Part shown: positions 1 through 41,714 of the stretch, piece after piece
Layout: each line of letters starts with the position of its first letter
How positions within the stretch are numbered: the stretch's first letter is position 1
Assembly: GCF_055900595.2 (NCBI RefSeq)
Contig: NZ_JBVWEU010000004.1
Length of the DNA stretch: 41,714 nt
Strand: one strand, 5' to 3'
Source of the DNA: a plasmid
Translations under genes and position numbers: made by a program
The notes under the pieces: model-generated
What the model was told of the DNA's origin: nothing
Seen by the model: only the letters and a program-made list of their open reading frames with translations
Databases searched by the model: none

Positions 1-867
1 ATGGGAAAGAGGTCAAGTTCAGTTCTCAATTATCCACTTGTGGATAAAGTGCAGATTTTTCCGGTGGATAAGTATCGCGATAGCTTGCAATTTCTGTTTT
101 CACTGTCATTATGGGTGGGTAAAAATTTACCCATAGGCATTGAAATGGATACTCAAGCACTCTTGCCAGCTACTAAAACGTTTAAAAAACGCGCCAGTAT
201 AAAGCAATCTAACGAATTGACCGAAGCTGCATATTACCTGCCTCTTCAGGCAAAACGTGTGCTGTGGTTATGCCTCATGCAGGCCTATTTTAATGACAGC
301 CAGGAAGATGACTCTGACGTATTGCCGCTCTTCAAAATCAGCGTTTCCGATTACGTCAAATACTTCAATGTCGCTACGTCTGTCGCCAGTCGTGATGTGA
401 AGGCTGGGGTAAATGCTCTGGGCGAATCAACGGTTACCTTTTATCCAAAAGAAGGTGAGTTTGAAGAAGTTAAACGTCCGTGGCTGGCTGAAGCAGGAAT
501 GAAGCGAGGCCGGGGTTCCTGGCAGATTGAATTTAACTACAAGGTCATGCCATTCCTGGTCGGCTTAACCTCCCAGTTCACTACCTATTCTCTCTATGAC
601 TGTGGCCAGCTTAATAGTGTTCGTGTCATCCGGCTTTATGAAAGCCTGTGTCAGTTCCGGAGCACTGGTGTCTGGATCACCACACATGACTGGTTATGTG
701 AAAGGTTTATGCTCCCTGCCTCGCAGAAAAACAATATTGCTGAAATGAAGCGTACCTTCCTGGAACCTGCTCTGAAGAAAATTAATGAGAAGACGCCATT
801 AAAGGTAACATATACCACTGAAGAAGATGGTCGCTTGCTGTTTAATTTTCTTGATAAAAAACAATAG
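1..867 (+). CDS. repA: Rep_3 family iteron-binding replication initiator (RepFIB-like), probably N-terminally partial at window edge
   Basis: 288-aa ORF starting at base 1. Its C-terminal third is about 60% identical to the rep fragment at 8449-8751. It is followed directly by 36-bp iterons. Confidence 0.75.
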   Translation: MGKRSSSVLNYPLVDKVQIFPVDKYRDSLQFLFSLSLWVGKNLPIGIEMDTQALLPATKTFKKRASIKQSNELTEAAYYLPLQAKRVLWLCLMQAYFNDSQEDDSDVLPLFKISVSDYVKYFNVATSVASRDVKAGVNALGESTVTFYPKEGEFEEVKRPWLAEAGMKRGRGSWQIEFNYKVMPFLVGLTSQFTTYSLYDCGQLNSVRVIRLYESLCQFRSTGVWITTHDWLCERFMLPASQKNNIAEMKRTFLEPALKKINEKTPLKVTYTTEEDGRLLFNFLDKKQ

Positions 868-920
868 TCTGTAATTTTTATTTCCTCCCCCCTTAGTTTG
901 TTGCTGACATATGGGGGGAT

Positions 921-1345
921 ACTGAACTTGCTGTGTTTCCCATAGTGCTTGCCTAACTTGACCTGTTTCCCACACTCCCGACCGTCCGAGAAGTTGACCT
1001 GTTTCCCATAGTCCGGGCCGTCCGAGAAGCTGACCTGTTTCCCTTAGTCCGGGCCGTCCGCGAAGTTGACCTGTTCCCCACACTCCCGGCCGCCCGCGAA
1101 GTTGACCTGTTTCCCACAGTCCGGGCCGTCTGCAAAGTTGACCTGTTTCCCACAGTCCCGGCCGCCCGCGAAGTTGACCTGTTTCCCATAATCCGGGCCG
1201 TCCGCGAAGTTGACCTGTTCCCCACACTCCCGGCCGCCCGTGAAGTTGACCTGTTTCCCATAGTCCGGGCCGTCCGCGAAGTTGACCTGTTTCCCATAGT
1301 CCGGAGCGTCCATTAAAGTTGACCTGTTTCCCACAGAGGATGGAA
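921..1345. repeat. Iteron array: eleven 36-bp direct repeats (core TTGACCTGTTTCCCA) plus one degenerate copy
   Basis: TTGACCT recurs at 958, 994, 1030, 1066 and so on to 1319 with 36-bp period. The long minus-strand ORFs here are repeat-translation artefacts. Confidence 0.85.
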
Positions 1346-1728
1346 AACTCTTCTTGTGCTGAGCGTAAGAGCTATCTGCCGGAACGGTTCCTCTTCGCTT
1401 CCTCGCCAGTTCGCTCGCTACGCTCGGTTACATGGCTGCGGCGAGCGCTGATACATAAGGCTCAGCATTGCACTGGTCGTAACTAAAATCAGAATCCTTC
1501 TGAATGACTCTCCTGTCTTGCAAGTTGAATACCTTTCTCAAAGCCCTTTTGTATGAGTTGCTGTTGATGGTCAAAAGTGCGTCTGCGTGTTGCTGCAGTG
1601 TGATTTAGTAGCACGCCCGTCGAGCTTCATCCCCCTTCTGTTGAGAGCGAAATCAAAACAATATGATTTTTTTTCTTGCAACATGACACTTTTTGTTCAA
1701 AATGACAAAAAACGTCATGAGGTGATAA

Positions 1729-2934
1729 ATGGACAATATTGAGCAGTTACGGAAAGTCGCTACACGTGCAGGTAAGCTTCTGACATCTTTGAGCGAAAGT
1801 ATCCGACAGCAAAAAGAGGAATTGAAGCTTACCGAGTTCTATCAGGAATACAGCAAAGCCGCTCTGTATAAGCTGCCTAAGCTCAGTAAAGGCAGTGTTG
1901 AGTATGCTGTGTCCGAAATGGAAGCCGGTGGCTACATTTTTAAAAAGAAACCTTCTGGTAATACGATGAAATACGCGATGACGATTCAGAATGTCATCGA
2001 TCTGTATAACCATCGTAAAGTACCGAAGTACAGGGATCGCTTCGATAAAGCCTTTACGATTTTTGTATGTAATCTTAAAGGTGGTGGTTCCAAGACAGTT
2101 TCTACCGCTTCATTATCACATGCTTTTCGAGCTCATCCTCAGCTTCTGTTCGAAGACCTGCGTATTCTGGCCATCGATTTCGATCCGCAGGCATCTCTGA
2201 CAATGTTCCTGAGCCATGAGAATTCAGTGGGCTTGGTTGAAAATACGGCTGCTCAGGCCATGCTCCAGAACGTGTCTCGTGAAGAATTACTTTCCGATTT
2301 TATAGTACCGTCTATTATCCCTGGTGTTGATGTAATCCCCGCTTCCATTGACGATGCATTCCTTGCTGAAGGCTGGAAGGGATTGTGTGAAGAACATCTG
2401 CCAGGGAAAAATATTCATGCGGTGCTTAAAGAGAACATTATCGACAAGCTCCAGCATGACTACGACTTTATTTTCCTTGATAGTGGTCCTCACCTTGATG
2501 CGTTCCTGAAAAACTGCATTGGGGCGGCAGACCTGATGTTGACCCCTCTTCCACCGGCGACGGTTGATTTTCATTCTTCCCTGAAGTTTGTGGCCAGCCT
2601 CCCTGCCCTCATAGATTCCATCGAAATGGATGGGCACACCTGCAATCTCATCGGTAATGTCGGCTTCATGTCCAAGATCCTGAACAAGTCTGATCACAAA
2701 ATTTGCCATAGTCAGGCCAAAGAGGTTTTCGGTGCCGATATGCTAGACATGGTTCTGCCAAGACTGGATGGTTTCGAACGTTGTGGGGAGACTTTTGACA
2801 CAGTTATTTCAGCAAATCCAGCAACCTATGATGGAAGTACAGAGGCACTAAAAAGCGCAAAATCAGCAGCGGAAGACTTTGCGAAGGCAGTCTTTGATCG
2901 CATCGAGTTCATTCGTACTAACGGAGGTATGTGA
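1729..2934 (+). CDS. parA: Type Ia partition ATPase ParA (P1 ParA/SopA-like)
   Basis: 401 aa with deviant Walker A KGGGSKT. It is followed by parB, whose start overlaps its stop. Confidence 0.9.
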   Translation: MDNIEQLRKVATRAGKLLTSLSESIRQQKEELKLTEFYQEYSKAALYKLPKLSKGSVEYAVSEMEAGGYIFKKKPSGNTMKYAMTIQNVIDLYNHRKVPKYRDRFDKAFTIFVCNLKGGGSKTVSTASLSHAFRAHPQLLFEDLRILAIDFDPQASLTMFLSHENSVGLVENTAAQAMLQNVSREELLSDFIVPSIIPGVDVIPASIDDAFLAEGWKGLCEEHLPGKNIHAVLKENIIDKLQHDYDFIFLDSGPHLDAFLKNCIGAADLMLTPLPPATVDFHSSLKFVASLPALIDSIEMDGHTCNLIGNVGFMSKILNKSDHKICHSQAKEVFGADMLDMVLPRLDGFERCGETFDTVISANPATYDGSTEALKSAKSAAEDFAKAVFDRIEFIRTNGGM

Positions 2935-3908
2935 TGTCGAATGAGAAAAGAAAAACCATCGGCAGACAGTTAAATACCCAGGCGTCAATTGCGGAAATGA
3001 CGGACACCGGTAGAAGCCAGGTATTTACCTTAAAAACCGGCAGGAAGGTAACGTTCAGGTTTGTTCGGGTGCCTGCATCTGAAGTTGAAAGTAAGACCTT
3101 CGTAAACCAGGAAAACAACGGAAGAGATCAACTTGCACTGACCAGGGAATCCCTGAAATCCATTATCCAGACGATTAAGTTTCAGCAGTTCTTTCCCTGT
3201 ATTGGTATTAAGCAAAGTGAAAGGATTGAGATACTGGATGGTTCAAGACGGCGAGCCTCAGCAATTTTTGTCCGTACAGGCCTTGATGTAATGGTTACCG
3301 AAGAGCATTTATCAGCTGATGAAGCTCGCCAACTGGCTAAAGATATCCAGACAGCTAAAGAACATAATCTTCGGGAGATTGGCCTGAGATTGATCGCTCT
3401 TAAAGAGTCCGGATTTAATCAAAAGGAAATTGCTGAACTGGAGGGGTTATCTCAAGCTAAAGTTACCAGGGCGCTGCAGGCGGCGGCCGTACCGCAAGAC
3501 TTGATTTCTCTGTTCCCGGTTCAGTCGGAGCTATCGTTTAGTGACTATAAACTTCTTTTAGAAGTTAATGAAAAACTCAGTGAAAAGGGATTAACGCCTG
3601 AAGAACTCATTCAGTCTGTATCAGCTCAGCTCGATGCAATTTTGAGTGAAGGCGAGCGACCAGAAGACGAACAGAAAGCCAGTATACTGAAGCTGATTTC
3701 TCAGGCATCTCAGGCATTGATAGATCCATCTCCCAAGGAAAAGTCAGTGGTTTCCCCACTCTGGTCTTTTGAAGAAAAGGACAAGTTCGCGCGTAAGCGT
3801 GTGAAAGGGCGTACGCTGACTTATGAGTTTAGCCGTATGTCAAAAGTGATTCAGGATGAACTGGACAAGGCTATCAACGAGGTCCTTGACAGAAATTTGA
3901 GTCAATAA
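2934..3908 (+). CDS. parB: Partition protein ParB (P1-type centromere-binding)
   Basis: 324 aa with the ParB-box-like ILDGSRRRASA motif and an HTH region. Its ATG overlaps the parA TGA. A GTG at 2931 is also in frame. Confidence 0.85.
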   Translation: MSNEKRKTIGRQLNTQASIAEMTDTGRSQVFTLKTGRKVTFRFVRVPASEVESKTFVNQENNGRDQLALTRESLKSIIQTIKFQQFFPCIGIKQSERIEILDGSRRRASAIFVRTGLDVMVTEEHLSADEARQLAKDIQTAKEHNLREIGLRLIALKESGFNQKEIAELEGLSQAKVTRALQAAAVPQDLISLFPVQSELSFSDYKLLLEVNEKLSEKGLTPEELIQSVSAQLDAILSEGERPEDEQKASILKLISQASQALIDPSPKEKSVVSPLWSFEEKDKFARKRVKGRTLTYEFSRMSKVIQDELDKAINEVLDRNLSQ

Positions 3909-3988
3909 TTTCGCCATGGCGATTTCACATCTAACTTATTGTAATTAGGCAGTTTAGGCTGAGAATTTCAAGGTGAAATCGCCAAAGT
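3909..3988. promoter_or_regulatory. parS: P1-type parS centromere
   Basis: Left arm TCGCCA / TGGCGA / ATTTCAC at 3911-3928 and right arm GTGAAAT / TCGCCA at 3973-3984. The arms are inverted around a roughly 45-bp AT-rich spacer, where IHF would be expected to bind. The site lies immediately downstream of parB. Confidence 0.75.
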
Positions 3989-3989
3989 T

Positions 3990-5261
3990 TTACGCCAGTT
4001 TCGCTGAAGGAATATCTGACCATCGTGTCGTATAAGCAGGAGAAAGCATCTCCCGTTTCATCTGCCATTCCGGGGCAATACCCCGCCCCGCAAACCATAC
4101 TTTACCCAGCCCTGAGTTGTTGATCCCGTCCAGAACCTTCATCAGCTCAGCACTGTAAGGGCGTGGCGGGCGTTCGTCGAACAGCTGCAGCTGCGAAACG
4201 CCGGAGCCGGTGAAGTCATTCAGCATAACTCCGGCTTTGGCATACCGGTGCCCATCCCTCCAGATACGCTCCAGAGCCGTTGTAGCGGCTGCAATGATGT
4301 CCCTGGTGTCCTGAGTGGGTGTAAGAAGTTTTTCCGTAGCCACGTTGCCGTAGTAAGGCTCTTTAATGGCGAACGGAGACGTTTTGATGAAAACGGAAAT
4401 ATGCCGGCAATACTGGTGCTCTTTACGCAGTTTTTCAGAGGCCCGCTCTGCGTGCTGACAGATAGCCTGACGGAGTGACTCGTACTCCGTGATCTTCACG
4501 CCAAAACTGCGGCTGCAGACAATTTGCTGTTTCGTCGGAGGGGCTTCCTCAAGCGAAAGGCAGCTTTCCCCGTTCAGTTCCCGTACCGTTCGCTCAAGGA
4601 CCACAGAAAAATTTTTGCGGATGAAGGCCGGGTTCGTCAGGGCGAGATCGAGCGCGGTCTTAATGCCCAGTACATTCAGCTTGCGTGCAATACGGTTACC
4701 CACCCCCCAGATTTCTTCAACCGGCTGCAGTGAAAGCAGTTTCCGCGTTCTCTGCGGATTTCCCCTGGTCAGAGCAAGTACGCCACGAAACTGTTTCCAC
4801 TCTTTTGAGGCCCACTGGGCTGATTTTGCGAGGGTCTTCGTTGGTCCGGCGCCCACGCCAATGGTCAGGTGGGTACAGTCATACACGTGCTGACGCAGCT
4901 GCCGGCCGAAGTCCTCAAGCTCCATACAGTGCTCCACGCCGGTCAAATCGAGGAACATCTCATCAATTGAATACTGTTCCACTCTGGGGGCCAGTTCCTC
5001 CAGGCTGTTCATCACGCGCGCCAACATCGAGGCATAAAGTTCATAGTTACTTGAAAACGCATATATTTTTTCCGGGTATCTTTCGTTTTTTATCTGAAAC
5101 CACGGAGTTTCCATTTTGATCCAGGGCTTCGCCTCGGCACTGCGAGCGATTACATTCCCGTCGTTGTTGCTCAGGACGACTATCGGCTTTCCTTTCAAAT
5201 CCGGGCGGAAAACACGTTCACAGCTGGCATAGAAGCTGTTCACATCGGCCAGGGCAAACAT
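3990..5261 (-). CDS. umuC: Y-family translesion DNA polymerase V catalytic subunit UmuC
   Basis: 423 aa with N-terminal [15 protein letters not shown] and an IMS/UmuC fold signature. Confidence 0.92.
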
Positions 5262-5692
5262 CAGTACATCTCCCTCGGGCGGTGGATGATATGCGTGACG
5301 ACGCCAAAGATATCCAGCTCGTCGGGATCAGGATAAATCGGCGACCAGGAGGCATTCATGGGCTGCAGCGTCAGTCGCGGCGTCAGCAGAAGCCGTTTCA
5401 CCGTAAACTCCCCCTGCATGCTGGCGACAACGATATCGCCGTGCCGCGGCTTTTCAGCACTGTCCACAACCAGCAGATCGCCATTGTACAGACTGCCGTC
5501 GGCCATGCTGTCTCCGCTGGCACGCAGGTAGTACGTCGCGCTCGGATGCCGTATGCAGTAATCATGGAGATCCAGATCGGACTCGACATAGTCAGCAGCA
5601 GGGCTGGGAAAACCGCAGCTGGCCAGATCGGCAAACAATGGATGGGCCTGTGGCGGGAGTTCTTTCCCGGTGCTGAAAAGTTGTAGTTTCAT
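5261..5692 (-). CDS. umuD: UmuD (LexA-like S24 peptidase, Pol V accessory subunit)
   Basis: 143 aa from MKLQLF with an SG...K catalytic pattern. It overlaps umuC by 1 nt. RBS GGAGGAAAG lies upstream. The 270-aa ORF in the track is an upstream extension artefact. Confidence 0.9.
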
Positions 5693-5715
5693 CTTTCCTC
5701 CTGACACTCTAATTT

Positions 5716-5735
5716 TACTGGTTATACATACAGTG
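5716..5735. promoter_or_regulatory. LexA (SOS) box of umuDC: TACTGgttatacataCAGtg
   Basis: CTG-N10-CAG palindrome about 25 bp upstream of the umuD start. Confidence 0.75.
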
Positions 5736-6220
5736 CTCACCGGGAGACCGGTAGAGATCAAGGGGTGAAAGTCCCCGACCATTGAAGGACCAGCAATCCA
5801 CAAGGTCCCCGAGTCATGCGTTGCATACCGCGAGGTATGGGGCGAAGCGTTGACAGGGGTGTTGACAGGCCAGCCATTGAGCCACGAAATGTATATTAAA
5901 TTACCGGGTGCCGACGTTGTACTGTTAACGGAAGGCAACATCATAGGGTGCGATACTGCGAGTGCCACATGGACCCGGCGGGGTCTGAGACCCTGGCATG
6001 TCAATACGATCTCTACGCGGGAACCGGGAGATCTCCCCTCTGACCATCTGCCAGTGTCGGAGACGGCCCGCACCGGGAAGACGAGGAGTCATAGCCGGTG
6101 ATGTACGGAGAGGAGAAGTCGGACTCGCTCATAGTAGCGGCGAAGCAGGCGAACAACCCGAAAGGAGCGGAGTCAGTGGAGCGAAGGAGCGGGGCCAAGG
6201 GGAACGCGGAACAGCCACAC

Positions 6221-7585
6221 ATGCGCCGGACACAGAGCCGGGAAAGCATGTCACAGAGGCTGTCACGCGTGCGGGAAGCTGCGAAGCAGCGGAAGAAAGA
6301 ACGGTTTACAGCATTGTTCCACCTGCTGACAGTCGAAGCACTGGAAGCCGCATTCCTCTCCCTGAGCAGGAAAGCGGCCGCCGGAGTGGATGGCATCAGG
6401 TGGATGGACTACGCCGGAAACATGAAGAACAACATAACAGATCTGCACCGGAGGCTACATTAGGGCAGCTACAGGGCGCAGCCCGGCAGGCGTCACTACA
6501 TCCCAAAAGCGGATGGAAAACAACGCCCGCTCGGCATCGCCTCGCTGGAGGACAAGATCGTCCAGTATGCGCTGGTGAAAATCCTGAACGCAGTCTATGA
6601 AAACGACTTTATGGGGTTCTCATACGGGTTCAGACCCGGGCGAAGCCAGCACGATGCACTGGACGCACTGGCCACAGGGCTGGTACGCACTAACGTAAAC
6701 TGGGTACTGGATGCCGACATCAGTCAGTTCTTCGACAGGGTGAGCCACGAATGGCTGATCAGGTTCACAGAGCATCGGATCGGCGACCGGAGCGTAATCA
6801 GGCTCATACGTAAGTGGCTCACAGCCGGGACGTTGGAGGAGGGTCAATGGCGAGCAACGGAGGAAGGCACCCCACAGGGTGCGGTCATCTCACCGCTGCT
6901 GGCAAACATATACCTCCACTACGTCTTCGATCTGTGGGCGCATCAGTGGCGACGTCGCTATGCCACAGGCAATGTGGTAATGGTCAGATACGCCGATGAC
7001 ATCGTCATCGGGTTCGACAAACGATACGATGCCCGGCGCTTCCGTATAGCCATGCAGCGCAGACTGAGGGAGTTCGGACTCACGGTTCACCCGGAGAAAA
7101 CCCGTCTGATGGAGTTCGGCCGCTTCGCTGCCGAAAACCGTGCCATCAGGGGAAAAGGCAAACCAGAAACGTTCAACTTCCTCGGGTTCACGCACATCAG
7201 CGGGAAAGATCGCAACGGCAGGTTCATGCTGATACGAAAGACCCGCCGGGATCGGATGACGGCAACTCTGAAAGCCATCAAAGACGGTCTGCGAAGGCGC
7301 TGGCATTACTCAATCCCCGAACAGGGAAAATGGCTCAGGAGAGTGGTTCAGGGATACCTGAACTATCACTCGGTACCGGGCAACTTCCCCACCATGCAGA
7401 AGTTCAGGACACACGTAACAAACCTCTGGCGCCGGGCGCTCAGGCGCAGGAGCCAGAAGGATGATACGACCTGGACGAAAGCAAACAAACTGGCAGCCGC
7501 ATGGCTACCAAGGGTTCGGGTTCTTCATCCATGGCCTGTGGAGCGGTTCACCGCCAGACACCCGAGGCAGGAGCCCGGTGCGTAA
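6221..7585 (+). pseudogene. Intron-encoded reverse transcriptase/maturase, interrupted by an in-frame TAG at 6461-6463
   Basis: ORFs 6098-6463 and 6575-7585 are in the same frame. The join reads ...DLHRRLH*GSYRAQPGRRHYIPKADGKQRPLGI..., which is contiguous RT domain 0 to 1. Confidence 0.7.
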
Positions 7586-7606
7586 ATCGCGCACGCCGGG
7601 ATCTGT

Positions 7607-7640
7607 GCGGGGGGTATCCGGTAACGGGTATCCCTACCGC
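7607..7640 (+). ncRNA. Group II intron ribozyme domain V
   Basis: gcggggggtatccg-GTAA-cgggtatccc-ta-ccgc: 14-bp stem, GNRA tetraloop and a 2-nt 3' bulge, 34 nt in total. It lies 22 nt after the IEP stop. Confidence 0.6.
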
Positions 7641-7736
7641 GACATATTTAACAGCGTGACGATAATCCAGATCGCCTGCCGGATAATGGTGCCAACTTAC
7701 TGATTTAGTGTACGATGGTGTCTTTGAGGTGCTCCA

Positions 7737-8012
7737 GTGGCTTCCATCTCCATCAGTTGTCCCTCCTGCTCAGCTACTGAAGGCGTGGTGCGTAACGGTA
7801 AAAGTACTGCCGGACATCAGCGCTATCTCTGCTCTCACTGCCGTAAAACATGGCAGCTACAGTTCACTTACACCGCCTCTCAGCCCGGTACGCACCAGAA
7901 AATCATTGATATGGCCATGAATGGCGTTGGATGCCGGGCAACCGCCCGCATTATGGGCGTTGGCCTCAACACGATTTTACGTCACTTAAAAAACTCAGAC
8001 CGCAGTCGGTAA
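7737..8012 (+). CDS. insA: IS1 InsA
   Basis: 91 aa, [30 protein letters not shown]... Confidence 0.9.
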
Positions 8013-8434
8013 CCTCACGCATACAACCGGGCAGTGACGTCATTGTCTGCGCGGAAATGGACGAACAGTGGGGCTACGTCGGGGCTAAATCACGTCAGCG
8101 CTGGTTATTTTACGCCTATGGCAGGATGTGCAGGACGGTGGTGGCACGCGTCTTTGGTGAGCGTACTCTGGCCACGCTGGAGCGTCTTCCGGGCCTGCTG
8201 TCGGCCTTTGAGGTCGTGGTATGGATGACGGATGGCTGGCCGCTTTATGAATCCCGCCTGAAGGGAGAACTGCACGTTATCAGCAAGCGATATACGCAGC
8301 GAATTGAGCGGCATAACCAGAATCTGAGGCAGCATCTGGCAAGGCTGGGCAGGAAGTCACTGTCGTTCTCAAAATCGGTGGCGCTGCATGACAAAGTCAT
8401 CGGGCATTATCTGAACATAAAACACTATCAGTAA
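7931..8434 (+). CDS. insB: IS1 InsB reading frame (expressed as an InsAB' frameshift product)
   Basis: 167-aa ORF overlapping insA in the -1 frame. Confidence 0.85.
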
Positions 8435-8448
8435 GTTGGAGTCATTAC

Positions 8449-8751
8449 CAACCAGTTCACCACCTACTCGCTCCGCGATTGTGGCAGTCTTCGAAATCCC
8501 CGGACGATCCGCCTTTATGAAAGTCTTGCTCAATTCAAATCTTCAGGCTTATGGGTTACTACTCATGCTTGGTTAAATGACCGTTTCGTCTTACCGGAAT
8601 CCCAGCAGAAGAACTTGGCAGAGTTGAAACGATCTTTCCTTGATCCTGCACTCAAGCAGATAAATGAGAAAACACCTTTACTTGCTAAGTATAGTATTGA
8701 TGATTCAGGAAAATTTCTGTTCTCAATAATTGATAAGCAAAATCCCGTCTG
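8449..8751 (+). pseudogene. 3' fragment (about 100 codons) of a second Rep_3 initiator gene, truncated by IS1
   Basis: Translation QFTTYSLRDCGSLRNPRTIRLYESLAQFKSSGLWVTTHAWL...INEKTPLLAKYSIDDSGKFLFSIIDKQ aligns to the C-terminus of the rep gene at 1-867. Confidence 0.8.
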
Positions 8752-8794
8752 ACATAAATCAGCACACATGAGCCTGTCATTTGACAAATTTTTG

Positions 8795-9165
8795 TCATGA
8801 AGATGGGCGGATTTCCACACAGCACCGGCGCCCGGTAAGGTGGGCGGATTCCCACACGGCACCGGCGCCCGGCAAGATGGGCGGATTTCCACACAGCACC
8901 GGCGCCCGGTAAGGTGGGCGGATTTCCACACAGCACCGGCGCCCGGCAAGGTGGGCGGATTCCCACACGGCACCGGCGCCCGGCAAGATGGGCGGATTTC
9001 CACACAGCACCGGCGCCCGGTAAGGTGGGCGGATTTCCACACAGCACCGGCGCCCGGCAAGGTGGGCGGATTCCCACACGGCACCGGCGCGCGGCAAGGT
9101 GGGCGGATTTCCACACGGCACCGGCGCCCGGCAAGGTGGGCCGATTCCCATATCGACATGTATGT
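8795..9165. repeat. Iteron array of the truncated replicon: ten 37-bp direct repeats (GGGCGGATTTCCACAC core)
   Basis: GGGCGG recurs at 8805, 8842, 8879 and so on to 9138. The long overlapping ORFs here are artefacts. Confidence 0.85.
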
Positions 9166-9631
9166 AGCTTGTGTTATCTGTGGATTGTGCAGCTCAGCGG
9201 GTCGCTGGTCGTATGGCGGAGTGTCCCCCGTAACCGGCCGCGTGCGGCCGCTAACGCGCAGTACGGCGCCGCGTCCCGCAGACGGGCCGCCGTTCCCGCG
9301 CGCAGCACTGCGCACCCCCGTGGGGGACGTACGGCAGCTGCGTGGCGGTGAGCGGGATTAGGGCTTTGCAGCTACCGTGTTAAGTTCCCTGGTGTCGCTG
9401 AAATAGTTGATGAACATCCCCCTAAGCGTCAGCAGCAAGCTGCCGCCGCTTAGGCCCCGGAAATCACGCCCTTTACGTCGTAAACGCCGTAAAGCCCGCT
9501 CACCGGGGTTAAAAGGGATTACTTTGACTTCTTCATTGCTGTTCGCGAGTTAAGGCTAATCAGGGCAGGGGGTAGGGTGGCAGAATTTATAGCCCGGCAA
9601 CCGGCTACGCCGGGCTTTCGGCGCCATTTTA

Positions 9632-10698
9632 CAACACAGACGGCTTTGTTGAATAAATCGAACTTTTGCTGAGTTGAAGGATCAGATCACGCATCTTCCC
9701 GACAACGCAGACCATTCCGTGGCAAAGCAAAAGTTCAAAATAACCAACTGGCCCACCTACAATAAAGCCCTCATCAACCGTGGCTCCATAACTTTCTGGC
9801 TGGATGATGAAGCTATTCAGGCCTGGTATGAGTCGGCAACGCCTTCATCACGGGGAAGACCTCAGCGCTATTCTGATCTCGCCATCACCACCGTTCTGGT
9901 CATTAAACGCGTGTTCAGGTTGACCCTGCGGGCTGCACAGGGTTTTATTGATTCCATTTTTACACTGATGAATGTTCCGTTGCGCTGCCCGGATTACACC
10001 AGTGTCAGCAAGCGCGCAAAGTCGGTTAATGTCAGTTTCAAAACGTTCACCCGGGGTGAAATCGCGCATCTGGTGATTGATTCCACCGGGCTGAAGGTCT
10101 TTGGTGAAGGCGAATGGAAAGTCAAAAAGCATGGCCAGGAACGCCGTCGTATATGGCGAAAGTTGCATCTGGCAGTTGACAGCAACACACATGAAATCAT
10201 CTGTGCAAACCTGTCGCTGAACAATGTGACGGACTCAGAAGCCTTCCCGGGTCTTATCCGGCAGACTCACAGAAAAATCAGGGCAGCATCGGCAGACGGC
10301 GCTTACGACACCCAACTCTGTCACGATGAACTGCGGCGTAAGAAAATCAGCGCGCTTATCCCGCCCCGAAAAGGCGCGGGTTACTGGCCCGGTGAATATG
10401 CAGACCGTAACCGTGCTGTTGCGAATCAGCGGCTGACCGGGAGTAATGCGCGGTGGAAATGGACAACAGATTACAACCGTCGCTCGATAGCGGAAACGGC
10501 GATGTACCGGGTAAAACAGCTGTTCGGAGGTTCACTGACACTGCGTGACTACGATGGTCAGGTTGCAGAGGCTATGGCCCTGGTACGAGCGCTGAACAAA
10601 ATGACGAAAGCAGGTATGCCTGAAAGCGTGCGTATTGCCTGAAAACACAACCCGCTACGGGGGAGACTTACCCGAAATCTGATTTATTCAACAAAGCC
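9632..10698 (+). mobile_element. IS903-family (IS5 family) insertion sequence, complete
   Basis: IRs GGCTTTGTTGAATAAATCG at both ends enclose the transposase gene. No target duplication is present. Confidence 0.85.
9674..10642 (+). CDS. tnpA: IS903-type DDE transposase
   Basis: 322 aa, typical IS903/IS102 transposase sequence. Confidence 0.85.
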   Translation: MKDQITHLPDNADHSVAKQKFKITNWPTYNKALINRGSITFWLDDEAIQAWYESATPSSRGRPQRYSDLAITTVLVIKRVFRLTLRAAQGFIDSIFTLMNVPLRCPDYTSVSKRAKSVNVSFKTFTRGEIAHLVIDSTGLKVFGEGEWKVKKHGQERRRIWRKLHLAVDSNTHEIICANLSLNNVTDSEAFPGLIRQTHRKIRAASADGAYDTQLCHDELRRKKISALIPPRKGAGYWPGEYADRNRAVANQRLTGSNARWKWTTDYNRRSIAETAMYRVKQLFGGSLTLRDYDGQVAEAMALVRALNKMTKAGMPESVRIA

Positions 10699-10781
10699 GC
10701 GCGGGGCTAACAGGTAAGATGAAATTAAGGTTTTACGAACACTGCCACTGTAATTAATTACCGCTACTTTCATAAATCACC

Positions 10782-11168
10782 TCAGAATTTTTTGTTGAAC
10801 TTCTTAGGGTCGAAATTCTCACCGATTTTCTTGAAGAATTCTTTATCAATAATGCCGGGACTCTCTGCTTTTTTACTTTCCTGCACTTCAGGCTCAGACG
10901 GTTGTGTATTGTGCAATACACTTTCCGCTGCACCCTTCGCGCTACTCTTATCATGCGTATTGTGCAATACATTTTTTCGGTTTTGCCGCGTTCTATACAG
11001 TGCCATCTCAAGCCCTTTGGCTGTTACCGAAAAGCTGTATTCGCTGTCGAGGATTTCAGCAATTTCATGCCGCGTTAGCCCTCTGTCCAGCCAGTTCTCG
11101 ATTTCATTTAGGCGCAATCTGACAGCAGCCGATAAGTTGCGGGGTTTCAGATCTGCTGGTTTATTCAT
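10782..11168 (-). CDS. Small DNA-binding protein with an N-terminal HTH-like region and a disordered charged C-terminal tail; candidate StbA/ParR-like centromere-binding protein
   Basis: 128 aa with RBS GGAGGGGG. LTRHEIAEIL is HTH-like. An 11-bp direct-repeat array lies immediately upstream. The C-terminal 60 aa are low-complexity K/E/S-rich. Confidence 0.5.
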   Translation of the reverse strand: MNKPADLKPRNLSAAVRLRLNEIENWLDRGLTRHEIAEILDSEYSFSVTAKGLEMALYRTRQNRKNVLHNTHDKSSAKGAAESVLHNTQPSEPEVQESKKAESPGIIDKEFFKKIGENFDPKKFNKKF

Positions 11169-11221
11169 AACCCCCTCCGTTGTATGAAAATGACTCTACA
11201 ACACTCGTAAGAAGGGGTCAA

Positions 11222-11380
11222 TCGAGTTTTGTAGTTTATCTGTAGTTTTATTGTAGTCTATTTGTAGTCTGTCACGTTTTTTGTAGTTTATTTGTAGTTT
11301 TATTGTAGTCTATTTGTAGTCTTACAACACTAAGGCAAAACGTTTTTTGTAGTTTATCTGTAGTTTATCTGTAGTTTTTG
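11222..11380. repeat. Eleven copies of an 11-bp direct repeat TGTAGTYTATY in three clusters (4+4+3). The first two clusters form a 52-bp higher-order repeat.
   Basis: TGTAGT at 11230, 11241, 11252, 11263, 11282, 11293, 11304, 11315, 11348, 11359 and 11370. Confidence 0.85.
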
Positions 11381-11388
11381 GTTGCTCA

Positions 11389-11412
11389 GATGGTCATGCA
11401 AGCATGACCATC
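11389..11412. promoter_or_regulatory. Perfect 11-bp inverted repeat GATGGTCATGC-aa-GCATGACCATC
   Basis: Palindrome directly after the repeat array. It may be an operator or a terminator hairpin. Confidence 0.5.
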
Positions 11413-11716
11413 AAAGAATAGGACGCTTTTTAGCCAAATGCCCCTTAACCTACGGAGATCGCCCTACCAAAAAAAGATGATTTTTTATCCCTTAACCTGC
11501 TATACACCTAACGCAGCGTGATAAATCACGCTATCGCACTGATTTAAAAGAAAAAAAACAAAATTTAGCCATGCTGCGGTATTACCCAGGTATTACAAAT
11601 CAAATCTAAATTACTGATTTAAATAACTTTTTATTTATTACTTTGGTAATACTATGATTTCACCGTATTAGACACCCTTTTTTCGTTTAAAAAATGCACA
11701 AATTGAGGACTGAATG

Positions 11717-11982
11717 GGCTTTGTTGAATAAATCGAACTTTTGCTGAGTTGAAGGATCAGATCACGCATCTTCCCGACAACGCAGACCGTTCCGTGGCAA
11801 AGCAAAAGTTCAAAATAACCAACTGGCCCACCTACAATAAAGCCCTCATCAACCGTGGCTCCATAACTTTCTGGCTGGATGATGAAGCTATTCAGGCCTG
11901 GTATGAGTCAGCAACACCTTCTTCACGAGGCAGACCTCAGCGCTATTCTGACCTTGCCATCACGACTGTGCTGGTCATTAAG
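11717..11982 (+). mobile_element. Partial IS903 copy (left 266 bp) in the same orientation as the 9632 copy, truncated by the Tn1721 IR
   Basis: Near-identical to 9632-9900. The sequence switches to GGGGAGCCCGCAGAATTCGG at 11983. Confidence 0.85.
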
Positions 11983-12020
11983 GGGAGCCCGCAGAATTCG
12001 GAAAAAATCGTACGCTAAGG
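11983..12020. repeat. Tn1721-type 38-bp terminal inverted repeat (IRR)
   Basis: GGGGAGCCCGCAGAATTCGGAAAAAATCGTACGCTAAG. Confidence 0.9.
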
Positions 12021-13772
12021 TTTTCCGGGCATCCGTAAGGGCCGAAACTTCCCGTCTTCCAGTCTGCGGCTCTGCCGCCAGACGTAATCGCCGGTTAGGT
12101 TGATGTGCTCCCAGCCCAGCGGCGACAGGAATTGCAGCAGCTCGCCGTCCACCGGCTTGCCGGCCTCGACCAACCCCTGGGTGGCGCGTTCCAGGTACAC
12201 CGTGTTCCACAGCACGATAGCCGCCGTCACCAGGTTGAGGCCGCTGGCCCGGTAGCGCTGCTGCTCGAAGCTCCGATCCCTGATTTCCCCAAGGCGGTTG
12301 AAGAACACCGCCCTGGCCAGCGAGTTGCGCGCCTCACCTTTGTTCAGGCCGGCATGCACGCGGCGGCGCAGTTCAACACTTTGCAGCCAGTCCAGGATGA
12401 ACAGCGTGCGCTCGATCCGGCCCAGCTCGCGCAGGGCCACGGCCAGTCCGTTCTGGCGCGGGTAGCTGCCGAGCTTGCGCAGCATCAGCGAGGCGGTGAC
12501 GGTGCCCTGCTTGATCGAGCTGGCCAGGCGCAGGATGTCGTCCCAGTGGGCACGCACGTGCTTGATGTTCAGGGTGCCGCCGATCAGCGGGCGCAACGTC
12601 GGGTAGGCTTGCACGCCCTGCGGCACGTACAGCTTGGTTTCGCCGAGGTCGCGGATGCGCGGCGCGAAGCGGAAGCCTAGCAGGTGCATCAGGGCAAAGA
12701 CGTGATCGGTGAAGCCGGCCGTGTCGGTGTAGTGCTCCTCGATCCGCAGGTCGGACTCGTGGTACAGCAGGCCGTCGAGCACATAGGTGGAATCGCGGAC
12801 GCCGACATTCACCACGCGGGTGCTGAACGGCGCGTACTGGTCGGAGATATGGGTATAGAACAGCCGTCCCGGCTCGCTACCGTACTTCGGGTTGACGTGC
12901 CCGGTGCTCTCGCCCCGGCCACCCGCGCGGAAGCGCTGGCCATCGGAGGATGAGGTCGTGCCGTCGCCCCAGTGGGCGGCAAAGGCGTGGCGATACTGGT
13001 GGTTGACCAGCTCGGCCAAGGCCGCCGAATAGGTTTCGTCGCGGATGTGCCAGGCTTGCAGCCAGGACAGCTTGGCGTAGGTCAGGCCGGGGCTCGACTC
13101 GGCCATCTTGGTCAGCCCGAGGTTGATCGCATCACCGAGGATTGCGGACAGCAGCAACGTCCTGTCTTTGGCCTCGGCCCCGTCCTTCAAGTGGGTGAAG
13201 TGGCGGCTGAAGCCCGTCCAGTCGTCCACGTCCATCAGCAGTTCGGTGATCTTGATGCGCGGCAGTAACTGGCTGGTTTGGTCGATCAGCGCCTGCGCCC
13301 GATCCGGCACCGCCGCATCCAGCGGGGTGATTTTCAGCCCTGACTCGGTGAGGATGGCATCGGGCAGCTCGTTGTCCTTGGCCAGGCGGGTGACGGTGGC
13401 CAACTGCTCGTCCAGCAGCTGCAAACGCTCTTCCAGGTACTGGTCGCTGTTCGGGTTGATCGCCAGGGGCAGGGCCTGCTCGCGCTTGAGTGCGGCGAAC
13501 TTCTCGGCCGGCAGCAGGTAGTCGTCGAAGTCGCGGAACTGCCGCGAGCCCTTGACCCAGATGTCGCCGGAGCGCAGGGCGTTCTTCAGCTCGGACAGGG
13601 CGCAGATTTCGTAGAATTTCCGGTCGAGGCCTTCCGGGGTGATCACCAGCGGCTTCCAGCGCGGCTTGATGAAGGCCGTGGGTGCATCGGCCGGCACCTT
13701 GCGCAGGTTGTCGGCGTTCATCTCACGCAGGGTCTGCACGGCTGCCAGCACGCCTTGCGCGGCCGGCCCGTG
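12015..13772 (-). pseudogene. delta-tnpA: duplicated 3' portion (about 585 codons) of the Tn1721 transposase gene
   Basis: Identical to the C-terminal part of the full tnpA at 22783-24200. Identity is lost upstream of about 13772. Confidence 0.85.
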
Positions 13773-13899
13773 CTGTTCCCCAACTTTTCGCTCGGCGAAG
13801 AGTATGAACATGCGCCGCCGGCGACGAATCGCCAAATCTCACCGTATCTCCCGAGCGGACGATTTCGCACCGGTCTGCCCGTCGAAGGGCTTGCGATCG

Positions 13900-14162
13900 A
13901 ACGGGGCGACCTTTTCTATGCATGTCCGCGAGCCAGCGTCTTTTATGGCACGGCGCTCGACGCCGACCTTCGGACGCGCGGCGTAAGCACGCTTGTCATG
14001 GCCGGGATAAGCACCACCGGCGTTGTTCTTTCAAGCGTCGCCTGGGCTAGTGATGCGGACTACGACGTGCGTTTGGTCCAGGACTGCTGCTACGACCCGG
14101 ATCGGGATGCCCACGAAGCTCTGTTGCGTTCCGGGTTCGGCGGACGTGTACAGGTCGTGTAA
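13900..14162 (+). pseudogene. Isochorismatase/cysteine-hydrolase family gene fragment (C-terminal)
   Basis: The translation ...VMAGISTTGVVLSSVAWASDADYDVRLVQDCCYDPD... has no start context. Confidence 0.55.
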
Positions 14163-14299
14163 TTTTCGGGCCTCGCATGATCGCGGCCATAGCCGCAGGT
14201 GGATTGGTGCGAGGCAGGGCCAGTCCAAGTCAGGGTGCGGTCATCGCGGCGCCTGCAACTCTCAAAAACCCATCGCCGTAGCGGAGGTCTTGTAATCGC

Positions 14300-15184
14300 A
14301 TGTCATTACGCACGCCCGATTTATTGTTCACAGCGATAGCACCTGCCATTTGGGGCAGCACCTACATTGTCACCACCCAATACCTGCCGAACTTCTCACC
14401 GATGACGGTCGCGATGCTGCGGGCGTTGCCGGCGGGTTTATTGCTCGTGATGATCGTCCGACAGATTCCAACGGGAATCTGGTGGATGCGCATCTTCATC
14501 CTCGGCGCACTTAATATTTCGCTATTCTGGAGCTTGTTGTTTATTTCGGTCTACCGCCTGCCGGGCGGGGTCGCGGCGACGGTAGGCGCTGTGCAGCCGC
14601 TGATGGTCGTGTTCATCTCTGCCGCTCTGCTAGGTAGCCCGATACGATTGATGGCGGTCCTGGGGGCTATTTGCGGAACTGCGGGCGTGGCGCTGTTGGT
14701 GTTGACACCAAACGCAGCGCTAGATCCTGTCGGCGTCGCAGCGGGCCTGGCGGGGGCGGTTTCCATGGCGTTCGGAACCGTGCTGACCCGCAAGTGGCAA
14801 CCTCCCGTGCCTCTGCTCACCTTTACCGCCTGGCAACTGGCGGCCGGAGGACTTCTGCTCGTTCCAGTAGCTTTAGTGTTTGATCCGCCAATCCCGATGC
14901 CTACAGGAACCAATGTTCTCGGCCTGGCGTGGCTCGGCCTGATCGGAGCGGGTTTAACCTACTTCCTTTGGTTCCGGGGGATCTCGCGACTCGAACCTAC
15001 AGTTGTTTCCTTACTGGGCTTTCTCAGCCCGGGGACCGCCGTGTTGCTAGGATGGTTGTTCTTGGATCAGACGCTGAGTGCGCTTCAAATCATCGGCGTC
15101 CTGCTCGTGATCGGGAGTATCTGGCTGGGCCAACGTTCCAACCGCACTCCTAGGGCGCGTATAGCTTGCCGGAAGTCGCCTTGA
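14300..15184 (+). CDS. pecM: PecM-like EamA/DMT family transporter
   Basis: 294 aa, polytopic membrane protein in the Tn1721 tet-module position. Confidence 0.8.
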   Translation: MSLRTPDLLFTAIAPAIWGSTYIVTTQYLPNFSPMTVAMLRALPAGLLLVMIVRQIPTGIWWMRIFILGALNISLFWSLLFISVYRLPGGVAATVGAVQPLMVVFISAALLGSPIRLMAVLGAICGTAGVALLVLTPNAALDPVGVAAGLAGAVSMAFGTVLTRKWQPPVPLLTFTAWQLAAGGLLLVPVALVFDPPIPMPTGTNVLGLAWLGLIGAGLTYFLWFRGISRLEPTVVSLLGFLSPGTAVLLGWLFLDQTLSALQIIGVLLVIGSIWLGQRSNRTPRARIACRKSP

Positions 15185-15215
15185 CCCGCATGGCATAGGC
15201 CTATCGTTTCCACGA

Positions 15216-16415
15216 TCAGCGATCGGCTCGTTGCCCTGCGCCGCTCCAAAGCCCGCGACGCAGCGCCGGCAGGCAGAGCAAGTAGAGGGCAGCGCCTGCA
15301 ATCCATGCCCACCCGTTCCACGTTGTTATAGAAGCCGCATAGATCGCCGTGAAGAGGAGGGGTCCGACGATCGAGGTCAGGCTGGTGAGCGCCGCCAGTG
15401 AGCCTTGCAGCTGCCCCTGACGTTCCTCATCCACCTGCCTGGACAACATTGCTTGCAGCGCCGGCATTCCGATGCCACCCGAAGCAAGCAGGACCATGAT
15501 CGGGAACGCCATCCATCCCCGTGTCGCGAAGGCAAGCAGGATGTAGCCTGTGCCGTCGGCAATCATTCCGAGCATGAGTGCCCGCCTTTCGCCGAGCCGG
15601 GCGGCTACAGGGCCGGTGATCATTGCCTGGGCGAGTGAATGCAGAATGCCAAATGCGGCAAGCGAAATGCCGATCGTGGTCGCGTCCCAGTGAAAGCGAT
15701 CCTCGCCGAAAATGACCCAAAGCGCGGCCGGCACCTGTCCGACAAGTTGCATGATGAAGAAGACCGCCATCAGGGCGGCGACGACGGTCATGCCCCGGGC
15801 CCACCGGAACGAAGCGAGCGGGTTGAGAGCCTCCCGGCGTAACGGCCGGCGTTCGCCTTTGTGCGACTCCGGCAAAAGGAAACAGCCCGTCAGGAAATTG
15901 AGGCCGTTCAAGGCTGCCGCGGCGAAGAACGGAGCGTGGGGGGAGAAACCGCCCATCAGCCCACCGAGCACAGGTCCCGCGACCATCCCGAACCCGAAAC
16001 AGGCGCTCATGAAGCCGAAGTGCCGCGCGCGCTCATCGCCATCAGTGATATCGGCAATATAAGCGCCGGCTACCGCCCCAGTCGCCCCGGTGATGCCGGC
16101 CACGATCCGCCCGATATAGAGAACCCAAAGGAAAGGCGTCGTCGCCATGATGGCGTAGTCGACAGCAGCGCCGGCCAGCGAGACGAGCAAGACCGGCCGC
16201 CGCCCGAAACGATCCGACAGCGCGCCCAGCACAGGTGCGCAGGCAAATTGCATCAACGCATACAGCGCCAGCAGAATGCCATAGTGGGCGGTGACGTCGT
16301 TCGAGTGAACCAGATCGCGCAGGAGGCCCGGCAGCACCGGCATAATCAGGCCGATGCCGACAGCGTCGAGCGCGACAGTGCTCAGAATTACGATCAGGGG
16401 TCTGTTGGGTTTCAC
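15216..16415 (-). CDS. tetA: Tetracycline efflux MFS transporter TetA, class A
   Basis: 399 aa from the GTG (VKPNRPLIVILSTVALDAVGIG...). It is divergent from tetR. Confidence 0.92.
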   Translation of the reverse strand: MKPNRPLIVILSTVALDAVGIGLIMPVLPGLLRDLVHSNDVTAHYGILLALYALMQFACAPVLGALSDRFGRRPVLLVSLAGAAVDYAIMATTPFLWVLYIGRIVAGITGATGAVAGAYIADITDGDERARHFGFMSACFGFGMVAGPVLGGLMGGFSPHAPFFAAAALNGLNFLTGCFLLPESHKGERRPLRREALNPLASFRWARGMTVVAALMAVFFIMQLVGQVPAALWVIFGEDRFHWDATTIGISLAAFGILHSLAQAMITGPVAARLGERRALMLGMIADGTGYILLAFATRGWMAFPIMVLLASGGIGMPALQAMLSRQVDEERQGQLQGSLAALTSLTSIVGPLLFTAIYAASITTWNGWAWIAGAALYLLCLPALRRGLWSGAGQRADR

Positions 16416-16520
16416 GTCTGGCCTCCGGACCAGCCTCCGCTGGTCCGATTGAACGCGCGGATTCTTTATCACTGATAAGTTGGTGGACATATTATGTTTA
16501 TCAGTGATAAAGTGTCAAGC
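16416..16520. promoter_or_regulatory. tetA/tetR divergent promoter region with two tet operators
   Basis: Palindromes TTTATCACTGATAAG and TTTATCAGTGATAAA. Confidence 0.75.
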
Positions 16521-17171
16521 ATGACAAAGTTGCAGCCGAATACAGTGATCCGTGCCGCCCTGGACCTGTTGAACGAGGTCGGCGTAGACGGTCTGACGAC
16601 ACGCAAACTGGCGGAACGGTTGGGGGTTCAGCAGCCGGCGCTTTACTGGCACTTCAGGAACAAGCGGGCGCTGCTCGACGCACTGGCCGAAGCCATGCTG
16701 GCGGAGAATCATACGCATTCGGTGCCGAGAGCCGACGACGACTGGCGCTCATTTCTGATCGGGAATGCCCGCAGCTTCAGGCAGGCGCTGCTCGCCTACC
16801 GCGATGGCGCGCGCATCCATGCCGGCACGCGACCGGGCGCACCGCAGATGGAAACGGCCGACGCGCAGCTTCGCTTCCTCTGCGAGGCGGGTTTTTCGGC
16901 CGGGGACGCCGTCAATGCGCTGATGACAATCAGCTACTTCACTGTTGGGGCCGTGCTTGAGGAGCAGGCCGGCGACAGCGATGCCGGCGAGCGCGGCGGC
17001 ACCGTTGAACAGGCTCCGCTCTCGCCGCTGTTGCGGGCCGCGATAGACGCCTTCGACGAAGCCGATCCGGACGCAGCGTTCGAGCAGGGACTCGCGGTGA
17101 TTGTCGATGGATTGGCGAAAAGGAGGCTCGTTGTCAGGAACGTTGAAGGACCGAGAAAGGGTGACGATTGA
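16521..17171 (+). CDS. tetR: Tetracycline repressor TetR, class A
   Basis: 216 aa from MTKLQPNTVIRAALDLLNEVG. Confidence 0.92.
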   Translation: MTKLQPNTVIRAALDLLNEVGVDGLTTRKLAERLGVQQPALYWHFRNKRALLDALAEAMLAENHTHSVPRADDDWRSFLIGNARSFRQALLAYRDGARIHAGTRPGAPQMETADAQLRFLCEAGFSAGDAVNALMTISYFTVGAVLEEQAGDSDAGERGGTVEQAPLSPLLRAAIDAFDEADPDAAFEQGLAVIVDGLAKRRLVVRNVEGPRKGDD

Positions 17172-17469
17172 TCAGGACCGCTGCCGGAGCGCAACCCACT
17201 CACTACAGCAGAGCCATGTAGACAACATCCCCTCCCCCTTTCCACCGCGTCAGACGCCCGTAGCAGCCCGCTACGGGCTTTTTCATGCCCTGCCCTAGCG
17301 TCCAAGCCTCACGGCCGCGCTCGGCCTCTCTGGCGGCCTTCTGGCGCTCCTGCTGCGGCGTCCGCTCGTGGGCCGTGGCGCGGGTCCGCGCGCCGGCCTC
17401 GTGCGCCTGGCGCTCGCGGGCGAGGTCCAGGGCGGCCGTCTTCACGTTCTGCCTTGCGCAGATGAGATA

Positions 17470-17507
17470 GGGGAGCCCGCAGAATTCGGAAAAAATCGTA
17501 CGCTAAG
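17470..17507. repeat. Tn1721 internal 38-bp IR
   Basis: Identical to the IR at 11983 and in the same orientation. Confidence 0.9.
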
Positions 17508-17832
17508 GTTTTCCGGGCATCCGTAAGGGCCGAAACTTCCCGTCTTCCAGTCTGCGGCTCTGCCGCCAGACGTAATCGCCGGTTAGGTTGATGTGCTCCC
17601 AGCCCAGCGGCGACAGGAATTGCAGCAGCTCGCCGTCCACCGGCTTGCCGGCCTCGACCAACCCCTGGGTGGCGCGTTCCAGGTACACCGTGTTCCACAG
17701 CACGATAGCCGCCGTCACCAGGTTGAGGCCGCTGGCCCGGTAGCGCTGCTGCTCGAAGCTCCGATCCCTGATTTCCCCAAGGCGGTTGAAGAACACCGCC
17801 CTGGCCAGCGAGTTGCGCGCCTCACCTTTGTT
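17503..17832 (-). pseudogene. tnpA: 3' segment of the Tn1721-type tnpA, separated from the rest by the Tn3 insertion
   Basis: Continues the 22783-25424 reading frame (...LNKG | [18 protein letters not shown]...). Confidence 0.85.
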
Positions 17833-17979
17833 GGGGTCTGACGCTCAGTGGAACGAAAACTCACGTTAAGGGATTTTGGTCATGAGATTATCAAAAAGGA
17901 TCTTCACCTAGATCCTTTTAAATTAAAAATGAAGTTTTAAATCAATCTAAAGTATATATGAGTAAACTTGGTCTGACAG

Positions 17980-18852
<873 letters not shown>

Positions 18853-19022
18853 TCAATATTATTGAAGCATTTACCAGGGTTATTGTCTCATGAGCGGATA
18901 CATATTTGAATGTATTTAGAAAAATAAACAAATAGGGGTTCCGCGCACATTTCCCCGAAAAGTGCCACCTGACGTCTAAGAAACCATTATTATCATGACA
19001 TTAACCTATAAAAATAGGCGTA

Positions 19023-19743
<721 letters not shown>

Positions 19744-22700
19744 ATGCCCGTTGACTTTCTGACCACTGAGCAGACTGAAAGCTATGGCAGATTCACCGGT
19801 GAACCGGATGAGCTTCAGCTGGCACGATATTTTCACCTTGATGAAGCAGACAAGGAATTTATCGGAAAAAGCAGAGGTGATCACAACCGTCTGGGCATTG
19901 CCCTGCAAATTGGATGTGTCCGTTTTCTGGGCACCTTCCTCACCGATATGAATCATATTCCTTCCGGCGTCCGGCATTTTACCGCCAGACAGCTCGGGAT
20001 TCGTGATATCACCGTTCTTGCAGAATACGGTCAGAGGGAAAATACCCGCCGTGAGCATGCAGCGCTGATACGTCAGCACTATCAGTATCGTGAATTTGCC
20101 TGGCCCTGGACATTTCGCCTTACCCGTCTTTTATATACCCGGAGCTGGATAAGCAACGAACGTCCTGGCCTGCTTTTCGATCTGGCGACAGGGTGGCTTA
20201 TGCAACATCGTATTATTCTCCCCGGAGCCACTACGCTGACCCGGTTGATTTCAGAGGTAAGGGAAAAGGCGACGTTGCGCCTGTGGAACAAACTGGCACT
20301 GATACCGTCAGCCGAACAGCGTTCACAGCTGGAGATGCTGCTGGGGCCAACTGATTGCAGCCGCCTGTCTTTACTGGAATCACTGAAAAAGGGCCCTGTG
20401 ACCATCAGTGGTCCGGCGTTTAATGAAGCAATTGAACGCTGGAAAACTCTGAACGATTTTGGCCTGCATGCTGAAAACCTGAGTACACTCCCGGCTGTGC
20501 GCCTGAAAAATCTCGCACGTTATGCTGGTATGACTTCGGTGTTCAATATTGCCAGGATGTCACCGCAGAAAAGGATGGCGGTTCTGGTTGCCTTTGTCCT
20601 TGCATGGGAAACGCTGGCGCTGGATGATGCATTGGACGTTCTGGACGCCATGCTGGCCGTTATCATCCGTGACGCCAGAAAGATTGGGCAGAAAAAACGG
20701 CTCCGCTCGCTGAAGGATCTGGATAAATCTGCATTGGCGCTCGCCAGCGCATGTTCGTACCTGCTGAAAGAAGAAACACCGGACGAATCGATTCGTGCTG
20801 AGGTGTTCAGCTACATCCCAAGGCAAAAGCTGGCTGAAATCATCACGCTTGTCCGTGAAATTGCCCGGCCCTCAGACGATAATTTTCATGAAGAAATGGT
20901 GGAGCAGTACGGGCGCGTTCGTCGTTTCCTGCCCCATCTGCTGAATACCGTTAAATTTTCATCCGCACCTGCCGGGGTTACCACTCTGAATGCCTGTGAC
21001 TACCTCAGCCGGGAGTTCAGCTCACGGCGGCAGTTTTTTGACGACGCACCAACGGAAATTATCAGTCGGTCATGGAAACGGCTGGTGATTAACAAGGAAA
21101 AACATATCACCCGCAGGGGATACACGCTCTGCTTTCTCAGTAAACTGCAGGATAGTCTGAGGCGGAGGGATGTCTACGTTACCGGCAGTAACCGGTGGGG
21201 AGATCCTCGTGCAAGATTACTACAGGGTGCTGACTGGCAGGCAAACCGGATTAAGGTTTATCGTTCTTTGGGGCACCCGACAGACCCGCAGGAAGCAATA
21301 AAATCTCTGGGTCATCAGCTTGATAGTCGTTACAGACAGGTTGCTGCACGTCTTTGCGAAAATGAGGCTGTCGAACTCGATGTTTCTGGCCCGAAGCCCC
21401 GGTTGACAATTTCTCCCCTCGCCAGTCTTGATGAGCCGGACAGTCTGAAACGACTGAGCAAAATGATCAGTGATCTACTCCCTCCGGTGGATTTAACGGA
21501 GTTGCTGCTCGAAATTAACGCCCATACCGGATTTGCTGATGAGTTTTTCCATGCTAGTGAAGCCAGTGCCAGAGTTGATGATCTGCCCGTCAGCATCAGC
21601 GCCGTGCTGATGGCTGAAGCCTGCAATATCGGTCTGGAACCACTGATCAGATCAAATGTTCCTGCACTGACCCGACACCGGCTGAACTGGACAAAAGCGA
21701 ACTATCTGCGGGCTGAAACTATCACCAGCGCTAATGCCAGACTGGTTGATTTTCAGGCAACGCTGCCACTGGCACAGATATGGGGTGGAGGAGAAGTGGC
21801 ATCTGCAGATGGAATGCGCTTTGTTACGCCAGTCAGAACAATCAATGCCGGACCGAACCGCAAATACTTTGGTAATAACAGAGGGATCACCTGGTACAAC
21901 TTTGTGTCCGATCAGTATTCCGGCTTTCATGGCATCGTTATACCGGGGACGCTGAGGGACTCTATCTTTGTGCTGGAAGGTCTTCTGGAACAGGAGACCG
22001 GGCTGAATCCAACCGAAATTATGACCGATACAGCAGGTGCCAGCGAACTTGTCTTTGGCCTTTTCTGGCTGCTGGGATACCAGTTTTCTCCACGCCTGGC
22101 TGATGCCGGTGCTTCGGTTTTCTGGCGAATGGACCATGATGCCGACTATGGCGTGCTGAATGATATTGCCAGAGGGCAATCAGATCCCCGAAAAATAGTC
22201 CTTCAGTGGGACGAAATGATCCGGACCGCTGGCTCCCTGAAGCTGGGCAAAGTACAGGTTTCAGTGCTGGTCCGTTCATTGCTGAAAAGTGAACGTCCTT
22301 CCGGACTGACTCAGGCAATCATTGAAGTGGGGCGCATCAACAAAACGCTGTATCTGCTTAATTATATTGATGATGAAGATTACCGCCGGCGCATTCTGAC
22401 CCAGCTTAATCGGGGAGAAAGTCGCCATGCCGTTGCCAGAGCCATCTGTCACGGTCAAAAAGGTGAGATAAGAAAACGATATACCGACGGTCAGGAAGAT
22501 CAACTGGGCACACTGGGGCTGGTCACTAACGCCGTCGTGTTATGGAACACTATTTATATGCAGGCAGCCCTGGATCATCTCCGGGCGCAGGGTGAAACAC
22601 TGAATGATGAAGATATCGCACGCCTCTCCCCGCTTTGCCACGGACATATCAATATGCTCGGCCATTATTCCTTCACGCTGGCAGAACTGGTGACCAAAGG

Positions 22701-22749
22701 ACATCTGAGACCATTAAAAGAGGCGTCAGAGGCAGAAAACGTTGCTTAA
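19744..22749 (+). CDS. tnpA: Tn3 transposase TnpA
   Basis: 1001 aa from [17 protein letters not shown]. Its stop overlaps the IR. Confidence 0.92.
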
Positions 22750-22782
22750 CGTGAGTTTTCGTTCCACTGAGCGTCAGACCCC

Positions 22783-25424
22783 TTGTTCAGGCCGGCATGC
22801 ACGCGGCGGCGCAGTTCAACACTTTGCAGCCAGTCCAGGATGAACAGCGTGCGCTCGATCCGGCCCAGCTCGCGCAGGGCCACGGCCAGTCCGTTCTGGC
22901 GCGGGTAGCTGCCGAGCTTGCGCAGCATCAGCGAGGCGGTGACGGTGCCCTGCTTGATCGAGCTGGCCAGGCGCAGGATGTCGTCCCAGTGGGCACGCAC
23001 GTGCTTGATGTTCAGGGTGCCGCCGATCAGCGGGCGCAACGTCGGGTAGGCTTGCACGCCCTGCGGCACGTACAGTTTGGTTTCGCCGAGGTCGCGGATG
23101 CGCGGCGCGAAGCGGAAGCCTAGCAGGTGCATCAGGGCAAAGACGTGATCGGTGAAGCCGGCCGTGTCGGTGTAGTGCTCCTCGATCCGCAGGTCGGACT
23201 CGTGGTACAGCAGGCCGTCGAGCACATAGGTGGAATCGCGGACGCCGACATTCACCACGCGGGTGCTGAACGGCGCGTACTGGTCGGAGATATGGGTATA
23301 GAACAGCCGTCCCGGCTCGCTACCGTACTTCGGGTTGACGTGCCCGGTGCTCTCGCCCCGGCCACCCGCGCGGAAGCGCTGGCCATCGGAGGATGAGGTC
23401 GTGCCGTCGCCCCAGTGGGCGGCAAAGGCGTGGCGATACTGGTGGTTGACCAGCTCGGCCAAGGCCGCCGAATAGGTTTCGTCGCGGATGTGCCAGGCTT
23501 GCAGCCAGGACAGCTTGGCGTAGGTCAGGCCGGGGCTCGACTCGGCCATCTTGGTCAGCCCGAGGTTGATCGCATCACCGAGGATTGCGGACAGCAGCAA
23601 CGTCCTGTCTTTGGCCTCGGCCCCGTCCTTCAAGTGGGTGAAGTGGCGGCTGAAGCCCGTCCAGTCGTCCACGTCCATCAGCAGTTCGGTGATCTTGATG
23701 CGCGGCAGTAACTGGCTGGTTTGGTCGATCAGCGCCTGCGCCCGATCCGGCACCGCCGCATCCAGCGGGGTGATTTTCAGCCCTGACTCGGTGAGGATGG
23801 CATCGGGCAGCTCGTTGTCCTTGGCCAGGCGGGTGACGGTGGCCAACTGCTCGTCCAGCAGCTGCAAACGCTCTTCCAGGTACTGGTCGCTGTTCGGGTT
23901 GATCGCCAGGGGCAGGGCCTGCTCGCGCTTGAGTGCGGCGAACTTCTCGGCCGGCAGCAGGTAGTCGTCGAAGTCGCGGAACTGCCGCGAGCCCTTGACC
24001 CAGATGTCGCCGGAGCGCAGGGCGTTCTTCAGCTCGGACAGGGCGCAGATTTCGTAGAATTTCCGGTCGAGGCCTTCCGGGGTGATCACCAGCGGCTTCC
24101 AGCGCGGCTTGATGAAGGCCGTGGGTGCATCGGCCGGCACCTTGCGCAGGTTGTCGGCGTTCATCTCACGCAGGGTCTGCACGGCTGCCAGCACGCCTTG
24201 CGCGGCCGGCGCGGCGCGCAGTTCCAGCACCTCCAGCAAGGCCGGCGTGTAACGGCGCAGGGTGGCGAAGTTCTCGCCGACCAGGTGCAGGTGGTCGAAG
24301 CCTTCCGGCCGGGCCAGCAGCTCGGCCTCGCTGACGCTCTCGGTGAACTCGTCCCAGGGAATCACCGCCTCGATGGCGGCATAGGGGTCGCTGCCGCTTT
24401 CCTTCGCTTCCAGCAGCGCCTGGCCGATCCTGGAGTACAGGCGCACCTTGTCGTTGATCGCCTTGCCCTGCTTCTGGAACTGCTGCTGATGCTTGTGCTT
24501 CGCGCCGCTGAACAGCTTGACCAGGATGCGGTCATGCAGATCGACCAGCTCATCGATCACGGTCGCGGTGCTCTCCAGCACCACGGCGGCCAGGGTCGCG
24601 TAGCGGCGCTGCGGCTCGAACTTACCGAGGTCTTTGGGCGTCATCTGCCCACCCTCGCGGGCCAGCTTGAGCAGGCGGTTCTGGTGGATGTGCCGGCCCA
24701 GGCCTTCGGGCAAGTCCACCAACTGAAATGTCTTCAGCCGCTCGATGTGTTCCAGCATGTGCCGAGAGTTGGGTTTCAGCGGTGCCTGGCGCAGCCAGGT
24801 CAACCAGGTGATGCTGCTGCCGGCCTTGAGCTTCAACAGCTCGTCCAGCTTGGCCCGATGCGAGTCCGTGAGTGGTTCGACCAGGGCGCGGTAGACCCGC
24901 CGATTGGCTCGCGCAATGGCTTCCGAGCAGGCCCGGTCAATCACGCTCAGCGCCGGCAGGATGCGTCGTTTCTGCCGTAGGCTCTCCAGGGCCTGACCGG
25001 CCAGCAGCAAGCCTTTGTCGGTCTGCTGGGCCAGCTCGGTTAGCTCGCGCACCAGGGCGCGGAAGTCGGACAGGCCGAACGGGGCCAGTTGCAGGTAGGT
25101 GCGCAGTTCCTGGGCATGCTCGCGACGGGTCACGTCGCGCTCGCCGTACTTTGCCCAGCTCGCCGGCTCGGCCTGGACTTGCTTCGCCACCCACAGGATG
25201 ACCGGCTCGGGCAGCTCGCTGTCGGTTCCCAGCGCGTAACCGGGGTAGCGCAGCAGGCAGAGCTGCACGGCGAAGCCGAGGCGGTTGGCGTCGCCGCGTC
25301 GCTGGCGGATCAGCGACAGGTCGGAGTCGTTGAAGGTGTAGTAGCGGATCAGGTCATCCTGGCTTTCCGGCAGCGCAAGCAGGGTGTCCCGCTCCGTGGC
25401 CGAGAGGATCAAGCGACGCGGCAT
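22783..25424 (-). pseudogene. tnpA: 5' 880 codons of the Tn1721/Tn21-subfamily transposase gene, disrupted by the Tn3 insertion
   Basis: [21 protein letters not shown]... It ends at the Tn3 junction. Confidence 0.88.
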
Positions 25425-25427
25425 GTG

Positions 25428-25988
25428 TCAGTCGTCCGTGCGGAGGTACTGGTAGAGGGTTTCCCGGCTGATGTTGAACTCGCGGGCAAGCTGCGCCTTG
25501 GGCTCGCCGGCCGTCGCTCGCTGCCGCAGGGTAGCAGCCTGCTCATCGGACAGGGCTTTCTTGCGGCCCCGGTACGCGCCACGCTGCTTGGCCAAGGCGA
25601 TGCCCTCACGCTGCCGCTCGCGGATCAGGGCGCGCTCGAACTCAGCGAAGGCCCCCATCACCGACAGCATCAGGTTGGCCATCGGCGAGTCCTCGCCAGT
25701 GAACACCAGGCCCTCCTTCAGGAACTCGATGCGCACGCCGCGCTGAGTCAGCTTCTGTACCAAGCGACGCAGGTCATCGAGGTTGCGGGCCAGCCGATCC
25801 ATGCTGTGCACCACCACTGTATCGCCTTCGCGGACGAAGCTCAGCAGCGCTTCGAGCTGGGGGCGCTGGGTGTCCTTGCCCGATGCCTTGTCGGTGAACA
25901 CCTTGCTCACCTGGGTTTGTTCCAGCTGGCGTTCCGGGTTCTGGTCAAAGCTGCTGACCCGGACGTAGCCGATGCGGTGCCCCTGCAC
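25428..25988 (-). CDS. tnpR: Tn21-subfamily serine resolvase TnpR
   Basis: 186 aa, MQGHRIGYVRVSSFDQNPERQLEQ... Confidence 0.88.
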   Translation of the reverse strand: MQGHRIGYVRVSSFDQNPERQLEQTQVSKVFTDKASGKDTQRPQLEALLSFVREGDTVVVHSMDRLARNLDDLRRLVQKLTQRGVRIEFLKEGLVFTGEDSPMANLMLSVMGAFAEFERALIRERQREGIALAKQRGAYRGRKKALSDEQAATLRQRATAGEPKAQLAREFNISRETLYQYLRTDD

Positions 25989-26130
25989 GATGTCTCCTTG
26001 GTTGAAGGCGGCTTAAGTGCACTTTCTGTTCCGTTGTGCCTCAAAGCCCATTTCTGTCAGGCTGAAATCTATAACCTTCGCGGGCATGTGTCAAAAAATG
26101 GGAAAGCAGACTCTATTCTGACGAAGCGGC
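25989..26130. promoter_or_regulatory. res: res site region (resolvase subsites I-III)
   Basis: Intergenic region upstream of tnpR, as in Tn21/Tn1721. Confidence 0.55.
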
Positions 26131-26163
26131 GCGGCCCTGCCTGACATCAAGTTAGGGTATGCC

Positions 26164-26778
26164 TCAACCTGACGGCGGCGAATCACAAGCGTCCGGTTTG
26201 ACGCTGGTTTCGGTCGCAGTGCTGGCCCGCGCCTGGAAGCGCTGATAGCACTCCAGCCCGCAGAAATGCTCCACGTACTCGGCCCCTTCCGGCGTGAAGG
26301 CGGCATCGAGCGGGATTTCCTTGCAGCACACGCAGCAACTGGTGCTCGGTTCATTGGCGTTCATGGTGGTGTTCCTCCATTGGTTGACGAAGCCGACGAA
26401 GGCCGCCGCCGGCATCGGCCTGGCGAACAGGAAACCCTGCACCGTGTCGCAACCCGCCTGCCGCAACCACGCAAGGCAGTCGGGTGTTTCCACACCCTCG
26501 GCTACCACCTCCATTGTCGTTTTCAGAAGACGGCTGCACTGAACGTCAGAAGCCGACTGCACTATAGCAGCGGAGGGGTTGGATCCATCAGGCAACGACG
26601 GGCTGCTGCCGGCCATCAGCGGACGCAGGGAGGACTTTCCGCAACCGGCCGTTCGATGCGGCACCGATGGCCTTCGCGCAGGGGTAGTGAATCCGCCAGG
26701 ATTGACTTGCGCTGCCCTACCTCTCACTAGTGAGGGGCGGCAGCGCATCAAGCGGTGAGCGCACTCCGGCACCGCCAA
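26164..26778 (-). CDS. tnpM: tnpM/urf2M-like chimeric ORF. The N-terminus comes from integron sequence. The C-terminus is an EAL-domain fragment of Tn21-type urf2.
   Basis: The ORF crosses IRi. Its C-terminal part, [31 protein letters not shown], is an EAL C-terminal motif. Whether it is expressed is doubtful. Confidence 0.45.
26524..26548. repeat. Class 1 integron IRi (25 bp)
   Basis: TGTCGTTTTCAGAAGACGGCTGCAC. Confidence 0.9.
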
Positions 26779-27730
26779 CTTTCAGCACATGCGTGTAAAT
26801 CATCGTCGTAGAGACGTCGGAATGGCCGAGCAGATCCTGCACGGTTCGAATGTCGTAACCGCTGCGGAGCAAGGCCGTCGCGAACGAGTGGCGGAGGGTG
26901 TGCGGTGTGGCGGGCTTCGTGATGCCTGCTTGTTCTACGGCACGTTTGAAGGCGCGCTGAAAGGTCTGGTCATACATGTGATGGCGACGCACGACACCGC
27001 TCCGTGGATCGGTCGAATGCGTGTGCTGCGCAAAAACCCAGAACCACGGCCAGGAATGCCCGGCGCGCGGATACTTCCGCTCAAGGGCGTCGGGAAGCGC
27101 AACGCCGCTGCGGCCCTCGGCCTGGTCCTTCAGCCACCATGCCCGTGCACGCGACAGCTGCTCGCGCAGGCTGGGTGCCAAGCTCTCGGGTAACATCAAG
27201 GCCCGATCCTTGGAGCCCTTGCCCTCCCGCACGATGATCGTGCCGTGATCGAAATCCAGATCCTTGACCCGCAGTTGCAAACCCTCACTGATCCGCATGC
27301 CCGTTCCATACAGAAGCTGGGCGAACAAACGATGCTCGCCTTCCAGAAAACCGAGGATGCGAACCACTTCATCCGGGGTCAGCACCACCGGCAAGCGCCG
27401 CGACGGCCGAGGTCTTCCGATCTCCTGAAGCCAGGGCAGATCCGTGCACAGCACCTTGCCGTAGAAGAACAGCAAGGCCGCCAATGCCTGACGATGCGTG
27501 GAGACCGAAACCTTGCGCTCGTTCGCCAGCCAGGACAGAAATGCCTCGACTTCGCTGCTGCCCAAGGTTGCCGGGTGACGCACACCGTGGAAACGGATGA
27601 AGGCACGAACCCAGTTGACATAAGCCTGTTCGGTTCGTAAACTGTAATGCAAGTAGCGTATGCGCTCACGCAACTGGTCCAGAACCTTGACCGAACGCAG
27701 CGGTGGTAACGGCGCAGTGGCGGTTTTCAT
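26717..27730 (-). CDS. intI1: Class 1 integron integrase IntI1
   Basis: 337 aa, [30 protein letters not shown]... Confidence 0.93.
27615..27643 (+). promoter_or_regulatory. Pc: Cassette promoter Pc, strong variant PcS
   Basis: TTGACA, 17-bp spacer, TAAACT. The downstream P2 at TTGTTA/TACAGT has 14-bp spacing and no GGG insertion, so it is inactive. Confidence 0.8.
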
Positions 27731-27789
27731 GGCTTGTTATGACTGTTTTTTTGTACAGTCTATGCCTCGGGCATCCAAGCAGCAAGCGC

Positions 27790-27873
27790 GTTACGCCGTG
27801 GGTCGATGTTTGATGTTATGGAGCAGCAACGATGTTACGCAGCAGGGCAGACGCCCTAAAACAAAGTTAGCCA
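27790..27873 (+). promoter_or_regulatory. attI1: attI1 recombination site
   Basis: ...GCCCTAAAACAAAG|TTAGCC junction immediately before dfrA12. Confidence 0.7.
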
Positions 27874-27874
27874 T

Positions 27875-28372
27875 ATGAACTCGGAATCAGTACGCATTTA
27901 TCTCGTTGCTGCGATGGGAGCCAATCGGGTTATTGGCAATGGTCCTAATATCCCCTGGAAAATTCCGGGTGAGCAGAAGATTTTTCGCAGACTCACTGAG
28001 GGAAAAGTCGTTGTCATGGGGCGAAAGACCTTTGAGTCTATCGGCAAGCCTCTACCGAACCGTCACACATTGGTAATCTCACGCCAAGCTAACTACCGCG
28101 CCACTGGCTGCGTAGTTGTTTCAACGCTGTCGCACGCTATCGCTTTGGCATCCGAACTCGGCAATGAACTCTACGTCGCGGGCGGAGCTGAGATATACAC
28201 TCTGGCACTACCTCACGCCCACGGCGTGTTTCTATCTGAGGTACATCAAACCTTCGAGGGTGACGCCTTCTTCCCAATGCTCAACGAAACAGAATTCGAG
28301 CTTGTCTCAACCGAAACCATTCAAGCTGTAATTCCGTACACCCACTCCGTTTATGCGCGTCGAAACGGCTAA
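27875..28372 (+). CDS. dfrA12: Trimethoprim-resistant dihydrofolate reductase DfrA12 cassette
   Basis: 165 aa, MNSESVRIYLVAAMGANRVIGNGPNIPWK... Confidence 0.9.
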   Translation: MNSESVRIYLVAAMGANRVIGNGPNIPWKIPGEQKIFRRLTEGKVVVMGRKTFESIGKPLPNRHTLVISRQANYRATGCVVVSTLSHAIALASELGNELYVAGGAEIYTLALPHAHGVFLSEVHQTFEGDAFFPMLNETEFELVSTETIQAVIPYTHSVYARRNG

Positions 28373-28455
28373 CCATTCCGTCAACGGGACGCCAAAATGC
28401 TGCGCATTTTGGTTCCCTCCGCTGCGCTCCGGCTCTCGTTACGTCCAACGTTAGC
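28366..28455 (+). repeat. attC (59-be) of the dfrA12 cassette
   Basis: Imperfect palindrome GCTAACCATTCCGTCAACGGGACGCC...GTTAGC. Confidence 0.6.
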
Positions 28456-28483
28456 ACCACTGAAACCCAGCTTTATTTAGCTC

Positions 28484-28774
28484 ATGTTTATTCAAACGGC
28501 ATTTAGCTTTTCAGGCGTTATTCAGTGCCTGTTTTGCCTTTTTTCCGGGCTTCGCCTGCATGGGCTGCGCAGGTTTTCAGTCTTTTTGGCCTCTAGCCCT
28601 TGCGTAGCAAGCGCAAGCAGCTATCGTTTTTGCAGTGCTGTGCCGCCTCGGTGGCGCAGCGTTTTTTCACGGTTAGCGCCCGTCGCCAAATTCAAGTTAT
28701 CCGTTTTGGCTTCTGGTTCTAACATTTCGGTCAAGCCGACCCGCATTCTGCGGTCGGCTTACCTCGCCCGTTAG
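28484..28774 (+). CDS. gcuF: Gene cassette of unknown function orfF/gcuF
   Basis: 96-aa ORF in the classic dfrA12-orfF-aadA2 position, with its own short attC. Confidence 0.7.
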   Translation: MFIQTAFSFSGVIQCLFCLFSGLRLHGLRRFSVFLASSPCVASASSYRFCSAVPPRWRSVFSRLAPVAKFKLSVLASGSNISVKPTRILRSAYLAR

Positions 28775-28779
28775 ACATC

Positions 28780-29571
28780 ATGAGGGAAGCGGTGACCATC
28801 GAAATTTCGAACCAACTATCAGAGGTGCTAAGCGTCATTGAGCGCCATCTGGAATCAACGTTGCTGGCCGTGCATTTGTACGGCTCCGCAGTGGATGGCG
28901 GCCTGAAGCCATACAGCGATATTGATTTGTTGGTTACTGTGGCCGTAAAGCTTGATGAAACAACGCGGCGAGCTTTGATCAACGACCTTTTGGAAACTTC
29001 GGCTTCCCCTGGAGAGAGCGAGATTCTCCGCGCTGTAGAAGTCACCATTGTTGTGCACGACGACATCATTCCGTGGCGTTATCCAGCTAAGCGCGAACTG
29101 CAATTTGGAGAATGGCAGCGCAATGACATTCTTGCAGGTATCTTCGAGCCAGCCACGATCGACATTGATCTGGCTATCTTGCTGACAAAAGCAAGAGAAC
29201 ATAGCGTTGCCTTGGTAGGTCCAGCGGCGGAGGAACTCTTTGATCCGGTTCCTGAACAGGATCTATTTGAGGCGCTAAATGAAACCTTAACGCTATGGAA
29301 CTCGCCGCCCGACTGGGCTGGCGATGAGCGAAATGTAGTGCTTACGTTGTCCCGCATTTGGTACAGCGCAGTAACCGGCAAAATCGCGCCGAAGGATGTC
29401 GCTGCCGACTGGGCAATGGAGCGCCTGCCGGCCCAGTATCAGCCCGTCATACTTGAAGCTAGACAGGCTTATCTTGGACAAGAAGAAGATCGCTTGGCCT
29501 CCCGCGCAGATCAGTTGGAAGAATTTGTTCACTACGTGAAAGGCGAGATCACCAAGGTAGTCGGCAAATAA
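28780..29571 (+). CDS. aadA2: Aminoglycoside (3'')(9) adenylyltransferase AadA2 cassette
   Basis: 263 aa, MREAVTIEISNQLSEVLSVIERHLESTLLAVHLYGSAVDGGLKPYSDIDLLV... Confidence 0.9.
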   Translation: MREAVTIEISNQLSEVLSVIERHLESTLLAVHLYGSAVDGGLKPYSDIDLLVTVAVKLDETTRRALINDLLETSASPGESEILRAVEVTIVVHDDIIPWRYPAKRELQFGEWQRNDILAGIFEPATIDIDLAILLTKAREHSVALVGPAAEELFDPVPEQDLFEALNETLTLWNSPPDWAGDERNVVLTLSRIWYSAVTGKIAPKDVAADWAMERLPAQYQPVILEARQAYLGQEEDRLASRADQLEEFVHYVKGEITKVVGK

Positions 29572-29575
29572 TGTC

Positions 29576-29640
29576 TAACAATTCGTTCAAGCCGACGCCG
29601 CTTCGCGGCGCGGCTTAACTCAAGCGTTAGATGCCAGATT
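29576..29640 (+). repeat. attC of aadA2
   Basis: GTCTAACAATTCGTTCAAGCCGACGCCGCTTCGCGGCGCGGCTTAACTCAAGCGTTAGAT. Confidence 0.7.
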
Positions 29641-29740
29641 TGGCGTTGCGTATGCTCACAGAAAATCGACAGCCGCAAGACTGTTTTTGGCAACTCATAG
29701 CCACCACTATTTATCCTTCATACCGTAGAGGAGATTGCAC

Positions 29741-30073
29741 GTGAAGAACTGGCTCTTTCTGGCTATTGCAATATTTGGTGAGGTCGTCGCAACTTCCGCA
29801 CTGAAGTCCAGCCATGGATTCACCAAGTTAGTTCCTTCTGTTGTAGTTGTGGCTGGCTACGGGCTTGCGTTCTATTTCCTCTCTCTCGCACTCAAGTCCA
29901 TCCCGGTCGGCATTGCTTATGCTGTTTGGGCTGGCCTCGGCATCGTACTTGTGGCAGCTATCGCTTGGATCTTCCATGGCCAGAAACTAGACTTGTGGGC
30001 GTTCGTTGGCATGGGACTTATCGTTAGTGGCGTCGCCGTTCTAAATCTGCTATCCAAGGTCAGCGCACATTGA
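29741..30073 (+). CDS. qacH: SMR quaternary-ammonium efflux cassette (qacH/qacL type)
   Basis: 110 aa from the GTG ([24 protein letters not shown]...), 4-TM SMR family. It is followed by an attC at 30078-30140. Confidence 0.8.
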
Positions 30074-30319
30074 TCGGGCTGGCATCTAACAGTTCATTCA
30101 AGCCGACGCCGCTTCGCGGCGCGGCTTAATTCAGGTGTTAGTCGGACGCCTACGGCGCCGAGGAAAAAAGAAACCAAACCATTCTTGCTGCCAAAGAGAA
30201 AAACCCCTTACGGTGGCGTACTGGGAAAGTGCGTATCTACGACGCCTTGCCGGTCTCAATGTCATGCCGTCCTCTTTCGAAGGCTGCTTGATGCAAACCT
30301 CTCAAAAATCTGGCATAAA

Positions 30320-31006
30320 CTATCTTGACATATTCCGATTGAACACCTTCCGAATATCAGCGGCTATCAGCGGGATCTCATCTTTTTTCGTGACGTAGGA
30401 GTGGGCATTCTGCTGCAGATGAAACTGGCAGCGTTGCCACAGAATTCCAGGGAAGACAGCATCGATTGCCGCGCGCAGTCCTGAGTGGTCATCACTGGTG
30501 ATCATTCGCAGGCCGTGCATCCCTCGTCGTACGAGACCCTCGAGAAAGGAACGCCAGTTTACCTCTGCCTCACTGTTCGCGACTTCGGCGTCAAGAATAT
30601 GCCGATTCCCGCTGTAATCAACGCCAATAGCCACTAGAAGCGCCTGCTTGACCACATGGGAACCGACGCGAACCGATTCATAGGTCGCATCAAGTACCAA
30701 GTATTGAATCTGTCCGACAGGCTGCGCCTTCCAAGACGTAATCTCTTCATCGAGCTCCTTTGCCAGCCTGCTGACCTGGGACGAGCTGACTTCGGTGCCA
30801 CAAAGAATTTCGACGATATCCGAGACCCTGCGGGTACTTACTCCTTTGACATACATTTCGGCGATGGCGAGCTTGAGAGCACGCTCACTGCGCATGCCTT
30901 TCTCGATGCAGCTGGGATAAAACTCCATCCCGCGAACTTGTGGTACTTTCAAGAGGACTTTCCCGGTCGCAAGATTGAATATTGGATTATTTGGATTTAC
31001 CAACAA
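30320..31006 (-). pseudogene. Truncated IS256-family (IS440-type) transposase
   Basis: 228-aa fragment with an IS256/mutator-type DDE region. This is the typical delta-IS440 of sul3 integrons. Confidence 0.7.
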
Positions 31007-31250
31007 ACACTACTATTTAGCTACGAAAACTCAAGAGAAGTACACAAAACCTTTTGGAAGTGATGGAAGTTTAAGTCCTCTTGATTATAGTGTAGGTATT
31101 GGAACAGGTTTAGAATTAGGACATTTCCAGTTTATGTTTGGCTATGATTACCCTCTTAGTAACAGTTCGAAAGATCCAGACCTAAGTCAAGTACGCCAAC
31201 ACAACTTCAGAGCAAGTATAGCATATTCATTTAGAAAGCTAAAAAAATAA
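30975..31250 (+). CDS. Hypothetical 91-aa ORF upstream of sul3 (possible outer-membrane-protein fragment)
   Basis: ORF only. AT-rich sequence. Confidence 0.3.
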   Translation: MNIGLFGFTNKHYYLATKTQEKYTKPFGSDGSLSPLDYSVGIGTGLELGHFQFMFGYDYPLSNSSKDPDLSQVRQHNFRASIAYSFRKLKK

Positions 31251-31252
31251 AA

Positions 31253-32044
31253 CTAACCAAGGGCTTTGGATATTTTCAAGGCATCTGATAAAGACTTAAC
31301 ATCATGGGTGCGGAGATAATCTGCACCTTTTTTGTATGCATACATTTCTGCTGCAAGAGTTGGTGCTAAACGAGATTTCACATCGGTTCCAGTTATTTTA
31401 CCTAAGAATGATTTCCGTGACACTGCAATCATTACTTGCAAATTAAAAGCTTCTTGAATTTCAGGGAAACGCTTCAAAACAAGAATAGATGTTTCTGGAT
31501 TAGAGCCTAAAAAGAAGCCCATACCCGGATCAAGAATAATTCGTTCACGCTTTACACCAGCCTCAACTAAAGCAGCAATTCTTTCTTTAAAAAATTCCAT
31601 CATGGAAGTAAAAACCTCTTCCGGATTCGTTTCAACTTTAGTAGCTGCACCAATTCGCTGAACGGAGTGCATCAACACAAGTTTGCAATCTGACTTTGCC
31701 AAGCCTGAATAAATCTCAGGATAAGGAAAACCTTGAATATCATTAATAAAATCAACCTTTTGTTCTATGCAAAAACTCTGAACCTCAGGTTTAAATGTAT
31801 CAACAGAAATAGAAATGCCTTTTTCTTTTAAAGCCTTAATGACAGGTTTGAGTCTTTTGATTTCTTCCACAACGCCCACTTCAGTTGTATCAGGATTACT
31901 GGAAGCGGCTCCCAAATCAATCACATCTGCTCCATCTTCAACCAAATGCAGAGCATGCTCAATTGCCTTATCTGTATCTAAATAAAGTCCTCCATCGGAA
32001 AAACTATCGGTGGTTATATTTACGATTCCAAAAATCTTGCTCAT
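31253..32044 (-). CDS. sul3: Sulfonamide-resistant dihydropteroate synthase Sul3
   Basis: 263 aa, MSKIFGIVNITTDSFSDGGLYLDTDKAIEHALHLVEDGADVIDLG... Confidence 0.9.
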   Translation of the reverse strand: MSKIFGIVNITTDSFSDGGLYLDTDKAIEHALHLVEDGADVIDLGAASSNPDTTEVGVVEEIKRLKPVIKALKEKGISISVDTFKPEVQSFCIEQKVDFINDIQGFPYPEIYSGLAKSDCKLVLMHSVQRIGAATKVETNPEEVFTSMMEFFKERIAALVEAGVKRERIILDPGMGFFLGSNPETSILVLKRFPEIQEAFNLQVMIAVSRKSFLGKITGTDVKSRLAPTLAAEMYAYKKGADYLRTHDVKSLSDALKISKALG

Positions 32045-32134
32045 ATCATTTTGCTTTGATTACAAAAGTAGCATTTATCTTAATTGACTAATTATCACTT
32101 ACGCAAATTGACACATTTTCCCTATCTTTGCAGC

Positions 32135-32383
32135 CTAATTTTTTTGTTTTAATTCATTATGAAAACTGATAGGAACTGTCATTTCGAGTTTTTCGCGGTT
32201 TTGGGTCAAAATTCGGTTTTTTCCCCGAACTACGACTGTTTTCGCACCCCGAACAACTAATCCAATCAGAATTTTCCGGCAACGCCGACTCCAAGAAGTG
32301 TAATTCCAGTCTATTTCTGCCGTCAACCCCTGATTCGCGTTAATGCGACAAAGCTCAAACACATAACTCCCCCACGAAGCCAT
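32135..32383 (-). CDS. Hypothetical small ORF downstream of sul3
   Basis: 82-aa ORF with no recognisable motif. Confidence 0.25.
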   Translation of the reverse strand: MASWGSYVFELCRINANQGLTAEIDWNYTSWSRRCRKILIGLVVRGAKTVVVRGKNRILTQNREKLEMTVPISFHNELKQKN

Positions 32384-32795
32384 ATAAACTCCGATTTCGA
32401 GGTGTTATCCTGTTCCGCATAAACTTCGTTTTTGGGTATTATACCTACACCAAAGCAAGAAGATTATGGGTCCAAACTTCATTTGTATATTTTGCAAACA
32501 AATATCTGCCTGTCATATCTGTCGGAGTGTGGTGATACTCCTTTGCATTAAAAATGCGCTGATAAAAGGTAGTTCAGCAAAAGGCGAAACGCCAATAAAT
32601 ATATCTATAACCGGTTTCGCCCGTTGATTGGGTATCGCCGTGCTTCCGATATGTTCAATGGCTACGGCATGAGAACCGAAAAAATGGAGCAATTTTATTT
32701 TCTCTTCTTCAAAATTCTTTGTCTAATCCGGGTTATATTCCATAATTTCAATTTTCATGATAGTTTCGTCCTTGCCTCAAAAACCATGTTTGGTA

Positions 32796-33659
32796 TTATA
32801 CTCCATATCTCTCCGGTGCAGGAATAGCCTTTTCTGATGCACGGCTAACAGCTTCCCATTCTTCCCAGGTAGCCATCCGTGCTTTTAAGGTATCCATCGC
32901 CAAATCGTATACCATGCTGCCAAGGATAAGCCTCAAAGGCGGATTATTGCTGGCTACTAATTTCATAAGGGCTTCCGCTGCCAAGGAAGGATCACTATCG
33001 ACCGAATCTTCGGAATACTGTTTCGCCAGCTCATCGCGCAGTGTACCGTATGAATCTAATGGATTGCTGTAACTCATCGAAGTGTATAAATCTGTCCAAT
33101 ATCCTCCTGGTTCCACCATAGTGAGTTTCACTCCGAAATGTTCCGCTTCTTTTGCTAAGGCTTCACTCATTCCTTCCAGCGCAAATTTACTTGCACTGTA
33201 AATACCAGACATCGGACCCGAGATAATAGCGCCAATGCTTGTAATCTGTATGATATGTCCAGAACGCTGCGACCTCAAATAGGGCATCACTGCCTGACAA
33301 ACCCAAAGAGCTCCAAAAAAGTTTGTGTCCATTAGTTTCCGAGCATCGGATTCGTTTAGTTCTTCAATCATACCCATAGTCATGATACCCGCATTATTAA
33401 CAACAATATCAAGCCTACCGAAATGTTTAACTGCTGTTTCAACCGTAGAAAAAACAGCCTCCCTATCTGTAACATCGAGGTTTAATGGCAGTAAGCTCTC
33501 TTGATATGTTTCTTCTAGCTTCGCCAAATTATCGATAGTCCTTGCAACTGCAACAACTTTATCCCCGGCTTTCAAGGCGGCGCATGTAAAAGCATAGCCA
33601 AGCCCCTTGCTTGCTCCGGTAATAAACCATACTCTTTTATTTTCGCTATTAGGTATCAT
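32796..33659 (-). CDS. Short-chain dehydrogenase/reductase (SDR) family oxidoreductase
   Basis: 287 aa with TGASKGLG Rossmann motif, NNAG, and a catalytic Y...K (YSASK). Confidence 0.8.
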   Translation of the reverse strand: MIPNSENKRVWFITGASKGLGYAFTCAALKAGDKVVAVARTIDNLAKLEETYQESLLPLNLDVTDREAVFSTVETAVKHFGRLDIVVNNAGIMTMGMIEELNESDARKLMDTNFFGALWVCQAVMPYLRSQRSGHIIQITSIGAIISGPMSGIYSASKFALEGMSEALAKEAEHFGVKLTMVEPGGYWTDLYTSMSYSNPLDSYGTLRDELAKQYSEDSVDSDPSLAAEALMKLVASNNPPLRLILGSMVYDLAMDTLKARMATWEEWEAVSRASEKAIPAPERYGV

Positions 33660-33804
33660 AGATATTCTCCTTTAGGCTATTATAGAAAGATTATTATAAG
33701 CGAAATTAATACCGTTAAACGCCATGAGCCCGACAATTTTGAGCACTTTGTTTTGTACTCCCAGAAGCTCACCACTACAAATTATCATCAACCCGGTCCT
33801 TTTT

Positions 33805-34062
33805 TCAGTCCACTTGCGGTTTCATTGTTACTTTGTCATAGCGTCGTGTCAGAATGCGGCAGAGAACAGCGTTTACTATCAACGCAACACCAGACCAGAA
33901 AAACCATGTATTAACACCTATAACCTCAACAACCGGACCTGCAACAAGTAAGCCTATCGGCATAGAAAGAGTCATGGCGGTCATCAAAAGGGAAAACACC
34001 TTGCCCATCATTTCAGGGGCAATGCTTTCTTGAACATAAGCCATAACAGGAACATTCATAAA
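33805..34062 (-). pseudogene. mefB: 3' remnant of the macrolide efflux MFS gene mef(B), truncated by IS26
   Basis: MFS C-terminal TM segments. The reading frame runs into the IS26 IR. Confidence 0.6.
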
Positions 34063-34884
34063 TGGGCACTGTTGCAAAGTTAGCGATGAGGCAGCCTTTT
34101 GTCTTATTCAAAGGCCTTACATTTCAAAAACTCTGCTTACCAGGCGCATTTCGCCCAGGGGATCACCATAATAAAATGCTGAGGCCTGGCCTTTGCGTAG
34201 TGCACGCATCACCTCAATACCTTTGATGGTGGCGTAAGCCGTCTTCATGGATTTAAATCCCAGCGTGGCGCCGATTATCCGTTTCAGTTTGCCATGATCG
34301 CATTCAATCACGTTGTTCCGGTACTTAATCTGTCGGTGTTCAACGTCAGACGGGCACCGGCCTTCGCGTTTGAGCAGAGCAAGCGCGCGACCATAGGCGG
34401 GCGCTTTATCCGTGTTGATGAATCGCGGGATCTGCCACTTCTTCACGTTGTTGAGGATTTTACCCAGAAACCGGTATGCAGCTTTGCTGTTACGACGGGA
34501 GGAGAGATAAAAATCGACAGTGCGGCCCCGGCTGTCGACGGCCCGGTACAGATACGCCCAGCGGCCATTGACCTTCACGTAGGTTTCATCCATGTGCCAC
34601 GGGCAAAGATCGGAAGGGTTACGCCAGTACCAGCGCAGCCGTTTTTCCATTTCAGGCGCATAACGCTGAACCCAGCGGTAAATCGTGGAGTGATCGACAT
34701 TCACTCCGCGTTCAGCCAGCATCTCCTGCAGCTCACGGTAACTGATGCCGTATTTGCAGTACCAGCGTACGGCCCACAGAATGATGTCACGCTGAAAATG
34801 CCGGCCTTTGAATGGGTTCATGTGCAGCTCCATCAGCAAAAGGGGATGATAAGTTTATCACCACCGACTATTTGCAACAGTGCC
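34063..34884 (-). mobile_element. IS26: IS26
   Basis: 14-bp IRs GGCACTGTTGCAAA at both ends. tnp26 lies at 34117-34821 (234 aa from MNPFKGRHFQRDIILWAVRWY). Confidence 0.92.
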
Positions 34885-36572
34885 ATAACGACTGCGTTTG
34901 CGAATGATCCTGTGCCCCAGAAAGATAAAGCCGTCATTAACATGGGTGATTTTAGTCTTATCCATGTTCAGCCTGAGTTTCAGACTGCCTTCGAGCACAC
35001 CCCGACACTCCTCCCTGATGGCTTCCGCCTGTGCTTTGGTGCCTTTGACGATGGGGACAAAATCATCGGCATAGCGGCAGTACGCCACCGCGGGTTTCCA
35101 CTGCCAGTTTTCTCTGACCGCCGTACTTCGGCCCCGTTGGATACTGTTATTCCAGTACCACCGATCTTTTCTGGCTTTCCCGCTCAGGTAGCGCTCATGC
35201 AGGTATTGATCGAACTCATTCAGCATGATGTTCGATAATAGCGGCGATATAACACCGCCCTGTGGCACACCTTCACTGGCCGCCCGAAAGAGACCGACAT
35301 CGATATGTCCCGCCTTGATGGTTTTCCACAGCAGAGTCATGAAACGTGCGTCACTGATCCTGCGGCGTACAGCCTTCATCAGCAGTCGATGATGTACGGT
35401 GTCGAAGTAACTGGACAGGTCGCCTTCAATCACCCAGCGTCCCCGGGTTTCACCGCAGTCTGTGAGCTGTAATTTCACCGTGCGGATCGCGTGGTGGACA
35501 CTGCGCTCAGGCCGGAAGCCATATGAGAGCGTATGAAAATCACTCTCCCATATCGGCTCCATCGCCATCAGCATGGCCCGCTGAACAATACGATCCCGCA
35601 ACGCGGGGATACCCAGTGGTCGCAGTTTGCCGTTGCTTTTAGGGATGTAAACCCGTCTGGCGGGCAAGGGCTGGTAGTGGCCTGAGAGTAATTCATCCCT
35701 GAGGATTTGCAGCTCAACAGCCAGTCTGGCCTGTAGCATTGTTTTGTTCACGCCATCAACGCCGGGGGTATGCGCCCCCTTTGATGAAAGCGTGATCCGC
35801 GCCGCTTCAGCCAGCCATTCTGGTTGTGTTATCAGACGCAGCAGCCGTTGAATCCGTAGGGACGGATCGGTGGCTGCCCATGTGGCAAGCTTGCGTTGCA
35901 TTTCGCTGATTATCAAAGGTCTTCACCTCGTTAGGTCAGTTAATTCACGTCGCAAACACATTCAAACTGCTTCCCTTCGCCATGTAATGGGCTTTCCCCA
36001 TCGCGGACTACTACGGAAGCTCCGCCAGCCAGCGCGTCATCGGAGCCATGCCCCCTTAACATCCGTCGCTGACCTTCCCCGGTTTACCTGCCTGGACTCA
36101 GGCATACTGAGGAGGCTGCCCGTCGCACTCTTTATCCTTGCTTGCCGCAAGTTGGCAGAAGTCAGCAACGCAAGCGTGATAGACGCTGCTGCCCCGGTGT
36201 TTCGCATACATGTCAAAACACCTTCGACCGGCAGTGCTTACGTATCACTGCCAGTTCCTCCTGCACGGCCTGTCAGATCACGTAGGCCGTGGTGACGTTT
36301 TCAACCCACAGAGGCGGATTAACGGGTTCATGTTCTTCAGCCTTTCAGTACTTAACCTTGAGGATCATCTCGGCTTAGTGATCTCGCCTCAATCCCCGTT
36401 GTCAGCGGGTTACATCACCCTGCGGGCATGCCGCAGGTCACTGCCGCTCAGGTTCTCCACCGTCACACCCGGTGGGATTGTTGGGTTTCTCATCGTGAGT
36501 TACCGGTTCAATATTCCAGACAGACTCGCGGTTCATTTAAGCATCCATGCCCGCCCTGAACTCCGGGCACAC
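34885..36572 (-). mobile_element. 5' 1.7 kb of a second, different group II intron, truncated by IS26. Its reverse-transcriptase ORF (about 35910 down to 34885) loses its C-terminus.
   Basis: RT motifs (...YADDFV...). The inferred intron 5' end, GTGTGCCCGG on the minus strand, lies at 36572. Confidence 0.75.
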
Positions 36573-37317
36573 TGTAGGTGATGTCGGTGACCCACACCTG
36601 ATTGGGCTTCACTACAGTAAATTCACGCCGCACGTGATTAGGCGCTATCAGTGACGGTCGTCCCCGGCTCCCGCGTGGCACTTTATAACCATGTATAGCC
36701 TGAATCCTGTTTTTCCTCATGATTTTGGCAACCCGGTTTCTGCTGCACACTTCGCCAATTTCGCGAAGATCGCCATGAACCCTGCGATAACCGTAAACTC
36801 CACCACTCAGCGTATAGGAGTCGCGGATGAGTTCCAGCAGTCGCTGGTTATCCTTTTCTCCGGCAGATACAGGGTTATGGAGCCAGACATAAAATCCGGC
36901 ACGGGCAACCTTAAGGACCCGACACATTGTAACGATCGACCAGATTTCACGGTGATCGTTGATAAAGCGATACTTCAGTCGGGCTCCCTTGCAAAGTACC
37001 GCGCTGCCTTTTTCAGAATATCCCGCTCTTCCTCAGTGCGTTTAAGCTGTGCTTTCAGCCTGAGAATTTCTGTTCTGGCATCCAGTAAATCCTGTGCCTG
37101 CTGTCCACTGTTGTCAGGCTTAACAGCCCGGAGCCATTTATATAGGCTGTGCGCCGACACGCCGAGCCGTTCAGATACTTCAGCAATAGAATAGCCCCGC
37201 TCGGTGATCTGGCGGACGGCCTCTTCCTTAAATTCAGGGGTAAAACGTGATGTGCCCATAGACTCCTCCTATGCTCAAACTATAGGGCAGATTTGTCTAC
37301 GGGCTCGGGGTCACTCC
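36573..37317 (-). mobile_element. 5' part of an IS3-family insertion sequence, interrupted by the group II intron: orfA at 36975-37259 and the orfB N-terminus at 36573-36990
   Basis: OrfA has an HTH (MGTSRFTPEFKEEAVRQI...). OrfB' contains ...KPNQVWVTDITY. Confidence 0.8.
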
Positions 37318-37357
37318 AACTATAGGGCAGATTTGTCTACGGGCTCGGGGTCACTCC
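37277..37357. repeat. Tandem duplication (2 x 40 bp) of the IS3-family terminal IR
   Basis: ACTATAGGGCAGATTTGTCTACGGGCTCGGGGTCACTCCA occurs twice, head-to-tail. Confidence 0.85.
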
Positions 37358-37361
37358 ATTA

Positions 37362-37460
37362 AGTGATAACAGGTGTCTGGAAATATAGGGGCAAATCCAG
37401 TCGGGAGGATGCGTGATCTGATCCTTCAACTCAGCAAAAGTTCGATTTATTCAACAAAGC
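37362..37460 (-). mobile_element. About 100-bp terminal remnant of an IS903-like (IS5 family) element
   Basis: Minus strand begins GGGCTTTGTTGAATAAATCGAACTTTTGCTGAGTTGAAGGATCAGATCACGCATC, then diverges from IS903. Confidence 0.7.
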
Positions 37461-37502
37461 CCATTCATGTCTGTCGTCTCCGTCACGGAAATTATTACGG
37501 GA

Positions 37503-37919
37503 TTATTTCACCCAGTCTTCCAGCACCAGGCCCGGGACCCGCGCAAACTCTCTCACATTGTTCGTCACCAGGATGGCGCCCGCCGCGATGGCGTGCCCGG
37601 CAATGGCCGTGTCATTCGGGCCGATCGGCGTCCCGGCTAGGCGCAGCGCCACCCGGATGTCCGTCGTGGCGTCCACCGCGGCGCGGTCCCAGGGCAGGAC
37701 GGCATCGAGGCGCGCGCAGAACGCGTCGACCAGCTGAATATGGCGCGGCGAGGCCTTCGGGCCGGTGGCGCCGAAGCGCATCTCGGCATATGTCACGGCC
37801 GAGACCACGATGCGATCACCGCGCAGCACCGCCTGCTCCAGGCGCTTCAGCACCGCTGCCGGCTGCTCGCGCATGATGAACGAGCAGATGTTAGTATCGA
37901 GCATCCAGGTTTTCTTCAT
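37503..37919 (-). CDS. vapC: PIN-domain toxin VapC
   Basis: 138 aa, MLDTNICSF... with acidic PIN residues. It overlaps vapB by 4 nt. Confidence 0.88.
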   Translation of the reverse strand: MKKTWMLDTNICSFIMREQPAAVLKRLEQAVLRGDRIVVSAVTYAEMRFGATGPKASPRHIQLVDAFCARLDAVLPWDRAAVDATTDIRVALRLAGTPIGPNDTAIAGHAIAAGAILVTNNVREFARVPGLVLEDWVK

Positions 37920-38146
37920 GGCTCAAAACGTCCTTCATCGCTGACCACATCCTCACGCTCCGCCATAAAGTCCGGATCGGCCCTGTCCAGCTGCGCGAAC
38001 GAGCCCCAGGTCGGCCGGACGGGACGCAGAATGATGCTGTCCCCTTCCCGGACGATCTCCAGCTCGCTGACGCCGTCAAAATCCAGGTCCCGGGGCAGAC
38101 GGATGGCGCGGTTATTGCCGTTTTTAAATATCGAAACTGTGCGCAT
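37916..38146 (-). CDS. vapB: VapB antitoxin (AbrB/SpoVT-type)
   Basis: 76 aa, MRTVSIFKNGNNRAIRLPRDL... Inverted repeats ATAGGTGTTACATAT / ATATGTTACACCTAT lie upstream at about 38225-38305. Confidence 0.85.
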   Translation of the reverse strand: MRTVSIFKNGNNRAIRLPRDLDFDGVSELEIVREGDSIILRPVRPTWGSFAQLDRADPDFMAEREDVVSDEGRFEP

Positions 38147-38719
38147 GGTTTTTCCTCATATGCTGAGTGTGCCAGGGAGTATTCCCGCATAGGTGAAGTA
38201 TATGCCTGCAAGCCCGGCTTGTATAGGTGTTACATATGCAGATGGTAGGTATATGCGTATGCTTTGCCTATGCAGATGCCCGGCATATGGATATGTTACA
38301 CCTATGTTGGTTTCTCACTTTTCCCGCTCAGATCCGAAAAAAGGCAGTTCCGGATCTGATTCAGCCCCGCCGGCGCGCAGCGGCCCGGAAACACAAGATG
38401 TAGCGGTGTTTCCAGCTGTCAGTGACCATATATGTTGTGTCCCTCCCCTGCCCCGTGACCGGCCGCTCACCACCCTGAAAGGGCGCTGTGGTTATTCCGT
38501 GTGCGTGGTACACTTCCGGAAACTGTGGAATAACATAAAAGTCGGATCCGGCCAGAGCGGCCGTCAGGTAATTTAATTACGTTGTTATATGGCTGCTTAT
38601 TATTTTAGTATGTGAAAATCACTCTAGTGAAAGTCACTGTCACGACAGAGTGGCACTCATCTGACGATGATTGAGGTGTGGTAAAATTGCACGGCTAACT
38701 ATTCAACTGAGGAAAGGAC

Positions 38720-39070
38720 ATGTTTACTGCATTCAATGAGAGAAATGATTTCAGTTATGCTTTTGAAAAAATCCGTAATGCGATTTCCGCGCCAGGAGAA
38801 AATAATCTTTATGCTGCAACAGAATTAGGTCTTGGCATTCTGCTCCGTAAATACGAGCAGTTTCGCCAGGAACTGGATGCGGCCGGTGAGCTGGGAAACT
38901 GGGAATATGATCTCGATACCTACAATCACTGTATTGCGGTGCTGCAACGTTACTTCACCGGCAATCCATCCGGACTGACAGAACGTGATGCCCGGATTTA
39001 CAGCCATTACCTGCAGACTGAGCACAAAAGGTTTGTGAAACTGGCTGAAGAGCTGGCTGCCGGCCGCTGA
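38720..39070 (+). CDS. Hypothetical soluble protein (116 aa), first gene of an uncharacterised operon
   Basis: RBS GAGGAAAGG. No recognisable motif. Confidence 0.5.
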   Translation: MFTAFNERNDFSYAFEKIRNAISAPGENNLYAATELGLGILLRKYEQFRQELDAAGELGNWEYDLDTYNHCIAVLQRYFTGNPSGLTERDARIYSHYLQTEHKRFVKLAEELAAGR

Positions 39071-39120
39071 CTACGGACAGAGGGCGGGATTTCTCAGGAA
39101 TATAAAGGGGTAAATGATCA

Positions 39121-39864
39121 ATGACTGATATACAGGCCGCAACTGAGAGTATAGTTGCTGCGACATCCCATCCGGTTTCCGTACAGCTGATTAATCAAGG
39201 GGCGGGGATCTGGGGAAACGTGGCAACCGGGCTTATCACTGGCCTGCTTACTGGGGGTATAACACTCACTGGCATCTGGCTGACACATTATTTCACGCTT
39301 AAGCGTGAGAGACAGGCGTCAGAAGATAAAATGAAAAAGGAACTGCATTACATTGCCACCGAGTTGGTATTCATGCTTGAACGGTATGCTGAGGGTTGTT
39401 TCCGGGTTGTGACGGATGACGGCCAGGATGATGATGCCCCCCAGCCTGAGAGAAAAGCTGTCACGAATTACCCTGAACTGAATCTGATCGATGTCTCCGG
39501 TGACTGGCGGACTTTAGAGCCACGTCTTATGTATCGCATCCGTGAACTGCCGGTGCTCCAGGATGAGGCCCACAGGGCAATTGCATATGCCGCCGAATAC
39601 TCCGACCCTCCTTGGCATAAGGACTATTTCAGGGAACGGCAGTATCAGTTCACGCGCTTGGGCATCAACGCTGTCATTCTTGCCGTCCGTCTGCGCAAGG
39701 CAACCGGGATGCCCGAAACACGTCTTACAGGTCATGATGAATGGTCTGCAGTTTCCGTGTTTCGTAAAGTCTGGAGGCGCGAAAGAGCCCTGCGCGCTGC
39801 TGAAGCTACCCGCAACAGGGAGTGGAATCAATTAGTGATACCTGATGGAATGTCAAACCAATGA
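39121..39864 (+). CDS. Hypothetical membrane-anchored protein (247 aa)
   Basis: RBS AAGGGG. An N-terminal hydrophobic segment (IWGNVATGLITGLLTGGITLTGIWLTHYF) is followed by a roughly 180-aa soluble domain. Its stop overlaps the start of the next gene (ATGA). Confidence 0.5.
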   Translation: MTDIQAATESIVAATSHPVSVQLINQGAGIWGNVATGLITGLLTGGITLTGIWLTHYFTLKRERQASEDKMKKELHYIATELVFMLERYAEGCFRVVTDDGQDDDAPQPERKAVTNYPELNLIDVSGDWRTLEPRLMYRIRELPVLQDEAHRAIAYAAEYSDPPWHKDYFRERQYQFTRLGINAVILAVRLRKATGMPETRLTGHDEWSAVSVFRKVWRRERALRAAEATRNREWNQLVIPDGMSNQ

Positions 39865-40637
39865 GCGGCCTCTTATCATATTCTCACCCGCAGCAGCCGG
39901 CGCAAATGCCGGTGGCCATTGACTATCCCGCCGCGCTGGCCCTGCGCCAGATGGCGCTCGTTCAAGATGAACTACCGAAATACCTGCTGGCACCGGAAGT
40001 CAGCGCCCTGCTCCATTATGTGCCCGATTTGCACCGCAAGATGCTGCTGGCAACCCTCTGGAACACCGGCGCACGTATCAACGAGGCGCTGGCGCTGACC
40101 CGGGGGGATTTTTCGCTGGTGCCACCGTATCCGTTCGTGCAGCTGGCCACGCTTAAGCAGCGCACCGAAAAAGCGGCCAGGACAGCCGGCCGAGCTCCCG
40201 CCGGTAGCCAGGCTCATCGTCTGGTTCCGCTTTCCGATCACCACTACGTCAGCCAGCTGCAGATGATGGTGGCCACCCTGAAAATTCCGCTGGAAAGACG
40301 CAACAAGCGTACCGGCAGAACAGAGAAAGCCCGCATCTGGGACATCACCGACCGGACAGTACGGACCTGGATTGGCGAAGCGGTTGAAGCGGCCGCCGTC
40401 GACGGGGTGACATTCTCGGTGCCGGTCACCCCGCATACGTTCCGCCACTCCTACGCGATGCATATGCTGTATGCCGGCATACCACTGAAGGTTTTGCAGA
40501 GCCTGATGGGCCACAAATCGATTAGCTCGACGGAAGTCTATACGAAGGTGTTCGCACTTGATGTTGCTGCGCGGCATCGAGTTCAGTTTCAGATGCCCGA
40601 AGCGGATGCGGTAGCCATGCTGAAAGGGAATATTTAA
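39861..40637 (+). CDS. resD: Tyrosine site-specific recombinase (F-plasmid ResD-like)
   Basis: 258 aa with C-terminal catalytic signature HTFRHSYAMHML...LMGHKSISSTEVYTKV (R/H-x-x-R...H...Y). It sits just upstream of the ori2-like origin, as resD does in F. Confidence 0.75.
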   Translation: MSGLLSYSHPQQPAQMPVAIDYPAALALRQMALVQDELPKYLLAPEVSALLHYVPDLHRKMLLATLWNTGARINEALALTRGDFSLVPPYPFVQLATLKQRTEKAARTAGRAPAGSQAHRLVPLSDHHYVSQLQMMVATLKIPLERRNKRTGRTEKARIWDITDRTVRTWIGEAVEAAAVDGVTFSVPVTPHTFRHSYAMHMLYAGIPLKVLQSLMGHKSISSTEVYTKVFALDVAARHRVQFQMPEADAVAMLKGNI

Positions 40638-40694
40638 GTACTTAGGAGAATGATGCTGGCGAACGTCCTGCTCGCCGGGGAGGTCTGTCAGACG

Positions 40695-40952
40695 TTATCT
40701 GGACCAGCTGACGGGAATATCTGCTCTGTATTCTTCATACTGCTCATAGATCGCATGCTGAAGCATCGTAATACGTTCTGACAACCTGTTGGCGTCCGAC
40801 ATATGCCGCCATTCCCCCTCAATAGTGGTTTTCTGTCCATCCGGGAGATTGAGCGTGATCAATACCTTTGTATCACGAATAATCACCCCGTCAGTGAAAG
40901 AATTAAGACCACTCCTTACGGTATTATCTATCTGTATAGTTTCAAGTTTCAT
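40695..40952 (-). CDS. Hypothetical small protein (85 aa from MKLETI)
   Basis: ORF convergent with resD. No recognisable motif. Confidence 0.35.
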   Translation of the reverse strand: MKLETIQIDNTVRSGLNSFTDGVIIRDTKVLITLNLPDGQKTTIEGEWRHMSDANRLSERITMLQHAIYEQYEEYRADIPVSWSR

Positions 40953-41459
40953 CTTGTTACCTCCTGTTGACCGGATCCCAAGCATAGATATCTGAATTCA
41001 AATTGCCTAGTGAAATGTCTGGATATGCCGCATTTTTCCCCTTATACAGCGAAGCTGGCCAAAGGCCAGCCCGCTTGGATTTATCGCTTTTGCCAGTAAA
41101 TCAGCATGGCAAGGAACAGGATTGTTGCCCCCTGAGAAGCGGTCAGGAAAGTTTCCAGCAATGACATTATCGTAAAACTCCGCATTATTCAGGTGTGTGA
41201 TTCAGGGGCCTTAGTCCCCCTTTTACAGGACGTAGTGTTCTGTCACGACGGAAGCCAGGGTTAATAAAAACGATTCGAATATGTCTGCAGGGACGATAGA
41301 AATCTTCGTGCGGGTTGTCTCGCTGTAGCCGGCTCTGGAGAGCGACTCGGGGGAGGAGTAGTATCTTCCGGCCACGGATATGATCGAGCCAGCAGTGCTC
41401 GCCGCAGTCGAGCGACAGGGCGAAGCCCCGAGTGAGCGAGGAAGCACCAGGGAACAAAA

Positions 41460-41714
41460 CTTATAAATTCTGCTTACGCTCAATGCCTGAAAAATCACCT
41501 CCCCTCGGGGTTATCCACTTATCCACGGGCATATTTTTATAAAGTACTTTTTTATTCTTTTTCTTTATTTTACATCTTTTAGGGAGCCTGAAAGCCGCGT
41601 ACAGTGCGGCCTGAGAGGGGGCCTGTATGGGCAACTGGTAAACATAATATGGGAAATTAATCACGTATCAGTGGGTTTTGTGTCAACAAGCTATGGGATA
41701 TGCATCAACAAGCT
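41460..41714 (+). promoter_or_regulatory. ori2: Start of an F ori2 (RepFIA/repE-type) origin region: two DnaA boxes, an AT-rich stretch, and the first incB-like iterons at the window edge
   Basis: TTATCCACTTATCCACG at 41511-41527. The preceding 100 bp resemble the mini-F sequence upstream of ori2. TCAACAAGCT repeats begin at 41680. Confidence 0.65.

Follow-up and report, generated by a model that had tools for sequence, protein, structure and literature searches.

In the IncW plasmid R388, the small protein StbA binds the stbDRs, and StbA together with these repeats is enough for plasmid stability without StbB (PMC3098194); StbA also inhibits conjugation, for which StbB is required only in the presence of StbA (PMC3098194; bioRxiv 10.1101/2022.04.29.490116). 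The binding activity of R388 StbA resides in its N-terminal helix-turn-helix (HTH) region, and one dimer is bound per two repeats (bioRxiv 10.1101/2022.04.29.490116). The stbABC-oriT region of the IncN plasmids R46, pKM101 and pCU1, which falls in the same NCBIfam StbA equivalog, is the direct homologue of the locus analysed here and its source lineage. As cited in PMC3098194, the stb genes carried by the IncN plasmid pKM101 were linked with instability only in recombination-proficient hosts; since the effect is limited to such hosts, the partition role may transfer incompletely from IncW to IncN. The likeness to ParR-parC of R1 (a small autoregulated adaptor, and phased direct repeats overlapping its own promoter) is one of analogy only: R1 uses a ribbon-helix-helix ParR with the actin-like ParM, whereas the locus described below has an HTH protein whose partner is a Walker-type ATPase.

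We analysed a 41.7-kb stretch of plasmid DNA (41,714 nucleotides; hereafter, the window). The window is an IncR plasmid, and the PLSDB entries most closely related to it are Klebsiella plasmids of the IncR type. It codes for an initiator of the IncR type, a ParA and a ParB of its own, UmuDC, and a reverse transcriptase of a group II intron. Positions 10699-11716 (all coordinates are those of the window) are exactly the DNA between two IS903 copies, and are very probably an IncN leading/transfer-origin fragment, which was caught on an IncR resistance plasmid and is bounded by two IS903 insertions (Table 1). The segment contains, in this order, the first 25 codons of stbB, stbA, the stbA promoter, an stbDR-type array of 11 repeats, a palindrome, oriT, and the ATG of traK. 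The StbA-stbDR/stbS system of R388 is alike in its small protein, which has a tri-helical HTH at the N-terminus and is disordered in its C-terminal part; in a palindrome that lies between array and oriT; in its position, with oriT on one side and stbB/stbC on the other and divergently from the relaxosome operon; and in the sets of 11-bp-phased direct repeats around the stbA promoter (PMC3098194). The two differ in the DNA-binding domain (only ~30% identical), in the repeats (TTGCATCAT in two sets of five for R388; TGTAGTYT in three clusters for the window), and in the surroundings: the stbABC operon of R388 adjoins oriT, whereas stbB, stbC, and the relaxosome genes of the window have been removed by IS903.

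Table 1. Coordinates of the features in and around the segment between the two IS903 copies.
Feature	Coordinates	Strand	Remarks
Second IncN remnant, 3' third of repA	8444-8749		98% to R46; just left of the complete IS903
IncN iterons	8800-9150		9.5 copies of a 37-bp repeat, beside the repA remnant
Complete IS903, 1057 bp	9642-10698	+	Perfect 18-bp terminal inverted repeats GGCTTTGTTGAATAAATC; truncates stbB
Transposase of the complete IS903, 322 aa	9674-10642
stbB remnant, first 25 codons	10699-10773	-	MKVAVINYSGSVRKTLISSYLLAPR; NF041292 StbB, E 1.5e-8
stbA, intact, 128 aa	10782-11168	-	Ribosome-binding site GGAGGGGG upstream of the ATG
Predicted stbA promoter	11221-11193	-	TTGACC-17-TAGAGT; between the array and the ORF, aimed at the ORF
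stbDR-type array	11230-11380	+	Eleven TGTAGTYTNNN direct repeats, 11-bp phase, three clusters (4+4+3)
Cluster 1 of the array	11230-11273		n=4; spacing exactly 11 bp
Cluster 2 of the array	11282-11325		n=4; spacing exactly 11 bp
Cluster 3 of the array	11348-11380		n=3; spacing exactly 11 bp
Perfect 11-bp palindrome	11389-11399/11402-11412		GATGGTCATGC nn GCATGACCATC, 2-nt spacer; border of the array and oriT
IncN oriT	11413-11713	-	R46 homology; distal part AT-rich
Presumed nic, GGTGT/ATAGC	11499-11508	-	Within oriT
oriT hairpin repeat, 8 bp	11516-11533		AGCGTGAT-TT-ATCACGCT, then GCGTTAGGTGTATAGCAGGTTAAGGGATA
traK start codon	11714-11716	+	Sole remainder of the traK-traJ-traI operon (traK, relaxosome accessory gene)
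Second IS903, 5' 265 bp	11717-11981	+	Variant of the IS903B type; oriented like the first copy
38-bp terminal repeat of a Tn3-family transposon	start 11982		Cuts the second IS903

In R46, traI-traJ-traK lie on one strand and stbA-stbB-stbC on the opposite strand, with a 512-bp intergenic region between them. The same gene order was found in the conjugative IncN plasmid pRHBSTW-00140_3, which carries the stbA allele and the repeat type of the window; thus, the native layout traI-traJ-traK <- oriT-repeats -> stbA-stbB-stbC is common to R46 and to an IncN plasmid with the allele studied here. In the alignment with R46, the homology starts exactly at the traK start codon, abutting the left end of the partial IS903, and stops 75 nt into stbB, abutting the right end of the complete IS903; the homology with the native IncN plasmid L015 likewise reaches the traK ATG and ends at the IS903 end. 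StbB is a ParA/MinD-like Walker-type ATPase and the native partner of StbA. By tblastn, residues 1-25 of R46 StbB matched the window with 96%, and in the remnant the Walker A motif is altered by G13R. Both stbB and stbC follow stbA in intact IncN loci; here, 25 codons of stbB are all that lies downstream of stbA, and StbC, TraK, TraJ, and TraI are not encoded anywhere in the 41.7-kb window. A reading made beforehand from the letters of the DNA (hereafter, the sequence-only reading) had placed the complete IS903 where the gene for an ATPase belongs, and had proposed a comparison with intact relatives. The removal of the stbB partner gene by the complete IS903 was confirmed in both respects: the 25-codon stub abuts the IS903 end, and an stbB-type gene follows stbA in IncN plasmids.

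The 128-aa ORF is StbA, as judged by the curated family model, the fold, and the public annotation. The protein belongs to the StbA family under NCBIfam NF041290 (StbA_2, equivalog 'plasmid stabilization protein StbA'; E 7.8e-61, 204 bits with a cut-off of 100). R388 StbA matches the same model weakly, and was aligned with the 128-aa protein by BLASTP with 30% identity over 57 aa of the DNA-binding region (E 7e-5). The Pfam scan of the 128-aa protein gave only a sub-threshold Clr5, and that of the StbA proteins of the window, R46, and R388 gave no StbA-family match, despite PF28167 (StbA-like) being precomputed in other tools, where homologues of the 128-aa StbA carry it. The sequence search of the PDB missed R388 StbA and returned a spurious bS20 match only. 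Structure prediction was performed with AlphaFold2, the model being built on 15 homologues; helices were predicted at residues 12-18, 20-28, 33-44, and 50-74, followed by a short C-terminal helix (block means of pLDDT: 90 or higher for residues 11-60, below 50 for residues 74-105). In the protein, a tri-helical HTH domain (~11-70) is followed by a disordered linker, in which VLHNT repeats occur, and by a C-terminal tail that is conserved; the model has the StbA fold, that is, a tri-helical HTH and then a poorly structured C-terminal part. This agrees with the two-domain layout of R388 StbA, which was shown experimentally (bioRxiv 10.1101/2022.04.29.490116), and bears out the small HTH protein with a disordered C-terminal tail that the sequence-only reading had described. 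The top PDB match with Foldseek was 7pc1, the DNA-binding domain of R388 StbA (rmsd 1.9 A over 54 columns, 28% identity); its E-value was weak (0.26) because the domain is small (~60 residues), though it ranked first with a probability of 0.99. As for the two folds proposed for such a search, the StbA fold was thus found, with 7pc1 as the best match, and the ParR fold was not, the protein being an all-helical HTH.

Twelve copies of the octamer TGTAGTYT were counted in the 41.7-kb window, against an expectation of 1.28, and none of 100 shuffles reached 12; eleven of the copies are on the + strand at 11230-11377, and the lone extra copy outside the array (TGTAGTTT) is at 5682. Clusters 1 and 2 are a 44-nt unit repeated 52 bp apart with 98% identity, and cluster 3 is 66 bp (6 x 11) away from cluster 2, which keeps the 11-bp register exact. 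The array of pRHBSTW-00140_3 is of the same type with 12 repeats. In the 9-kb native locus that was scanned, the repeat motif was absent outside the array, and neither there nor in the window did the motif suggest any other StbA-regulated promoter. The predicted stbA promoter is the only sigma-70-like site in 10650-11760, its -10 box and an inverted repeat-like element (TGTAGAGT) overlap, and it is kept in L015; it probably drives stbA. As in StbA-stbDR systems, 11-bp-phased repeats lie around the stbA promoter, the array ending 9 bp upstream of the predicted -35. The repeats correspond to the stbDR centromere/operator array of R388, and we consider them putative StbA binding sites, which would serve as both centromere and operator. 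The repeats at exact 11-bp spacing, their 4+4+3 clustering, and the 52-bp higher-order unit described by the sequence-only reading were all found, and its StbA/stbDR-type interpretation holds, since the array is built like R388 stbDR (direct repeats, 11-bp phase, around the stbA promoter).

That the locus is instead a type II ParR/parC-like centromere with an actin-like ATPase, or a set of replication iterons, is hardly credible. The general look (a small basic protein, phased repeats, AT-rich DNA) is all that speaks for it, whereas the all-helical HTH fold matches StbA, the downstream remnant is from StbB, the native locus adjoins relaxosome genes and not a rep gene, and the true IncN iterons are unrelated 37-bp repeats (Table 1). 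Neither of the components of a type II ParMRC system, a ribbon-helix-helix adaptor and an actin-like ATPase, was found at the locus. The comparison with ParR and type II systems that had been made is wrong (StbA is a tri-helical HTH protein, and its partner is of the ParA/MinD type, not ParM), but the right family (StbA) and the right missing partner had been named from sequence alone. Note that the readings of the array as replication iterons and as a phage operator were also considered, and were rejected by the native gene context.

The IncN oriT accounts for the palindrome and for the ~300-bp AT-rich tract. Both had been noticed before and are real; they had been left unexplained, and their identity as oriT had been missed. 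The GC content is 33.6% in 11413-11716 and 27.1% in the distal 11540-11716, compared with 53.7% in the window. With respect to R46, the palindrome has three compensatory changes preserving the symmetry. The identity to the R46 oriT in 40-nt windows is 80-97%, with the peak (95-97%) at ~11481-11540, and the hairpin and the GGTGTATAGC motif of the IncN (MOBF) oriT are conserved. The motif GT.T/ATAGC...TTAAGGGATA parallels the R388 nic region GTCT/ATAGCCCAGATTTAAGGATA, and the hairpin region of the IncN oriT parallels GGTGCGTATTGTCTATAGCCCAGATTTAAGGATA around the R388 nic site. By alignment with the R388 nic, the nick is presumably made at GGTGT/ATAGC, and the minus strand would be the one transferred. 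The layout of hairpin, TAG, pentanucleotide, and nic was described for the substrate of the pCU1 relaxase (PMC2943615). No cognate relaxase or accessory protein is encoded in cis in the window. The segment is neither a complete stb operon nor a self-sufficient transfer origin.

The 1018-bp segment was found at 99% identity or higher in 532 PLSDB plasmids, in which the gene is annotated as stbA. The element is already known: hundreds of plasmids have it annotated, and the literature mentions it. The near-100% identity across hundreds of copies reflects recent spread, and is silent on selection for function. The segment was seen on plasmids of the types IncR, IncX1, and IncFIB/IncR and on chromosomal contigs; the contexts other than that of the window have larger blocks in common, TnAs1/tetA included.

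The transposase of the complete IS903 is annotated as IS5-family/IS903B in matching plasmids. The 9-mers flanking this copy differ (AACACAGAC / GCGCGGGGC), so that it is not at a simple insertion site. The two copies are only 95.8% identical over the common part and are thus different variants. The second copy is present in complete form in other plasmids; with a 3132-bp synthetic query, consisting of the segment with both IS903 copies complete, 510 records covered at least 80% of the query. In all four plasmids compared in which both copies are complete, the outer flanks are identical from plasmid to plasmid and the flanking 9-mers differ from each other (AACACAGAC vs CGTAGGCAA), and in these four we found neither a 9-bp target-site duplication around the 3132-bp form nor a sign of its insertion at different sites. 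Locus L011 has the same IS903-stbB junction with traK-traJ-traI intact; thus, the two IS events were separate. Spread of the 1-kb unit between replicons by transposition, as the cargo of an IS903 composite or pseudo-composite transposon, is very unlikely in the light of these data. Two directly oriented IS903 do flank the unit, as the sequence-only reading had stated (both copies were located), the 3132-bp form is found in many plasmids, and the unit is found in the several replicon contexts listed above. However, the right copy breaks off at 11981 in the window and has lost its outer terminal repeat, so that the outer ends required for composite transposition are absent; the four plasmids with complete copies have the same outer flanks and no 9-bp duplication; the copies differ in sequence; L011 implies two separate insertion or deletion events; and the other contexts share the larger TnAs1/tetA-containing blocks. 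Neither functional outer ends nor the 9-bp duplication of an IS903 composite transposon was found, and the pseudo-composite mobility that had been proposed is not upheld, as the right copy lacks its outer end and the complete forms lack the duplication.

The stbA gene and its promoter, the repeat array, and the oriT core have all remained intact in the window. The same core is found in L016, with an stbB remnant of 63 aa and ~200 nt of traK, up to IS26, and in L013, with a traK remnant cut by IS1. The repeated retention of stbA, the array, and oriT may be a hint of usefulness, short of proof. The host has its own ParAB, which makes the StbA module accessory and maybe merely a retained remnant; StbA may be dispensable on the IncR plasmid for this reason. 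It is possible, if somewhat unlikely, that the segment is inert debris of IncN-IncR recombination, in which StbA (maybe expressed), the repeats, and oriT give the IncR plasmid nothing. Besides the ParAB of the host, this would be in line with the neighbouring DNA, which is patchworked from IS and transposon fragments (including the IncN delta-repA and iterons), with the Walker A substitution in the stbB remnant, and with the identical outer flanks in many IncR plasmids, which indicate vertical inheritance and not repeated acquisition. Against it are the intactness of the core, the fact that at least two independently truncated versions (L016 and L013) keep exactly this core, and the experimental mobilisation of IncR plasmids with an oriT by co-resident conjugative helper plasmids (PMC12607884; the oriT used is unmapped there). 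Typing with MOB-suite gives IncR plasmids with the segment as 'mobilizable', though they are without a relaxase.

If the IncN fragment is functional, its working may be proposed by homology with R388. StbA dimers, via the N-terminal HTH, would cooperatively occupy consecutive repeats on one face of the helix, with approximately one dimer per two repeats, and the nucleoprotein complex so formed would repress the stbA promoter. The same complex would be a centromere-like site that positions the plasmid copies on the nucleoid without a plasmid ATPase, and would restrain the conjugative use of the adjoining oriT, through which a co-resident IncN plasmid could mobilise the IncR plasmid. Because stbB, stbC, and traKJI are lost, at most the StbA-dependent stabilisation, the autoregulation, and the cis-acting oriT would remain. 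Read in this way, the segment accounts for the typing as mobilizable of IncR resistance plasmids that lack a relaxase, and predicts IncN helpers as their possible movers; it is also a natural case of StbA with its centromere and without the ATPase, which fits the stabilisation of R388 by StbA and stbDR only. The significance is practical, not conceptual, and the understanding of plasmid partition is unchanged.

R46 carries a second specificity allele with respect to that of the window, whose type is found in IncN plasmids such as pRHBSTW-00140_3. By our own count, the R46 array has 13 repeats of the TACAWCA type, in 11-bp phase and at the same location; Coupland et al. 1987 reportedly found the R46 oriT to have thirteen direct repeats of 11 bp. 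The StbA proteins of R46 and the window are 50% identical overall, with the matches mostly in the C-terminal tail and the N-domain strongly diverged. At the DNA level, the identity is 30-47% in the array, the promoter, and the region coding for the N-domain, whereas the oriT core (88-97%) and the stretch comprising the StbA C-terminal tail and the first part of stbB (80-100%) are conserved. Comparison of plasmids that carry one or the other allele type gave 99% identity for TraK and 96% for StbB. The repeat type and the StbA N-domain were thus replaced together, with the surroundings conserved, as predicted for a cognate pair of a protein and its site. This co-variation indirectly supports recognition of the array repeats by StbA, which would be the specific ligand of its own repeat type. 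The conserved C-terminal tail is, speculatively, a candidate contact for the conserved StbB.

A joint reading of these observations, that IncN plasmids have swappable StbA specificity cassettes and that a StbB-less StbA-oriT copy was usefully retained on IncR, is rather doubtful. A cassette may consist of the StbA DNA-binding domain, the 11-bp repeats, and the adjacent palindrome, at least two such cassettes being interchangeable in IncN, and recombination between the palindrome on the oriT side and the near-palindromic repeats within stbA that code for VLHNT may accomplish the swap. If so, cassette swapping would free near-identical plasmids from mutual partition or regulatory cross-talk. The StbB-less copy on IncR may have been retained for ATPase-independent anchoring and for an oriT dependent on the StbB of the helper; IncR plasmids would then be conditional hitch-hikers of IncN conjugation. 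The pair of IncN alleles, in which the N-domain and the repeats co-vary, is ready material for specificity swaps.

Where oriT meets the repeat array, the palindrome departs at three arm positions from that of R46, an IncN plasmid with the other stbA allele, and its symmetry is kept, because each of these changes is matched by a compensating change in the opposite arm. Between the two allele types, TraK and StbB are 99% and 96% identical, respectively, and the palindrome thus follows the StbA allele rather than TraK. In the IncW plasmid R388, a palindrome is likewise present in the same relative place. The positions of the features are collected in the following table.

Features in and around the IncN fragment of the IncR plasmid
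Feature	Position in window	Strand	Remarks
IncN remnant no. 2	8444-9150		repA 3' part and iterons
stbB remnant, 25 codons	10699-10773	-	Walker A changed
VLHNT-coding near-palindromic 14-mer GTATTGTGCAATAC	10906-10919, 10957-10970		inside stbA
9-mer TACAACACT	11195-11205, 11321-11331		two occurrences
Palindrome	11389-11412		oriT/repeat-array border; compared with comparison loci L002 (20296-20319) and L018 (~16267-16289)
Tn3-family element end and transposase ORF	11982-13835		adjoins second IS903

The VLHNT peptide repeats are located in the disordered linker of StbA, and their number varies from one to four copies per homologue. Since the similarity between the R46 and window alleles resumes at the first VLHNT repeat, a hotspot of recombination or slippage is suggested at these repeats. 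The 9-mer, which reads AGTGTTGTA on the stbA strand, contains an inverted version of the repeat core. Of its two copies, one overlaps the predicted -10 box and one is located between repeat clusters 2 and 3. The 9-mer may serve as half of an operator site, or it may represent a second promoter-like element.

In the stbB remnant, the Walker A motif reads GSVRKT instead of GSVGKT, with Arg in place of the conserved Gly. This replacement was also found in L011, a comparison locus with the same IS903-stbB junction, where the remnant was called as a 29-aa ORF that continues into IS903. The second IS903 is truncated by a Tn3-family 38-bp terminal repeat, GGGGAGCCCGCAGAATTCGGAAAAAATCGTACGCTAAG. Next to this repeat lies a transposase ORF (12015-13835, 606 aa) that covers no more of the Tn3 transposase model than positions 384-954, and thus this reading frame is incomplete as well.

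The exact 128-aa StbA with its flanks was also found at seven comparison loci (L005, L007, L008, L009, L012, L013 and L014), all on chromosome-sized contigs (4.9-5.7 Mb) from several assemblies, in which assorted IS elements and resistance genes lie beside it. This distribution indicates that chromosomes, or plasmid-chromosome cointegrates, have also received the IncN fragment.

As for the second IncN remnant, 8444-8749 corresponds to the 3' third of IncN repA (98% to amino acids 138-239 of R46 RepA), and the 37-bp IncN iteron is present in 9.5 copies at 8800-9150. Because the IncR initiator (window 1-867) is 57% identical to IncN RepA, the orphan iteron array might titrate initiators or cross-react with them.

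What the first reader, a model, noticed from the sequence alone, without database searches (positions are those of the whole stretch)
38580..40990. Uncharacterised three-gene operon (orf116, TM orf247, tyrosine recombinase) in the slot where F-type plasmids carry ccdAB-resD
In F, the genes directly upstream of ori2 are ccdA-ccdB-resD. Here resD-like is retained, but two unrelated genes replace ccdAB.
- The first encodes a 116-aa soluble protein.
- The second encodes a 247-aa protein with an N-terminal transmembrane segment and a large cytoplasmic domain.
- Both have strong RBSs, a 50-bp gap between them, and the orf247 stop overlaps the recombinase start (ATGA). This implies co-translation with the resolvase.
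Neither product shows a motif I can place.
A small protein plus a membrane-anchored effector, coupled to a plasmid maintenance function and sitting in an addiction-module position, is the architecture of many toxin-antitoxin, abortive-infection and anti-defence pairs.
An imperfect palindromic region at 38600-38680 (GTGAAAATCACTCTAGTGAAAGTCACTGTCACGACAGAGTGGCAC) precedes the operon and could be its operator or the resolution site.
Basis: partly seen in the sequence, partly recalled or inferred. Interest (0 to 1): 0.6.

Follow-up and report, generated by a model that had tools for sequence, protein, structure and literature searches.

The report
Variable cargo genes in ResD operon
The three genes are real, but they are not one dedicated system: this is the known plasmid dimer-resolution unit (rfsF site plus ResD recombinase), carrying two unrelated, freely exchangeable genes of unknown function, one of which belongs to a family already listed as an untested phage-defence candidate.

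Summary
orf116 (38720-39070), orf247 (39121-39864) and a tyrosine recombinase (39861-40637, ATGA overlap) are present, under purifying selection, and identical in about 870 plasmids.

- **Identity of the unit.** The window is a complete IncR plasmid. The recombinase is a ResD orthologue, 92% identical to F ResD.
- **A shuffled slot.** In 72 rfsF-to-resD loci, 65 from a one-genome-per-species survey of 80 ResD loci, the DNA between rfsF and resD is a mosaic. It holds an orf247 relative (30 of 72), ccdAB, a HEPN-like protein or other genes.
- **No cognate pair.** Small first genes and larger second genes assort independently. ccdAB and an orf247 relative sit together in one operon. Overlap with the resD start occurs with five cargo families.
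- **The proteins.** orf247 is an N-terminally membrane-anchored four-helix bundle matching PADLOC candidate PDC-S67. It also occurs alone in defence islands and prophages. orf116 is a small soluble four-helix bundle with no informative relatives.

A conflict or defence role for orf247 is plausible but untested. A cognate toxin-antitoxin pair or a ResD cofactor is unlikely.

The parts
38328..38359 (.). Probable rfsF core. It is a 12-bp inverted repeat with an 8-bp spacer (TCAGATCCGAAA-AAAGGCAG-TTCCGGATCTGA).
   Evidence: - Inverted repeat I5, arms 92% complementary.
- The pattern AGATCCG-N(8-16)-CGGATCT occurs once in the window, against 0.01 expected by chance.
- It aligns with R64 nt ~43,620, where PMC8004404 places rfsF.
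- It aligns with F nt 45922, where PMC4398462 starts the rfsF/oriV-1/ccdAB/resD block.
- Sequence to its left is unrelated in all eight loci aligned.
- The crossover point was not tested.
38328..38612 (+). Conserved rfsF / oriV1-like leader module shared with F, R64, ColBM, pKpQIL-like and pLVPK-like plasmids, an ICE and chromosomal islands.
   Evidence: - Alignment A6 shows blocks in fixed spacing: ACACAAGATGTAG...CTATATGTTGTGT, GTACACTTCCGGAAA, AAAGTCGGATCC, GGTAATTTAA, TATATGGCTGCTTATTA.
- The motif GTACACTTCCGGAAA (up to 2 mismatches) lies 0.6-3.7 kb upstream of resD in 65 of 80 species-level loci.
38612..38638 (+). Two direct copies, 15 bp apart, of the palindrome GTGA-N3-TCAC. Operator-like; the binding protein is inferred, not shown.
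   Evidence: - Direct repeat D1.
- The pattern gives 8 matches with up to 1 mismatch, against 2.5 expected.
- Similar GTGAAAtTCA repeats are present in loci whose first gene is ccdA or another gene, so they are not specific to orf116.
38720..39070 (+). orf116, a small soluble, slightly acidic four-helix-bundle protein. It is the first cargo cassette.
   Evidence: - ORF.
- AlphaFold pLDDT 94.9, four helices.
- No Pfam, NCBIfam or PADLOC family.
- dN/dS 0.16-0.23.
- Present in 1607 PLSDB records.
39121..39864 (+). orf247, the second cargo cassette. It has an N-terminal Gly/Thr-rich membrane helix plus a cytoplasmic four-helix bundle, and belongs to PADLOC candidate family PDC-S67.
   Evidence: - PADLOC PDC-S67 at E 3.6e-45.
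- Hydrophobic segment at residues 34-55, followed by KRER.
- AlphaFold pLDDT 82.8.
- 958 representative clusters in the family.
- Present in 1990 PLSDB records, split into at least 99% and below 60% identity classes.
39861..40637 (+). resD, a tyrosine recombinase and orthologue of the F plasmid ResD (D protein).
   Evidence: - 92% identity to F ResD.
- Pfam Phage_integrase at E 2.3e-18.
- HxxR and Y motifs are visible in the sequence.
- dN/dS 0.04-0.08.
- Called resD in the IncR literature by annotation only (PMC7707992, PMC9412624).
40695..40952 (-). Convergent 85-aa gene of unknown function. It is annotated WP_000764642.1 and the start at 40952 has an AGGAGG Shine-Dalgarno. It is not part of the operon and is absent from F.
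   Evidence: - ORF.
- Annotated in L001, L011 and L106.
- No family except phrog_31850.
- It falls in a gap relative to F.
37503..38146 (-). vapBC (called vagCD in IncR papers), a toxin-antitoxin pair immediately left of rfsF. Context only.
   Evidence: Pfam PIN and MazE_antitoxin; annotation in L001.

Best explanation
**What the unit is.** This is the IncR copy of the F-type rfsF-ResD multimer-resolution unit.

**How it is laid out.** A single rfsF site at 38328-38359 sits beside a conserved 280-bp leader. The leader probably holds the promoter and an operator. One transcript then carries cargo genes followed by resD. resD has no clear ribosome-binding site of its own, so it is probably translated by coupling to whichever gene lies upstream.

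**How it works.** ResD resolves plasmid dimers at rfsF. This is inferred from 92% identity to the F enzyme.

**Why the cargo varies.** The stretch between the leader and about codon 13-16 of resD is a shuffled cargo slot. Homologous recombination in the two conserved flanks, and site-specific exchange at rfsF to the left, move cassettes between plasmids, ICEs and chromosomal islands.

**What the two cargo genes are.** orf116 and orf247 are independent cassettes, not a dedicated pair.
- orf247 is a single-pass inner-membrane protein with a small-residue-rich, glycine-zipper-like helix and a non-enzymatic cytoplasmic helical bundle.
- orf247 most likely serves the mobile element in conflict with phages or rival elements. 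My guess at the mechanism is oligomerisation in the membrane; this is inferred, not shown.
- The role of orf116 is open.

**Confidence by layer.** Architecture about 0.9. A conflict role for orf247 about 0.35.
For: **Architecture**
- ResD is 92% identical to F ResD.
- The leader is homologous to F, R64 and six other contexts.
- The leader motif lies upstream of resD in 65 of 80 species-level loci, at distances of 0.6-3.7 kb.
- The cargo is a mosaic of about 20 gene families.
- The three genes have discordant divergence in the same locus pairs. For window versus L015, orf116 dS is 0.07, orf247 is 37% identical at the amino-acid level, and resD dS is 1.3.
- DNA homology to L015 ends in the 50-bp gap between orf116 and orf247.
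- Start-stop overlap with resD is seen for five cargo families.

**Conflict role**
- PADLOC PDC-S67 match.
- Other occupants of the slot are ccdAB, a HEPN-like protein with an RNDLVH motif, and a protein with an RHH N-terminus.
- Distant orf247 relatives lie in a Gabija/AbiC island (L104), in a prophage as an opposite-strand insert near AbiEii (L097), and near PIN-MazE (L103).
- Kosakonia and Salmonella loci are flanked by Cap4-nuclease, EcoRII, GmrSD and RES genes.
Against: - No function was measured, and PDC-S67 is only a candidate with no published test.
- Recombinases and their neighbours are themselves common in defence islands, so the association could be hitch-hiking.
- The fold is a generic helical bundle with no catalytic constellation. 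Across the wide family only W129 is invariant, and L86, C93, P118, G181, L191 and R192 are nearly so.
- The hydrophobic segment is only moderately hydrophobic (Kyte-Doolittle 1.54) and is modelled with low confidence.
- The promoter and the ResD-operator link are inferred. The simple promoter scan found no plus-strand site upstream of orf116.
Confidence: 0.5

Rival explanations
1. orf116 and orf247 form a cognate toxin-antitoxin or abortive-infection pair, with a small neutraliser and a membrane toxin. This pair would replace ccdAB as the addiction module of the plasmid.
For: - Same position as ccdAB in F.
- The small-plus-larger gene layout recurs. Examples are a 126-aa gene 10 nt before a distant orf247 relative in a prophage, and many first-gene/second-gene pairs in the survey.
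- A membrane-anchored protein could be toxic.
Against: - The partners assort independently. orf116 occurs with a 35%-identical orf247 allele and with an unrelated 202-aa protein.
- orf247 relatives follow at least six unrelated small genes.
- ccdAB and an orf247 relative sit in the same operon in L106.
- orf247 relatives occur with no small partner, after a Rep3 gene, after LacI and in a Gabija island.
- orf116 has no HTH or RHH DNA-binding fold.
- Neither protein matches a toxin or antitoxin family.
Confidence: 0.12
2. orf247, with or without orf116, is an accessory factor of ResD recombination. For example, it could tether or regulate the resolvase at the membrane.
For: - Stop-start overlap with resD.
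- orf247 relatives are adjacent to ResD-type recombinases even at 35% and 43% identity, and in either gene order (L101, L102).
- 30 of 72 rfsF-to-resD loci carry an orf247 relative.
Against: - More than half of ResD loci lack an orf247 relative, including F, R64, pKpQIL-type and pLVPK-type plasmids.
- From my own knowledge of the older literature, which I could not read here, F ResD resolves at rfsF without any such gene.
- Overlap with resD is generic to the slot.
- ResD is 85-97% conserved, while orf247 alleles differ by 40-65%. That pattern is not expected of an interacting partner.
- Family members occur far from any recombinase.
Confidence: 0.1
3. The two genes are neutral or selfish passengers of a recombination hot spot, with no benefit to the plasmid. 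Alternatively, orf116 is an anti-defence or establishment factor unrelated to orf247.
For: - The slot is highly mosaic.
- No informative homology or fold match for either protein.
- orf116 is small and acidic, like many anti-restriction proteins. That comparison is my own recollection, not a test.
Against: - Purifying selection on both genes.
- The orf247 family spans 958 clusters at 50% identity with conserved length and motifs.
- Both genes are retained at at least 99% identity in about 900 plasmids from several genera.
Confidence: 0.15

Closest known systems
F plasmid rfsF-ccdA-ccdB-resD operon (ResD / D protein multimer resolution)
   Same: - Recombinase 92% identical.
- Homologous rfsF/oriV1-like leader upstream.
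- Homologous origin-proximal spacer downstream.
- Cargo genes abut the resD start.
   Different: - The cargo is orf116 plus orf247 instead of ccdAB.
- The replicon is IncR RepB rather than RepE.
- An extra convergent 85-aa gene follows resD.
PADLOC phage-defence candidate PDC-S67 (single-gene candidate, untested)
   Same: orf247 residues 47-236 match 190 of 203 profile positions at E 3.6e-45. Distant family members sit in defence islands and prophages.
   Different: Here the gene is embedded in, and translationally abutted to, a plasmid resolution operon rather than standing alone. No anti-phage activity has been reported for the family.
[quoted passage not shown]
   Same: Same rfsF inverted repeat and leader. 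rfsF marks a mosaic junction there too (PMC8004404), as it does in IncR (PMC9412624).
   Different: The R64 cargo is a single 137-aa gene unrelated to orf116 or orf247. The described exchange concerns DNA to the left of rfsF, not the slot between rfsF and resD.
Type II toxin-antitoxin modules (ccdAB; the neighbouring vapBC)
   Same: Two-gene layout in a plasmid-maintenance neighbourhood, and the same slot as ccdAB.
   Different: - No homology to any toxin or antitoxin family.
- No DNA-binding fold in the small protein.
- No co-variation of the partners.
- An orf247 relative co-occurs with ccdAB in one operon.

Membership tests
F-type ResD/rfsF multimer-resolution system | Tyrosine recombinase orthologous to F ResD with intact catalytic motifs | tested here: met
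   92% identity over 244 residues. Pfam Phage_integrase at E 2.3e-18. R72, H192-x-x-R195, H218 and Y227 can be read in the translation.
F-type ResD/rfsF multimer-resolution system | rfsF site in cis, upstream of the operon | tested here: met
   The unique inverted repeat at 38328-38359 and the 280-bp leader are homologous to F nt 45922 onward and to R64 nt ~43,620 (PMC4398462, PMC8004404, PMC9412624).
F-type ResD/rfsF multimer-resolution system | ResD-dependent resolution of dimers at rfsF | not testable with these tools
   Needs a two-site resolution assay.
PADLOC PDC-S67 | Significant match to the family profile over most of its length | tested here: met
   E 3.6e-45, profile positions 6-195 of 203.
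PADLOC PDC-S67 | Occurrence among defence genes | tested here: inconclusive
   Some relatives lie beside Gabija-like, AbiC, AbiEii, Cap4-nuclease, EcoRII and GmrSD genes. Others follow Rep3 or LacI. Only about ten contexts were sampled.
PADLOC PDC-S67 | Protection against phage | not testable with these tools
   No paper in the library mentions PDC-S67.
Type II toxin-antitoxin pair | Homology of either protein to a known toxin or antitoxin family | tested here: not met
   No significant Pfam, NCBIfam or PADLOC toxin or antitoxin hit. No PDB sequence relatives.
Type II toxin-antitoxin pair | Cognate partners inherited together | tested here: not met
   Independent assortment of first and second genes across 72 loci, with discordant divergence between them. 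orf247 relatives occur without a small partner.
Type II toxin-antitoxin pair | Toxicity of one protein neutralised by the other | not testable with these tools
   Requires expression experiments.
Tyrosine recombinase with a core-binding domain supplied in trans (idea raised by a weak Phage_int_SAM_4 hit of orf116) | orf116 resembles the integrase N-terminal SAM-like domain | tested here: not met
Holin | Match to a holin family, and a lysis-cassette context | tested here: not met
   Only phrog_4237 at E 0.013 over the membrane segment. There are no lysis genes nearby.

The most novel reading that the evidence does not exclude
The conserved layout is rfsF and leader, then a growth-arresting cargo, then resD. 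On this reading it is a checkpoint that senses the plasmid's resolution state.
- The cargo would be CcdB, a HEPN RNase or a membrane-acting orf247-type protein.
- It would be expressed from a promoter that ResD represses at or near rfsF.
- Unresolved multimers, or loss of ResD or of the plasmid, would then trigger arrest.
- orf247 would be a new pore-forming or membrane-perturbing effector wired to dimer resolution.

The evidence does not exclude this, but nothing here tests regulation or toxicity.
Probability: 0.08. Interest if true: 0.75.

Novelty: new variant of a known kind. Interest (0 to 1): 0.4.

Why it matters
**Reach.** orf116 relatives are found in about 1,600 sequenced plasmids and orf247 relatives in about 2,000. 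Many of these are IncR and IncF multidrug-resistance plasmids of E. coli, Klebsiella and Salmonella, yet neither gene has a name or a tested function.

**What this analysis changes.** The genes sit in a shuffled cargo slot inside the dimer-resolution operon, alongside ccdAB and HEPN-type genes. That gives a concrete, cheap set of experiments on phage plating, exclusion, stability and membrane integrity. It also corrects the likely position of rfsF in IncR backbones.

**If orf247 proves protective or addictive.** It would validate a large candidate family of 958 clusters. It would also add a maintenance factor to clinically important plasmids.

**If orf247 has no phenotype.** The finding is an ordinary mosaic region.

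Tried and rejected
2. **Fold-based function.** Uninformative for both proteins.
   - BFVD gave one uncharacterised phage protein.
   - PDB profile searches found nothing.
   - The afdb50 library was unavailable.
3. **Wider census of distant orf247 relatives in metagenomes.** Both alignments were too divergent for pattern design. I replaced this with eight single look-ups.
4. **Phage genomes.** No nucleotide match, although PHROGs holds one family for each protein.
5. **A second recombination site at the resD junction, to test integron-like cassettes.** No repeat of the rfsF arms was found there. Cargo exchange is better explained by homologous recombination in the conserved flanks.
6. **Literature.** Nothing was found on PDC-S67 or on the three RefSeq protein accessions.
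7. **Promoter scan.** It found no plus-strand consensus promoter upstream of orf116, so the promoter is inferred only from the conserved AT-rich block.
Full report
**1. Observation.**
The ORF list and the raw sequence confirm the gene layout.
- orf116 lies at 38720-39070 and orf247 at 39121-39864, with a 50-bp gap between them.
- A 258-aa tyrosine recombinase lies at 39861-40637. Its ATG overlaps the orf247 stop, giving ATGA.
- A fourth, convergent small gene lies at 40695-40952 on the minus strand. It has an AGGAGG Shine-Dalgarno.

The genes are real.
- The 2.4-kb stretch is at least 99% identical in 869 plasmid records from Escherichia, Salmonella, Klebsiella and others, always annotated "hypothetical protein".
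- dN/dS is 0.16-0.23 for orf116, 0.19-0.29 for orf247 and 0.04-0.08 for the recombinase.

**2. What the window is.**
The window is a circularly permuted, probably complete, IncR plasmid.
- It starts at the ATG of a Rep3-family RepB (1-867).
- This is followed by 10.5 copies of the 36-bp IncR iteron (958-1336), then parA, parB and umuC.
- vapBC, called vagCD in IncR papers, lies at 37503-38146 on the minus strand.

IncR papers list the backbone as vagCD, resD, repB, parAB, umuCD and retA. They call the recombinase resD from annotation alone and do not name the two upstream genes (PMC7707992, PMC12310702, PMC9412624).

**3. The recombinase and the comparison with F.**
- F carries pifC, ccdA, ccdB, resD and repE in that order.
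- The window recombinase is 92% identical to F ResD over residues 12-255.
- Window 41100-41560, which includes the DnaA-box pair TTATCCACTTATCCAC at 41511-41526, is homologous to the F resD-repE spacer. The 85-aa gene falls in a gap relative to F.

**4. Where rfsF is.**
The 570 bp between vapB and orf116 align with the F pifC-ccdA spacer. They also align with the equivalent region of six other contexts: pKpQIL-like, ColBM and pLVPK-like plasmids, a Kosakonia/Enterobacter chromosomal island, a Salmonella ICE, and Pectobacterium.

Conservation begins abruptly at an inverted repeat at window 38328-38359. Its two 12-bp arms are 92% complementary and are separated by an 8-bp spacer. The pattern is unique in the window, against 0.01 expected by chance.

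Three lines place rfsF here.
- It aligns with R64 nt ~43,620, where PMC8004404 places rfsF.
- It aligns with F nt 45922, where PMC4398462 begins the block "two rfsF sites, oriV-1, ccdAB, resD".
- PMC9412624 likewise places rfsF between vagCD and resD in IncR plasmids.

It consists of two GTGA-N3-TCAC palindromes 15 bp apart at 38612-38638, about 250 bp downstream of rfsF. Similar repeats are present in loci whose first gene is ccdA or another gene. They therefore belong to the shared leader and look like an operator.

That ResD binds this operator is my inference. It rests on older literature on the F D protein as a repressor, which I could not read here.

**5. The cargo between rfsF and resD is a mosaic.**
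ResD is 85-97% identical in every context examined, but the gene in front of it is not conserved.

| Context | Gene(s) in front of resD |
|---|---|
| Window, Kosakonia island, Salmonella ICE | orf247 relatives, 52-58% identical |
| ColBM plasmids | 229-aa orf247 allele, 35% identical |
| pLVPK-type plasmids | unrelated 273-aa protein |
| pKP048 and pKpQIL types | unrelated 334-338-aa protein with a C-terminal anchor |
| F | ccdAB |

I then scanned one genome per species and recovered 80 ResD loci.
- In 65 of them the leader motif GTACACTTCCGGAAA (up to 2 mismatches) lies 0.6-3.7 kb upstream of resD.
- With seven reference loci added, 72 loci could be analysed. Clustering the ORFs in between gave about 20 families.

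The main families were as follows.
- The orf247 family, in 30 of 72 loci.
- The C-terminally anchored 334-aa family, in 11 loci.
- ccdAB, in about 8 loci.
- A 273-aa family, in 7 loci. It has a weak HEPN_RiboL-PSP match (E 8e-4) and an RNDLVH motif.
- A 320-aa family with a FitA-like RHH N-terminus.
- Several small first genes. These include orf116 in 7 loci, C3 in 10, C9 in 7, C16 in 4, and C15 in 4 (C15 is DUF3223/HamC-like).

The ORF calling was crude, and a few antisense ORFs displaced real genes. The counts are therefore approximate.

**6. orf116 and orf247 are not a cognate pair.**
- In the distant orf247 loci, the small upstream proteins (102, 104 and 119 aa) are unrelated to orf116.
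- orf116 at 96% identity sits in front of an orf247 allele that is only 35% identical. DNA homology ends inside the 50-bp gap.
- orf116 also precedes an unrelated 202-aa gene in L030.
- C9, C3 and C16 each pair with two or three different second genes.
- Divergence is discordant within a single locus pair. For window versus L015, orf116 dS is 0.07, resD dS is 1.3, and orf247 is 37% identical.
- In PLSDB, orf116 is in 1607 records. orf247 relatives are in 1990, split into 917 at 99% identity or above and 1041 below 60%, with almost nothing in between.
- In the IncR plasmid L106 the operon reads ccdA-ccdB-orf247-like (50% identical)-resD. ccdAB and the orf247 family are therefore not alternatives.
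- The 4-nt or 1-nt overlap with the resD start occurs with five cargo families: C0, C7, C8, C13 and C14. It is a property of the slot, probably because resD lacks a good ribosome-binding site of its own.

**7. What the two proteins look like.**
orf116:
- It folds as a confident up-down four-helix bundle, pLDDT 94.9.
- A weak Pfam hit to the integrase SAM-like domain (E 0.024) is not supported.

orf247:
- It has a hydrophobic, Gly/Thr-rich segment, VATGLITGLLTGGITLTGIWLTH. Small residues recur every four positions, and KRER follows it. This suggests a short N-terminus outside the cell and a cytoplasmic C-terminal domain.
- The model (pLDDT 82.8, core above 90) shows the membrane helix continuing into a four-helix bundle.
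- No enzyme-like constellation is conserved. Across a wide alignment only W129 is invariant, while L86, C93, P118, G181, L191 and R192 are nearly so.
- The one positive assignment is PADLOC PDC-S67 at E 3.6e-45. This is a candidate defence family with no literature in the library.

**8. The wider orf247 family.**
A profile search finds 958 clusters at 50% identity with E at or below 1e-3. Six of the eight further look-ups gave usable context, and it is all on mobile elements or in conflict-gene neighbourhoods.
- A prophage, as an opposite-strand two-gene insert near AbiEii (L097).
- Directly after a Rep3 initiator gene (L099).
- After, or overlapping, ResD-type recombinases that are 43% identical to ResD (L101, L102).
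- Between Gabija-like genes and putAbiC (L104).
- Next to a PIN-MazE pair (L103).

The closer chromosomal and ICE loci are flanked by Cap4-nuclease, EcoRII, GmrSD, RES and Mrr genes.

The protein therefore functions independently of ResD and of orf116. The company it keeps is consistent with, but does not prove, a defence or exclusion role.

**9. Best explanation and rivals.**
The best-supported reading is a known resolution unit (rfsF, leader and ResD) whose 5' half is a shuffled cargo slot.
- The two conserved flanks allow cassette replacement by homologous recombination.
- rfsF itself mediates exchange of DNA to its left. This is seen in IncI1 and IncR plasmids (PMC8004404, PMC9412624).
- It is also seen in L001. 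There a 6.2-kb block with an S-4TM effector and AAA ATPases is flanked by a hybrid rfsF site and a complete one.

orf247 is most likely a membrane-acting conflict factor, and the role of orf116 is open. The rivals each conflict with specific results listed above. They are a cognate TA pair (0.12), a ResD cofactor (0.10), and a passenger or anti-defence role (0.15).

**10. Verdict.**
The slot and the conflict-gene flavour hold. The "pair", the "replacement of ccdAB", the "coupling implies a functional link" and the "resolution site" claims do not.
- It is a new variant of a known kind of operon.
- Interest is moderate. The genes are very common in resistance plasmids and are cheap to test, but nothing about the architecture would greatly surprise a plasmid biologist.

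Noticed in passing
L001 (NZ_CP032991) 1473-7821, compared with window 38290-38400: In an IncFII/IncN hybrid plasmid, a 6.2-kb block separates vapBC from orf116. The block holds an AAA ATPase, two hypothetical genes, an S-4TM putative pore-forming effector and one more gene. On its left is a hybrid site with the rfsF left arm and spacer but a different right arm. On its right is a complete rfsF. This looks like capture of a conflict-gene block by recombination at rfsF.
   Followed up: partly
window 40695-40952 (-): A convergent 85-aa gene (WP_000764642.1) with a strong AGGAGG Shine-Dalgarno lies directly downstream of resD. It is conserved in IncR and pKP048-type plasmids and absent from F. It has no family apart from phrog_31850, whose function is unknown.
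   Followed up: partly
L106 (NZ_CP127520) 2174-4319: In an IncR Klebsiella plasmid the operon reads ccdA-ccdB-227-aa orf247 relative (50% identical)-resD. A RES-family toxin gene lies just upstream of rfsF.
   Followed up: partly
L016 (pLVPK-like virulence plasmid) 2641-3462; also L033, L041, L058, L062, L068: The gene overlapping resD in these loci encodes a 267-301-aa protein with a weak HEPN_RiboL-PSP match (E 8e-4) and an RNDLVH motif. This makes it a probable HEPN RNase in the same slot as orf247.
   Followed up: partly
L013 (pKP048) 2262-3266; L014 2236-3252: pKP048- and pKpQIL-type plasmids carry a 334-338-aa protein with a C-terminal hydrophobic anchor about 180-200 bp upstream of resD. 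It is preceded by 131-aa and 104-aa genes and, in L014, by ccdAB. No family match was found.
   Followed up: no
window 1-1336 and 41100-41714: The window begins exactly at the repB ATG. The distance from resD to the window end equals the resD-repB spacer of other IncR plasmids. The window is therefore probably a complete 41.7-kb circular IncR plasmid. It has 36-bp iterons x10.5 at 958-1336.
   Followed up: partly
window 8800-9150: A second tandem array of 37 bp x 9.5 copies, 92% matching, overlaps ORFs on both strands. Its function was not examined.
   Followed up: no
window 37274-37358: A 40-bp unit is repeated 2.1 times at 97% identity. It lies next to the truncated IS3-family element at 36508-37259.
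   Followed up: no
L101 3771-5702: In a distant lineage, a ResD-type recombinase (43% identical to ResD) and an orf247 relative (about 35% identical) are neighbours in the reverse order, recombinase first. A serine/threonine kinase gene lies nearby.
   Followed up: partly
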